A DNA stretch of 59,763 nucleotides, the filler included, from an uncultured Methanosarcinales archaeon (GTDB lineage Archaea > Nanobdellota > Nanobdellia > Woesearchaeales > CAYSVS01): the NCBI GenBank assembly GCA_964589485.1. It is 3 parts of 3 records of this genome, joined end to end, with 100 filler letters (N's around TTAATTAATTAA, not from the genome) between each part and the next. Parts side by side here need not be neighbours in the genome. Positions count along the whole stretch, not along the records: positions 1 to 30,786 come from CAZPRK010000014.1; 2 more parts are not named here. The stretch is one strand, 5' to 3'. Under the pieces are notes generated by a model. That model ran no database searches and had not been told where the DNA came from. It was given only the letters and a program-made list of their open reading frames with translations. Below, piece by piece: positions 1 through 59,763 of this stretch. Position 1 is the first letter of the stretch; the number at the start of each line of letters is the position of its first letter. A program made the translations under genes and the position numbers.

Positions 1-1512
1 TTCTATCAAGTCTTGGACCACAACGTTCAGTTGCATTAATCCATTCACAAGGCATATACCAAGGTGGTCCTGAAATTTTTATACATAAACTATCATCAAT
101 ATAAGCATTATAGTCTTCACAAAATGCAGCTCCTTCAGGAGGTTCTTCAACTTCAGTATAACAATTAGTACTGAATTTATTAGTACTACATGAACTTCCT
201 TGCCAACTACAACAAGTATCAAGTAAAGCAATAGTATTACATAAATTTGAATGATTTAAAGAAGTACAATTAATTTCATTAGTTGGCATTATTGATAAAT
301 TTGTTAAACATGTATTATTAGTACCCCAATAACATCCTGTAGTTACATTACAAGCAGTTTCATTTCTATCAAATATATAACATCCTGGATTCCATGCATT
401 ATGGATTGTATCTATATTCAAATCAGCAGGATCTTGACAAGTTTGTGAAGTTTCATTCCATACTCCAAAAGAATCATAACAAGATTTTTCATTTCCTCCA
501 ATGGAGCCATATGTATTTGTTGCTGAAAAATTCTCCCAACAATAATTATTACTTGATTCCCAAACACAATTTGGTACACTTGCACTATTATTTTCACAAT
601 CAGTTTCGTTTGTATTGTCATAACTCCAACACCTAGTTTCTTCACACCATCCTGATACATCTGAAACTTCCCAAAAACATCCTGATTTAGATTGACAACC
701 ATCTTGAGTATTTGCACTCCAACAATCGTTAGAAGAACATTGAGATTTTGATGAATCCCAAGTACAATCTAAACTTAAAGTATTATTTTGACAATTAGTT
801 GAATTAGTATTACTTAAATCCCAACAAGTTGGAGTTGTACAATAATTTCCAGAAGAACTCCAAGTACAATTATTTGATGTACATCCACTTGAATTAGTAT
901 AGCTCCAACAACCAGTTTCTTGACAATATGAATATTGAGTATTCCAAGTACAAGCTTTTTTATTTGACCCGGTTGCGGATTCACAATTTGACTGCGTTGA
1001 TTGATCCCAACAACCTACTTCATCACATCTTCCCCAACTACAACCAGAAACTTCAGAACATGCAGATTGATTTTGATAAGACCAACAATTTTTATTCCAC
1101 GGTCCTACACAAGGATTATCAAATGCACTTGAACTAAAAGTATCAATCCAATTACAATTTAAATTTTCAGCATTACTTTCACATGCAGTTTCATTTGTTC
1201 CATCATAACTCCAACAATTGGTTTTCATACACCATCCTGTTGAAGAAGAAGTTCGCCAATTACAAGTTTTATTTATATAAGTTGAAGAAGAAGTATTTGA
1301 TGCTTGTTGACAAGAAGTTTGTGTCCATTGGTTCCAACAACCTTTTTCTTCACACCATGATCCCCAAAAATCATCTTTCCATTGACAAGATGTATCAGCA
1401 ACACAAGTTGATTCTGAATCTAAACTCCAACAATCTACTGCAGAAACCATACTAGAAAATAATATTATTAAAGAAAAAAAAATACACTTTTAAAAATATG
1501 ATTAAATCTCAA
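1..1512 (-). CDS. Large secreted/surface Cys-Trp repeat protein (3' end outside window; signal peptide frameshifted at an A9 run)
   Basis: The frame from ATG 1450 to the window edge reads MVSAVDCWSLDSESTCVADTSCQWKDDFWGSWCEEKGCWNQW...CGPRLDR, with many C-W-x(n)-C-x(n)-C-x-W repeats and no stop seen. An upstream TTG at 1512 with a GGGGTG SD gives MRFNHIFKSVFFF in another frame. Confidence 0.8.
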
Positions 1513-1640
1513 ATCAACACCCCGTTTTAATTTAGCAAATAAAGTTTTAATGATTTAAATACTTTTGGATTTGAAATAATTTAATATATTATTGATTATT
1601 TAATAACAAATAATATATATAACTAGTTTAAGTTGAAACA

Positions 1641-1655
1641 CCAAAACTTTATAAA
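1641..1655 (+). promoter_or_regulatory. Archaeal BRE/TATA promoter for tRNA-Leu
   Basis: CCAAAAC-TTTATAAA about 25 nt upstream of the tRNA 5' end. Confidence 0.6.
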
Positions 1656-1680
1656 TAATGTATTTTTCTTTTGGAGTTAT

Positions 1681-1826
1681 GTGAGGGTTGCAGAGTCTGG
1701 TCAAATGCGCAGGAAAGGATTATTCCTTTGCGAAACTTAAGACCAGACGTCCATAGTGGACACTTACTTTGAAGTAAGATATCCTGTCCCTTAGTGGGTC
1801 CGGGGGTTCGAATCCCCTCCCTCACA
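1681..1826 (+). tRNA. tRNA-Leu(TAA) with two introns (1714-1734 at 30/31; 1742-1780 at 37/38)
   Basis: Acceptor GTGAGGG/CCCTCAC-A, D arm, anticodon stem CAGGA/TCCTG, long variable arm and GGTTCGAATCC. Removing two BHB-like inserts restores the CT-TAA-GA loop. Confidence 0.88.
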
Positions 1827-1868
1827 TTACTCGAATAAGGTCATCGGAAATGCGCAATTACTAGGGCC

Positions 1869-2579
1869 TTATTCTTTTTCCATCCTCTTAACACAATATT
1901 CCATTATAGGTTTTAAATTAAGAATATCCTCGTCGTTATACTCCACTAACTTTTTTAAATATTCTTGATTACCTGAAGCTTTCCATGTCCTCCATAAATC
2001 AGCAGGACTACCGTATAAATAATCAGGTCTATTCAAATTTAACTTTTTTTCAATTTCTTTTAATCCACCTTTAAGTCCAACTCTCCAACATAAAGATTTT
2101 AAATCAATATGAACAATATGTGGAAACTTTTGAAAGAATTTTTTTAGTTTTGGCAAATCATAACTACTCCCATTAAAAGTAATTAAAATTTTATATTTAG
2201 ATAATTCTAGATATAATAGAGCATAATCTAAATTAATTCCTTGAACTAAAGTTTTTGTTTCGTAATTATTACATAACCCTATTATATTAATATCTCCTTC
2301 AATATCAAGATAACAACATTCATCCTTAAAATAATCAAATAACCTCCATAATTGTACTGGTTTTAAACAATTTAAAAAATAACTAGCATTATTCTTTTGA
2401 AATAATTGCTTTTTTGCTTCAAATAACAAATGATTGTAATAAATTTTCTTTTTTTGAGAAATTCCCTTTATATTACTTGTAGATAAAAAATCATCCCAAC
2501 CTTTAATACCTTGACTCCAAATTAATTTTTCTTTTCCATTTGATATTCCTGGAAGAATAATGAATGAATTTGAAATCAT
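1869..2579 (-). CDS. YprB-like RNase H-fold (DEDD) exonuclease
   Basis: YLDIE, ITFNGSSYDLP, HIDL, GGLKEIEKKL and YNDED motifs. Confidence 0.85.
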   Translation of the reverse strand: MISNSFIILPGISNGKEKLIWSQGIKGWDDFLSTSNIKGISQKKKIYYNHLLFEAKKQLFQKNNASYFLNCLKPVQLWRLFDYFKDECCYLDIEGDINIIGLCNNYETKTLVQGINLDYALLYLELSKYKILITFNGSSYDLPKLKKFFQKFPHIVHIDLKSLCWRVGLKGGLKEIEKKLNLNRPDYLYGSPADLWRTWKASGNQEYLKKLVEYNDEDILNLKPIMEYCVKRMEKE

Positions 2580-2890
2580 AACCTTACCTTTCTATAAAAA
2601 TCATAATAAGAATAAATTTGATTATTCACATTTCTAATATCAATCCTATTTCTTATGTTTAACATTCGCTTCATATATCTTATATTAGTACAATTTTTAA
2701 AAATCATATCTTAATTTAAATAAAACTTCTTTAAATATCTCACGCGCACCTGTCCAGTGACCAGTGCTTAATATAATATATAATATATTTAGATTAAACA
2801 AAATTACAAAAAACAGATGTATATACGAACAATTTAAAAAGGAGAAAAGTGATTAATACTTAAAACAAATAAAAAAAAAGGTGATATTTA

Positions 2891-3091
2891 ATGGCAAGAA
2901 AAAAAGCAAGAGCTACAAGAGCATCAAGTAGCAGTTGTGGACAAGCACACAAGCTATTCACAATATTGATGTTCATATTCGCTCTATTATGGGTTGGTGA
3001 ATCTTTTGCATGGTGGGCATTAGGATGGCCGTACTTTCCGTTGATTGTATTAGTACTATCAATTGGTGGTCTAGAAAAATTACATCGTTAG
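2891..3091 (+). CDS. Small membrane protein with basic N-terminus
   Basis: AGGTGA SD, two hydrophobic segments. Confidence 0.7.
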   Translation: MARKKARATRASSSSCGQAHKLFTILMFIFALLWVGESFAWWALGWPYFPLIVLVLSIGGLEKLHR

Positions 3092-3115
3092 TCTATTATT
3101 AGTTCAATAGACTAA
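3088..3115 (+). terminator. Stem-loop at the 3' end of the small membrane protein gene
   Basis: TTAGTCTATT-8 nt-AATAGACTAA, a perfect 10-bp inverted repeat between convergent genes. Confidence 0.3.
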
Positions 3116-3276
3116 TTCTAGCATTATAAAAAATAAAAAAAAGCTAGGGGATAACAAACCAATTATTCCCTTAAATTTTTTTAAAACAAAACACTTATTT
3201 CTTTTGAATTCATAATTTGAGCATATAAGAATAAATCTCTATCTATTTAGTGTAAAGACAATAGAATACATAAAAA

Positions 3277-3918
3277 TCATTCTGCTTTCTGATCAATATA
3301 TCCCTTAAACAATAAACTTCCCATTGAAGAAATCTTAATTAAAACATTCTTATTTTGTTCCTTTACTTCAACTAACCTAAACTCTTTTAATCCTTTATAC
3401 TTAAAATTCCCATTAATATGATATGAAGCCAAAGATAAAGACATTTTCAAATTCTTAGATAAATCTTGCAATGAAACCCAATCTTTACCTTCTAATTCCT
3501 TCAATATTTTTAATTTTGTTTCACTTAATTCATTATAATAAGATAATTTCATTATTGGAAGTAACATACATTTATTTCCTACAACACCTATTGACTTTAA
3601 TCCATTTGCAAATGCAGCTGATAAAGCAGCACAAGTTGACATCCTATCACCAGTGGCTACATTTACTATTATTTCATCATTTTTGTAAATTGAACATACT
3701 TTACCAAAAACTCTAAACATTTCTTCCATTAAATTTTCTCCAATTTGAATTATTTCCGAATCAATTGTAAATTGATCTAAATTTTTCTGCAACTCTTTTG
3801 CATCTTTCAAATATTCATCAGGAGTAACCAAAATAACTTTTTCTGTTGGAAAATCTTTCATTCCAACGAATAATGCTTTTGTATTATCTCCAACTGGTGC
3901 TAATATTATATATCCCAT
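3277..3918 (-). CDS. CARF-like + winged-HTH transcriptional regulator (Csa3/DUF6293-like)
   Basis: N-terminal Rossmann-like domain (IILAPVG...VNVATGDRM) and C-terminal wHTH (SLQDLSKNLKMSLSLASYH). Confidence 0.7.
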   Translation of the reverse strand: MGYIILAPVGDNTKALFVGMKDFPTEKVILVTPDEYLKDAKELQKNLDQFTIDSEIIQIGENLMEEMFRVFGKVCSIYKNDEIIVNVATGDRMSTCAALSAAFANGLKSIGVVGNKCMLLPIMKLSYYNELSETKLKILKELEGKDWVSLQDLSKNLKMSLSLASYHINGNFKYKGLKEFRLVEVKEQNKNVLIKISSMGSLLFKGYIDQKAE

Positions 3919-4026
3919 AATTTATTTAAAGCAGAAATACTTTATAAAAGTTTAGTTTTGATGTTCAAAGTTTATTTTGAAGTTAATAACGAAAAAATAT
4001 ATAAGCTAGAAAACATTCGAATGGTT

Positions 4027-4572
4027 ATGAAAAAAGCAATACTATTTTTAATCGCATTAACAGTTGTTATTGCAGGATGTTCAGATAAAACAGAACAGAC
4101 AACAAATACGCATCAACAAACTAATAATGACCAAGTATACGGTTTAGAAATAGGCAATACAGTTCCTGATATTTCTATAACAACAATAGATGGAGAGAAC
4201 ATACATTTATCACAATTAACAGGTAAGCCAACAATAGTTTACTTTTTTGCATCATGGTGTCCTCATTGTAGAAATGATTTTAATGCAGTTAAAGAGATAT
4301 ATAATGATTATAAGGACGATATTAATTTTATAGCAATTGATCTAGACACTAAAGAAAGCGCAGAACATATTAGAAATTATAAAAAACAATTTAAAGGTAT
4401 AGAAAATATTATTTTTGCTCCAGGCCACAAAGATATTTTAACTCAATTTGAAGTAAGATATACAACAACAAAATATGCTTTAGCAAAAGGCCAAAAATTA
4501 ATGTATAAAGGAAGCGGTGAAATTACACCACAACAATGGCGTACTTTATTTGAGGCAATGAAGGATGCTTGA
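4027..4572 (+). CDS. TlpA/ResA-like thiol-disulfide oxidoreductase lipoprotein
   Basis: Lipobox IAGC and FFASWCPHC. Start moved from 3958 to the signal-peptide Met. Confidence 0.85.
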   Translation: MKKAILFLIALTVVIAGCSDKTEQTTNTHQQTNNDQVYGLEIGNTVPDISITTIDGENIHLSQLTGKPTIVYFFASWCPHCRNDFNAVKEIYNDYKDDINFIAIDLDTKESAEHIRNYKKQFKGIENIIFAPGHKDILTQFEVRYTTTKYALAKGQKLMYKGSGEITPQQWRTLFEAMKDA

Positions 4573-5200
4573 TTTAATTTTTATTTTTTATTCATTTACT
4601 TTAGGAATTGCTGCTTTTTTTTCTCCATGCTCAGTTGGAATGCTTCCTGGGTATATAACATATTATTTAAGTAAAAATGAAAGTCAAAACAAATTAAAAG
4701 ATAGTTTAATCTTTGGTTTGTTTGCAATATTAGGTTTCTTCACAATCTTTGGTTTAGCAGGAATTATTTTAATTTATATAGGACAAATATTAAGACAATA
4801 CTTTCCTATTTTTAGTTTTATTACTGGAATTTTAGTAACTTTATTTGGAATTAGTATGTTAATAGGAAAAGAAATTAAAATTAACATACCTCAGTTTAAA
4901 GGAGATAGAAGTTCATATATTTTTGGAATTGCATATGCAATGGGAGCATTAGGGTGTACTTTCCCTTTGTTTGCAACTGTTATCTTTGAAGCTTCTAATT
5001 CAAATTTTATTAACGGATTATTAATTCTATTATCATACATCATAGGAATAAGTTTATTAATGTTAATAACTTCTATTTTAGTTGTATTTTCTAGAAAATT
5101 ATTACAGGAAAAAATTAATTATGCAATCCCAATCATTAAAAAAATAAGTGCAATAATTTTAATTATTGCTGGGTTGTATATGGCTTGGTTGCATTATTAA
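4565..5200 (+). CDS. ccdA: CcdA/DsbD-like transmembrane disulfide reductase
   Basis: FFSPCSVGMLP and LGCTFP motifs, about 6 TM helices, overlaps the redoxin gene. Confidence 0.85.
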   Translation: MLDLIFIFYSFTLGIAAFFSPCSVGMLPGYITYYLSKNESQNKLKDSLIFGLFAILGFFTIFGLAGIILIYIGQILRQYFPIFSFITGILVTLFGISMLIGKEIKINIPQFKGDRSSYIFGIAYAMGALGCTFPLFATVIFEASNSNFINGLLILLSYIIGISLLMLITSILVVFSRKLLQEKINYAIPIIKKISAIILIIAGLYMAWLHY

Positions 5201-5623
5201 TTTTAAACCAGCATATAGAGCAAAAGCAACAACTAAACTTCCAAATAATAAGTTATTAAAATCATCTTCAATCATAAACTGGAATTTTGCATCTTCTACT
5301 TTAGACTTTGAAACTTCTACTAACTGAGACATGTACAAATCACTTCTATATCCTTGTTTGTAAAGCATACTTTGTACAGTTAAGTTATTAGATAAATCAC
5401 ATAAAGATGGAATTTCAGTTCTTTCACAAAGATCATTTGTTAAAGTTCCTAAATTTAAAAGTCCACTTTCATAGTTTTGTTTTTCAGCTACTAATCCAAA
5501 GCTATCTAAAGTATTTTGAAAAGCAATTTTAGTTGGCTTAGATTCATAATAGGTTTCAGTAACTGTACTAAACCCTAAAAATCCAAGTGTAACTGTCCCA
5601 TAAACTATTTTTAAATCTACCAT
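5159..5623 (-). CDS. Hypothetical membrane-anchored protein
   Basis: 154-aa ORF with N- and C-terminal hydrophobic segments. Confidence 0.55.
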   Translation of the reverse strand: MVDLKIVYGTVTLGFLGFSTVTETYYESKPTKIAFQNTLDSFGLVAEKQNYESGLLNLGTLTNDLCERTEIPSLCDLSNNLTVQSMLYKQGYRSDLYMSQLVEVSKSKVEDAKFQFMIEDDFNNLLFGSLVVAFALYAGLKLIMQPSHIQPSNN

Positions 5624-5674
5624 TATAATATATAGAATAGAAAGAATATTTAAAAAAATAACTTAAAAAAAGCT

Positions 5675-6259
5675 CTATTGAGCTTCCTCAAACCTTTTTA
5701 CAACAACCTCCCAATCAACTGCAGAAATAAATGCATTAATGTATGCAGCTCTATCCATGTCATAATCCATGATAAATGCATGTTCAAATACATCCATAAC
5801 TAACAAAGGAACAGCTCCACCTAAGTGACCAACGTCATGTTCATTTATCCAAACATTGAACAACTTTTTTTCTTGAGGATCATAAGCCATAATTACCCAA
5901 CCAATTCCTCTCATTTTACCAGTTGCTACAAAATCGTCATGACATCCTTGACCTGTTCCAAAAGTTTCAACCATTAATTTCATTAAAGGATGATCATCTG
6001 GAAGTTTTTTTTGTTCTTTATTCATATTACCAAAATAAAGTTCATGTAATCTCATTCCGTTAAATTCCCATCCAAATCTTCTTTTAACTTCTGCCCATTC
6101 TGGGCTTCCTGGAGTTAAACTTTTCATTAATTCCATTGCTTTGTTTGTATTAACAACATAACCAGAATATAGTTTAAAATGAGTTTGTAGTAATTTATCA
6201 CTAAACCCTGTTGTTCCTAATAATGAACTAAAATCTTTTTCTTCATACATACTAAACAC
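5675..6259 (-). CDS. sod: Fe/Mn superoxide dismutase
   Basis: Metal-ligand motifs THFKLY, RLHELYF and DVFEHAF. Confidence 0.93.
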   Translation of the reverse strand: MFSMYEEKDFSSLLGTTGFSDKLLQTHFKLYSGYVVNTNKAMELMKSLTPGSPEWAEVKRRFGWEFNGMRLHELYFGNMNKEQKKLPDDHPLMKLMVETFGTGQGCHDDFVATGKMRGIGWVIMAYDPQEKKLFNVWINEHDVGHLGGAVPLLVMDVFEHAFIMDYDMDRAAYINAFISAVDWEVVVKRFEEAQ

Positions 6260-6260
6260 C

Positions 6261-6824
6261 TCACAATTTTCCTACTAAATCTAAACCTGGTTTAAGAGTT
6301 TCTTCTCCAGGTTTCCAATTCATAGGACAAACTTGTCCTTCGTTCTTTGATACGAATATAGTAGCTTCTAATTTTCTCAATAGTTCTGCACTACTTCTTC
6401 CAATACTATTATCGTGTAATTCAAAAGCTTTTACTAATCCTTCTGGATCAATAATAAAAGTTCCTCTTAGACTTAATCCTTCTTCTTCAATTAAAGTTCC
6501 ATAATTTCTACATACAGATAATGTAGGATCAGCTAACATTGGAAACTTAATTTTTCTAATAGTTTCACTTGCATCATGCCATGCTTTGTGAACAAAAGCT
6601 GTATCTGTTGAAACTGAAATAACTTCTGCTCCCATTTCTTTAATTTTTTCATAACTTGCAGCTAATTCTCCTAACTCAGTAGGACAAACAAATGTAAAAT
6701 CTGCAGGATAGAAAAACAAAACAACCCATTTTCCTTTATAGTTAGATAAACTTATTTTTTTAACTTCACCTTCTACAAATGCATCTGCATTAAAGTCTGG
6801 TGCTTCTTCATTAATTCTTACCAT
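6261..6824 (-). CDS. ahpC: 2-Cys peroxiredoxin AhpC
   Basis: FYPADFTFVCPTE and C-terminal VCP motifs. Confidence 0.95.
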   Translation of the reverse strand: MVRINEEAPDFNADAFVEGEVKKISLSNYKGKWVVLFFYPADFTFVCPTELGELAASYEKIKEMGAEVISVSTDTAFVHKAWHDASETIRKIKFPMLADPTLSVCRNYGTLIEEEGLSLRGTFIIDPEGLVKAFELHDNSIGRSSAELLRKLEATIFVSKNEGQVCPMNWKPGEETLKPGLDLVGKL

Positions 6825-6934
6825 TGTAACATACCTCCTATATAATTTAAAGAAAATGTAGCTTTATTTTAAAGTTTACTATTGTTAACAAGATAAGCAG
6901 ATGAAGAAAACTGGAAAAAATGGGCAGAAAAACT

Positions 6935-7162
6935 TTAACCCAAAGCTTTTTCAATTGCCTCAGCATCAAACCCAACAATAACTTTATCATTAACAACAAT
7001 TACTGGAACTCCCATTTGACCAGATTTATCAATCATTTCTTTTTGAGCTTTTTCATCAGATGAAACATCATGATCTGTAAAATCTACTTTTTTTTCTCCT
7101 AAATATTCTTTTACTTTTTTACACCAAGGACATGTTGGCGTAGAATATACAATTACACTCAT
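6935..7162 (-). CDS. Glutaredoxin-like protein (YruB/NrdH-like)
   Basis: YSTPTCPWC, SGQMGVPV and VGFD motifs. Confidence 0.92.
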   Translation of the reverse strand: MSVIVYSTPTCPWCKKVKEYLGEKKVDFTDHDVSSDEKAQKEMIDKSGQMGVPVIVVNDKVIVGFDAEAIEKALG

Positions 7163-7172
7163 TTCTTATCAC

Positions 7173-7796
7173 CTATTTCAATACTTTATTTGTTTTCAAA
7201 TACCAAACATAAAAATCTAATTCATCTAAATTCATATTTACTTTCTCAGACAATGATTTAAACTTATCTTCAATTTGTAAATACATATTTTTATTTAATG
7301 ATTTGGGTTTTTCATTTAATAAACCATGTTCAACCATCATATTAATAATATGTCGATCCAATATTGCTAAATTTTCATAACCAATATTCCTCATAAAATG
7401 ACTCGCTTCTTTATACCCAAGTCCTTTTATATTTTTTACAAGCCATTCTCTTGCTTCTATTTCTTCCATCGGTTGAATTATATCTTTAATATTAATAAAA
7501 TGTCTAGCACCAACAATATACTTTGCTTTATTGTTATGAAATCTATGTTTATTTTTAATTATACAATTTCTAACTTCATCTTCAGATGCATTAATGAACC
7601 CATCTTCTTTTAATTCTTCCTGAATATTTATTGCAGTTTGAGCTTTCGAATTAGCAGTCAGTAAACAAAAACAAAGTTCAGAAAACCATCTATTATTATC
7701 ACTTTCATGAACTTTTTTAAAATCACTCAATCTTGAATCTATAACATTCTTAATTTCAGTAGTTCTTAATTTTTCTATATCTTTTATTAATTTCAT
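7173..7796 (-). CDS. ogg: 8-oxoguanine DNA glycosylase/AP lyase (Ogg2 type)
   Basis: ELCFCLLTAN, HRFHN, KGLGYKEASHFMRN, AILDRHI and a C-terminal Lys. Confidence 0.93.
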   Translation of the reverse strand: MKLIKDIEKLRTTEIKNVIDSRLSDFKKVHESDNNRWFSELCFCLLTANSKAQTAINIQEELKEDGFINASEDEVRNCIIKNKHRFHNNKAKYIVGARHFINIKDIIQPMEEIEAREWLVKNIKGLGYKEASHFMRNIGYENLAILDRHIINMMVEHGLLNEKPKSLNKNMYLQIEDKFKSLSEKVNMNLDELDFYVWYLKTNKVLK

Positions 7797-8434
7797 CTTG
7801 TTGTTTCAACACCAATTCTAGGACATTCATGCTCAATTGGACATTTACTACAATGGGGGCTAATAGGCCTGCACAAATTTTGACCAAATGCAACAAATAT
7901 ACTATTAAAAGTTATCCAATAACTTTCAGGTAATTTCTTTCTTAACTCCATTTCAGTTTCATATGGAGTTTTTGTTTCAACATACCCCAATCTATTCATT
8001 ATCCTATGAACATGTATGTCAACACATATTGCTGGTTTTTTGAAAGCAATTGCAACAACTAAATTTGCAGTTTTTCTTCCTACTCCTGGAAGTGTAACCA
8101 AATCATCAATATTATTTGGAACTCCATTAAACTGTTTTAATGCATCTGGCAATTGCTTTAAATATTTTGCTTTGTTTTGATAAAAACCAACAGGATAAAT
8201 TAAATCTTGAATTTCTTTTTCAGAGAATTTTTCTAAATCTTCAGGTATATTTATTTTTGCAAATAACCTTTTACAAACTTCAGCAGTTGTTTCATCTTTA
8301 GTTCTAGCACTTAATATTGTTGCAATAAGAACTTTAAAAGGGTCTTCTGTTTGAATTTCAATTAAATCAACAACTGGGACATTATAATTAACAACTTCTT
8401 TTTTTAGAATTTTGTAGACGTTGTCAATATTCAT
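7793..8434 (-). CDS. nth: Endonuclease III
   Basis: HhH motif LPGVGRKTAN, VDIHV, and Fe-S motif C-x6-C-x2-C-x5-C. Confidence 0.95.
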   Translation of the reverse strand: MNIDNVYKILKKEVVNYNVPVVDLIEIQTEDPFKVLIATILSARTKDETTAEVCKRLFAKINIPEDLEKFSEKEIQDLIYPVGFYQNKAKYLKQLPDALKQFNGVPNNIDDLVTLPGVGRKTANLVVAIAFKKPAICVDIHVHRIMNRLGYVETKTPYETEMELRKKLPESYWITFNSIFVAFGQNLCRPISPHCSKCPIEHECPRIGVETTR

Positions 8435-8553
8435 CCACGGCCCCTACACTTCCCTGTACATAAACTACATCCACCACCGCATCCTTCTTTTCTAGAATAA
8501 GATATAGTAGAATTAGGTGTATACAACTCTTGACTTGAGCTAGTGTATTCCAT
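8431..8553 (-). CDS. 40-aa Cys/Gly-rich micro-protein
   Basis: MEYTSSSQELYTPNSTISYSRKEGCGGGCSLCTGKCRGRG. Its TGA overlaps the nth ATG (ATGA coupling). Confidence 0.6.
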   Translation of the reverse strand: MEYTSSSQELYTPNSTISYSRKEGCGGGCSLCTGKCRGRG

Positions 8554-8554
8554 T

Positions 8555-8635
8555 TTATTTACTTTGATACATTATTTCTTGTTGACTATCGCCACGTTCT
8601 AAAGGTTGTTTTAATCTTCCATCATATCCACACAT
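8555..8635 (-). CDS. 26-aa micro-protein
   Basis: MCGYDGRLKQPLERGDSQQEIMYQSK, AGGTGA SD, stop 1 nt before the next ATG. Confidence 0.55.
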   Translation of the reverse strand: MCGYDGRLKQPLERGDSQQEIMYQSK

Positions 8636-8640
8636 TTACA

Positions 8641-8724
8641 TCACCTTCTATATCCTAATTCTCCGCCTCTTTCATACATTGGAGTTGAACTAGGTATATA
8701 ACCTTGATTTATACTATTGTACAT
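8641..8724 (-). CDS. 27-aa micro-protein
   Basis: MYNSINQGYIPSSTPMYERGGELGYRR, starts 2 nt after the previous stop. Confidence 0.5.
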   Translation of the reverse strand: MYNSINQGYIPSSTPMYERGGELGYRR

Positions 8725-8726
8725 TT

Positions 8727-8819
8727 CTACTTACTCTCATAACTATCTATAATATTTTTTAAAGCTTGGTCCATTTTACCATATGCTTCTTCATCTGAAT
8801 CTCCACCATAATTTACCAT
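8727..8819 (-). CDS. 30-aa micro-protein
   Basis: MVNYGGDSDEEAYGKMDQALKNIIDSYESK, GGAGGT SD 8 nt upstream, TTTATATA box near 8860-8868. Confidence 0.6.
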   Translation of the reverse strand: MVNYGGDSDEEAYGKMDQALKNIIDSYESK

Positions 8820-8990
8820 TTTAACATACCTCCGTATATCATTAATCCATTCAATGTAAATATATAAACCTTTCGCACAAAACATGACTTTTAAGTCTCA
8901 GTAATAAATTAAAACCACAGTTTATCTTCAATATAGAAAATAATAAAAAAAACCAGTTAATATTTTATATTACTAACACAAAACAAAAAT

Positions 8991-9707
8991 ATGAGTCTCG
9001 ATCAAGCTTTAGAAAGGCAAAAAAAAGTTTTGCGATCTGGAATAAAGAATAGAACTTTAACAAGTCAATTAGAAGTTGAAGCAGATTATAAAAGAATTCT
9101 TAATGCGATAGAAAACAATGAATTATCAGAAGATTTAAGAAAAGAATTTACAACAATATTAAATGAAAAGATTAATGAAGAATTTAATACTAGAACAAGG
9201 CGTGTTAGTAAAGGGGAACATTACGAAGCCCCTGGAGCTTGCGCATTAGCAAAAACAAAACAACAAAAAAAGAAATTAGAAAGAGCTCTACAAAAAAATC
9301 AAGAAAGAATAGACGTATTTGATGAAGTTAGTAATGGTCAAGCTAGCTATATTATGAAGTTAGTAACTCATGCAACTAAAAGAGAAAAAGAAAGAGTAAG
9401 AAATTCATTACATAATTTTTTAGAAAGTAAATACACTTCATTATTAGAAGAAATAAAATATGGAGCAAAATCTTTAATACAAAATGCTGTTGAAATAAAA
9501 AGATTAATAGGCAATTATTCACACAGTCAAAGATTAAAACAAAGTATAGAAATCGGAGAAAAAAAACAATATGAATGTTTACTTTATTTTATAACAACTG
9601 GTCAAGAACATTTAGTACCTATGACTATCCCTATAGCAAAAAAATACAATGATTTACAAAGGTTAGAAAATGCTGTTTTATTTGGAAGGCTTAACCAACA
9701 ACATTAA
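8991..9707 (+). CDS. Hypothetical helical protein
   Basis: 238-aa ORF with no recognised motif. Confidence 0.65.
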   Translation: MSLDQALERQKKVLRSGIKNRTLTSQLEVEADYKRILNAIENNELSEDLRKEFTTILNEKINEEFNTRTRRVSKGEHYEAPGACALAKTKQQKKKLERALQKNQERIDVFDEVSNGQASYIMKLVTHATKREKERVRNSLHNFLESKYTSLLEEIKYGAKSLIQNAVEIKRLIGNYSHSQRLKQSIEIGEKKQYECLLYFITTGQEHLVPMTIPIAKKYNDLQRLENAVLFGRLNQQH

Positions 9708-9981
9708 AATTACAATTTCTTGATTTTGCTCTACTTATTACTTCATCTCGTATACTTTCATTCTTTATAATAACTCCATCATATTCTAAATCAAGAATTT
9801 GATTTAATTCATCTAAGGAATAAATTTCAGTGTAAACTTTTTCATTAAATTGCATTACTTCATTATAAGTCAAATTATTTTGAACTACATAATTATCAAT
9901 TGAATAACTAATAAATTCTTCTTGAACAACTTGCTCACTACAACCTACAAGTAATATTAAAAATAAAATATATTTTAGCAT
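9691..9981 (-). CDS. Hypothetical lipoprotein
   Basis: Signal peptide with LVGC lipobox. Confidence 0.65.
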   Translation of the reverse strand: MLKYILFLILLVGCSEQVVQEEFISYSIDNYVVQNNLTYNEVMQFNEKVYTEIYSLDELNQILDLEYDGVIIKNESIRDEVISRAKSRNCNFNVVG

Positions 9982-10011
9982 AAAATAAAAAATTTAAGAA
10001 TAAATATAAAT

Positions 10012-10680
10012 CTATAGTCCTTTTACTAATTGAAATAAAGTTTTATACGGGTCTTCTGCTTTAGTAATTCCTGAAGCTATTAAAATCCCTTTGGCGCCTA
10101 AACGTAATGCAGTGTTTACATCCGTTCTATGTTTAATTCCTGCTCCAACAATAAGTTTAACATTTGAGTTTACAAAATTAACATTTTCAACAGCATCATG
10201 AATTATTTCGGGATCTTCCTCTGTAACTGAAACATCCCCTCCTATTAATTCAGGCGGTTCAACTGCAACAAAATGTGGTCCAAATTCAGCAATTTTTTTA
10301 GCTTCAACTGCATCTTTTGCACATGCAATTACAATTAAGTTACTTGTTTTTGCTCTTTCAATACTTTTTTCTAAAACACCCATATTTAATCTTCTTTCAG
10401 AATGATTTAATAATGTTGCACACGCTCCTTCTTCCTTTATGTCTTCAGGTAAAATAAAACCAGTATGACTTCCCGGAGGGTGATAATCTATATGTTGCGC
10501 AACTACAGGAATAGAAACAGCTTCACTTATTCTATAAATGTCTGCAGCTCCAACAGCCACAGCTATATGAGTGTTTGTTTCACGAGCAACTTTTTCACAA
10601 ACCTTTGCTAATTCAACTGCCTTCTCACCATATGCAGAATCATATGTTTTAAAATTAATTATTACTAATGGAAGTTGCAT
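10012..10680 (-). CDS. tpiA: Triosephosphate isomerase (short archaeal type)
   Basis: INFKTY, AQH, LLNHSERR, AVEPPELIG and GAGI motifs. Confidence 0.95.
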   Translation of the reverse strand: MQLPLVIINFKTYDSAYGEKAVELAKVCEKVARETNTHIAVAVGAADIYRISEAVSIPVVAQHIDYHPPGSHTGFILPEDIKEEGACATLLNHSERRLNMGVLEKSIERAKTSNLIVIACAKDAVEAKKIAEFGPHFVAVEPPELIGGDVSVTEEDPEIIHDAVENVNFVNSNVKLIVGAGIKHRTDVNTALRLGAKGILIASGITKAEDPYKTLFQLVKGL

Positions 10681-10882
10681 TTATTATTTTAATTTGATTT
10701 GATTTAAATAATTTGTGAAAATAAAAAAATAAAAAAACTATTTTTTGGTAAAGTCTTTGTAGTTAAAACAAATTTCTGCATTTTTTATTACACATCAGTA
10801 TTTTTCAACAAACGAAATTAAATATTAAAAATAATTGTTTTAATTAACTAGATAGATAAATATATAAACATAAAATAAATAA

Positions 10883-12523
<1,641 letters not shown>

Positions 12524-12540
<17 letters not shown>

Positions 12541-12961
12541 CCATCATTGTTTTTGTCTTATCAACACCTTCAACATGTCTAATATATTGAGTTATTGTAG
12601 AATTTAAAGATTCCATTGAAGATGCTCTTATTTTAACCAATAAATCAAAATCTCCAGTTATAATCTCTACAGAATCAACCAAATCATATTTTTTAATTTT
12701 CTTTGCAATTTCTTCCTGACTTATACCCTTGCCAGAAGGTAAAATATTAAAAGCACTAACTAATACATACGCCAATAAAGGTAGGCCTAATTTTTCATAA
12801 TTAATTTCAACAGTAAATTTATTTATTACATCATCTTTTAATTTTAAAATCCTATTATGTACTGTTGTTATAGGAATATTAGTCTTTTTAGAAATTTGAC
12901 TAGTAGTTAGCCTAGAGTTTTTCTTCAATTCATTCAATATCTTATCATCTTTTTTATTCAT
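12524..12961 (-). CDS. Lrp/AsnC family transcriptional regulator
   Basis: HTH (TTVHNRILKL) plus RAM domain (ITGDFDLLV). Divergent from asnB. Start moved to MNKKD. Confidence 0.9.
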
Positions 12962-13221
12962 AAAATGGAAAATATTTCCATTATTTAAGTATTTTTTGGT
13001 ATTTTTAGCAAAATATACCAAAAAAGAAGAAATAAGTTTATATATAAAATTAATCTAAAAAAACACATGATAAAAACAATAATTTCAGAATTAAAAAAAT
13101 CATTAATACTTTTTCTAGATAATTGAAGCTCTGTTTAAAGAAGAACAATTAAACGGAGGAATAAAAAAATGATAAGTGAAATTTATTTTCAAATTTTAAA
13201 ACCAAAAACGGAGGAAACAAA

Positions 13222-14877
13222 ATGTGCGGAATTACAGGATTATTCGAAATCAAAGATTTAACTAAAGCAAGAACTATTGCATTAAAAATGTCTTCAAACA
13301 TAAGACATCGTGGACCAGATTGGAGCGGAATTTATAGTGATGACTCTACAATATTAGTTCATGAAAGGCTATCTATTGTAGATGTTGAACATGGCGCTCA
13401 ACCTTTAATAGATTCAAAGACTAAAAGAGTTTTAGCTGTAAACGGAGAAATTTACGATCACTTAGAACTAAAACAATTATTAAAAAAAGACCATGACTGG
13501 CAAACTAAATCAGATTGTGAAATATTATTATATTTATATGATGAATACGGACCTTCATTCCTAGATAAAATAGATGGAATTTTTTCATTTATTATATACG
13601 ATCCAAAAACTAAGAAATATTTAGTTGCACGAGATCACATAGGAATAATCCCATTATACATAGGATGGGATAAAGAAGGAATGGTTTATGTTGCAAGTGA
13701 AATGAAAGCACTAGAACCACATTGTACAAAACTTCAAGAATTCCCACCTGGACATTATTATTCAGAAGGTGAATTCGTACAATGGTATAAACCAGAATGG
13801 TTTGATAAAGTCCCAACTGCAAAAGTTAAACTAGATAAATTAAAACACGAACTAGAAGTTGCAGTAAAAAAACAACTTATGTGCGATGTTCCTTATGGAG
13901 TTTTAATCTCAGGTGGTTTAGACTCATCTTTAATTGCCGCAATAACTGCTAAATTCGCAAAAAAGAGAATAGAATCTAAAGGAAAAGAAGAAGCCTGGTG
14001 GCCCAGGTTGCATTCTTTTTGTATAGGGTTAAAAGGATCTCCCGACATCAAACATGCAAGAGAAGTAGCAACATTTATTGGTAGCGTACATCACGAATTA
14101 ACATATACATTGCAAGAAGGATTAGACGCATTACGAGACGTTATTTATCACACTGAAACCTATGATGTTACCTCGATCAGAGCTTCAACACCCATGTATT
14201 TAATGGCTAGACGAATTAAAAGTATGGGCATTAAAATGGTTTTATCAGGGGAAGGAGCAGATGAAGTTTTTGGCGGTTATCTTTATTTCCACATGGCCCC
14301 AGATCCAAAAGAATTCCATGAAGAAACAGTTCGAAAGTTAAAAAAGTTAAGTAAATTTGATTGTCTTAGAGCAAACAAATCCATGGCTGCATGGGGAGTA
14401 GAAGCAAGAGTTCCTTTCCTAGATAAAGATTTTTTAGATTATGCAATGGCAATAGATCCAAAAGATAAAATGTGTATTGATGGAAAACCTGAGAAATATA
14501 TCCTAAGGAAAGCATTTGAAAGTTACTTACCAGACTCAATACTATGGCGACAAAAGGAACAATTTTCCGATGGAGTTGGTTATGGGTGGATTGACGCATT
14601 AAAAGATTTAGCTGAACAAAAAGTTACAGATGAAATGATGAAAAAAGTTCATAGAAGATTTCCCACACAAACACCTGACTCAAAGGAAGCTTACATCTAT
14701 AGAGAAATATTTGAAGAGTTATTTCCTTCGCAAGACGCAATTTTAACTGTAGAACATGGTCCTTCAATTGCCTGTTCAACACCAACTGCTTACAAATGGA
14801 GTAAACAGTTTGAAGGAATGGCAGATCCATCAGGAAGAGCAGTCAAAGTTCATGAAAAATCAGTTCAAAAAATCTAA
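13222..14877 (+). CDS. asnB: Asparagine synthase B (glutamine-hydrolysing)
   Basis: N-terminal MCGI, RHRGPD, ISGGLDSS, SGEGADE and EARVPFLD motifs. Confidence 0.97.
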   Translation: MCGITGLFEIKDLTKARTIALKMSSNIRHRGPDWSGIYSDDSTILVHERLSIVDVEHGAQPLIDSKTKRVLAVNGEIYDHLELKQLLKKDHDWQTKSDCEILLYLYDEYGPSFLDKIDGIFSFIIYDPKTKKYLVARDHIGIIPLYIGWDKEGMVYVASEMKALEPHCTKLQEFPPGHYYSEGEFVQWYKPEWFDKVPTAKVKLDKLKHELEVAVKKQLMCDVPYGVLISGGLDSSLIAAITAKFAKKRIESKGKEEAWWPRLHSFCIGLKGSPDIKHAREVATFIGSVHHELTYTLQEGLDALRDVIYHTETYDVTSIRASTPMYLMARRIKSMGIKMVLSGEGADEVFGGYLYFHMAPDPKEFHEETVRKLKKLSKFDCLRANKSMAAWGVEARVPFLDKDFLDYAMAIDPKDKMCIDGKPEKYILRKAFESYLPDSILWRQKEQFSDGVGYGWIDALKDLAEQKVTDEMMKKVHRRFPTQTPDSKEAYIYREIFEELFPSQDAILTVEHGPSIACSTPTAYKWSKQFEGMADPSGRAVKVHEKSVQKI

Positions 14878-14910
14878 AGTTTTTTATAATAACTATATTA
14901 ACTTAGATGT

Positions 14911-15069
14911 ATGAAATGCGAAATATGTAAAAACACAATTGCTACTACTTTCCTTGAAAAAATCAAAGGAACTCATGTAAAGGATGAAAAAGGCAAAAAA
15001 CATTTAATTTGTTTTGAATGTCAAAAGAAATTCCTCAACAAAAAAGAATTACTAGGGAATTTAGCATAG
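14911..15069 (+). CDS. 52-aa zinc-finger protein
   Basis: MKCEICKNTIATTFLEKIKGTHVKDEKGKKHLICFECQKK, with two CxxC pairs. Absent from the ORF track. Confidence 0.8.
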   Translation: MKCEICKNTIATTFLEKIKGTHVKDEKGKKHLICFECQKKFLNKKELLGNLA

Positions 15070-15070
15070 C

Positions 15071-15143
15071 GCCTTTGTAGCATAGTAGCTAATGCGGCAG
15101 CCTCGTAAGCTGCAGATCGGGGGTGCAACTCCCTCCAAAGGCT
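15071..15143 (+). tRNA. tRNA-Thr(CGT)
   Basis: Acceptor GCCTTTG/CAAAGGC, anticodon arm GCAGC-CT-CGT-AA-GCTGC. Confidence 0.93.
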
Positions 15144-15919
15144 TAATCAGCTAGCTCAAAAGAATAATGATTATCTATAGTAGTATCCGTAGTTCGATAA
15201 GTAACGTGAAACCCAGTCATTTTTTCAGAATTTCTATTACCGTCACTCAATAATTTAGAATTCAAAGATTGTAACTTTTCTTCTAACTTTGAATCAGACC
15301 TAATTAAATCTCCATAATTCCAACCCATAAAAACATCCAAAAATTGATTAGTGCAAAAGTTTGTTGCTCTTTTTGCTTCACTTAAAGCTCTAATGTCAAG
15401 GTTTAGCATAAAATAAATTAATTCACCATTACCTGAATAATTCTTTGTTAACTTATCAACTAACTTAATTCCAAAATTTTCAGTTGAAAAAATAGGAACT
15501 TTAGATTCATATCCTTCTACCATAGTATCAGTTACTTGATGTAATAATTCAGAAATATTTTTTACTTCAGTAAAATCATTACTATTTGTTATAATTAACT
15601 GACCTTGACTATAGTAATTATTAGGGAAAGTTCCAACTTCGTCATTATGAGGAAGCCAAAGGACAGCTGGATTTTCAGGGTTTACTTCAAAAACAGTTTC
15701 ATTTTCTTTATTTGACCTACTTAAAAAAACTTCAAAATCAAAAAAACGCTCTAAATTCTTAAACGAATCTAATGCTTTAATTTGACTAATAAATTTTGCG
15801 TTTTTTTTATTCAGTTCATATGCATTTTTTCTAAATCTTAATCCTGCATACAAGATACCTAACCCTGAAGCTCCTGCAACACCATATGTTAATATTTCCG
15901 GAATATTTTCGATATTCAT
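15143..15919 (-). CDS. Hypothetical protein with N-terminal TM anchor
   Basis: Long ORF with one hydrophobic segment. The likely start lies downstream of a TATA-like box. Confidence 0.65.
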   Translation of the reverse strand: MNIENIPEILTYGVAGASGLGILYAGLRFRKNAYELNKKNAKFISQIKALDSFKNLERFFDFEVFLSRSNKENETVFEVNPENPAVLWLPHNDEVGTFPNNYYSQGQLIITNSNDFTEVKNISELLHQVTDTMVEGYESKVPIFSTENFGIKLVDKLTKNYSGNGELIYFMLNLDIRALSEAKRATNFCTNQFLDVFMGWNYGDLIRSDSKLEEKLQSLNSKLLSDGNRNSEKMTGFHVTYRTTDTTIDNHYSFELAD

Positions 15920-16005
15920 GATAAACGATTTAAGTGAATCATATATAAATTTAACTGGAAACATATTCATCAACATTTAAATAACATTAAATAATTTCTT
16001 AAAAA

Positions 16006-16494
16006 ATGAATCTTGAAAAACAAATCGAAAAAGCGCTATTGAAAAAAGGAATTCGTACAAAAACAGTCCCAGAAGCCCTTTTAATTGAAGATGGTTTAAG
16101 TTACATACCATCATCAAAAACAGTTTATGAAGTTGACTTAAGTTCTAATAGTAGAAATAAAATCAAAAGTCAAATACTAGAATTGTTCGAATTATATCAA
16201 AAAGATAGAAAAAGCATTATTATAACAAATATAAGCGAAACTACACTTAAAGTTTTTGAAGAAAAAAGAGATAAAGAATTAAGTAAAATTAAAAAACTAG
16301 ATTACATTAATATTAAAACAATAAGAGACACAGTTATAGGTTATGCCCTTGGATCAATTCATAGCCATGAAACAGGAATTATAATGGCTACTGCAGCTTT
16401 TATTACAGACGCATTAACACAAAGAAACATCCAACCTGCAAAATATGCTAAATTCTACAATTATATGCTTAATCAGATGCAACCTCTCCAATAA
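16006..16494 (+). CDS. Hypothetical protein
   Basis: 162-aa ORF. Confidence 0.6.
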   Translation: MNLEKQIEKALLKKGIRTKTVPEALLIEDGLSYIPSSKTVYEVDLSSNSRNKIKSQILELFELYQKDRKSIIITNISETTLKVFEEKRDKELSKIKKLDYINIKTIRDTVIGYALGSIHSHETGIIMATAAFITDALTQRNIQPAKYAKFYNYMLNQMQPLQ

Positions 16495-16548
16495 CTAAAT
16501 TCTAAAACATAGAGTAATTTATATACTAAGTTTAAATTTCAAAAATTA

Positions 16549-16938
16549 ATGACTTCAATAAATGGCAGATTCTTTAAAAGCATTGGTAATTTTTGGCGTA
16601 ATTTAAGAATATTTCACTACCATAATAGATCCATTTTTGAGATTTTATTCATTTCACTATATGCAATCGAACAATTAATGTTAGTAATAACATTAACATA
16701 TTTTCCTAAATATAATTTAATAACTGTCTCAATGTTTGCAATAATATTTACTACAACATTTGCATTACATAAAACTGCATTAGAATCAAAAATGAGAGTT
16801 TTAGAATCAGAGCTATTAAAAATTAAATTAAAAGAGTCAGAATATAAAAAAATAGTAAAACAACAATTTGAAGAGATAAAGAGCGATACAAAAAATTTAT
16901 ATAACATAAGATCAATAAATAATCTAAAAAGAGGTTAA
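16549..16938 (+). CDS. Hypothetical 2-TM + coiled-coil protein
   Basis: Two hydrophobic helices followed by a charged heptad tail. Confidence 0.65.
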   Translation: MTSINGRFFKSIGNFWRNLRIFHYHNRSIFEILFISLYAIEQLMLVITLTYFPKYNLITVSMFAIIFTTTFALHKTALESKMRVLESELLKIKLKESEYKKIVKQQFEEIKSDTKNLYNIRSINNLKRG

Positions 16939-16939
16939 A

Positions 16940-17068
16940 ATGTCTGATAAAGAAATTTTAGAGTTTGCAAAAAATCTTGAGAAAAAAATAGATAAAAGCA
17001 TAGCAAAAATAGACGAAGCTGGTAAAAAACTAGACGAACAAATAGACAAAGTACTTTTTGCTCTCTAA
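16940..17068 (+). CDS. 42-aa coiled-coil micro-protein
   Basis: MSDKEILEFAKNLEKKIDKSIAKIDEAGKKLDEQIDKVLFAL, GAGGT SD, 1 nt after the upstream stop. Confidence 0.6.
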   Translation: MSDKEILEFAKNLEKKIDKSIAKIDEAGKKLDEQIDKVLFAL

Positions 17069-18495
17069 ACAACCTCTCCAATAACACTCCTCAACATATA
17101 ACCAATGACTTTTACATTAATTTTTTTCCCTAACTCTAACCTTCCTTTTACACCAATTGCTAAAGGATAAGTCCCCATTTGCCTACAAAAAGTAGTATTT
17201 CCGTCGTGAATTTCTGTATAAACATCAGTAAGTATAGTACCTATAGGTAAAATCATCTCCAACATTTTATTATCCACTTTCTGTCTTATTTCATTTCTCC
17301 ATTTCCAATAATACTTTTTATTTTTCTTAAGAAATTTATCTCCACATAGTTTTTCCAATAAAGTATTTGGTAAAACAGAAACTTGTCTAATATTAATACG
17401 CCTTAACAATAATCCGTTATTAATTACTTCCTGCAAATACTCCATATTTCTTTCATGAGTTTTTTTACTTTCATTAGCTAACCCAAAAATAATATTTATC
17501 CCTGGAAGAAATTTATGCATACCATTATCTCCCCTAACAGCACCATATTTGTTAATTATCTCAATAGCCTTCATTGCAATCTTTGGGTGAGTGTTTAATT
17601 TATTTGCCTTAACAACATCAACATCAAAACTTTCAACTCCAAATGCTGCAATATTCCCAGAAGTACAACATTCAACTATAGCTTTAGTTATTTCTTCTCC
17701 ATTTTTTAAAACAACAGAATTAGGGTTTACATTATCGATATGCAATACTTCAATATCGGGACATTTTTTTCGTATTAATTTTAATAATTCAATTGGTTTA
17801 TCTGAAGCATAAAAGTCAGCTTGTTTTCCTAAACGAAAAAAACGTGCACCATTAGCATAATAAGCTTCAACTTCTTCCAAAACATCTTTCATTTTTCGAT
17901 TTACAAAAGTACTTTTAATTGGTTCAGTACAAAAGCTACATTTTCCTACATTACATCCTCTTCCTGTTTCAATTTCAATCATTCTTTTATCAGGAATTTG
18001 CTTAAGGATTTTACTTCCTTTAATAGAAATATCTTTTAATTTATTAAATTCAAATCCATAATCTTTTATTTCAAAATCATGTTTAACCTTCTCAAAAAAC
18101 TTTCCACCTTCTAATTGCGTACCAAATATAGCAGGACCAGTCAAAATTTTCTTACAGTTTACATCTTTCAATAAAGGAACAATTTCCTTTAAAGTCCCAG
18201 GAAGTGCAGATAAATATTTCCCCGGAACATGTACTCCTAAAACAATAATTAATAAATCAGTTTCTTCTAATACAGTTCTTGCATTATTTTTAGTTAAATT
18301 ATAAATTTGAATATTAGTTTTAGCAGTTTCTTTTATTTTATAACCATACTTTTTCCATAAACGTAAATCATCAATTGTTAAGTATTTAGCATTTTCAAAC
18401 TGTCCAAAAATATATCTAGGATACGTACCCAAATAAGGAGGAACTCCTAATCCCGAAGCTTCATCAGTGTAACAATCTAAAATAGTAACCTTCAT
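17065..18495 (-). CDS. Archaeal radical SAM protein with TRAM-like C-terminus (MJ0785-like)
   Basis: DCYTDEASGLGVPPY, EIETGRGCNVGKCSFC, HIDNVNP and RRINIRQV motifs. Confidence 0.85.
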   Translation of the reverse strand: MKVTILDCYTDEASGLGVPPYLGTYPRYIFGQFENAKYLTIDDLRLWKKYGYKIKETAKTNIQIYNLTKNNARTVLEETDLLIIVLGVHVPGKYLSALPGTLKEIVPLLKDVNCKKILTGPAIFGTQLEGGKFFEKVKHDFEIKDYGFEFNKLKDISIKGSKILKQIPDKRMIEIETGRGCNVGKCSFCTEPIKSTFVNRKMKDVLEEVEAYYANGARFFRLGKQADFYASDKPIELLKLIRKKCPDIEVLHIDNVNPNSVVLKNGEEITKAIVECCTSGNIAAFGVESFDVDVVKANKLNTHPKIAMKAIEIINKYGAVRGDNGMHKFLPGINIIFGLANESKKTHERNMEYLQEVINNGLLLRRINIRQVSVLPNTLLEKLCGDKFLKKNKKYYWKWRNEIRQKVDNKMLEMILPIGTILTDVYTEIHDGNTTFCRQMGTYPLAIGVKGRLELGKKINVKVIGYMLRSVIGEVV

Positions 18496-18547
18496 TATTA
18501 ATAGATAATTCAAAAACTATTTAAAGCCTATGGACTAAAATCATTAA

Positions 18548-19498
18548 ATGGATGTAACTATACTTTTCTTCATACTAGGTTTATTAGGGTTATGGTTAGG
18601 TTCAGGATTTGTAATAAATGGAAGCATCACTCTTGCAAAGAAACTTAATATCAATGAAACATTTATTGGTTTAACTATTCTTTCAATTGGAACATCTCTT
18701 CCTGAAATTTTCACGCACATAATTGCAAGTTCTAATATCCTTCTTGGAAAAATTTCAATGGAAACTGCATCTAACATTTCAATAGGAACCAATATTGGTT
18801 CAAACATCATTCAAATCACACTAATAACAGGATTACTAGGTTTATTAACAACTATACACACAAATAAAAAAATATTAAAACAAGATTATACAACAATGTT
18901 AGGAGGGATAGCTTTACTTTTCATTATTGGTTTAGATGGTAGGATAACTAGGTTCGAAGGAACTTTTATTGTACTAACTTACCTTGCATATCTTTATTTC
19001 TTACAAAGAAAGGAAAAAGCAGTACAAAAAATAAGAACAAATGAAAGTAATATATCTAAAGATATACTAATTATAACAATAGGATTAATAATTTTAATTT
19101 TTGCTGCAGATAAAGTTTTAATTGGAGCTTCACATTTAGCAAATATATGGGGAGTTACTGAATCTTTAATAGGAATTGTATTAATTGGAGTAAGTACTGC
19201 CCTACCTGAACTCTTAACTGCACTAAGAGGTATATTAAAAGGTAGAACAGGTCTAAGCCTAGGAACATTAATAGGATCAAATATAACAAATCCTATGCTT
19301 GCACTAGGATTAGGCGCAATAATTTCAGAATATACTGTTGAAAACATAATACAATATTTCGATATCCCATTTTGGTTTGTTTCATCAGGAGTAATATATT
19401 TCTTTTTTAAAAGTGGGTTTAAACTTGGTAAAATTGAATCTTCTATTATGGTTATAAGTTACATTGGGTTTATTTATTTTAGAATAATATCTTTTTAA
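18548..19498 (+). CDS. Ca2+/Na+ antiporter (YrbG/NCX family)
   Basis: Two alpha repeats, GTSLPE...GSNI and STALPE...GSNI. Confidence 0.92.
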   Translation: MDVTILFFILGLLGLWLGSGFVINGSITLAKKLNINETFIGLTILSIGTSLPEIFTHIIASSNILLGKISMETASNISIGTNIGSNIIQITLITGLLGLLTTIHTNKKILKQDYTTMLGGIALLFIIGLDGRITRFEGTFIVLTYLAYLYFLQRKEKAVQKIRTNESNISKDILIITIGLIILIFAADKVLIGASHLANIWGVTESLIGIVLIGVSTALPELLTALRGILKGRTGLSLGTLIGSNITNPMLALGLGAIISEYTVENIIQYFDIPFWFVSSGVIYFFFKSGFKLGKIESSIMVISYIGFIYFRIISF

Positions 19499-20315
19499 AA
19501 AATAAATCAATTTCTTTAAATGCAATCATTTTATTCTTATCAACAACAAAAACATGATAACTTTCAGGCATCCAAAAAATCTTTTTATATTTACTATTTA
19601 TTTTATCAAAAATATAACCAGGACTTTTATCCATTACACCAAAATCATGCATAGCTTGCATGATTAAAATTGGACTTTTTATTTTTGGTAACAATTTCTT
19701 AGAAAGCCTTATACCTTTTAACAAATCCAATATTTGAGCTAAAGGAACTCTATCATAAGTTATTCTCTTAATTTCAGGATTTAAATCTCGTTTATACCAT
19801 TTTTTTTTAAAATTAAGAAACAATAACCCACAGTAAAACATTATATTACCAAAAAGTTTTCGTTTAATAAAGATTGGTGTTCCCATAGTCACTATACCAT
19901 CAATTTTATGTTTAGCAGCTGCAATCAACGCCAAATTCCCTCCAAATGAATCTCCTGCGATTACAATTTGTGTACAATGTTTTTTTAATTTCCGTATACC
20001 TTTTTCTACATCTTTAACCCAATCATTTAAATTAGTAGTAGCCATATTTTCAGGACATGTTCCATGACCTTTTAATAAAATTCCATTTACAGTATAATTT
20101 TTCTTTGCCAAAAACTTACCCAAACCTACATTATCTTTCGCACTACTAGTAAAACCATGAATTAACAAAACTCCTTTTTTACCTTTTTTATAAAAAAATG
20201 GTTCAGCACCATCTTTAATTTTATTTAGTTTTTTATATTTCTTCTTATTAAAAAAAATATATAATTTATTTATAAAAGAAAAACTTAACAATGCCCAAAT
20301 AAGTTCAGATAACAT
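19479..20315 (-). CDS. Alpha/beta hydrolase (carboxylesterase-like)
   Basis: LLIHGFTSS, GHG, GDSFGG nucleophile elbow, and the SYH catalytic His. Confidence 0.9.
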   Translation of the reverse strand: MLSELIWALLSFSFINKLYIFFNKKKYKKLNKIKDGAEPFFYKKGKKGVLLIHGFTSSAKDNVGLGKFLAKKNYTVNGILLKGHGTCPENMATTNLNDWVKDVEKGIRKLKKHCTQIVIAGDSFGGNLALIAAAKHKIDGIVTMGTPIFIKRKLFGNIMFYCGLLFLNFKKKWYKRDLNPEIKRITYDRVPLAQILDLLKGIRLSKKLLPKIKSPILIMQAMHDFGVMDKSPGYIFDKINSKYKKIFWMPESYHVFVVDKNKMIAFKEIDLFFKKILF

Positions 20316-20350
20316 TAAATTAACTTACATTTCAATATTTATATACTTTT

Positions 20351-20794
20351 TCATATATAATGTAATAATAATGCTATAATGATAAAAACACTATAATTTT
20401 CAATAACTCTATAAAATGAAAATCTCCAATGTTTCTTGATTAAATCATGCCTTACCAATGTTCCTTCTGCAAATCCAAAAATTAACAATAAACTTATAAT
20501 TAATAAACTATGATTTAAATAGAAAAATACTCCAAATACTGAATATGCAACAACATCTTTTAATCTACTATGCGTAAAAACGTAATAAAGAACTAATAAT
20601 AAAGATAAAACACTAATTAAATATTTATCAAAATAAAAAATCATAAAATAAAACAATAAAGCTAATAGAGAAATGTATTTCAAAATTAAGAAATTTTTCC
20701 TATTATCTTTTAATTCTTCTGGTGAATTTAATGCAAGAAGTATACCAAAAAATAATCCTGAAAAACTAATCAATGTAAGTAAAATATATTCCAT
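20351..20794 (-). CDS. Hypothetical membrane protein
   Basis: Multiple TM segments with an SPEEL motif. Confidence 0.7.
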   Translation of the reverse strand: MEYILLTLISFSGLFFGILLALNSPEELKDNRKNFLILKYISLLALLFYFMIFYFDKYLISVLSLLLVLYYVFTHSRLKDVVAYSVFGVFFYLNHSLLIISLLLIFGFAEGTLVRHDLIKKHWRFSFYRVIENYSVFIIIALLLHYI

Positions 20795-20870
20795 AATAGA
20801 TATAATTATTTTTTAATATATAAAAGTTAGTATTTTATCTACGCAACTCCAATAACAAAAAGTTTAAATA

Positions 20871-20893
20871 AAAGTATTACATAGTAATACTTT
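20871..20893. promoter_or_regulatory. Inverted repeat, putative operator
   Basis: AAAGTATTAC-ATA-GTAATACTTT immediately downstream of TTTAAATA (20863-20870). Confidence 0.5.
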
Positions 20894-20907
20894 GGTGTGT
20901 TAGTAAA

Positions 20908-21672
20908 ATGTCTAATGAAAACATAGAAGATATTTTGGAAGCTTTTCAACTTACAGGAAATTTTGATAAAAACTTAAACCCTACAAGTGAGGAAAGAGAA
21001 CGGATCTTATATTCTTTAGAAAGCAGCATATTAGACATTAATTCAGATTTACAAATAAAACAAAGTAATAGTTCTGCAAAAAAACCTTATATAGAAATTA
21101 ATCAAAGTTCGTTTGTAATTCAATTTCCTTTTTTAATCTCAGTAGATAAAGAAACTTTATCTGAACTTAGTAGAAAAGAAATTGGAGAAATTCACCACAT
21201 GATTAGGCGTGAACAAAAATTATATGTAGCTAATACAGATGCAATATATTGTTTTAATGGACCAAGATTAGAACATGAATGGAGCGCAGTAACTTATAAA
21301 ACTCCTAAACAACTTGCAAGTTCAGGAATTAATTTATTTTACTCTACTGATGATGGAATAAAAGTATTAAATAAAGATGACGGATCAGAACAAAAATTAA
21401 ATTTATCAATGTACAAACCTTTACAAATCCTTGGAGAAGAAGAAAATAAAGGAGGATTATACTTAATTGAAAGAATAAATGAAAAAAATGTTAATTTAAT
21501 CAAAGTTAGTTCTAATGGTTCAGAATTATGGAAAAAAGAATTAAAAATAAACCCATTAGCAATAGAAAAAGATGATAACTTCATATATGTAATAACAAAA
21601 AATTCAGATTATAGATTAAATTTTGATGGAACTAATTTACATAAAGAAGAAAGAACTCAAAAAGTTGCCTAA
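20908..21672 (+). CDS. Hypothetical protein (possible beta-propeller-like C-terminal half)
   Basis: Repeated short beta motifs (LYVA, LFYS, LYLI, IYVI; SNGSELWKK). Confidence 0.6.
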   Translation: MSNENIEDILEAFQLTGNFDKNLNPTSEERERILYSLESSILDINSDLQIKQSNSSAKKPYIEINQSSFVIQFPFLISVDKETLSELSRKEIGEIHHMIRREQKLYVANTDAIYCFNGPRLEHEWSAVTYKTPKQLASSGINLFYSTDDGIKVLNKDDGSEQKLNLSMYKPLQILGEEENKGGLYLIERINEKNVNLIKVSSNGSELWKKELKINPLAIEKDDNFIYVITKNSDYRLNFDGTNLHKEERTQKVA

Positions 21673-21706
21673 ATATTTATATACTTTCTTAAATCATTAA
21701 ATTAAA

Positions 21707-22093
21707 ATGAATTTTCAACATAAAGATAAAATAAAAAGAGTAAAATTAGCTAAAGAGTTACATAAAAAAGGTTATTCTATAAATCAATTAGCTGAATATT
21801 TTGAAGTAAATGAAAATACTGTTAACGAATATCTTAAAGAAGAAATTTCAGTAGATGAAGATAATAATATTATAGAACATAAAGATAAAGAAAAAACTAC
21901 ATTAGATCAATTTACAGAAAAAACAACTACTTTGGATAAAACTTTACCAAAAGTGGAAATTCAAGGTAATAGATGTATAATATGTAAAGAATATTTTAAA
22001 TTTGAACAAATGATAAAGTGGCAAGATGAAAAAAGAATTTGTAAAAGATGTTATGCAACTTCAGATAAAAGTAAAATTTATGATTTAATATAA
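21707..22093 (+). CDS. HTH + zinc-finger protein
   Basis: N-terminal HTH (GYSINQLAEYFEVNENTV), C-terminal CIIC...CKRC. Confidence 0.7.
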   Translation: MNFQHKDKIKRVKLAKELHKKGYSINQLAEYFEVNENTVNEYLKEEISVDEDNNIIEHKDKEKTTLDQFTEKTTTLDKTLPKVEIQGNRCIICKEYFKFEQMIKWQDEKRICKRCYATSDKSKIYDLI

Positions 22094-23005
22094 TTTAGCT
22101 TTATTATTGCTACCCATAACTTTAATTCTATGTTCAACTGTTTTTTGAACAAAGTCTCTTGCAGGGCCTAAATATTTTCTTAAGTCAAATTGAGTTTTAT
22201 TCTTTAATTGTTCTCTAACTTCTGCGGTATATGCAATCCTCAAATCAGTATCATTATTTACTTTATTAATCCCATTTTTTATTGCTTTTTTTAATTCACT
22301 TTCATCTAACCCATGAATTCCTTTAATATTCATTCCAAATTTCTTAGCTTTATCTAATACAAATTTAGGTGTTCCGCTAGCTCCATGTAACACTAATGGT
22401 TTTTTTGTTATTAATTTCACATCTTTTAATATATCATGCCTTATCTTAGCCTTTCCTTTAAATTTAAATGCCCCATGACTTGTTCCTACACCTAATGCTA
22501 AAGCATCAACATTAGTTCTTCTTATAAAATCTATAGCTTGTTCAGGATCGGCATATTCAATATTCTTTGAAGAAACTCTATCTTCAGTTCCACCAATAGT
22601 TCCTATTTCACCTTCAACTGAAACATTTTTCTTATGTGCTAATTTAACAATATGTTTTGTTTGTTTTACATTATCTTGAAAACTTAATTTACTTCCATCA
22701 AACATCACAGAAGAATATCCTAATTTTATAGCTTGTTTAATGTAATTTATATCCTTTCCATGATCTAGGTGAAGACAAACAGGAATTTTAGAATCTTCTA
22801 TTGCAGCTTTAGCAATATTTCTTAAATATTTTATTCCAGCATAATCAACTGCTCCTTCTGTAGTTTCTATTATTACCGGAGATTTTAATTTTTCTGCTGC
22901 ATTAACTATTGCTTGACACATTTCCATATTAACAAAATTAAAAGCTCCAACTGCAAAATAATGATTATTTGCAGGAGAAAGAATTCTTTTTAAATTTAGG
23001 AACAT
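22085..23005 (-). CDS. fba: Class II fructose-bisphosphate aldolase
   Basis: VGAFN, LHLDHG, SSVMFDGS, GTSHG, LVLHGAS and KVNNDTD motifs. Confidence 0.95.
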   Translation of the reverse strand: MFLNLKRILSPANNHYFAVGAFNFVNMEMCQAIVNAAEKLKSPVIIETTEGAVDYAGIKYLRNIAKAAIEDSKIPVCLHLDHGKDINYIKQAIKLGYSSVMFDGSKLSFQDNVKQTKHIVKLAHKKNVSVEGEIGTIGGTEDRVSSKNIEYADPEQAIDFIRRTNVDALALGVGTSHGAFKFKGKAKIRHDILKDVKLITKKPLVLHGASGTPKFVLDKAKKFGMNIKGIHGLDESELKKAIKNGINKVNNDTDLRIAYTAEVREQLKNKTQFDLRKYLGPARDFVQKTVEHRIKVMGSNNKAKLY

Positions 23006-23076
23006 TTGAGAATTAAGTAATTAATGATATTTAAATGTTAGGATAATTTTTTATAAAACTAAAACATACTAACTTC

Positions 23077-23475
23077 ATGAACTTCAGAATAGCTGCAAAA
23101 TCTTTTATTGTAGATAATGATAAATTATTAATCCTAAAAAGACGTCCAAATGATGTGCAAAAACCAAGTATATGGGAAATACCAGGCGGAAGGTTAGAAT
23201 TAGGAGAAGACCCAAAAGAAGGATTAATAAGGGAAGCTAAAGAAGAAACTAACTTAGATATTAAAATTAAAAGTCCATTAAACGTAAAGCATTTTACAAG
23301 AGATGATGGACAAACAATAACTATGTTAATTTTTCTTTGTCAAGCATTAAATAATGAAATTAAATTAAGTGAAGAACATACTGAATTTGAGTGGATTAAT
23401 TTAGAAAAAGCTAAAGATAAACTAGGAAGTTTCTTTCATGAAGATGTTGATGTTTATCATAAATTAACTAACTAA
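23077..23475 (+). CDS. NUDIX hydrolase
   Basis: Nudix box PGGRLELGEDPKEGLIREAKEETNL and LSEEH. Confidence 0.92.
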   Translation: MNFRIAAKSFIVDNDKLLILKRRPNDVQKPSIWEIPGGRLELGEDPKEGLIREAKEETNLDIKIKSPLNVKHFTRDDGQTITMLIFLCQALNNEIKLSEEHTEFEWINLEKAKDKLGSFFHEDVDVYHKLTN

Positions 23476-23554
23476 ACAAATTCCTTACTACTTTTTCAAA
23501 AAAGCAAAATAAAACTCACCAATTATTTAATGCTAGTTACTTAAATCAAAAATC

Positions 23555-24952
23555 TCAAACACCCAATATCTCCCCACGTAATCTCAACAATTCTTTATCA
23601 TATATTTCTTTAGGAAATACTTTATAAAAACTATTACTTCTTATTTGATTAACTTTTAAATTCCCATGATATGTTGAAGATCCTTTCGCAATACTCAATA
23701 AATAACTATTAAAATCCTGTAACTGAACTTCTACAACAAAATCTTTTGGATGTTCTTTAAAATATTCTAACCGTTTTAATAATTCTTCCCATGCAAATTT
23801 ATTTCCCCTAGTTAAATTCAGCATTGTTTTAATACTATTAATTGAAGGATTTGGTAAAGCAATGTCATATATTGCCTTCCATACAAAATAATCTTTTGAA
23901 CTATACATACTTAACCTTTTTTTTCCGAATTTATTTAAAGTATTTTTTTCTTTCTTACGTGTAGATGTTCCCCCAAGAAAAGATTCAAGTTCAGAAATAA
24001 GTTTAACAATACTTTCTTCATCTTTAGCCACTATTTTTAAACCAATAACATCATGAACTTGATTTGGAAATTCTAAACTTTTTCTTATCATTTTTTCCAT
24101 AAAACTATTATAATTTAATTTATCATCTTTGATTAATTTATGTCTTATCTTAAAATTTAAAATTTCATTCCCTTGAAAAGTTTTACTAGGTGAATATGTT
24201 ATTTTTTGTAAAGGGTAAAATTTCAATGCACGTTTTTTTCTTTCATTAGACGCTATTAAATGTAATTTTTCTGCTTCTTTAAAATCATTTGTACAGTTAA
24301 CTTTATTTTTTTCGTCAATCAAAACATAACAAGTTTTAGCTACACTATCACTTAAATTAAAACCGCTATTAACTATTTTTTGAACATTATCAAGATTAAA
24401 ATCAATATCATCAATATATTGACTTCTATTAATTCTTGAAACTAAAACTATTAGGCCTAACCTTCGTAAAATTTCATACTTAACTCTTTCATTCTCAGTA
24501 TTATTATAAACTTGAAATAAATCATACAAATCATGTAAATCTCGAATTTCTTTATGCTCCATTAAACAATCAACAATATCAGTAGATAAGTTAGCTTTTT
24601 CAAGAATATATTTAACAAAATCAGACGCAATTTTACTTATTTTCATAAATTTTTCAGCATTTTCTTCATAGGCTTTACAATTCCCTTGAAAATTAAACTT
24701 CATATTAATATATGCATTTAATTGCTTTTTCACATTATATTGATTTTCACAAATATTCAAAAACATAATTCCATTAGGATTTTTTTTAATAATTCTTGGA
24801 TCTAAATGAGCAAATCTTTGTCTAAATATTGCTAAATCTTTAGGCAGTTCATCATACAAACTATCTATAAGAATTAAACTATGTAATTTATCTACGTCCA
24901 AGTTAGCGGCCAAATATGCACTTAGCCGTTCAGATAAGTGATGGCTTTTCAT
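23555..24952 (-). CDS. RelA/SpoT-like nucleotidyltransferase-fold protein
   Basis: R-x-K...S...KMIRK, VHDVIGLKIV and VEVQL motifs, in the order seen in RSH synthetase-like domains. Confidence 0.55.
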   Translation of the reverse strand: MKSHHLSERLSAYLAANLDVDKLHSLILIDSLYDELPKDLAIFRQRFAHLDPRIIKKNPNGIMFLNICENQYNVKKQLNAYINMKFNFQGNCKAYEENAEKFMKISKIASDFVKYILEKANLSTDIVDCLMEHKEIRDLHDLYDLFQVYNNTENERVKYEILRRLGLIVLVSRINRSQYIDDIDFNLDNVQKIVNSGFNLSDSVAKTCYVLIDEKNKVNCTNDFKEAEKLHLIASNERKKRALKFYPLQKITYSPSKTFQGNEILNFKIRHKLIKDDKLNYNSFMEKMIRKSLEFPNQVHDVIGLKIVAKDEESIVKLISELESFLGGTSTRKKEKNTLNKFGKKRLSMYSSKDYFVWKAIYDIALPNPSINSIKTMLNLTRGNKFAWEELLKRLEYFKEHPKDFVVEVQLQDFNSYLLSIAKGSSTYHGNLKVNQIRSNSFYKVFPKEIYDKELLRLRGEILGV

Positions 24953-24984
24953 ACAATATTAAAAGTGTTAAATAGATATAAAGA

Positions 24985-26016
24985 TTATTGTATTTCATCC
25001 TTTATTCGGTTTAAAAATTCATTAAAGTCTTCTTTTTTTATAACTAAGCCACAAGCATGTTCATGTCCACCGCCTCTTCCATCTAAACCATTTAAAGTTT
25101 TTGCTAACAACTTAGGAATATCATAATTTCTAGCTCGTAAACTACATTTCATTTCTCCTGATTTTTCTCGGCAAATAACAACAAATTCATTTGGAAATTT
25201 ATATTGTACTTCATTACTTAATTCTTTAGTTACACTTACTTTATCATCATAATAATTAAACAATACAACTTTTCTATCCGGCTTTAATTTATCAGCTTGA
25301 GATAATAACTCATCATAAGTAAGTTTTACTTTAATATATTTTTTTTCTAATTCTTTAGTTTCATCAGTCTCAGGATTTAATAAATCATAAGGAGATTTAA
25401 TTTTTGTTAATAATTTTATTGCTTTATTTACATCAGATGTTTTTCCCTTAATTACAAAAGATAAAATTTTAACTAAATCTCCAACTTTAGTATTAAATAA
25501 TGCTTCTTCAATATCATCAATTTTGTTATCAAATAAATCAGGAAATTCTTTTGAAAATTCTAATTTAAATTCTGGCAAATACCAATCAGAAACAGTTCCA
25601 ACCATACCTATCCACATATCTTGTTCAACAATTTTATAACACATGTAAGTTGTAGGAACATTACTTCCATTAAGCCTAGGATTAAAATACTTTACGCCAG
25701 TATTATCTTGCGGTTCATGATGATCAATCCAAACAATAGGAACTTTACATTTATCAATAAATTCTTGTTCAACCATTGCTAAATCAAGAACAAAAATTTT
25801 ATCAGGTTGATATTCTTCAACTTTATATAAAAATTTCATATCAAGTTGAGGTGTACTTTTTACACAAACTCCCTTTCCCTCGTTAATATATCTATACAAT
25901 AATAAATAACTACACAACCCATCTGGGTCATCATGAAAAAAAAATAAAGGCCTACTACACTCTTTTAATTCAATTCTTATTTGTTCTAATTGCTTTTCTG
26001 TTAACATTTCAATCAA
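24985..26016 (-). CDS. DHH/DHHA1 family phosphoesterase
   Basis: HDDPDG, VLDL, IDHH, SLR and GGGHEHACG motifs. Confidence 0.9.
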   Translation of the reverse strand: MIEMLTEKQLEQIRIELKECSRPLFFFHDDPDGLCSYLLLYRYINEGKGVCVKSTPQLDMKFLYKVEEYQPDKIFVLDLAMVEQEFIDKCKVPIVWIDHHEPQDNTGVKYFNPRLNGSNVPTTYMCYKIVEQDMWIGMVGTVSDWYLPEFKLEFSKEFPDLFDNKIDDIEEALFNTKVGDLVKILSFVIKGKTSDVNKAIKLLTKIKSPYDLLNPETDETKELEKKYIKVKLTYDELLSQADKLKPDRKVVLFNYYDDKVSVTKELSNEVQYKFPNEFVVICREKSGEMKCSLRARNYDIPKLLAKTLNGLDGRGGGHEHACGLVIKKEDFNEFLNRIKDEIQ

Positions 26017-26065
26017 AACTAGTAGGGTATTTATATAACTTTGGTTAATAAAAAAAAAATTAGAA

Positions 26066-26167
26066 TTATTTCTTCATTCTTTTACGTTTTTCTTTCTTCA
26101 TACGCTTTCTTTGCCATTTCCATCTCATTTGGCCTTTCTTCTTCCATCTTCTTGACGATCTTTTCAT
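26066..26167 (-). CDS. rpl41e: Ribosomal protein eL41 (eS32)
   Basis: MKRSSRRWKKKGQMRWKWQRKRMKKEKRKRMKK. Absent from the ORF track. Confidence 0.85.
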   Translation of the reverse strand: MKRSSRRWKKKGQMRWKWQRKRMKKEKRKRMKK

Positions 26168-26216
26168 ATTTTTCTTCACAATCAATGATTGTTAATTTAC
26201 CTCCAAATATTTAAAA

Positions 26217-26291
26217 CGCTCCGTCCGGGATTCGAACCCGAGTCCCGGCCTCGAAAGGGCCGGATGATTGGCCGGACTACACCAACGGAGC
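26217..26291 (-). tRNA. tRNA-Glu(TTC)
   Basis: Reverse complement GCTCCGT...CGGCC-CT-TTC-GA-GGCCG...GGTTCGAATCCC...ACGGAGC-G. Confidence 0.95.
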
Positions 26292-26379
26292 AATATAAAA
26301 CTTTGAAAAACGCCTTTCTTTAAAAAGGTTATGATGAGTCAAGGATTATTCTCACCAAACTTAAAAATATAATGAAAGG

Positions 26380-26488
26380 TGGGCCCAAGGAGATTTGAAC
26401 CCCCGACCTCTGGCTAGCTTAGCAACTGTACCAAAGCAGTACAGCGTCATATAAGACCAGCGCTCTAACCAGACTGAGCTATGGGCCC
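26380..26488 (-). tRNA. tRNA-Ile(TAT) with a 34-nt intron at 37/38 (26416-26449)
   Basis: Reverse complement GGGCCCA...CTGGT-CT-TAT-A[intron ending TAAGCT]A-GCCAG...TGGGCCC-A. CTTA/TAAG forms the BHB central helix. Confidence 0.88.
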
Positions 26489-27534
26489 GTATATAAAAAG
26501 AATTTTATTTTTTTTATAAATGTTTCCAAAGCTATCGCTAATATCTTTAAATTTAAAAAATAAAAAAAATGAAAAGACCATCATAAGTAAGTAACAAAAA
26601 TGAACTATTGGTAACTGCTGGCTGAATACCTCGTTGCCTTAGTACTTACACCACAGTCCCATCAAACCGGTGTTTTTCCGGTGTTCTAAGATGTCTCATT
26701 TTGAGTCGGGTTTCATGCTTAGATGCATTCAGCATTTATCCCTTAATGCGTAGCTGCCCGGCTTACCTTGTCAGATAACCGGTCGACCAGAGGCATCGAA
26801 CTTTCGTTCCTCTCGTACTAGAAAATCCTTACTCTCAGACATCAACGACTCTAATAGATATTAAACAAACTGTCTCACAACGTTTTGAACCCAGCTCACA
26901 ACCCTTTTAACGGGTGAACACCCCCACCCTTGGACGCTTCTGCACGCCCAGGATAGGATGAGCCGACATCGATGTAGCAAGCCGCGCCGTCGATTTGAGC
27001 TCTCGGGCGCGACAACTCTGTTATCCCCGGAGTAACTTTTCAGTCATCCCTAACCCCCATTAAGGGGGTATAGGGGTTCGCTAGACCACGCTTTCACGCT
27101 TGGATTTTGTATTGGTGAAAATCCAATCAGACTAACTTTTGCTCTTGCACTCTACATCGGATTTCTGACCCGATTGAGTTAGTCTTTGGGCGCTATCGAT
27201 ACTTTTTCGACAGCGTGCCACCCCAGCCAAACTGTCCACCAGCTGATGTCCCAATTATAAAATCGGTGAGCAACGTAAATTTTGGAGGATAGTGTTTCAT
27301 TGACGTCTATTCTAGATCCGGAAATCTAAACTTAACGACTACTATCTACGCTGTGCACCAAAGTTCACGTCGCAACAACAAGCTACAGTAAAGTTTCACG
27401 GGGTCTTCACTTCCCATTAGAGTTCTCTGGCCTATGCACCAGAAAAGAGTGTTCAGTGGCCTCCAGTCGGGGACAGTGGAAATCTCGTTACGCCATTCAT
27501 GCAGGCCGTCAATCAAACGGCAAGGCATTTCGTT

Positions 27535-28252
27535 CACATCTGTTACTTTCCCTATAAAAGGTACTGACCATATTTCTATGGCGGATACACATTTCTGTGC
27601 ATCTCTACATATCGCTATGCAGATCGGACTATATCTTCACTTGTTACCAAGTGTTTGGCATATAGTCTCTGAGGATTCTAAATTCCTTTTGACCCTTCGA
27701 TTCATTTTAGATGCTAAAATAGCAATCCTTTCAAGTCCTTCCTGAGTTAAATGCTTTTTATTATTCATTAACTGAATAACTAAAGCAAAATATTCAAAGC
27801 TATTCTTTTTAACTGTAATTAAGCGATACTTCTTAAAAAACTGAACAATTTTATTCAAATTTTCAAGTCCTCTCACTCTATATTCAAAAATATTACCATG
27901 ATTAAACACTACATTGCCAAATCCAAAAAAATCTTTGAATCTATACAATAAAGCTTTATCGCGATAATGTTGAACAACTCTAAACTCAGGTAAAACCTGT
28001 CTTCCAAGGGTCATTTTTGGTAATCTGTTTATGGCTACATGGAAACATCCTTCACCATCTACAAAACCAACAATCCAATTGGAATTTAGCCTTTCCTGCT
28101 GATTATCCGCACCTGTCATATTTTCACCCTGACAACACACAATACATACGTAATTAAATACCTTACGCACACATGTCCAGTGTGTCCAGTGGTAATGCAG
28201 GATACTCGGACTTTCCAGCATATAGCCAAATTTTAAGGCAACTTTTGTGCTT
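27535..28252 (-). mobile_element. Group I intron in 23S rRNA at the L1931-equivalent site (718 nt)
   Basis: 5' exon ends CTTAAGGT and the intron ends in G before AACGAAATGCC. IGS GCCTT, P ATGCTGGAAA, Q AATCAGCAGG, R TCAGAGACTATA and S AAGATATAGTCC are all present. Confidence 0.93.
27637..28119 (-). CDS. Single-motif LAGLIDADG homing endonuclease
   Basis: MTGADNQQERLNSNWIVGFVDGEGCF...FRVVQ...FFGFG. AGGGTGA SD before ATG 28119. Confidence 0.92.
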   Translation of the reverse strand: MTGADNQQERLNSNWIVGFVDGEGCFHVAINRLPKMTLGRQVLPEFRVVQHYRDKALLYRFKDFFGFGNVVFNHGNIFEYRVRGLENLNKIVQFFKKYRLITVKKNSFEYFALVIQLMNNKKHLTQEGLERIAILASKMNRRVKRNLESSETICQTLGNK

Positions 28253-29077
28253 ACCTTAAGAGAGTTATAGTTACCCCCGCCGTTTACCAGCTCTTAGCTC
28301 AATTGAACTTGAGTTTGAAGTACTGGCACTGGGCAGACGTCACCTCCTGTACGCACCTTTCCAGGCTAGCAGGAAGTTAAATTTGTGTTGAATAGTCGGA
28401 TTTCCCTAGTCACTGCGCCCTGCTATCGCATACATACATACACGAATGCAGGGATCCCTTATGCCGAAGTCACGGGACCATTTTGCCGAATTCCCTCGAC
28501 TGGATTAAACCATGACGCTTTAGGTTACTAACCTTGGGGCACCTGTACTGGTTCTGGGTATGATTTAATAGGATCTATACAATTTTCCTTTTCAAGGATT
28601 CCAGGTATTGGCTGAATGCCTCATAAGAGGCACTATTCGCAATTTAATCAACTTCTCAACATTACGTTACTCCGTTGACTTATCTTACTTAATTCCCTAG
28701 ATAACAGGAATCAACCTAACCCAAAATGTCAGAAAATTATCTTGTGTTGCCACGCATACCTATTAAGTAAAGGAATATTAACCTTTTTCCCTTTCCCGAT
28801 ATTCGAATTACGAAGTCGGTTAGGATCAACTAACCCTTGACTGATTATCATTGTCAAGGAACCCTTGCCCTTTCAGCGACAGTGTTTCTCACACTGCTCA
28901 GACCTTACTACCACCAGGATTTTCATTACTATGCGGTCCACCCCTTCTCTCGAAGAAATTTCTGCCCACACAGTACGCCTATCTACCGTAATTTTCATTA
29001 CCTATAGTATCGGTAACCAATTTAGCCCCGTCCATTTTCAAGGCCTTCTATCTTGACAAGTAAGCTGTTACGCATTT

Positions 29078-29110
<33 letters not shown>

Positions 29111-30326
29111 CGCTGTCTATGACAAAAGACACTTTTCACCCGTTCACACTTGATTGGTATTTTGGGACCTTAACTATAGTCTGGGTTGTTCCCCTCTCGG
29201 ATTCCAAGCTTACCCCGGAACCCCGTTTCCCGAAATCTACGATGCAAAAGCATTCGGAGTTTGACAAAGAGCCGAGAGATTTCTCCCCCTAAACCCTCAA
29301 TCAGTATCTCTACCACTTTTGCCATCTCATTCGAGACTTGACTACGGCCAACTTCGATAGGAACCAGCTATCGCCGTGCTCGATTGGCTTTTCACCCCTA
29401 GCCCCAGGTTATAAGAACACTTGCTCGTAGAACCTCTGCAGGCCTCCACGAAGTTTTACCTCCGCTTCACCTTACCCAGGGTTAGATCGCACGGCTTCGG
29501 GTCATATTCAAGTGACTATAAGGCACTTTCATACCTCGCTCCTCGTAAACTGCGAGCTTTTGCTTTCGCTAAAACTACTCTCGTAAAAGATTAATTTCGC
29601 CACTCAAATATACTCCCTGGCACGTTATTCGAAACGCACGGTACACATTGCTGCGTACCCCACTTGTTACCAGATTTCAGGATCTTTTGACTCCCTGTTA
29701 AGGGTTCTTTTCAGCTTTCCCTCACGGTACTTATCCTCTATCGGATTCGAATTGTATTTAAAGTTGGAAGTTAATGCCTCCCACATTCAGACTCAGTATC
29801 CAGTGAGCCCTACTCTAGAACATGTAAATTCCTTCAGATTTTCTTCTACGGGACTATCACCCTTTAGAGTCCTGCTTTCCAGCAGAGTTTGAACAAAATT
29901 TGTTAAGGAAAAAAACATGCCTAAACACCACATCTCCACTATATTTCTATAGCGGATTCAGTTTGCCTTGTACTGCTTTCAGTCGCCCTTACTTACAGTA
30001 TCTCGTTGATTTCTTTTCCTGCCGGTACTAAGACGTTTCAATTCCCAGCGTTAGTCTTCCTTTCGGAATTATTGTGAAGTCAGATTCGGAAATCTCCGGT
30101 TCAAAGGTTACTTGCACCTCGCCGAAGCTTATCGTAGCTTGTCACGTCCTTCATCATCAATTCGAACCAAGCCATCCATCTGGTAACATTTTAAGTTGTT
30201 ACTTACCTATGATGGTCTCATCAACATGATATACGTGATGTATTAATGTATTATCTTTGGGAGATATACATTCAATCTGTTTTGACCAAGAACCATTATC
30301 CTTGATAATGATTCCGAAATTAAAAA

Positions 30327-30430
30327 TGGACTCGTCGGGAAATTCATCCCAAAATGACTCATCCTGGAATTTTGAACCCGAGACCCCCGCTTTGCAAGAG
30401 CGGTGCTCTACCGAGCTGAGCTACGAGCCC
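30327..30430 (-). tRNA. tRNA-Ala(TGC) in the 16S-23S spacer, with a 30-nt T-loop intron at 59/60 (30341-30370)
   Basis: CCGCT-CT-TGC-AA-AGCGG anticodon arm. The T loop TTCAAA[ATTCCAGG...GGGATGAATT]T forms a BHB (TTCA/TGAA helix, AAA and TTT bulges). Confidence 0.9.
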
Positions 30431-30445
30431 ATATGAATATGAAAA

Positions 30446-31229
<784 letters not shown>

Positions 31230-31408
31230 AAACTCTATCCTTGTTCGGTTGTACGTTCGCTTTAAGAAACTTAAAGTTATTGTTTGTCACAAAATACTTA
31301 ATTCTAAATTAAGTATGTTCAATTTTAAACACGCCTATATGTTCATAGAATTTTTGATATCTAATATATAGACCGGCGATGATTGGAACTTGAAGAAATA
31401 TAGGGTTA

Positions 31409-31425
31409 TTTATATAGCTTTGGGT
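31409..31425 (-). promoter_or_regulatory. rRNA operon BRE/TATA promoter
   Basis: Reverse complement CCCAAAGC-TATATAAA, upstream of a leader that contains hairpins. Confidence 0.55.
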
Positions 31426-31482
31426 TTCTACATACCATAATTATTAAATAATATAGAAGATTAACTACATTAGGTGATATAA

Positions 31483-31644
31483 ATGCTAATTGTTAAAAGT
31501 AATTTAAAAAATGTATCAGAAGGTTATAATATTTCAGGAGATTTTGCTGAAGAATTAAATAATAAAGTAACAGAACTTGTAAAAACAGCATGTTCAAGAG
31601 CTGAAGCTAACGGTCGAAAAACAATAATGGCAAAAGACCTATAA
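31483..31644 (+). CDS. Minimal 53-aa histone-fold protein (alpha3-truncated, face-to-face/DUF1931-like)
   Basis: MLIVKSNLKNVSEGYNISGDFAEELNNKVTELVKTACSRAEANGRKTIMAKDL, with RKT-x4-DL motif and AGGTGA SD. Absent from the ORF track. Confidence 0.88.
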   Translation: MLIVKSNLKNVSEGYNISGDFAEELNNKVTELVKTACSRAEANGRKTIMAKDL

Positions 31645-32550
31645 TTTAAACATACCTTTTACTTTTCCCCATACGCTACTCTGATGAAGATCTGCAGGAG
31701 GAGGAGGAGGCATTTTTTCATTCTTCTTAAGAATATGTTTAAATGAAGAAACATTTGATCCCTCCAATAAATGATTAACACTTGACAAATCAGGATTTTT
31801 TTTAACTTCTATAGGTTCAATATTTTCTACAATTGGTTCTTCTTCAACTTGATTGTCAATTATATTTTTATGTTTATCTTTTAAAACTCCAATTCTCTCT
31901 TGTAACCTTTCTTTATGGGCATTGTCAGGCAAATCATCTGATTGTTTTTGTAATCTAGAAATTAAACTTTCAATTCTTTTTACCCTTATTGAATCTTGAT
32001 ACAATTGATCTTTTATTTTAGATTCAACTTCTTCCAATCTTTTTTCACGATCCGAAGATACATCTATTTTCTGATTCATTTTTTCAATAGCTTCACGTAT
32101 TGAGTTTATTCTTTTTGGTAAATCAGATGCAATATTTTCTTTAGTTTCAATCTGCTCTTCCAAGTGAGAAATTCTATTTTTTAATTCTGCAATTAATTGA
32201 GATTCACTTTGCATAGCCAAATCTACTTTTTTTTCAAGATGTGTAATCGCACCTAAAAATTCATTAGATTTTGAATCACCCATAGAATCTACGGCAGACC
32301 TATTAACTCTCTGATTTCTAATAATTTTACTTTCCTTGTAGATTACTTCATTTAATTTTTCCATTAATTGATTGAATTCATTATCAATAACAGATTTAGA
32401 TACTTTAGTTTTACCACTTAAACTTTTTACTTTTTTTAATTGAGAATGCATATTAGATCTTGCTTTTCTCCTTTCGCTATGTTTAACTGCTGCACTAGAT
32501 AAATAAGACATAAAATTTGCAACAGTTTTAGGACTTAATTTTTCATTCAT
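31639..32550 (-). CDS. Coiled-coil protein with polyproline and amphipathic C-terminus
   Basis: Long heptad region, ending MPPPPPADLHQSSVWGKVKGMFKL. Confidence 0.75.
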   Translation of the reverse strand: MNEKLSPKTVANFMSYLSSAAVKHSERRKARSNMHSQLKKVKSLSGKTKVSKSVIDNEFNQLMEKLNEVIYKESKIIRNQRVNRSAVDSMGDSKSNEFLGAITHLEKKVDLAMQSESQLIAELKNRISHLEEQIETKENIASDLPKRINSIREAIEKMNQKIDVSSDREKRLEEVESKIKDQLYQDSIRVKRIESLISRLQKQSDDLPDNAHKERLQERIGVLKDKHKNIIDNQVEEEPIVENIEPIEVKKNPDLSSVNHLLEGSNVSSFKHILKKNEKMPPPPPADLHQSSVWGKVKGMFKL

Positions 32551-33116
32551 TTTTTAAACATACCCATAAAGCCTTTCTTCTTTTCAGGAGGTGGAGGCAT
32601 TGGAGGCATCGGAGGAGGCGCCGAATGTGACATTGAAGGTGGCGCTGAATGCGGCATTGGAGGTGGCATTGACATCCCCAAAGGCTTATCAAAATCATTT
32701 GCAATCGGTGGTTTATTTGAAAAACCACTATCTAAATCAGATGGCCCTAAATTCCTATCACCAAAAGAAGGTTTAGGAACTTGTGGTTTAGGTTTTTGAT
32801 TTTTAATCATATCAGCAATAGACAACAACCCTTCTGCAATTTGTTCATTCTGTTCTTCTATTCTTTTTAACCTATCATTAATTGGATCTATTTTTTCACT
32901 CAAAAGTTTTGCTTCCTTCTCTTCATACTTCATATATTCATTTGCTGTATTAAATAATTCAATCATAGTATTAAGTGAAGAAGAAAGTTGATTCATACTA
33001 TCATGCATATCTGATTCACTCGTCACAGATTTACTTTTTAGATTATCCAAATCATCTTTTAGTTTACCTAGAACACTATGAGGCATTAATTCATATTCAT
33101 CATCCATAAATATCAC
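32547..33116 (-). CDS. Coiled-coil protein with Pro/Met-rich tail and amphipathic C-terminus
   Basis: Ends MPPPMPHSAPPSMSHSAPPPMPPMPPPPEKKKGFMGMFKK, with ATGA overlap to the next gene. Confidence 0.75.
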   Translation of the reverse strand: MIFMDDEYELMPHSVLGKLKDDLDNLKSKSVTSESDMHDSMNQLSSSLNTMIELFNTANEYMKYEEKEAKLLSEKIDPINDRLKRIEEQNEQIAEGLLSIADMIKNQKPKPQVPKPSFGDRNLGPSDLDSGFSNKPPIANDFDKPLGMSMPPPMPHSAPPSMSHSAPPPMPPMPPPPEKKKGFMGMFKK

Positions 33117-33251
33117 CGCTTTTTAATAACTAATAACTATTGTGCTTATCTATTTATAAATGTTGCGATTAAAAAAAAGATACAGTTGAATTAAATAAAA
33201 CCAAATATTTATAAACTTAGAACAAAATTAATTTCAAAGGGGGTGGTAATT

Positions 33252-33395
33252 GTGGATCAAGTAGTAGACAAAATAGAGATGGTCAACAATATATCAACTG
33301 AAATCTTAGCAAATGGTTTAGCAGATTCCAGAGAAGAAGCAGTAAGGATGGCTGAAAGTTGGCTATCAAACGTCATGGAAGACATGGCACTATAA
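33252..33395 (+). CDS. 47-aa hypothetical protein
   Basis: GTG start after a GGGGTGG SD. Reads MDQVVDKIEMVNNISTEILANGLADSREEAVRMAESWL... Confidence 0.6.
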   Translation: MDQVVDKIEMVNNISTEILANGLADSREEAVRMAESWLSNVMEDMAL

Positions 33396-33414
33396 ACAGA
33401 CGAGGTGTAACTTA

Positions 33415-33606
33415 ATGGTACAAGCATATTGCGTAAAGTGTAAAGAAAAAGGAAAAGAGATGAAAGATCCTAGTATTAATCAAACTGCAAAGGGCGGATA
33501 CATGGCAAAAGGACAATGTCCTGATTGTGGCACAACTATGTGTGCAATGATGTCAAAAGATAACGCAGAAGCAGCAGTTACTGATGGTGCTAAGAAAAAT
33601 TATTAA
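33415..33606 (+). CDS. Small zinc-ribbon protein (DUF5679-like)
   Basis: AYCVKCKEK...AKGQCPDCGTTM, GAGGTG SD. Confidence 0.82.
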   Translation: MVQAYCVKCKEKGKEMKDPSINQTAKGGYMAKGQCPDCGTTMCAMMSKDNAEAAVTDGAKKNY

Positions 33607-33646
33607 TTTTTTTTTATTACTTTATATTTTTATTAAAGGTTAGTAA

Positions 33647-34342
33647 ATGTTTTTATTTGAAGATATTGAAATTGTAGATTTAGGGTTACTTATCAAAGAT
33701 ACACTAATTATTTCTGACATCCACATAGGTTATGAAGAAGAGCTAAACAAAAAAGGAATTATGATTCCAAGGTTAAGTTTTTCAGATATTTCTAATAAAA
33801 TTAAAAAGATATTAAACAAAGTTAAAATTAAAAAAATAGTAATAACAGGAGATTTAAAGCATGAATTCGGAAAAATTTCCGACCAAGAATGGCGCGATAC
33901 TTTAAAGTTTGTAGATATATTAATGGAAAACAATGAACTCATTTTAATTAAAGGAAATCACGATAAAACATTAGACATAATAGCAAAAAAAAGAAAAGTT
34001 ACTTTAGTTGACAAATATATAATTGATGACGTACTTCTTTTACATGGAGATGAAATTATTGACATTCCAACAAAAATTAAAACTATAGTCATAGGCCACG
34101 AACATCCCGCAATTGCATTAAAAGAAGATAGAAGAGTTGAAAAATTCAAATGTTTTCTTAGAGGTAAGTATAAAAATAAAAATTTAATAGTACTTCCAAG
34201 TTTTAATCCAGTTACTATAGGAACTGACATTTTAACCCAAAACTTATTAAGCCCTTTTCTAAGACAAGATTTAAGGGAATTTAATGTTTATATTGTTTCC
34301 AACGGCGTATATGATTTTGGAAAAGTTAAAAATTTAAGTTAG
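33647..34342 (+). CDS. Calcineurin-like metallophosphoesterase
   Basis: SDIHIGYE, GDLKH, GNHD, HGD, GHEHP and LPSF motifs. Confidence 0.92.
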   Translation: MFLFEDIEIVDLGLLIKDTLIISDIHIGYEEELNKKGIMIPRLSFSDISNKIKKILNKVKIKKIVITGDLKHEFGKISDQEWRDTLKFVDILMENNELILIKGNHDKTLDIIAKKRKVTLVDKYIIDDVLLLHGDEIIDIPTKIKTIVIGHEHPAIALKEDRRVEKFKCFLRGKYKNKNLIVLPSFNPVTIGTDILTQNLLSPFLRQDLREFNVYIVSNGVYDFGKVKNLS

Positions 34343-34375
34343 ATTTAAGAATAATTGTACACAATAAGTTAAAAT

Positions 34376-34726
34376 ATGACAACTTTAGTTTTAGGAACAC
34401 AATTTAATCAAAAAAAAGTTTATGAAGTAGCTAGAGAAACAGGCTTTACTTTAACATATGCTCAATTTGGACCAACTCTTCCTTACCACAACAAAATAGA
34501 TCATTTAAGCCTTAAAATAAACAAACCTTCATTTTATAAAAGCATTAAAGAAATTATTACTGAAATAGGTTTTAATTATTTTGCAAATGAAGAGTGTGCT
34601 TTTAAAGTACTTGGTGAATTAGAACAAAAATTGCCAGGTTTATTATGTCATCAAATATATCTTGGAAAAAATCCAACTGAAATAAAAAAAGTTAATGATT
34701 TTTTAGATTCAATAACTCCCCAATAA
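34376..34726 (+). CDS. Hypothetical protein
   Basis: 116-aa ORF. Confidence 0.55.
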   Translation: MTTLVLGTQFNQKKVYEVARETGFTLTYAQFGPTLPYHNKIDHLSLKINKPSFYKSIKEIITEIGFNYFANEECAFKVLGELEQKLPGLLCHQIYLGKNPTEIKKVNDFLDSITPQ

Positions 34727-35245
34727 ATCACTTTTACTTATTATTCCTTTTAACTTTCCTTTATCAGAAACTATCAAAATAGAATAATGCTTTAACATAT
34801 CTAAAATTACACTCTTTCTTGCAGTAGAAGAAATTATAGGTGGACAATCTTTCATTACATCCCTTATTTTTAACTTAGATATATCATTATCTAAATGTTC
34901 AATTATTGTAGTTTCAGTTACAACTCCAACAGGAGAATTATTTTTTAAAACTGGCAATTGACTTATTCCAAACTTTCTCATTTTTTTAATAACATTAACA
35001 ACTAAATCATTTTCATCTGCAGTTACTACTTTTTTATTCAACATTTCATTCGCAGTTAATTCACCTTTTATTTCCAAGTCACGTAAAGAATCAAATAATT
35101 TTTTTGCATTAGAATAAGCAGGATCTAGATTGCCAGATTCAATCTTGGCAATCAGACTCTGACTTACATTGGCTTTTTTAGCTAATTGAGATTGAGTTAA
35201 ATTCAAACTTTTACGCATTTTTTTTATCTCAGCCAACAAATTCAT
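34709..35245 (-). CDS. XRE-HTH + CBS-pair transcriptional regulator
   Basis: LTQSQLAKKANVSQSLIAKIESG followed by two CBS domains. Confidence 0.92.
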   Translation of the reverse strand: MNLLAEIKKMRKSLNLTQSQLAKKANVSQSLIAKIESGNLDPAYSNAKKLFDSLRDLEIKGELTANEMLNKKVVTADENDLVVNVIKKMRKFGISQLPVLKNNSPVGVVTETTIIEHLDNDISKLKIRDVMKDCPPIISSTARKSVILDMLKHYSILIVSDKGKLKGIISKSDLLGSY

Positions 35246-35608
35246 CTAAAACATACCCAATACAAAAACCATTACCAATAGACTAACAATACTTTGTGCA
35301 TTGTTTAAAATCCATAAACTAAATGGTTTTCCTTCCCATAGGAATCCTCCTAATGTTGTTGTTCCTACAAATCCTAACCACAACAATAAAGCTGTTACAT
35401 ATGGTTGCGTTGATCCTGCTATAAACATATTTAACACATATGCTGTAAAGAAAGTTCCAATAAAAGCATACACCATATATGCAAGTTCAGGTTTTTTAGG
35501 TTTCACTTTACTTAATTTCATCCATGTTTTTCCAAATAAGCTTTCACTATACCAAAGAAAGCCAACCACAAAAGCAGCAGCTGCAGCTGCCAAAATGTTT
35601 AAAGTCAT
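35246..35608 (-). CDS. DUF1761-like membrane protein
   Basis: GFLWYSESLFGKTW motif, 4 TM. Confidence 0.85.
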   Translation of the reverse strand: MTLNILAAAAAAFVVGFLWYSESLFGKTWMKLSKVKPKKPELAYMVYAFIGTFFTAYVLNMFIAGSTQPYVTALLLWLGFVGTTTLGGFLWEGKPFSLWILNNAQSIVSLLVMVFVLGMF

Positions 35609-35656
35609 TATATCACCTCAAAAGCAATAACATTAAAGGAATATATAAACCTTACT

Positions 35657-35678
35657 AATTATTCTAATTAGAATAATT
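35657..35678. promoter_or_regulatory. Perfect 22-bp palindrome, putative operator
   Basis: AATTATTCTAATTAGAATAATT between divergent transcription units. Confidence 0.5.
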
Positions 35679-35730
35679 TTTTCAAGATGTTTTATAAGAG
35701 AAGTAATAAAATCTTAAAATAGGTGATAAT

Positions 35731-36039
35731 ATGCCAATAGAAAACATACTTAAAATTGAAGAACAATTGAGAAAATTTAGTCCAATTGATAGTGAAAGAG
35801 AAAGTAGTGAATTTGCTAACTATGTATTTTCAATATATCAACAAACTTCTAGAAGCTTACAACCAGAAGTTTTAGAGTTAGGAATAAGTATAGGCCATGA
35901 ACAAGGTCATAAAGATATATCTGAAGCTATAAACGGAATTCCAAACTATTTTGAAAGAAAAACAGAAACCAGGCTAGAAAGTAAAAAGTTAGGAAACACT
36001 TATGCATTTGGTAGACATAATAGTGGAGCATTTTTTTAA
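35731..36039 (+). CDS. Hypothetical protein
   Basis: AGGTGA SD, 102 aa. Confidence 0.65.
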   Translation: MPIENILKIEEQLRKFSPIDSERESSEFANYVFSIYQQTSRSLQPEVLELGISIGHEQGHKDISEAINGIPNYFERKTETRLESKKLGNTYAFGRHNSGAFF

Positions 36040-36048
36040 GGTGGTAAA

Positions 36049-36228
36049 ATGAAATACAAATCGCAATTAGAAAAATACATAGAAAAAGAAGGTGCAACAC
36101 CTGAAGGTTTTATAGAAATAATTGCACCTTACAATAGAAAAGGAACTGCCTTATCTATTGCCATAACAGTGTGTCAAGACTTACCAAGCGGATATATGCG
36201 AAAATTAGATGAATATAGAAAAAAATAA
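36049..36228 (+). CDS. 59-aa hypothetical protein
   Basis: MKYKSQLEKYIEKEGATPEGFIEII..., AGGTGG SD, fills the gap before metK. Confidence 0.6.
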   Translation: MKYKSQLEKYIEKEGATPEGFIEIIAPYNRKGTALSIAITVCQDLPSGYMRKLDEYRKK

Positions 36229-36239
36229 AGGTGAATTAG

Positions 36240-37451
36240 ATGAAAAGAAATTATTTATTTACATCAGAGAGTGTGACAGAAGGTCACCCTGATAAAGTTT
36301 GTGATCAAATTTCAGATGCTATACTAGATGCATGTTTAACTGAAGATAACATGTCCAGAGTTGCAATTGAAAGTGTTACTAAAACTGGAATGGTGTTAGT
36401 TACAGGTGAATTAACTACAAAAGCATATGTTGACATTCCAACTATCGTAAGAGGAGTTTTACAAAAAATAGGATACACTAAAGCCGAATACGGAATTGAA
36501 CATGAGACTTGTTCAGTTTTAACTGCTATCTCAGAACAAAGCCCTGACATTGCACAAGGTGTTGATGAAAAAGAAGCTGAAGGAAAAGATACAGCAGAAC
36601 AAGGAGCAGGAGATCAAGGAATGATGTTTGGTTATGCAACTAATGAAACTAAAGAATTAATGCCTTTACCTATTTTATTAGCACATAAATTAACTAAAAA
36701 GTTAGCAGATGTAAGAAAAGCTAATGAAATAAAATACTTAAGACCAGATGGGAAGAGTCAAGTTACAGTAGAATATGATAATGGAAAACCAGTAAGAGTA
36801 CATACAGTTTTAATTTCAACACAACATCACGATAATGTTACACATGATCAAATTAAACAAGATGTAATTGAAAAAGTAATTAAACCAATATGTTCTGACT
36901 GGATTGATGAAAATACAATTTATCATATAAACCCAACGGGGAAATTCGTTAGAGGAGGCCCTTATGCTGATGCAGGACTTACAGGAAGAAAAATTATAGT
37001 CGACACTTACGGTGGTCATGGAAGTCATGGAGGAGGAGCATTCTCAGGGAAAGACCCTAGTAAAGTTGACAGAAGTGCTGCATATTTGGGAAGGTATATT
37101 GCTAAAAATATTGTTGCTGCAGAGTTAGCAGATAAATGTGAAGTTCAATTAGCATATGCAATTGGTGTAGCTGATCCAGTATCTATACTAATACATTGTT
37201 TTGGAACTAATAGGATTGAAGAAGAAAAAATTGAAGAATTGATTAAAAAGCATTTCCCTTTAAAACCAGCAAATATTCTTACTCATTTAAACCTAAGAAA
37301 ACCAATATATCAAGCTACTGCTGCTTATGGTCACTTTGGAAGAAATGAATTCCCATGGGAACAATTAGATAAAGTTGATGCATTGAAGCAAGATGCAGGC
37401 GATTTACAACCCGCAAAATCAGGAGAAGATGTTCCTCTAGATGAGGAATAG
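36240..37451 (+). CDS. metK: S-adenosylmethionine synthetase, bacterial type
   Basis: [19 protein letters not shown] and [16 protein letters not shown] motifs. Confidence 0.97.
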
Positions 37452-37483
37452 TTTTTTATTCTTTCTTTATTTATTAATTTTTA

Positions 37484-38140
37484 ATGAGTAAATATAAAGA
37501 TATTCACATAGCCAGACAATTAACTTACATTGGTATAGATGAAAGTACATTGGGTGTTGGAAGCGGAAGCGTCATTATGGTAGCTGCTGAAACTAATGAC
37601 AAAAGCTTAACTGAAGAATTAGGTTCTGATTCTCTCTTAAAATCTGCAAATTATCTAAAAAACGGAATAAAACCACCAAGCTTAGAAAAATTAAAAGCAC
37701 AAGGATTAAATAAATTTTATTGGCTTAGGGTTAATTCAGGAAAAGCCTTCAAAAGACAAATTGTCGCACATGCAGGCATTGGTCAACTTGTAAAAGCTAA
37801 TGGGTATAAACCTGAATCAACAGTATTATACATCGATGCATTTTATAAAAATGGTAGTGAAGATTTAATTAAAGATTACTTAATGCAAGAACAATTTAAT
37901 ATCCCAATTCAAAACATACATATAATTGGTGGAGGAGACCGTAGTATCCCAATAATTAATTTCGCAGATTTATTAGCTTTTCAAATAGGTTATATGCTAG
38001 GCGAACAACACGGGAATAATAGTAATTCAAATACATCAGAATTTATTCATGAAGCTTTTAATTTTGAAAGTCAAAGAATTGAGCCTATTAGTAAAAGTAG
38101 TAGACAAATATTAGAAGATATAATGGAAGAACGTAATTAA
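37484..38140 (+). CDS. Divergent RNase H-fold (RNase HII-like) protein
   Basis: YIGIDES, LYIDAF and GGD...INFADLLA acidic motifs. Confidence 0.5.
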   Translation: MSKYKDIHIARQLTYIGIDESTLGVGSGSVIMVAAETNDKSLTEELGSDSLLKSANYLKNGIKPPSLEKLKAQGLNKFYWLRVNSGKAFKRQIVAHAGIGQLVKANGYKPESTVLYIDAFYKNGSEDLIKDYLMQEQFNIPIQNIHIIGGGDRSIPIINFADLLAFQIGYMLGEQHGNNSNSNTSEFIHEAFNFESQRIEPISKSSRQILEDIMEERN

Positions 38141-38142
38141 AA

Positions 38143-38667
38143 TTATTTCAATTTTTCTTTTTTAGCTTTTTCAGAAATAATTGCACTATTACCTGAAGGA
38201 TCTTCTAAGATAATTTTAATTTTTTCTTGACCCCAAATAACTTTCTGAAGTTTTTTTAATAAATTCTTAGCTTTTTTTTTTGCTGCAGGGTCTTCTTCAC
38301 TATCTCTTGTATTTTCAATAGCTGATTTGACTCTCTCTAAAATTCCTTCAATATTAGTCACATAACCACTTGATGCCGGACCTGGTGATATTGTCATAAT
38401 ATGTGGAATTTTAACTGTTGCTTCACTACTTTTTACTATTCTTATTTTCATATCTTCTTCTTCAGTTACTTCAAATGTATATTTACAAGGGTCATGTTTA
38501 TCTGCTGCTTCAACATCAGCTTTATTATATTTACAATCAGAACAATTCATAGAAAAGACAAAAACTTTACCAAAGTAAGGAACTTCAGTTTCTTGGTCCA
38601 TTAAAGTTAATGTTTTCTTTAAACAAATAGGACAAGTTTCCCCTTCCAACTTTTCTACTTCACCCAT
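38143..38667 (-). CDS. ZPR1 zinc-finger protein
   Basis: CPIC...VPYFG...CSDC, TNIEGIL and LEDPSGNSAI motifs. Confidence 0.93.
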   Translation of the reverse strand: MGEVEKLEGETCPICLKKTLTLMDQETEVPYFGKVFVFSMNCSDCKYNKADVEAADKHDPCKYTFEVTEEEDMKIRIVKSSEATVKIPHIMTISPGPASSGYVTNIEGILERVKSAIENTRDSEEDPAAKKKAKNLLKKLQKVIWGQEKIKIILEDPSGNSAIISEKAKKEKLK

Positions 38668-38751
38668 AGTTAATTAATAATTTTATGAAAGTTTAAATAG
38701 TTTTCCATAAAAAACGAAATGTTTAAATAGCCATAATTCAACAAATTTAAT

Positions 38752-39192
38752 ATGAAATTATTTACCCAGTTATTCAGAAGAAAACTAAATAAAAACCAAG
38801 TTAAGAATAAAATAAAAGAACAAAAAAAAACAATTAATTTGCAGAAAGAAAAATTTAAAAAATATTCAAAAATATTTAATTCTCCTAAAAAAATAATTGA
38901 GAAATATGATGAAAAAAAGTTTAATCAATTAATTAAACAAATAAACATAAAAAATGCACACCAAAGTGTTATATTACTAAACCTTCCTAGATTTTATTAT
39001 GATAATTTAGTTATTTATTCCAAACTTAAAAAACATAAATTCTCAAAAAAACTTAAAATTAAAAAAAAAGAATATACTTCATTAAAAAAAGCAATACTTG
39101 AAAAAATAAAAAAAGGCTTTAGAATCCATGATATCAGAAATCAAATGATAGAAACAGGTTGGAATAATAACTTAATTTCTCAATTATTATAA
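38752..39192 (+). CDS. Lys-rich hypothetical protein
   Basis: 146-aa ORF with a KGF...GW C-terminal motif. Confidence 0.55.
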   Translation: MKLFTQLFRRKLNKNQVKNKIKEQKKTINLQKEKFKKYSKIFNSPKKIIEKYDEKKFNQLIKQINIKNAHQSVILLNLPRFYYDNLVIYSKLKKHKFSKKLKIKKKEYTSLKKAILEKIKKGFRIHDIRNQMIETGWNNNLISQLL

Positions 39193-39229
39193 GAATATAT
39201 TTATATAATATCAAATATAAAAAATAATC

Positions 39230-40000
39230 ATGAAGCTAAAAATATACTTAAATAAGTCAATTGAAGAAAATGCTGGCATTTATTTTGACATTTCTAAAAA
39301 ATCAAGAAAAAAAATAAAAGGTGCAGAAGAAACTATAGAAAAATCAAAAAAAAAGTTAAATAAACTAAAATTAAAAGAAATTAAAGAAAAAAAAGAAGAA
39401 ATCACTGTTAAAAGAAAAAAAGAATGGTACGAAAAATTTAGATGGTTTCATTCATCTGAAGGATTTTTAGTTATTGGAGGGAGAGATGCTACTTCTAATG
39501 AAGTTCTAATAAAAAAACACGTAACTGAAAATGACATAGTTTTTCATGCAGAAATGTCAGGTAGTCCTTTTTTTGTAATTAAAACAGAAAATAAAAAACC
39601 AAGCAACATAACTTTAGAAGAAACAGCAATTGCTACTGCATCTTATTCTAGGGCATGGAAACTCGGAATCAACTCAGTAGATGTATTCTACGTAAAACCA
39701 AAACAAGTATCAAAGGAAGCTGAATCAGGTGAATATATGAGCAAAGGAAGTTTCATGATAAGAGGAAAAAAAGAAATCATGCATCCTAAACTAGAACTCG
39801 CAATTGGAATAAAAGAAAACATAATTCTTGGTGGACCTATAAACGCCATAAAGAAAAATTCAGATAAATTTTTCATTCTAAATATAGGTAAAGATAAATC
39901 CTCAGATATAGCCAAATTTTTAAAAAAAGAATTTAATTTTAAAGATTCTGATGAATTAATTTGGCATATGCCTGCAGGAGGAATAAAAATAATCCGTTAA
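39230..40000 (+). CDS. NFACT RNA-binding domain protein (Rqc2/NEMF C-terminal half)
   Basis: WYEKFRWFHSSEGFLVIGGRDATSNE, FHAE and GSFMIRG motifs. Confidence 0.9.
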   Translation: MKLKIYLNKSIEENAGIYFDISKKSRKKIKGAEETIEKSKKKLNKLKLKEIKEKKEEITVKRKKEWYEKFRWFHSSEGFLVIGGRDATSNEVLIKKHVTENDIVFHAEMSGSPFFVIKTENKKPSNITLEETAIATASYSRAWKLGINSVDVFYVKPKQVSKEAESGEYMSKGSFMIRGKKEIMHPKLELAIGIKENIILGGPINAIKKNSDKFFILNIGKDKSSDIAKFLKKEFNFKDSDELIWHMPAGGIKIIR

Positions 40001-40031
40001 ATTTAAATATAAGCCTCACGTAAGAATTTAT

Positions 40032-40310
40032 ATGGCAAAGTTTAAAACAAAAAGTTTAATTTTAGGTAGAAAAAAAAGAAAGGGAGAACATTATCCTTGC
40101 TTTATTAATTTATTTAGTCAAAACGACCCACATATAAGCAAAGAAGTTCCAGATCAATTCTTAGATTATGAAAAAGTTTCCAGAGTTGAAATAAAAGACT
40201 TAAATGTCATGTACTTACCAGCTGGAAATGATATCGTAATTAATAGTTTGAAAGAAGTTTCAATTACTCAAAAAAGTGATATTTTGAGAATTAGCGGGAA
40301 GCAATCTTAA
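40032..40310 (+). CDS. Hypothetical protein
   Basis: 92-aa ORF. Confidence 0.6.
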   Translation: MAKFKTKSLILGRKKRKGEHYPCFINLFSQNDPHISKEVPDQFLDYEKVSRVEIKDLNVMYLPAGNDIVINSLKEVSITQKSDILRISGKQS

Positions 40311-40423
40311 AAGTTAAATAAACAACTAAGATTAAACCCCAAAAAACATAAAGATCTATTATTCTTAATGCAAACAATATTAAATTTAAAACCATTATTA
40401 TAATCAAAAATATTGCAAAATAT

Positions 40424-43400
40424 TTATTCAACATTATCAACCACTTCCATATATTCTTTTAATTCCTTTGGCCATTTTTTATCTAATTTCAATTCTTTGA
40501 AAAATTTTAAAAATTTCTTAGTAAAACCTACCCTATGCCCTTCTACTAACTTTTCCAAGTCATAAAAAACATCTTTATCTAATTCTAATTTTTTATATAC
40601 TTCATAAACTTGATCTCTTAATAATTTTACTGTAACTTCTTTTTCTTGCACATACTTATCTTCAACTTCCCAAACTTTTTCATAATCTATTACATCATAA
40701 GCTTTTTTAAGAATAAATTTAACTAAATCTTTACTCCAAAACCGTTTAATTAAATGTTCATATTTTTTAATGGTTTCAGCTACTTCTTTTTCCATAGCTT
40801 TTTTCCCTTTAATTACTCTTAACAAGTCAAGTTTTACATTAATTGGAACGTTTTTATCTCCATCTACCTCCCTAACCATTCTTAATTTAGTTTCATCTAA
40901 ATCTTGAATTCCTTCTAACTCCATATCATATATACTTACCATATCTTCAGTTTCAGGCTTAGGCAAATTAAATTCCATTATTTCTCCTTTTTTACCTTTT
41001 TCCAATGCAATTTTTGCCATTACAACACTATGCATTCTTTTTAAAAATTCAAATTTATCTTCAATTTTCATTACATCAGTATAACTATCAACTATAAGTT
41101 TAAATGCAAAAGGACTTGGTACATTTGTTGTTATTTCTACTAATTCAATTTCTTTATTCTCTACTTTTTCTAAAACTAATTTACTATTTTCAATGTCCAT
41201 CAAATCTTCTAACGTTTCTCTTCTAGCTTCTTTTAATATACTAAAATTATTATCAATTCTTTTTAATGCGCTCATTAATAACATTGAACTCATTTGAGCC
41301 CTTCCTACTGACTTTTTTCTACCCATATAATTCCTTAAAATCATTAATGATCTCTGTGCACAATGCCTAAACCTTCTATTCAGAATTTCACTTTTTTCTA
41401 TTGCATTATTCATAATATCATACAAATCAGTTATCATTAAAAATTCTTTTTTTGCATTAATTTTTTTATCACTTGCAATATAAAAACCATTATCATTTAT
41501 ACCAATTTCAACATTTATACGTTGAGTTTTAGCAACAGCATATGCAACAGCTCTAGAAATACAATCATTAACTCTTCTTCCAAACATTGTTTGAAAAATA
41601 ACATAAAACCTATTATTATCTGAATAATTCTCAATTACAATTTTTTTATCTGAAGCAATATGTTTCAAGTAATCATATTGTTCTCTGAAATAATTATATA
41701 TGGCATTTGCAGCTTTCTTTTCAACATACAAAAATTTATCAATAAAACTAATACATTCTTTCTTTGTTTTTTTATTTTTAAATTTATCTTCAATTAAATA
41801 TCTAAACCTTCCAATTGAACTTGCTAAATCAAAACTTAATGGAAGCATTTCACTTATCCAATGCGGAACAGTTGGAGGCCTACCAACACTTACAGTAACT
41901 TGAGCAGTCATTCCTCTGGAAAATTTAAAAATATAAGTATTACCTCCTAATACAAAAACATCTCCCGGCCGTAACCTTTCGACAAAACCTTCATCTACTA
42001 CACCAATAATTTGATCTTTTATCTTTACTTTTACTCCTGTTTGATCCGGAATAGTTCCAATGTTAGTCATGTAAATAACTCTAGTCATTCTTCCTCTTCT
42101 ACTTACTAGTCCAGATTCTCTGTCATAAAATATTTTTGCATAAACATGTCTTGCTTCTAATGAAGAAAACTCTCCAGCTAAATATTCAATTATTTTAACA
42201 AATTCAATATAATCTAATTTATTATAACAATAAGATTGTTTAATAAATTCATATAAATCTTTAATATCCATATTTTCGCTAAGAACAATTCCTAAAACTT
42301 GTTGAGATAAAACATCTAAACATAAAGTAGGAATGTGTAATTTATCAATCTTTTTTTCAACTGCATTCTTTAATAAACATGCACATTCAACTAAATCATC
42401 TCTATCTAAAACTATAATTCTTCCTTTTGTAGTTGAATGTAATTGATGTCCCGATCTACCAACTCTTTGTAAACATCTTGCTACACTCTTAGGACTTCCT
42501 AACAATAAAACTAAATCTATGTAACCAATGTCTATCCCTAACTCTAAACTTGTAGAACATACAACTGTTTTTAGCTTTCCATTTTTAAGGTTATTTTCAG
42601 TTTCTGTTCTATGTTCTTTACTTAATGACCCATGATGGGCTGCAATATTTAAATTATTATAATGTCTTGGAAATTTATGTTTCAAGTTATCTACAACTCT
42701 TTCAGTTGCTGCCCTTGTGTTAGTAAAAATTAATGTAGTTTTATGTTTTTGAATTAAATTATCAATCATTTTATACATTTTATAATGCATAACTTCATGA
42801 GAAGTATTTATTAGATCTTCAACCGGGCTTAAAACTTTTAAATCTAAAGCTTTAATAAATTGAACATCTACAATTTTACATTTTCTAAGCTTATCTTTTT
42901 TATAACCAACTAAAAATTTTGCAATTTCATCTAAAGGTGCAACAGTTGCACTTAACCCAATCCTTGTTAAATGATTACTCAGCCTATCTAATCTTTCTAA
43001 ACTTAAACTTAAATGTACTCCTCTTTTACTATCAGCTAATGCATGAATTTCATCTACAATACACCAATCTATTCCTTTAAAATGATCAACAAATTTAACT
43101 GAAGTTAACATTATTCCTATACTTTCAGGAGTTGTTATCAATATATGAGGTGGGTTTTTTAACATATCTGCTTTTTCTTTTTGAGTTGTATCTCCAGTTC
43201 TTACTCCAACTCTAATTCCTAATTCTCTTCCAATCATTTCTTCTATTTCTTTTAATGGTTCTAACAAATTTACTTTAATATCATTATTTAATGCTTTTAA
43301 TGGGCTAACATAAACACAATAAATTTTATTCTCAAGAATTCCTTTTTCTGCAGAATCTATTAATTCATTTAGAATTGATAAAAAACCAGTTAAAGTTTTA

Positions 43401-43576
43401 GTTGCTCCAGTTGGCGCACTAACTAAAATATTTTCTCGTTTATGAATCTCCATAACACCATATAACTGTGGCAATGAAAATTCTTTAAACCTCTTAAAAA
43501 ACCACTTTTTCAAAATAGGATGAAGTATTTTATTTATTTGTTCTTTAGTATTAGGCTTTTCCTTATAAATAATCAT
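40424..43576 (-). CDS. lhr: Lhr-family SF2 helicase with C-terminal extension
   Basis: APTGATKT, DEIH, GLSAT, HHGSLS, TSLELGIDIG and QRVGRSGH motifs. Confidence 0.95.
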   Translation of the reverse strand: MIIYKEKPNTKEQINKILHPILKKWFFKRFKEFSLPQLYGVMEIHKRENILVSAPTGATKTLTGFLSILNELIDSAEKGILENKIYCVYVSPLKALNNDIKVNLLEPLKEIEEMIGRELGIRVGVRTGDTTQKEKADMLKNPPHILITTPESIGIMLTSVKFVDHFKGIDWCIVDEIHALADSKRGVHLSLSLERLDRLSNHLTRIGLSATVAPLDEIAKFLVGYKKDKLRKCKIVDVQFIKALDLKVLSPVEDLINTSHEVMHYKMYKMIDNLIQKHKTTLIFTNTRAATERVVDNLKHKFPRHYNNLNIAAHHGSLSKEHRTETENNLKNGKLKTVVCSTSLELGIDIGYIDLVLLLGSPKSVARCLQRVGRSGHQLHSTTKGRIIVLDRDDLVECACLLKNAVEKKIDKLHIPTLCLDVLSQQVLGIVLSENMDIKDLYEFIKQSYCYNKLDYIEFVKIIEYLAGEFSSLEARHVYAKIFYDRESGLVSRRGRMTRVIYMTNIGTIPDQTGVKVKIKDQIIGVVDEGFVERLRPGDVFVLGGNTYIFKFSRGMTAQVTVSVGRPPTVPHWISEMLPLSFDLASSIGRFRYLIEDKFKNKKTKKECISFIDKFLYVEKKAANAIYNYFREQYDYLKHIASDKKIVIENYSDNNRFYVIFQTMFGRRVNDCISRAVAYAVAKTQRINVEIGINDNGFYIASDKKINAKKEFLMITDLYDIMNNAIEKSEILNRRFRHCAQRSLMILRNYMGRKKSVGRAQMSSMLLMSALKRIDNNFSILKEARRETLEDLMDIENSKLVLEKVENKEIELVEITTNVPSPFAFKLIVDSYTDVMKIEDKFEFLKRMHSVVMAKIALEKGKKGEIMEFNLPKPETEDMVSIYDMELEGIQDLDETKLRMVREVDGDKNVPINVKLDLLRVIKGKKAMEKEVAETIKKYEHLIKRFWSKDLVKFILKKAYDVIDYEKVWEVEDKYVQEKEVTVKLLRDQVYEVYKKLELDKDVFYDLEKLVEGHRVGFTKKFLKFFKELKLDKKWPKELKEYMEVVDNVE

Positions 43577-43595
43577 AGAATAACTTGCTTATTAT

Positions 43596-44234
43596 TTATT
43601 TATAAAGATTTTGCACTAATTGTCTTAATTCTAATTGATTTTTAATAGGAAAATATCCATTAAATAATGGTCTTATTAATAATGTTAATAGCTTATAACC
43701 ATCTCCAGTTAATTCACAATTTATATTTCTTTCATTTTTTTTCCTATCAACATACCCTAATTCTTCTAGTTTTTTTAAAGGTTTGAAATCATCACCAATT
43801 AAGCCTAGCTTATTTTTTAAATTAAATTGAGTATCTGGGTTTTCTAAAAGTCTAATTATTTCAGCTCTATGATATGGTCCATGTTCCTTTCCTTTCATTG
43901 TTCCAAGGAAAGATAAATTAATATCATAATACTTTGCAGACTCAAGAACAAAATATATTCCATTTACAATTCGGTCATAATTTTTTCCTTTTACAAAACC
44001 TAAAGATGATTTCCCATTGAATAACTTTCCTTCAATAGTTTTTAACTCAATAGCTCCTTCTAATTTATTTTTTGTTCTAATACCTCTTAATACATTTTCA
44101 ACAATTTTATCTTCTAAAGGCACTTCTTTAGTTAATTCCCAAGTACTTTTAGGATCATCACCTAAATAAGAAAATACTAATGCTTTATCTGGATTAGATA
44201 ACGCTAAGATTGCTTTATACACTATTGGGTCCAT
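43596..44234 (-). CDS. Hypothetical protein with winged-helix-like segments
   Basis: C-terminal LKKLEELGYV...ELTGDG wHTH wing. Confidence 0.55.
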   Translation of the reverse strand: MDPIVYKAILALSNPDKALVFSYLGDDPKSTWELTKEVPLEDKIVENVLRGIRTKNKLEGAIELKTIEGKLFNGKSSLGFVKGKNYDRIVNGIYFVLESAKYYDINLSFLGTMKGKEHGPYHRAEIIRLLENPDTQFNLKNKLGLIGDDFKPLKKLEELGYVDRKKNERNINCELTGDGYKLLTLLIRPLFNGYFPIKNQLELRQLVQNLYK

Positions 44235-44337
44235 TGTATTTTCAGCAATAGAATAAATATAAATGTGACTGATTGAATACAAAGTTTATAATACATTATT
44301 AGTAATAAATTTAAACCTGAAGCAATTTCCCAATACT

Positions 44338-44991
44338 ATGAATAACTACGAACTATTAGATAAATTTTATGATTTATACTGGAAATATAATACTGAAGAA
44401 AAAACTGATGAAAATCTAAATAAACTAAAACAAATATCAAAAGAAATTCCAGAATTAAAAAATTGGCCAGAAGATAAAGAAACATTTTGGAATGTAGAAA
44501 GTCATTTTTGGGAATTAAGATTTAAAAAAGGTGAAAGAAATTTTATCAAAAAAACTATTCATGAACAGATTTCAGATAAACATATAGATATTGCATCTGG
44601 GTCATTGCCAATTAACCATAAATGCGTTTGTATTGATATTTCTCAAAATATGTTAAATAATATTAAAACAGATCAACAAAAAGTTAAAGTAAACTTAGAA
44701 GAACCACTTCCATTCAAGGATAATGAGTTTACATCTGCAACTTGTATTTTTATTCTAAATTACATTCAAAATTTAGATCAATTATTACAAGAAATATATA
44801 GAATTTTGGAAGATAATGGGAAATTAATCATTGTACAATCAAACAAACCTTTATCATCATTCTATAAAACAATGGAAAAAAACAATCAAGATATAATTTT
44901 AGAAAGTTTAGAAAAAAATAATTTTTATACAACAATTGAAAACCATGAATTTAATGGAAAAGAAATTTTAATAATAATAGCAAAAATTTAA
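44338..44991 (+). CDS. Class I SAM-dependent methyltransferase
   Basis: IDIASG, IDIS..ML, LPFKDNEF and EIYRILEDNG motifs. Confidence 0.78.
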   Translation: MNNYELLDKFYDLYWKYNTEEKTDENLNKLKQISKEIPELKNWPEDKETFWNVESHFWELRFKKGERNFIKKTIHEQISDKHIDIASGSLPINHKCVCIDISQNMLNNIKTDQQKVKVNLEEPLPFKDNEFTSATCIFILNYIQNLDQLLQEIYRILEDNGKLIIVQSNKPLSSFYKTMEKNNQDIILESLEKNNFYTTIENHEFNGKEILIIIAKI

Positions 44992-45326
44992 TCTCCTTTA
45001 TATTCAACATATAAAGTTCTGTTTTCAAATAATCTAACACAAGTCATATTTTTAACATATGGTTTTAATTCCTTCCAGATCCATACGGCAATATTTTCCA
45101 ATGTAGGTTGTTTCATATAATCATTCAAAAAAGAATTATCTAATTGAGCAACAATAGTCTTTTCAACAGTATTAGTCAAAGTTCTAGTATCAATAATCAT
45201 ACCAATATCATTAACTTTAGATTCAACCTCAACCATAAGTTTATAAAAATGTTCATGTAAAGGTTGACCTTCTGCATCTTTTAATTTATGTTTTGCTTTA
45301 AAAAAAAAACTTTTGGATAGTAACAT
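44988..45326 (-). CDS. queD: QueD/PTPS-like T-fold protein (divergent)
   Basis: FKAKH, LHEH, GMIID, LDNSFLND and PTLENIA motifs. Confidence 0.75.
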   Translation of the reverse strand: MLLSKSFFFKAKHKLKDAEGQPLHEHFYKLMVEVESKVNDIGMIIDTRTLTNTVEKTIVAQLDNSFLNDYMKQPTLENIAVWIWKELKPYVKNMTCVRLFENRTLYVEYKGD

Positions 45327-45400
45327 TATAACACCTCAATAAAGATAATTTACAATTAATTTATAATGATTATTATAATAGAAAGAATATATTAAAAAAC

Positions 45401-45709
45401 TTATTCTAGAGTCTTTTTTAACTCTCCTGAATCATACATTTCAATAATAATATCACATCCACCAACTAACTTCCCTTCGACATATAATTGAGGTAAAGTT
45501 GGCCAATTTCCAAATTCTTTAACTCCTTCTCTAACGTCTTCATCTTGCAAAACATTAAATGATTTAAATTCAACATCTAATGAATTTAAAATTTCAATAA
45601 CTTTAGCTGAAAAACCACATTCAGGAAAATCAGGACTTCCTTTCATAAAAAGAAAAACTTTACTACTATCAACTAAATCTTGAATTTTTTGTCTTAAGTT
45701 TTCATCCAT
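45401..45709 (-). CDS. grxD: Monothiol glutaredoxin (Grx4 family)
   Basis: LFMKG, CGFS, WPTLPQLY and GGCD motifs. Confidence 0.95.
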   Translation of the reverse strand: MDENLRQKIQDLVDSSKVFLFMKGSPDFPECGFSAKVIEILNSLDVEFKSFNVLQDEDVREGVKEFGNWPTLPQLYVEGKLVGGCDIIIEMYDSGELKKTLE

Positions 45710-45710
45710 T

Positions 45711-45953
45711 TCATTTCACCGTAATTCTTAATGCATGTACCGTAGTTTTAAGCTCTTCTTCTAAAGCTTTGTAAATCAATTGATGTTGTTCAACTCTTGA
45801 TTTATCATCAAAATCAGAAGATTTAATCAATACATGTAAATGCGCATTTGTTTGACCATGACCTTCATGATCTCTACTTTCATCCATAACTTCTACTTCA
45901 GCATCAGTAAAACTATTTTCTAATTTAGTTTTAACGTCTTCAACTAAATTCAC
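45711..45953 (-). CDS. bolA: BolA family protein
   Basis: DES..HEGH, SRVEQHQLIY and VHAL motifs. Confidence 0.92.
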   Translation of the reverse strand: MNLVEDVKTKLENSFTDAEVEVMDESRDHEGHGQTNAHLHVLIKSSDFDDKSRVEQHQLIYKALEEELKTTVHALRITVK

Positions 45954-46699
45954 ACAACCACCAATTTTTCCATAGAAATTACATCTTCAACTAACTTACC
46001 ATAATCTTGTGCTCCATAGCTAGACTTAGCATAACTAAAAATTGATTTTCCTTTCATTGGTGCTTCTTTTAACTTTGAATTATTCCTAATAGGATAAGAA
46101 GTTAATTCAGGGTATTCATTCTGAATTGTTGCCAAAATATTTTTACAAATATTACTTCTTTTATCATACAAAGTTGGAACAATTTTTGAAATTTTAATAT
46201 CATGTTCATAATTATCCCTTAAATCTTCAATAAAGTTAGTCATTTTTCTTAATGCATCTAAACCCAAATAATCTGTTGATACAGGTATTATTGCTTCTTT
46301 ACAGAAAACTAAAACATTTTGGCTCAACATCCCTATTGATGGTGGACAATCTATTATTAAAAAATCATATCCAGTAATTTTAGATAACATATTTTTTAAC
46401 TGCATCTTACCTTCATCTGCAAGATAATATTCTGCTTTTAACAAAGTATCTTTAGATGTAATTATATCTAAATTTTTAGCAATATTAACAATACATTGTT
46501 GGATTTCAATCTTTCCAGTCATTGCATCAAAAACATCATATTCTGCATTTACTCTCAAAGAACTATCCACATTTCCTTGTGGGTCAAGGTCAATTAATAA
46601 TACTTTCTTATCATTTCTTGATAAGCCTGCTGCTAAATTTACAGCCGTGGTTGTTTTGGCAACTCCACCTTTTTGATTAATTATAGCAATTGTTCTCAT
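45950..46699 (-). CDS. parA: ParA/Soj family ATPase
   Basis: NQKGGVAKTTT, DLDPQGN and IDCPP motifs. Confidence 0.92.
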   Translation of the reverse strand: MRTIAIINQKGGVAKTTTAVNLAAGLSRNDKKVLLIDLDPQGNVDSSLRVNAEYDVFDAMTGKIEIQQCIVNIAKNLDIITSKDTLLKAEYYLADEGKMQLKNMLSKITGYDFLIIDCPPSIGMLSQNVLVFCKEAIIPVSTDYLGLDALRKMTNFIEDLRDNYEHDIKISKIVPTLYDKRSNICKNILATIQNEYPELTSYPIRNNSKLKEAPMKGKSIFSYAKSSYGAQDYGKLVEDVISMEKLVVV

Positions 46700-46786
46700 T
46701 AAACATCAACTCCTTTTCATTGCAGGATTACATAACTGTTTTATAAAGTTTGTTGTTTTGTCCATGTAATTAAGAAAAAACTACAA

Positions 46787-47632
46787 TTAAACATCATAAA
46801 AATCTAAAAGTTGTTCATGTCTATCTTTTACTCCAAGAACACAAATATCATACTGCCCTAATTCATGATCTTTAACACTTAAATCTTTAATTTTTTTTGT
46901 TAACCTACCATCCGAATATAGCCCAATATTACCATTTTCTAACTTAACAAAGCCAAGTAATGGTTGATTTTCATCAGCTACTAAAACAGGTATATTATCT
47001 TTTAAATACTTGATAGGAAAATGTCGTAATGGTTTTAATCTACCTAAAATATAATCTCTATTTATTAAAAAATTATCATAAGCATCACCATCATGGTGCG
47101 TCAATCTTAAATTATCATCTTCAATATCATTAACTAACCCTATATAAGTAGTTGATTCATTTTTATCAAATAAAACAACATCCCCTTTATTTATTTCAGA
47201 ATTACCATCATAAAGTGTTCTGAATTTTGCCCTGAAAGTTATTCTACATGGTTCATCGAAAAATAATGCACTTACAGAAAACATTAAACAATCAAGAAAA
47301 TTATCAAACATTGCTTCTAAATTAGGTTTAAATAACTCACCTAAATATAAATAGTTCAAAGGTAGGCCAATTGCTATTTGAAGTCTATCTAGCATTTCAA
47401 TTTTAAAAGGAGGCTGGTCAATAAGTTTAATAAGCCTAACACCATGTGGAGCATCACTTGCATACATTATCAAATTACTAATATCTAATTCAAATGTAAC
47501 TTTATTTCGATCAATAGATAAAGTATTTTCTAAATGTTCAATTTCAGCACTAAGCACTCTACCCAAAGTTCCTAGTTCGATTAATCCTTTATCTTGCTCT
47601 TCCAAAGCTTTTAACTCTTCATCTAAAGACAT
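46787..47632 (-). CDS. Hypothetical protein
   Basis: 281-aa ORF. Confidence 0.65.
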   Translation of the reverse strand: MSLDEELKALEEQDKGLIELGTLGRVLSAEIEHLENTLSIDRNKVTFELDISNLIMYASDAPHGVRLIKLIDQPPFKIEMLDRLQIAIGLPLNYLYLGELFKPNLEAMFDNFLDCLMFSVSALFFDEPCRITFRAKFRTLYDGNSEINKGDVVLFDKNESTTYIGLVNDIEDDNLRLTHHDGDAYDNFLINRDYILGRLKPLRHFPIKYLKDNIPVLVADENQPLLGFVKLENGNIGLYSDGRLTKKIKDLSVKDHELGQYDICVLGVKDRHEQLLDFYDV

Positions 47633-47708
47633 AATAAGCTCTTAAACAATTAAAACTTATAAAATTAACATAAAAAGATTTAAAAAGCTAAACATATTCA
47701 ATAACTAA

Positions 47709-49139
47709 ATGGCTGAAGGAATCACAGTAAAAAAAGAAGATGACATGTCTGAATGGTATAGTCAAGTTGTTCTAAAATCAGATTTAGCCGATCATGCTCC
47801 AGTAAAAGGTTGTTACATAATTAAACCTAGAGGATTTTTCATCTGGGAAAAAGTCCAAGAATATTTCAATCAAAGACTAAAAATTCATGGAGTAAAAAAT
47901 GCATACTTTCCATTATTTATACCTGAAGATTTTTTTCACAAAGAAGCAAAACATGCAAAAGGTTTTTCTCCTGAAGTTGCTTGGATTGACAGTAAATTAA
48001 CAGGTAAAGAAAATAGACTTGCAATTAGACCTACATCAGAAACAATAATGTATGATAGTTATAGTAAATGGATTCGAAGTTATAAAGACCTTCCATTAAA
48101 AATAAATCAATGGGCAAATGTTGTAAGGTGGGAAACTGAAGCAACTAAATTATTCTTAAGATCAAGAGAATTTCTTTGGCAAGAAGGTCATAATGCTTAC
48201 GAAACAGAAAAAGAATGCGATAAAGATACATATAATTATATTGAAGAATATCGAAAATTAAGTGAAGAATTATTGGCAATGCCAGTTTTAATTGGAAAAA
48301 AAACCAAAAATGAAACTTTTGCAGGAGCTGAATTTACATTAACTATAGAATCTTTTATGCCAGATGGAAAGGCATTACAATGCGGAACTTCACACATGCT
48401 AGGACAAGGATTTGCAAAAAGTTTTAACATTGAATTTTTAGGAAGAAATGAAAAAAAAGAAAATCCTTGGCAAAATTCATGGGGGTTTTCAACTAGATTA
48501 ATAGGAGGAATAGTAATGCTTCATAGCGATGATAAAGGATTAATACTCCCTCCAAAAGTAGCTGAAAATAAATTAGCAATAATCCCAATAATATTCGAAA
48601 AAACTAAAAAAGAAGTAATTAAGAAATGTAAAGAATTAGAAAAGTCGCTTAAACAATTTTCACCAATATTAGATATTAGAGAAGAATATTCTCCAGGTTG
48701 GAAATATAATGAATATGAATTACAAGGAATTCCTTTAAGACTTGAATTAGGACCAAGAGATTTAGAAAAAGGTCATGTTGTCGTAGTTAGAAGAGATACA
48801 GGTAAAAAAGAATTTATTAAATTTGACAAACTAAAATTAAAAATAGAATCACTTCTAGATGAAATTCAAGATAATTTATTTCAAACAGCAAAACAAAATC
48901 TAGAACAAAGTATAGTTAATACAAAATCATTATCTGACATGATTAAACAAATTAAAAATAAAAAAATGGTAAAAGCTCATTTTTGTAATGAAATTAAATG
49001 CGAAACATCTTTAAAAACCAAAACTGAAGGTATTACTCCTAGATTAATATCTCTAGAAGAAGATGTTAAAGAAAATTCAAAATGTATAATATGTCAAAAA
49101 AAAGCAAATGTTATTGTATACTTTTCTAGAAGCTACTGA
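47709..49139 (+). CDS. proS: Proline--tRNA ligase (archaeal/eukaryal type)
   Basis: IRPTSET, FLRSREFLWQEGH, QCGTSH, SWGFSTR and C-terminal RSY. Confidence 0.97.
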   Translation: MAEGITVKKEDDMSEWYSQVVLKSDLADHAPVKGCYIIKPRGFFIWEKVQEYFNQRLKIHGVKNAYFPLFIPEDFFHKEAKHAKGFSPEVAWIDSKLTGKENRLAIRPTSETIMYDSYSKWIRSYKDLPLKINQWANVVRWETEATKLFLRSREFLWQEGHNAYETEKECDKDTYNYIEEYRKLSEELLAMPVLIGKKTKNETFAGAEFTLTIESFMPDGKALQCGTSHMLGQGFAKSFNIEFLGRNEKKENPWQNSWGFSTRLIGGIVMLHSDDKGLILPPKVAENKLAIIPIIFEKTKKEVIKKCKELEKSLKQFSPILDIREEYSPGWKYNEYELQGIPLRLELGPRDLEKGHVVVVRRDTGKKEFIKFDKLKLKIESLLDEIQDNLFQTAKQNLEQSIVNTKSLSDMIKQIKNKKMVKAHFCNEIKCETSLKTKTEGITPRLISLEEDVKENSKCIICQKKANVIVYFSRSY

Positions 49140-49181
49140 AAAACAATAATCTTTAAATAAATACTTCTTTTTTTCACTACT

Positions 49182-50189
49182 ATGAAATATATAGTAATAT
49201 TGATATTTTTATTGTTAATAAGTAATGTTATAGGTGAAAAACTAGAAATAAGTTCAGTAGAAGCTGTAGTTGACGGAGATAAAGATAAACTTTCAGGCAG
49301 TGATGTAACTGTAAAACCAGGATCAGTATTAAAATTCTCAGTATCAATTAAAAATTCTTATGCTGAAGTTAATAACATTGAAAGAATAACTGTAGACGCA
49401 ATTCTCGAAAATATATTAGAAAAAGGAACAACTGACGTTAAATTATCTGAAGAAGTAAGTAAAATAAAAAACGGAAGAGAGGAAGAAATTGAGTTTAGAT
49501 TCGAAATTCCGTTTGAAGTCGATGCTGGTGAATATAGTCTTATCATTGAAGCGGAAGGAGATGATGATAATGGAACTAATCATAAATTTTCTGAGGAATA
49601 TGGAGTTGTCGTAGAAAAAGAAGAGCATACTTTAGAATTTAGTACAACAGAATTAAACAAAAAGACAGCATGTGATGAAACAATTGAATTAGATATTGGC
49701 CTTAGGAATCTAGGACTAAGTAATGAAAATGTTGATTTAGAAATAATAAGTACTTTATTACAAATAGATGAAAAAACTAATTTTAACTTAAACAATGATC
49801 CTTATGACGCAGGAAATAAAATAAGAAAAACATTTGAATTAAAAATACCAAAAACAAAAGCTGCAGAATATCCTATTAAAATAAGAGCAAAATATAGTTC
49901 AAGAATAGAAGAAGAATCAGTTAGAATAAAAGTTAACTGCGTAGAAGAACCAAAACCAGTATTAATAAATGAAATAATTAAACCAACAATTACGAAACCA
50001 AGTACAATTAAACAACCATCTACACAAATAAAAACCTCAATAGAACCTCAAACTAAATATAACAATAGTGAAATTAAAGGAACTATAGTTTTAAACAAAT
50101 TTAACATAACGTCAATTCTACTTATAGCATTCGAAGTTTTAATCGGAATAACATTACTTCTATTAATTTTCAAAAGAATAAAAAAGTAG
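49182..50189 (+). CDS. Surface protein with Ig-like domains and C-terminal TM anchor
   Basis: Signal peptide, two beta-rich repeats (AGEYSL/AAEYPI), Pro/Thr linker and TM helix. Confidence 0.7.
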   Translation: MKYIVILIFLLLISNVIGEKLEISSVEAVVDGDKDKLSGSDVTVKPGSVLKFSVSIKNSYAEVNNIERITVDAILENILEKGTTDVKLSEEVSKIKNGREEEIEFRFEIPFEVDAGEYSLIIEAEGDDDNGTNHKFSEEYGVVVEKEEHTLEFSTTELNKKTACDETIELDIGLRNLGLSNENVDLEIISTLLQIDEKTNFNLNNDPYDAGNKIRKTFELKIPKTKAAEYPIKIRAKYSSRIEEESVRIKVNCVEEPKPVLINEIIKPTITKPSTIKQPSTQIKTSIEPQTKYNNSEIKGTIVLNKFNITSILLIAFEVLIGITLLLLIFKRIKK

Positions 50190-50263
50190 TTACTTAACAG
50201 TGCGAAAAAGGAGTTATATTTATAAGTTTATACCATCTATCATAGTTTATAGGAGGAGTAATT

Positions 50264-51025
50264 ATGATAACTCAAGAAAGTTTAATTAATGAAATTAAAG
50301 TCAATTTTGGTTTAAACATTTATGAAGTAAAAATTTGGACAGCATTATTATCTAGAGGAATTGCTGCTGCAGGTGAATTATCTGAAATAAGTAATGTTCC
50401 TAGAAGCAGAGCATACGATGTTCTTGAAAATTTAGAAAAAAAAGGTTTTATTATTATGAAAGTTGGAAGACCTATCAAATACATAGCAGTTCAACCTGAA
50501 GAAATTATTAAAAGAGTTAAAAAAAATGTTAATAATGATAAAGAATATCAAATAAAACAAATCGATAAACTTAGAGATACTGATATGTTTAACGAATTAG
50601 ATCAATTACATAAACTAGGTATAGAAAAAACAGATATTAATAGTTTGAGTGGAAGTATTTCGGGTAGAAATAATATTTACAACTTCATTAAATCTGCAAT
50701 AGACAACGCCAATAATTCTGTGATAATTGTTTCCACAAAAGAAGGATTAATCAGAAAAAGTAAAGTTTTAAGATTAAATTTAACAAAAGCAATGAAACGT
50801 GGAGTTGAACTTAAAATATTTTCTAATACAAACGACATTCCTCTTGATTTAAGAAACAATACAATTAAAAAAATTAAACATGACTCTAGAATAATAATTG
50901 TTGACAATAATCTTATGATTTATATGTTAGTTAAAGATTCAAAAAATTTAAACCCTAACTTAGATTCAGCAATTTGGATTAAATCTAAATATTTTATCAA
51001 TTCAATTGAAAAAATGTTAAAATAA
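50264..51025 (+). CDS. TrmB family transcriptional regulator
   Basis: FGLNIYE...VPRSRAYDVLENLEKKGF...RPIKY. Confidence 0.92.
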   Translation: MITQESLINEIKVNFGLNIYEVKIWTALLSRGIAAAGELSEISNVPRSRAYDVLENLEKKGFIIMKVGRPIKYIAVQPEEIIKRVKKNVNNDKEYQIKQIDKLRDTDMFNELDQLHKLGIEKTDINSLSGSISGRNNIYNFIKSAIDNANNSVIIVSTKEGLIRKSKVLRLNLTKAMKRGVELKIFSNTNDIPLDLRNNTIKKIKHDSRIIIVDNNLMIYMLVKDSKNLNPNLDSAIWIKSKYFINSIEKMLK

Positions 51026-51583
51026 AGTTTGAAATAACCCCATATAAACTTTAAATCCATCAAACCCAGGAATTGGTAACATATTAAATATAAACAAAAA
51101 CTTATTTACTTGCATTGTCATTTGCAACATATGATAATGTTTTTTATGAAATAAATTCTTCTTAATTGCTATATACGAAAATAACCAAAATAAAGCATTT
51201 ACTCCTGGCCCTGCAAAAGCAATTAATGCAAAACCTGCTGCAGATAAAGTACCAACTATAGACACAAATGCCGGTACAAAGAAAATAATTCCAGTGTTTA
51301 ATGCTGCTAAAACTAACCCTAAGAAAAGCCAAGTATATGCAGCATGAAACTCAGCAACAGCCCCAAAACCTAAAGCAACAAATTTATGTCCTAGTTCATG
51401 AAAAATAATTGCAGGAGCTGCTATTATTACTGCTTTTTTAAATAAATCTAAATTAAATCCACTATGCTTAAGTGGATCATAATTCATAAATCCATGACTT
51501 CTTTCTAATACTTTATAAAAAATAAATCCAACTATAATAGACATAAATAACATATCAAAAATTTCTCTAGGGTTAAAAAGCAT
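51017..51583 (-). CDS. M50 (site-2) metallopeptidase
   Basis: HELGH, AGPGVN and FNMLPIPGFDG motifs. Confidence 0.9.
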   Translation of the reverse strand: MLFNPREIFDMLFMSIIVGFIFYKVLERSHGFMNYDPLKHSGFNLDLFKKAVIIAAPAIIFHELGHKFVALGFGAVAEFHAAYTWLFLGLVLAALNTGIIFFVPAFVSIVGTLSAAGFALIAFAGPGVNALFWLFSYIAIKKNLFHKKHYHMLQMTMQVNKFLFIFNMLPIPGFDGFKVYMGLFQTLF

Positions 51584-51680
51584 AATTTAACTTAAGTTCA
51601 TGTGAATATTTAAAATTATTGTTTTTGGGTTAATTTTAAATACTTTTAATTTTTTGAGCGAAATAAGGAGTTGATGTATT

Positions 51681-52112
51681 ATGAAAATTAAGAATGGAAA
51701 TACAGTAGAAGTCAGATACACAGGTACTTTAGAAGATGGTAATGTGTTCGATTCAAATGAAGATAAAGAAGTTTTAAAATTCGAAGTTGGTAAAGGAATG
51801 GTCATAAAAGGGTTTGATGATGCTTTAATAGATATGGAAGTTAACCAAGAAAAAGAAGTTAAAATTAAATCAGAAGATGCATATGGAGAAAGAAAAGAAG
51901 AATTAGTTCATAAAGTCCCTAGAGAAAAAATTGAAAATAACAACATCAAATTAGAAGTGGGAGCAACTTTAGCATTACAAGCTCCAACTGGACAAGTTTT
52001 TAATGCTTTGATTGTAGAATTAACAGATACTGAAGTTACAATTGACATGAATCATCCTTTAGCGGGTAAAAATCTAAACTTTAAGATCAAAGTAGAGAAA
52101 ATCGGGAACTAA
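51681..52112 (+). CDS. slyD: FKBP-type PPIase (SlyD-like)
   Basis: YTGTLEDG.VFDS, AYGER and DMNHPLAGKNLNF motifs. Confidence 0.93.
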   Translation: MKIKNGNTVEVRYTGTLEDGNVFDSNEDKEVLKFEVGKGMVIKGFDDALIDMEVNQEKEVKIKSEDAYGERKEELVHKVPREKIENNNIKLEVGATLALQAPTGQVFNALIVELTDTEVTIDMNHPLAGKNLNFKIKVEKIGN

Positions 52113-52174
52113 TTTAGGTTATGCACAACTAAGAATAATAAATATTATATATTAAATTACTATATATTTATTAT

Positions 52175-52522
52175 ATGGCTGACTTAATTGCATGTTTATC
52201 TACAGGGAAAGGTACTTGGGGACATGTTAAACGAGTCATTGAAGAAAAAGATTGGGATAACATTTATGTTATAACAAATCAATTCGGAAGCGACAAATTC
52301 GAAACATCAAAATCATTTTCTAAAATAATAATTGATCCAATGCTTTCTATAATTGATATGTCTAAACAAATCCAAGAAAATATAAAATTTAATGATGAAA
52401 TTTTTATAAATATTATTTCAGGAAGTGGAAAAGAACATATGGCATTAATCTCTGCAATTCTTAAAATAAAAAAAGAATATAAATTGATTGCATTAACAAA
52501 AGAAGGCATTATTGAAGTATGA
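52175..52522 (+). CDS. Hypothetical protein, possible stand-alone CARF-like fold
   Basis: LIACLSTGKGTW...INIISGSGKEHMAL pattern. Confidence 0.55.
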   Translation: MADLIACLSTGKGTWGHVKRVIEEKDWDNIYVITNQFGSDKFETSKSFSKIIIDPMLSIIDMSKQIQENIKFNDEIFINIISGSGKEHMALISAILKIKKEYKLIALTKEGIIEV

Positions 52523-52878
52523 AAATACAAAAATTAGAGAAAGGATATGTTATTGAATCACCAGATGTTCTTAATGATATAAGTAAAGCTATAAACAAGC
52601 ATTATAATGATGGAAATGAACAAATATTCAAAGTAAGTAAAAATCATAGAGGAAAAAATCATTTTTTTAACATTGGTTTTAAAGGTAAAACTCCACATAA
52701 ATCAATAAAAATAACCAATGTAAGAGACGCTTCAATAACAAAAGATACAAGTGAACACGACTATAGCATAGCTGGACATTACTCAAGAGAACATGTAGAA
52801 AGAGCTACTCTATATCTTAACAGATTTAATAAAAAAGAAGAAAAAGAATTAATAGATGAACTTAATGGGAAACCTTAA
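52519..52878 (+). CDS. Hypothetical protein
   Basis: 119 aa, ATGA overlap with the upstream gene. Confidence 0.6.
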   Translation: MKIQKLEKGYVIESPDVLNDISKAINKHYNDGNEQIFKVSKNHRGKNHFFNIGFKGKTPHKSIKITNVRDASITKDTSEHDYSIAGHYSREHVERATLYLNRFNKKEEKELIDELNGKP

Positions 52879-53459
52879 TTTTTACTTACATAAATTCTAT
52901 AGCCTGACTTTTTAGCTATTACTTCAACATTTCCAAAAACTTCTTTCATTTTATCCATGATAACTTTTCCACCTTTTTGATGCCTAAAAACAATTTGTAA
53001 CAATCCTTCTTTCTTTAAATGTTTTTTACTTTTTTCAATTATTTGAAAAGAAATATTTCTTCCTGCAACATAAGGAGGATTAACTAAAATAGTATTAAAT
53101 TTACCTTTAATTTTTTCAAATAAATCACTTCTAATTACAATTACATTATCTAAATCATTTGAATTTTCTTTTGCCAACAATATAGCTCTCTTATTCACAT
53201 CCAACATTGTTACTTTACATTTTGGAAATAAACTTGCTACCACTATTCCAATTACACCATATCCACATCCTAAATCTAAAACATCCCATTTATCTTCAAT
53301 TATACATTTATCAGATAATAATAATGTACCCTTATCGACTTTTTTTACAGAAAAAACTCCTGAACCAGTTACAAAAGTAAAATCATGTTCCCGTATTAAA
53401 GCGGTAATCTCTTCCTTAAAAAATTTACTATTTTGATCAGAATCATAATAATGTGACAT
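52875..53459 (-). CDS. RsmC-like small methyltransferase
   Basis: SGVFS..VDKGT, LDLGCGYG and NPPY motifs. Confidence 0.9.
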   Translation of the reverse strand: MSHYYDSDQNSKFFKEEITALIREHDFTFVTGSGVFSVKKVDKGTLLLSDKCIIEDKWDVLDLGCGYGVIGIVVASLFPKCKVTMLDVNKRAILLAKENSNDLDNVIVIRSDLFEKIKGKFNTILVNPPYVAGRNISFQIIEKSKKHLKKEGLLQIVFRHQKGGKVIMDKMKEVFGNVEVIAKKSGYRIYVSKN

Positions 53460-53460
53460 T

Positions 53461-54102
53461 TTATTTCATTATACCGTACCATTGATAAATTAATCTATCT
53501 GTACTTCTAACCAAATCTTCACCTTTTCCTTCAATTGTAAGACAAGAACTATTCAATGTAATTTGTGTAGTATTACTAGATTTAAGGTAAATAACTGCAT
53601 CTTCACTATCACATGTAACTATAGGCCTAGTACTGCAAGCATCTGTTTCATTCACTGTACATGCAGCTTGAGGAAATATATCCATTGCAGTTGCAAGATT
53701 TAAACTTAATTCAGCTGCAGATAGTGCAACATAAGCTAACTCTTCACCTAAAGGATCAAATGTGATGTAATAGTTTTTTGCAGTATTAAATTTAGTTTGA
53801 TTCATCGTTCCAGTAATAGATATATCTTCAACTTCTCTAGGGTTAAAATGTAAAGGAATTTTAAACACTTGATCGTTCATTTGATATTCAGTATGCCACA
53901 TATTTCCTATTTTAATAAAAACAAATCCATTATACATAAAATTAGTTTCACTTTCTTTTCCATCTAAAGTTTCTTTTATTTTATCCCCAACTGTAACTGA
54001 TTCTTTTTTTTCTTGTATAAACTTACCAAAATAAATTAAACCAAAAATAATTAAAATTACAATTCCAGCTGATAATAAAATAGTCTTTATATCTTTATCC
54101 AT
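53461..54102 (-). CDS. Membrane-anchored hypothetical protein (paralog of neighbour)
   Basis: N-terminal TM, YNGFVF, ITFDP, PIVTC and DRLIY. Confidence 0.7.
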   Translation of the reverse strand: MDKDIKTILLSAGIVILIIFGLIYFGKFIQEKKESVTVGDKIKETLDGKESETNFMYNGFVFIKIGNMWHTEYQMNDQVFKIPLHFNPREVEDISITGTMNQTKFNTAKNYYITFDPLGEELAYVALSAAELSLNLATAMDIFPQAACTVNETDACSTRPIVTCDSEDAVIYLKSSNTTQITLNSSCLTIEGKGEDLVRSTDRLIYQWYGIMK

Positions 54103-54705
54103 CTAAATCACATTATAAACAGCGTATAAAAATCTATCTTTTAATCGTAAAAAGTCATATGAATTAGCTCCTTCTACTAAAATACAACCATTTTCTTCGC
54201 TAATTCTAGTATAATTTGCAGATTTAAAATATACAACAGGCATTTGAGTGCTTGTTTCATTACAAGTTATTATAGGTAATTCAAATTCATTTTGTGAAGA
54301 CATTCCTGTAGATACAAAAACATTCTTACCTTCCCTTAAATTCTGAATCATATTAAATTGAGTAACTGCAATATCTTGAACATTTTCATCATCTGGATCA
54401 TAAGTAAACTGAAAAGCATTTGCATTAAATAAAACATTATTAGAGATATTAATATCATTTACTTGATTTGGAAGATAATTAAAAAACATTTGCTTACCGT
54501 TTATTTTACTCTTCCAATAATGAGATTCCTGTGTAAATTCAAACCCGTTAATATTTTCAATTTCTCCAGAATCATGAAAACTTACAAATCCTGCTAAACT
54601 TAAAATCATTAATGCCATAATAAAATATCCCATTGCTTTTACAGATTTACTTTTTTCATTTTTTATTACTGATTTCTTTTTTGCATTCTTTTTGAATTTT
54701 CTCAT
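54103..54705 (-). CDS. Membrane-anchored hypothetical protein (paralog of neighbour)
   Basis: N-terminal TM, INGFEF, FTYDP, PIITC and DRFLY. Confidence 0.7.
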   Translation of the reverse strand: MRKFKKNAKKKSVIKNEKSKSVKAMGYFIMALMILSLAGFVSFHDSGEIENINGFEFTQESHYWKSKINGKQMFFNYLPNQVNDINISNNVLFNANAFQFTYDPDDENVQDIAVTQFNMIQNLREGKNVFVSTGMSSQNEFELPIITCNETSTQMPVVYFKSANYTRISEENGCILVEGANSYDFLRLKDRFLYAVYNVI

Positions 54706-54762
54706 ATTGTTAATAATTTTAGAACAAAGGTTTATAAATTTTATGGATATATGATAATATAA

Positions 54763-54978
54763 ATGGAATACAGCTTAGATCATCCAACCAATCATCATGG
54801 CAAAATTGACACTATAGATGAAGTTACAATTTCTAGAGTTTATTTTCTTAAACAAAAAGAATTTTTATTAGAATTTCAAAGAAGAATACGTAATATGTCT
54901 CCAGAAATACACGATGAACTATTAAATAAATTAAATAATCAAGAGTCTATACCGTTTGAAAATGATTTTAATTATTAG
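54763..54978 (+). CDS. Hypothetical protein
   Basis: 71-aa ORF downstream of TTTATAAA. Confidence 0.45.
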   Translation: MEYSLDHPTNHHGKIDTIDEVTISRVYFLKQKEFLLEFQRRIRNMSPEIHDELLNKLNNQESIPFENDFNY

Positions 54979-55237
54979 ATTTGCTTCTTCTTTAGAGTTT
55001 TATCTTAACCAAGCAATACAATTTAAAGGCAATTAAACAAACATCTTTATAAACCATCATAAGTTTCGAAAAAGCATGAAATGGTTAAAACTTATTCCTT
55101 CTATTTTGTTTAACAACCCATATAATCAAGGTAGAGTAATCGATTCGTTGTATGAAATTAACCCAAAAAGTGATTTCTTATGTAACCCAAGTTTGACAGT
55201 TAAATAGAAAAGTGTCCTAAGTTTGTTTTAGGTTATG

Positions 55238-55337
55238 NNNNNNNNNNNNNNNNNNNNNNNNNNNNNNNNNNNNNNNNNNNNTTAATTAATTAANNNNNNN
55301 NNNNNNNNNNNNNNNNNNNNNNNNNNNNNNNNNNNNN
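55238..55337. other. Artificial contig linker
   Basis: N-run + TTAATTAATTAA + N-run, 100 nt. Confidence 0.97.
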
Positions 55338-55460
55338 GTTCAGTTTGAAAGATGGAACCATGCTCATGGATGTAGAAAATGGTTTAATATGGTTCGGAAC
55401 ACTTCTAACGATAAAATTGAAGCCGTATATAAAATGGGTGAAAAACCGCCTGAAAAATAA
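55338..55460 (+). CDS. soxD: Sarcosine oxidase delta subunit, 3' fragment
   Basis: ERWNHAHGCRKWFNMVRNT, truncated by the contig end. Confidence 0.88.
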   Translation, partial: VQFERWNHAHGCRKWFNMVRNTSNDKIEAVYKMGEKPPEK

Positions 55461-55462
55461 AT

Positions 55463-58400
55463 ATGTCTAAAGAATTAAGAGTTAATAATAAAAATTTTGT
55501 CGATCAAACTAATATAATTTCATTTAAATTTAATGATCAAACTTTACATGGATTTAAAGGTGATACTCTTGCTTCTGCTTTATTAGCAAACAATATTCAT
55601 CTTATTGGTAGAAGCTTTAAATATCATCGTCCGAGAGGAATAATGACATGTGGTTCTGAAGAACCTAATGCCATTGTTCAAGTTGGAAACGATACTTCAT
55701 TAACAGAGCCCAATACAAGAGCTACTGAAATTGAATTATATGAAGGTTTAGAGGCATCAAGTCAAAATTGCTGGCCAAGTGTTAATTTTGATATTGGTGC
55801 AATAAATAACTTATTCTCTCCACTTATTCCTGCAGCCTTCTATTATAAAACATTCATGTGGCCTGTTAGTTTTTGGGAAAAATATGAATACTTCATAAGA
55901 AAATCAGCAGGCTTAGGTAAATCACCTACTGAACCTGATAAAGATATTTATGATCATAGACATATGCACTGTGACGTATTAGTTGTTGGTGGAGGAATAT
56001 CTGGAATGATTGCTGCTAAAACAGCAGCTAAGAATAACTTAAATACAGTTCTACTCGATGATAAAAATAATCTAGGTGGAACTACTCTTTTTCAAAATAA
56101 TGAATGTTTTAAAATAAATAACTTTTATTCAAATGAATGGTTAAGAAAAGAAATTGAAAATGTAAATTCTATTAAAAACCTAACTGTAAAAACTAGAACA
56201 ACACTAGCTGCTTATCATAGTTACAATTATCTTTTAGCTAGAGAAAATTTAACTGACCACTTAAGTTTAAATGAAAAAAAAGATAAAATTCGTCAAAGAC
56301 TTTGGAAGATTAGAGCAAAAAAAGTAATCATAGCTACAGGTGCAATGGAAAGGCCGTTAATTTTCAATAATAATGATAGACCGGGAATTATTCTGTCATC
56401 TTCTATTAAAAAATACTTAGATTATTACGGTGTCAAATGTGGTCAAAAAATATCATTATTTACAAACAATGACACGGCCTATGAAACGGCTATCTCTTTA
56501 AATGAAAGTGGTGTTACAGTTAATTCGGTAATTGACATAAGAAATAAATCCAATTCATTAATAGTCAAACAAGCTGAAAAATTGGGTATAAAAATTTATT
56601 GGAACCATACGGTTGTTAATACAAATGGTTATAAAAGAATTAATTCAATTGAATTAATGCAACTATCTGAAGATAGTACTGGAGTAGTAGGAAATAAAAT
56701 AAAAGAAGAATGCGATTGCTTAGGTATTTCTGGAGGCTGGACTCCAAGAGTGCATTTATTCACACAATCAGGAGGTAAACTAAAATTTAGAGATAAAGAT
56801 AATGTTTTCATAAATGATAAATCTTCTTCAGATCAAATAAGCATAGGATCTTGCAATGGTGATTTTGATTTGAATGATGTGATTAATAATTCTAATAATC
56901 TGATTAAAGAATTTTTAAATATAAATAATTCAGACTATGAAAATTTAAAAATCGATTGTTCTAAAGAATTAGATAAAAAAAATATTTGGCTTCTTCCATC
57001 AGATAAGCCCTTGGGAAAAACTAAGCCATTTTTAGATTTTCAAAACGATTCAACTGCAAAAGATGTGAAATTAGCTTTAAGAGAAGGTTTTAAATCAATT
57101 GAACATGTCAAAAGATATACAACAACTGGCATGGGCACCGATCAAGGAAAACTCTCAAATATGCATGCTCTAGGAATTATTGCCGAAACAGCTGGAGTTA
57201 AAATGGGTGAATTAGGAACAACTACATTTAGACCTCCTTATACGCCTTTAACTTTTGGAGCGATTGTTGGGAGAAATGTTGGTGAATTTTTTGATATTAC
57301 AAGAAAAACTCCTATGCACAATTGGCACGTTGAACATAAAGCTGAATTTGAAAATGTAGGTCAATGGAAGAGAGCTTGGTATTATCCTAGAGAAGGTGAA
57401 AATATGGATAAAGCCGTTCAAAGAGAAAGTAAAGCAGCAAGAGAAAGTGCTGGTATTTTAGATGCTTCAACTCTTGGTAAGATAGATATTCAAGGTACTG
57501 ATGCTTCAGAATTTTTAGATAGGGTTTACACAAATGCTTGGTCAAAATTAGACATTGGAAAATGTAAATATGGGCTTATGCTTAATGAGGATGGAATGGT
57601 TTATGACGACGGTGTTACAACAAAGTTAGATGAAAATCATTACATAATGACTACGACTACAGGAGGCGCAGCAAATGTTCTTTCTAAACTAGAAGATTAT
57701 TTGCAAACAGAATGGCCAGAACTAGATGTTTATTTAACTTCGGTTACTGATCATTACGCAACAGTAAGCATCTGTGGACCTAATTCTAAGAAAATTATTT
57801 CAAAAGTAATTCCTGATTTAGATTTATCAGATAAAGAATTTTCTCATATGTCTTTTAAAAACGCAGTAATTGATAATGTCAAATGTAGAGTTATGAAAAT
57901 TAGTTTTACTGGTGAACATAGTTATGAAATTAATATTCAATCTTCATATGGTAAATCTGTTTGGGAAAAATGTTATGAAGCAGGGAAAGAGTTTAACATT
58001 ACACCTTATGGAACTGAAACAATGCACTTACTTAGAGCAGAAAAAGGATTTATTATTGCAGGTCAAGATACTGACGGAACTATGACTCCAGTTGACTTAC
58101 AGATGAATTGGATAATAAGTAAAAAGAAATATGATTTTATTGGTAAGAGATCTTTGTACAGAAGCGATACAATTAGAGAAGATAGAAAACAACTAGTTGG
58201 TTTATTAACAGATGATCCTAAAGAAGTTTTAGAAGAGGGATCTCAAATAGTTTCTGAAACTAATAGAAAACCTATTGAAATGCTTGGTCATGTAACTTCT
58301 AGTTATTTTAGTCCAAATCTAAATAAATCAATTGCTCTAGCTGTAGTAAAAAATGGCAAAAAATTAAAAGGTCAAAAAATGTTTGTACCAATGAGCGATA

Positions 58401-58468
58401 AAATAATCGAAGTAACTATAACAGATACTGTTTTTTTAGATAAAGAAAATAAAAGGCTAAATGCTTAA
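55463..58468 (+). CDS. soxA: Sarcosine oxidase alpha subunit
   Basis: GDTLASALLAN, RSFKYHRPRG, HVKRYTTTGMGTDQGK and a GcvT-like C-terminal half. Confidence 0.96.
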   Translation: MSKELRVNNKNFVDQTNIISFKFNDQTLHGFKGDTLASALLANNIHLIGRSFKYHRPRGIMTCGSEEPNAIVQVGNDTSLTEPNTRATEIELYEGLEASSQNCWPSVNFDIGAINNLFSPLIPAAFYYKTFMWPVSFWEKYEYFIRKSAGLGKSPTEPDKDIYDHRHMHCDVLVVGGGISGMIAAKTAAKNNLNTVLLDDKNNLGGTTLFQNNECFKINNFYSNEWLRKEIENVNSIKNLTVKTRTTLAAYHSYNYLLARENLTDHLSLNEKKDKIRQRLWKIRAKKVIIATGAMERPLIFNNNDRPGIILSSSIKKYLDYYGVKCGQKISLFTNNDTAYETAISLNESGVTVNSVIDIRNKSNSLIVKQAEKLGIKIYWNHTVVNTNGYKRINSIELMQLSEDSTGVVGNKIKEECDCLGISGGWTPRVHLFTQSGGKLKFRDKDNVFINDKSSSDQISIGSCNGDFDLNDVINNSNNLIKEFLNINNSDYENLKIDCSKELDKKNIWLLPSDKPLGKTKPFLDFQNDSTAKDVKLALREGFKSIEHVKRYTTTGMGTDQGKLSNMHALGIIAETAGVKMGELGTTTFRPPYTPLTFGAIVGRNVGEFFDITRKTPMHNWHVEHKAEFENVGQWKRAWYYPREGENMDKAVQRESKAARESAGILDASTLGKIDIQGTDASEFLDRVYTNAWSKLDIGKCKYGLMLNEDGMVYDDGVTTKLDENHYIMTTTTGGAANVLSKLEDYLQTEWPELDVYLTSVTDHYATVSICGPNSKKIISKVIPDLDLSDKEFSHMSFKNAVIDNVKCRVMKISFTGEHSYEINIQSSYGKSVWEKCYEAGKEFNITPYGTETMHLLRAEKGFIIAGQDTDGTMTPVDLQMNWIISKKKYDFIGKRSLYRSDTIREDRKQLVGLLTDDPKEVLEEGSQIVSETNRKPIEMLGHVTSSYFSPNLNKSIALAVVKNGKKLKGQKMFVPMSDKIIEVTITDTVFLDKENKRLNA

Positions 58469-59021
58469 TTATAATTCACCTATTAACGATAGCAAAGAAT
58501 ACAACAACCTTAAAATTTCAGAGGTTGAATCAACTTTTAAAATAAATTTAAGAGGTAAAAAAAGAGAATTTATAACAAATATTGGTAAGATTCTTTCAAT
58601 AATACCTCCTGTTGAACCAAATACCTCATCTCAAAATAAAGAATTAAATCTACTTTGGCTAAGTCCAGATGAGTGGATGCTTTACTCTAATGAATTAATG
58701 GAAAAAAATAACGATGATAAAGTTGAAACTGAACTAATTAATTCTATATCAAAACTTAATTATGGTTCAGTAACCAATGTAACTGATCAATGGGTCATGA
58801 TTAATATAAAAGGAGATAATGTATACGAATTACTTTCGTCTTCTTGTCCGTTTAATTTTACGAGTTTTAAATCTAAAAAAGGATCTGTTGTCCAAACAAT
58901 CGTCAATCATGTAGACGTTATTGTCCATAATAAAAACAATAATGACTTAAATTTATTTGTTAGAAGGTCTTTTTCAAATCATCTATGGTCATGGCTTAAC
59001 GACAGCTCTAGATTTATCTAA
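58461..59021 (+). CDS. soxG: Sarcosine oxidase gamma subunit
   Basis: INLRG, WLSPDEW and VRRSF motifs, overlaps the soxA end. Confidence 0.92.
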   Translation: MLNYNSPINDSKEYNNLKISEVESTFKINLRGKKREFITNIGKILSIIPPVEPNTSSQNKELNLLWLSPDEWMLYSNELMEKNNDDKVETELINSISKLNYGSVTNVTDQWVMINIKGDNVYELLSSSCPFNFTSFKSKKGSVVQTIVNHVDVIVHNKNNNDLNLFVRRSFSNHLWSWLNDSSRFI

Positions 59022-59763
59022 TTGATTTCTTAAATAATAAAGAACAATTGATAAATAAATTAAAGAGTAGGTCCAATTGAATATTACCCACAGCCAAAAG
59101 AAAGTATTAAAGTCAGCATTATAATATTTTGCTAAATAAAAAACTGAAATAGGTATAAGCAAATTTCTAAAAACATTGGAAATCATAGCGTTTTCAGATT
59201 TTTTTAAAGACATAAAAAATCCATTTGAAATAAAAAATAGTGGATATGCCGGAAGTACAATTGCAGAAATTCTTAAATATCTTTTTCCATAATCAATAAC
59301 TTCTGGATTAGATGAAAATAAACTTGTTACAATATCTGCTAGAAGAAATACTAATATTGCAGCAAAAAACATTATCGTAAGTGCATATTTTATTGCTGTA
59401 AAAAAAGTTTCTCTTATTCTATCAAAATTCATAGCTCCATAATTTTGAGCTATAATAGAAATAATAGCTGTGTTTATGCCTAATACTGGTAGAAATAATA
59501 TCTGTTCAAATCTTGATGCAGCTCCATATCCAGCAGTTGCATATTCACCTTCTTGACCTACATAAACAAAAACAATTGCGCTAGCGAATGAATATGCGCA
59601 AATAGATACAATTATTGGCATTGATTGAAAAAAGATATTTTTAAAATATATAAATTTCAGTAAAAAATATTCTTTAGTTAAGTTTTTAATTCGATTATTT
59701 TTTAAAATTTTTATTAATATAATTATAAAAGAAAATAATTGAGATATTAGTGTTGCTACACCT
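58989..59763 (-). CDS. MATE family efflux transporter (5' part outside window)
   Basis: The frame stays open to the window edge (GVATLISQ...). AGYGAASRFEQ and IIAQNYGA motifs. Confidence 0.88.
   Translation of the reverse strand, partial: GVATLISQLFSFIIILIKILKNNRIKNLTKEYFLLKFIYFKNIFFQSMPIIVSICAYSFASAIVFVYVGQEGEYATAGYGAASRFEQILFLPVLGINTAIISIIAQNYGAMNFDRIRETFFTAIKYALTIMFFAAILVFLLADIVTSLFSSNPEVIDYGKRYLRISAIVLPAYPLFFISNGFFMSLKKSENAMISNVFRNLLIPISVFYLAKYYNADFNTFFWLWVIFNWTYSLIYLSIVLYYLRNQLDKSRAVVKP

Follow-up and report, generated by a model that had tools for sequence, protein, structure and literature searches.

A conserved four-cysteine micropeptide gene directly upstream of an oxidative-stress gene row in a small-genome archaeon

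In anaerobes, rubredoxin or rubredoxin-like proteins are encoded together with perR and rubrerythrin. Among designed peptides, the synthetic 16-mer ferredoxin maquette FdM1 and the all-Gly Mq3 and Mq4 have the cysteine spacing C-x3-C-x2-C-x2-C and assemble a [4Fe-4S] cluster; that study describes the cluster formed in vitro as oxygen-sensitive and, after earlier studies, calls the cysteine spacing immutable for cluster formation (PMC10946529). Among archaeal proteins, the C(P)XCG zinc-finger micro-proteins of Haloferax volcanii are shorter than 70 aa and carry four cysteines, and some of them are reported to matter for stress adaptation (PMC6562870, PMC11241148). Here we describe an archaeal locus in which four very small ORFs, the last of them a conserved ORF with four cysteines, precede a row of oxidative-stress genes.

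The window, that is the whole stretch of DNA analysed (59,763 nt), comes from a marine archaeon with a small, low-GC genome. Positions 8431-8819 of its minus strand are tiled by four ATG-initiated ORFs, A to D, of 30, 27, 26 and 40 aa, with spacers of 2 nt (A-B), 5 nt (B-C) and 1 nt (C-D) and reading frames 2, 0, 1 and 0; the TGA of D and the ATG of nth share the ATGA at 8431-8434. The array opens, at the 5' end, a row of oxidative-stress genes that all run in one direction, A-B-C-D-nth-ogg-grx-prx-sod, and that are presumably co-transcribed. The features are as follows.

8858-8869, minus strand: TATA-like A+T-rich stretch TTTATATATTTA, a candidate archaeal operon promoter read from sequence
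8828-8833, minus strand: Shine-Dalgarno-like GGAGGT, 8 nt ahead of the ORF A ATG
8727-8819, minus strand: ORF A, 30 aa, acidic, Tyr/Gly-rich, without Cys; orphan
8641-8724, minus strand: ORF B, 27 aa, Tyr/Gly/Ser-rich; orphan
8641-8646, minus strand: Shine-Dalgarno-like AGGTGA, 5 nt ahead of the ORF C start
8555-8635, minus strand: ORF C, 26 aa; orphan
8431-8553, minus strand: ORF D, 40 aa, Tyr/Ser-rich N-terminus and C-terminal C-x3-C-x2-C-x3-C-R-G motif; conserved micropeptide
7793-8434, minus strand: nth, endonuclease III (HhH-GPD), Pfam PF00730, E 3.4e-27; its start overlaps the D stop
7173-7796, minus strand: 8-oxoguanine DNA glycosylase (Ogg-HhH), Pfam PF22175, E 8.4e-66
6935-7162, minus strand: glutaredoxin, Pfam PF00462, E 2.8e-21
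6261-6824, minus strand: peroxiredoxin (AhpC/TSA), Pfam PF00578, E 5.2e-42
5675-6259, minus strand: Fe/Mn superoxide dismutase, Pfam PF02777, E 4.5e-22

An earlier sequence-only reading of this DNA had reported the sizes of the four ORFs, their spacers and the ATGA overlap with nth, as well as the TATA-like stretch, the GGAGGT at the head and the AGGTGA before the third ORF; our ORF reading agrees on every point, and the close packing of the array against nth is real at the sequence level. The same holds for the tripeptide ERG, which is common to ORFs B and C, and for the Cys-rich end of the last peptide, where ORF D terminates in GCGGGCSLCTGKCRGRG. The TATA-like stretch is suitably placed for a transcript start just ahead of the GGAGGT and is thus a possible promoter. 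A match of at least five nucleotides to GGAGGTGA lies upstream of 14.5% of 856 long-ORF starts, as against 2.1% of 5000 internal ATGs; A and C each have such a 5-mer site. A further ATG at 8885, upstream of ORF A, would give an alternative 52-aa form. The A start region (30 nt, 8813-8843) matches that of the peroxiredoxin gene (6818-6847) at 90% identity; a decayed peroxiredoxin N-terminus was nevertheless rejected as the source of A, the likeness being confined to those 30 nt and the protein comparison giving p 0.39-0.45. Within the 1.16-Mb genome, this array is the single chain of at least four ATG ORFs (25-70 aa, gap -4 to +6 nt), and the search for similar arrays that the sequence-only reading had proposed accordingly returned no other. 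Since Markov-1 random genomes hold a mean of 0.13 such chains per genome (60 replicates), the ORF tiling by itself is just mildly unusual.

ORF D is, judged by its conservation among related sequences, a genuine gene. Its family comprises 14 members found here, unannotated ORFs of about 35-57 aa defined by a Tyr/Ser/Asn-rich N-terminus and a C-terminal motif C-x3-C-x2-C-x2-C-[KRQ]. The Cys spacing of this motif is present in 13 of the 14; the exception is the host copy, which has x3 rather than x2 before the last Cys. In a genome of the same genus (G002), the corresponding position is occupied by an ORF of 36-38 aa with 42% identity to host D, and a profile built without host D and without the G002 copy ranks D first among the 25,585 stop-to-stop segments of the genome, with E 2.4e-5. 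M1, one Tyr, the four Cys and one Gly are invariant across 12 aligned members, and the G014 member has a fifth Cys outside the motif. The family is rare, being present in 8 of the 401 genomes sampled from the order (the host, G002, G014, G099, G026, G597, G601 and G135) and represented by 8 proteins in a set of 5.8 billion clusters. Six further members came from metagenome protein sets (P0003-P0008), and a locus search with a four-sequence alignment yielded one metagenome contig (L052) that holds a true member; its matches in bacterial genomes (24-90 nt) were judged spurious from the match table alone. When 401 genomes were searched with a profile at class level, host D was the one convincing member, and eight further matches were weak (E 0.006-0.05). 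Annotation routinely misses small proteins, and four family members run against Pfam and NCBIfam correspond to no family in either; nor did a literature search of open-access papers and bioRxiv return a description of a D-type peptide. AlphaFold2 with a 12-sequence alignment gives D no confident fold (mean pLDDT 56.6, pTM 0.16). A likeness of D to superoxide dismutase (z 5.4) was discarded as a Gly-rich artefact.

An association with peroxide-stress genes is evident from the neighbourhoods of the D family. At all nine loci with readable flanks, the D gene immediately precedes, in the same direction, either a peroxide-stress gene or a micro-ORF leading into one, and the gap to the next gene is about -4 to 56 nt. 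The companions are rubrerythrin or reverse rubrerythrin at six loci, glutaredoxin at three, a Fur-family (PerR-like) regulator at three, peroxiredoxin at two, nth-ogg at two and a NifU/IscU-like protein at one, and thioredoxin reductase is also often nearby; outside the host, the ORF downstream of D encodes rubrerythrin, peroxiredoxin or a Zn-ribbon protein. The commonest of these companions elsewhere, rubrerythrin and Fur-family genes, were both sought in the host genome, which holds neither. The idea that the array controls oxidative DNA repair is therefore too narrow: D accompanies peroxide-stress genes generally and has no specific tie to nth-ogg. As a separate observation, the leaders of PerR/rubrerythrin/nth operons are recurrently occupied by several unrelated Cys-rich micro-ORF families.

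The composition of the array is that of coding DNA. Codon-usage log-odds per codon are 0.90 for A, 0.51 for B, 0.72 for C and 0.30 for D, each maximal in the ORF's own frame, and the medians are 0.56 for true genes and -0.34 to -0.36 for spurious small ORFs (535 off-frame and 908 antisense). The score of A is reached by 0 of the 535 and 0 of the 908, that of C by no spurious ORF, and that of B by 0.4% and 0.8% of them. By this measure A-C look coding-like, and among the genomes compared they appear in this one alone. A structured RNA was ruled out by the Rfam result over the region (best hit snoR31, 21.1 versus 44 bits, with none near its gathering score), by a tRNA search that found none there, and by a fold z-score of -0.82. 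Contigs assembled from four sequencing runs, two of which may themselves be the source of this DNA, match letter for letter and gap-free over the parts they cover; the remaining two runs contribute contigs of 984 nt (8051-9034) and 385 nt (8407-8791). The run contigs contain no variants within 8423-8990, and because all four runs agree, the frame changes in the array are not assembly slips. The open frames of A and B share 1 nt, and between those of B and C lie 8 nt with a stop in every frame; single indels therefore cannot join A to B or B to C.

ORFs A, B and C are orphans. Against 40 relatives, which include two of the host's genus, the 52-aa form of A gave a match at E<=1 in five (best 0.087), in each case at another place in the genome and in four cases within a frame of 255-881 aa; B gave none at E<=1 in any of the 40 and C likewise matched none of them. 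Between rubrerythrin and nth, the genus mates G001 and G002 carry another pair of Cys-rich micro-ORFs, a' and b', conserved between these two genomes, and A-C match none of the profiles of the relatives' micro-ORF families. The pairwise, profile and DNA tests gave no significant sign that A is orthologous to a' or B+C to b'; the DNA test is uninformative, as it also failed its D/d' positive control. ORF B is weakly like D (z 3.3, shuffle p 0.012), and no paralogy of A or B with the D N-terminus emerged from an N-terminal profile that was powerless, having missed the left-out D itself. Of the undescribed micropeptide operon proposed from the sequence, one part therefore stands, since D is a conserved small gene, and another is unsupported: A-C have no homologue in the 40 relatives or among the genus-mate micro-ORFs, so the case for a conserved four-peptide operon is not made.

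These data bear on how much of the array is genic. A single longer gene split by frameshifts, whether as a pseudogene or through a sequencing artefact, could leave four ORFs in differing frames with coding-like composition, but we give this next to no credence, as the contigs of the four runs are identical, one indel can bridge neither the A/B nor the B/C junction, and each D-family relative is an independent ORF of about 35-57 aa that has a start of its own; when 7623 longer candidates were screened with the D-family profile, none matched at E<=0.01, which is weak evidence in the same direction. With a coding-like region and no continuous protein at any homologous locus, the assertion that this is not a decayed gene was sound. 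A weightier alternative, which we regard as a real possibility but less likely than not, is that D is the sole gene and A-C are a non-functional leader, either fast-decaying remains of the genus-mate a'/b' micro-ORFs or chance ORFs. Homologues of A-C were not found, G001 and G002 carry the mutually conserved a'-b' pair at the corresponding place, and by order a'-b'-d' could equal A-(B+C)-D; moreover, the loss of rubrerythrin and of the Fur-family regulator means that the locus has been remodelled here, and four-ORF chains arise by chance at the low rate given above. On the other hand, the codon usage of A-C is gene-like in exactly their own open frames, with scores that 0-0.8% of spurious ORFs reach, two of the three have Shine-Dalgarno sites, none of the relatives yielded an intact parent gene, and there is no significant likeness to a'/b' at the protein, profile or DNA level, the last by the test that lacked power when its D/d' control failed.

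Two other readings concern what the peptides do. The small ORFs might act in cis, as leader peptides or regulatory upstream ORFs that form a translational relay and set the translation of nth and the genes downstream, with the peptides themselves unimportant. The stop-start distances of 2, 5, 1 and -4 nt would suit such a relay, as would the constant position of D-family genes immediately before a stress gene; yet the amino acids of D are conserved (Cys spacing, flanking Gly, Tyr positions, terminal K/R) ahead of several kinds of downstream gene, which points to a function of the peptide, and A-C are unconserved, hence there is no conserved relay, so that we find this reading very improbable. 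Hardly more credible is the proposal that D, perhaps with other peptides of the array, is a radical-SAM-modified Cys-rich RiPP precursor such as SCIFF/ranthipeptide. A protein language model places the SCIFF (0.78) and FibroRumin (0.77) precursor clusters as look-alikes, both below the meaningful level of 0.9, and the host genome encodes one radical SAM-SPASM protein and ten other radical SAM matches. However, that sole SPASM gene is on another contig (C1), D has four Cys and not six, and neither Pfam nor NCBIfam connects it with SCIFF or any other precursor family. The RiPP-precursor idea of the sequence-only reading is weakened above all by the neighbourhoods, as no radical SAM gene adjoins D at any of the nine loci.

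We judge it somewhat better than an even bet that the locus as a whole is a stress-operon leader in which D encodes a putative metal-binding micropeptide and A-C are lineage-specific small cistrons. The D gene would yield a soluble micropeptide of about 40 aa, made alongside the enzymes of peroxide defence and repair, to which it would be a small partner in redox or cluster handling, and its C-terminal four-Cys cluster would most likely bind a metal centre, our best guess being an oxygen-labile [4Fe-4S] or a related Fe-S/Fe centre. A and C would probably be translated through Shine-Dalgarno initiation, and B, D and nth through stop-start coupling; A-C, as orphan ORFs of 26-30 aa, may also be untranslated. 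A metal- or Fe-S-binding micropeptide is the reading that best fits the D family, given the Cys spacing of published [4Fe-4S] maquettes and the peroxide-stress context, and the metal/Fe-S-type motif first seen on the last peptide of this array proves to be a conserved Cys cluster, whose spacing in this copy comes close to that of the synthetic [4Fe-4S] peptides. The x3 last gap of host D departs from the spacing that the maquette study, after earlier work, calls immutable (PMC10946529), so the binding of the host copy may be different or absent.

If D peptides do bind Fe-S clusters, they would offer a natural test case for short CxxCxxC peptides as minimal ferredoxins and would add a new component to the peroxide defence of DPANN-type archaea, in whose very small genomes every retained gene is informative. 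A bolder and rather doubtful version is that the D family is the natural counterpart of the maquette, holding a [4Fe-4S] cluster on an 11-residue C-terminal loop in a donor or store role, with A-C as young members or derivatives. Were it true, the family would fall below the size of typical ferredoxins (about 55 aa or more), and in DPANN-type archaea D would donate electrons to rubrerythrin, peroxiredoxin and the Fe-S enzyme Nth, or store clusters for them, in a manner sensitive to oxygen or peroxide; other minimal CxxCxxC micro-ORFs of the same operons (MGCEGCGGC-type) would act alongside it, and the operon leaders of the lineage would be nurseries of minimal metal-binding peptides. The presence of unrelated Cys-rich micro-ORFs at the same operon leaders makes micro-gene turnover directly comparable between close genomes.

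Compared with described systems, D resembles SCIFF and other Cys-rich radical-SAM precursors in length and C-terminal Cys enrichment, but SCIFF-type precursors carry six Cys within about 45 residues and must have a radical SAM/SPASM maturase encoded beside them; membership (PF13165, TIGR03973) was rejected on the absence of a model match at E<=10 for four family members, the four invariant Cys and the lack of an adjoining maturase. The FeoB-associated Cys-rich membrane protein family (PF12669) was also set aside: host D, the one copy that matched its model, scores 13.1 bits where 27 are required (E 0.12), and the N-terminus is hydrophilic where that family has a membrane helix. Rubredoxins are likewise small Cys4 proteins encoded next to rubrerythrin and Fur-family regulators, a setting in which peroxide reduction would call for an electron donor, but D has no Pfam match to them and has one contiguous Cys cluster in place of two CxxC knuckles about 30 residues apart. 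The Haloferax volcanii zinc-finger micro-proteins share with D an archaeal host, a length below 70 aa and four Cys, but are reported to have two C(P)XCG pairs around a loop in a zinc-ribbon-like finger (PMC6562870, PMC11241148), whereas the four Cys of D are contiguous in 11-12 residues at the extreme C-terminus and form no such pairs, which places D outside that group.

Bacterial-type [4Fe-4S] ferredoxins (CxxCxxCxxxCP) are also small, soluble and redox-linked, with a CxxCxxC triad and a fourth Cys. In D, however, the order of the motif is reversed, with the lone Cys first, and the length is about 40 aa as against at least 55 aa; the family motif C-x3-C-x2-C-x2-C without CP, together with the absence of a Pfam ferredoxin match at E<=10, led us to reject membership. 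The maquettes are designed peptides, whereas the D family consists of genes (PMC10946529). The family also adds a Tyr/Ser/Asn-rich N-terminus of 20-40 residues, and host D has the x3 last gap. Yet the spacing C-x3-C-x2-C-x2-C is identical in 13 of the 14 D-family members, within similarly Gly-rich surroundings, and the D-family sequence GCGAGCNPCxGC(R/K)G resembles Mq4 itself (PMC10946529).

ORF D, the last of the four small minus-strand ORFs (A-D) directly before nth, is a real, new and conserved gene for a Cys4 micropeptide, and it heads an oxidative-stress operon. The sequence-only reading had described the array accurately in every detail checked: ORF sizes, spacers (2, 5 and 1 nt for A/B, B/C and C/D), SD-like sites (GGAGGT 8 nt 5' of ORF A; AGGTGA 5 nt 5' of ORF C) and the ATGA in which the ORF D TGA overlaps the nth ATG. 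A, B, C and D lie in reading frames 2, 0, 1 and 0; for ORF A, a start at the ATG at 8885 would lengthen the product to 52 aa, but that ATG is positioned before the TATA-like stretch. By Pfam, the close-packed genes that follow 3' in the same direction are nth, an Ogg-type glycosylase, glutaredoxin, an AhpC/TSA peroxiredoxin, Fe/Mn superoxide dismutase and a 154-aa ORF.

The array and the gene upstream of it
8727-8819, minus: ORF A, 30 aa, ATG start
8641-8724, minus: ORF B, 27 aa, ATG start
8555-8635, minus: ORF C, 26 aa, ATG start
8431-8553, minus: ORF D, 40 aa, ATG start
8991-9707, plus: gene for a 238-aa protein, divergent from the array

For the 238-aa protein, no Pfam (best E 0.0023) or NCBIfam match passes the curated cut-offs, and its gene occupies the position held in genus mates by rubrerythrin and a Fur-family regulator. 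The start region of ORF A (8813-8843, minus strand: SD, spacer, ATG GTA A..) resembles that of the peroxiredoxin 2 kb away (6818-6847) over 30 nt at 90% identity (E 4.6e-4 for the genome), a likeness that arose by a small duplication or by convergence on a strong start site. Of the window, places 1-30786 alone are contig C14; 30787-59763 consist of N or of a different contig, which makes the window discontinuous.

Profile and pattern searches followed by reading of loci place the D family in 8 of 401 sampled genomes of the order: G000 (under study), its genus mate G002, G014, G099, G026, G597, G601 and G135. None of the conclusions depends on a genome marked as unpublished. Of roughly 125 pattern matches, 30 + 13 loci were read and the remainder judged from 35 matched letters alone, so the family may be larger. 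Against 1.84 billion representative proteins a profile gave 6 matches at E<=0.001, and a 12-sequence profile run against a 5.8-billion-cluster set returned 8 at E<=0.01, which added two new sequences and brought the family to 14 peptides about 35-57 aa long. Across the alignment of 12 of them, the starting Met, four Cys, one Tyr and one Gly never vary and a second Tyr hardly does; the consensus is M..Y..NDY...Y...SY...GCGxGCNPCxGC[RK](G). The G002 counterpart (d', 36-38 aa, 42% identical) is separated from nth by one micro-ORF. With the G000 and G002 copies left out of the profile, ORF D, the single copy in this genome, still ranks first of its 25,585 stop-to-stop segments (E 2.4e-5). The family matches none in Pfam or NCBIfam; the faint matches are to PF12669 (E 0.12) and, via the CX3CX2C string, to radical-SAM methyltransferases. 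Among open-access papers and bioRxiv we found no literature on the D family or on short Cys-rich reading frames within rubrerythrin/PerR operons of archaea of this kind.

All 9 D-family loci with readable flanks are peroxide-stress clusters, and in all 9 the D gene lies directly upstream of the next gene in the same direction. The link specific to DNA repair that had been proposed for the array is thus unsupported, and so is the proposed translational relay.

Gene order at the D-family loci
Window: D-nth-ogg-grx-prx-sod
G002: rubrerythrin, a', b', d', e' (Zn-ribbon), then nth-ogg-reverse rubrerythrin
G014: Fur-family regulator, rubrerythrin, 46-aa Cys ORF, D, reverse rubrerythrin
G099: NifU/IscU-like protein, DUF1858-like ORF (under Pfam cut-off), D, rubrerythrin, glutaredoxin, thioredoxin-reductase-like ORF
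G026: D, then peroxiredoxin after 5 nt
G597: Fur-family regulator, rubrerythrin, CxxCxxC micro-ORF, D, reverse rubrerythrin, pyridine-nucleotide disulfide reductase
G601: glutaredoxin, D, rubrerythrin, reverse rubrerythrin
G135: Fur-family regulator, 49-aa Cys ORF, D, rubrerythrin, reverse rubrerythrin
L052 (metagenome contig): anaerobic ribonucleotide reductase, 51-aa ORF, D, rubrerythrin

Both genus mates carry rubrerythrin just upstream of the micro-ORFs and nth, with a Fur-family regulator there in G001; the 99.9%-complete G000 has no rubrerythrin or Fur/PerR-family gene, and its locus has therefore been remodelled. Superoxide dismutase and peroxiredoxin in the G000 operon, without rubrerythrin, suggest a shift from anaerobe-type to aerobe-type defence.

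For the array as a whole, the codon signal is a stronger argument than the packing. With chains defined as ATG ORFs spaced -4 to +6 nt apart, the 1.16-Mb genome holds one chain of at least four ORFs, this array, against 0.13 per random genome (Markov-1, 60 replicates), and 4 three-ORF chains against 3.2 expected, so that packing alone is merely mildly unusual. Elsewhere in the genome, two further chains of three small ORFs lie on contigs C10 and C1. The C10 chain (near 24313, minus) has charged, helical-looking ORFs of 27, 54 and 48 aa that may be real small genes; the C1 chain (near 162487, plus) includes an ORF that we take to resemble ribosomal protein uL29.

Codon log-odds scoring, with 508 long ORFs from this genome as the training set, gives 0.90, 0.51, 0.72 and 0.30 per codon for A, B, C and D, each highest in its own open frame, compared with a median of 0.56 for 27-codon pieces of true genes. 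Among spurious ORFs of 25-45 aa (535 same-strand off-frame, 908 antisense), none reaches the score of A or C, 0.4% and 0.8% respectively reach that of B, and 0.6% and 9.4% that of D. Array GC (0.33-0.355) is at the coding-DNA level; the flanking spacers are at 0.17-0.25. An SD core 5-mer or longer, found upstream of 14.5% of 856 long-ORF starts versus 2.1% of 5000 internal ATGs, is present for A and C and absent for B, D and nth.

Of the four-peptide operon that had been envisaged, D is conserved, and A-C lack a homologue in 40 relatives: B and C had no match at E<=1 outside their own genome, and the 52-aa form of A had five matches (best E 0.087), all at unrelated places and four within frames of 255-881 aa. 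Given gene-like codon usage, SD sites and intact starts, we lean slightly towards translation of A-C, three orphan small ORFs of uncertain status preceding D.

That the array is not a decayed single gene was borne out. Read from stop to stop, A and B share 1 nt, and the frames of B and C are 8 nt apart, with a stop in each frame within those 8 nt; C/D, at 14 nt, is the sole larger overlap. A single indel per junction thus cannot rebuild a long ORF, and the A/B and B/C layout argues against one broken long gene. As weak evidence, the D-family profile matches 0 of 7623 candidate proteins >100 aa. Over the parts that they cover, contigs from four marine/seawater metagenome sequencing runs match the array letter for letter and gap-free (two a possible source of this DNA, the others giving 984-nt and 385-nt contigs), so the frame changes are not assembly slips. 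A structured RNA was likewise rejected: Rfam gave nothing near gathering score, and the predicted fold does not stand out from shuffled sequences (z -0.82).

Other micro-ORFs occur at and around these loci.

Micro-ORFs of related loci
a': L002 (G002) 849-947; L061 (G001) 2378-2470, minus; MGCEGCxGC... plus Lys/Glu tail
b': L002 1063-1266; L061 2159-2335, minus; 58-67 aa, Tyr/Ser/Asn-rich
M-G-C-x-x-C-x-x-C type, further sites: L097 923-1093; L098 1654-1761, minus
46-51-aa family: L020 1638-1778, minus; L099 3222-3371, minus; L052 726-881

Both a' and b' are conserved between G001 and G002. The latter ends ...DCSSGWC(V/I)SVEK and directly precedes nth or the D copy; MAFFT put its Cys region in register with that of D, so b' may be a diverged D-family paralogue. 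A second type, which takes in a', starts M-G-C-x-x-C-x-x-C, a ferredoxin-like CxxCxxC triad, and has a Lys/Glu-rich tail. It adjoins rubrerythrin in G001, G002 and G597, and G601 has a shorter MCGGGCC form. In three loci the gene immediately 5' of the D-type gene belongs to a third conserved family (46-51 aa, MVEM..C..GKC ... IE.DL), which in G014 overlaps by 4 nt the TTG listed as start of the D-type ORF; it has no Pfam family and was not found in G000. None of a', b' and the 46-51-aa family (G014, G135, L052) matches A-C. By order, a'-b'-d' could conceivably be paired with A-(B+C)-D, but nothing supports this.

Maquette-like Cys spacing and the iron/redox-protein neighbourhood make a metal-binding micropeptide the best-supported mechanism for D, most likely an oxygen-labile Fe-S one. 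The spacing C-x3-C-x2-C-x2-C, present in 13 of 14 members, is exactly that of the synthetic 16-mer ferredoxin maquette FdM1; the all-glycine versions Mq3 and Mq4 still assemble [4Fe-4S], with 21% and 19% of the FdM1 yield, and the same paper, citing earlier studies, calls Cys spacing immutable for cluster formation (PMC10946529). In the G000 copy the last Cys is preceded by one additional residue, and its putative cluster binding may be altered or lost as a result. AlphaFold2 gave no confident model of D (pLDDT 56.6). Such a peptide would be made together with the peroxide-defence enzymes and could act as electron donor, cluster store or sensor. That D is instead a RiPP precursor is a weak alternative, suggested solely by faint language-model look-alikes (0.77-0.78); the maturase is missing, and the flanks of the 9 D-family loci hold no radical SAM gene.

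Among known systems, the defining features tested for the ferredoxin, rubredoxin, SCIFF and C(P)XCG zinc-finger families are absent from the D family. The natural motif GCGAGCNPCxGC(R/K)G is closely like synthetic Mq4, and the D family is predicted to work most like a minimal ferredoxin or maquette.
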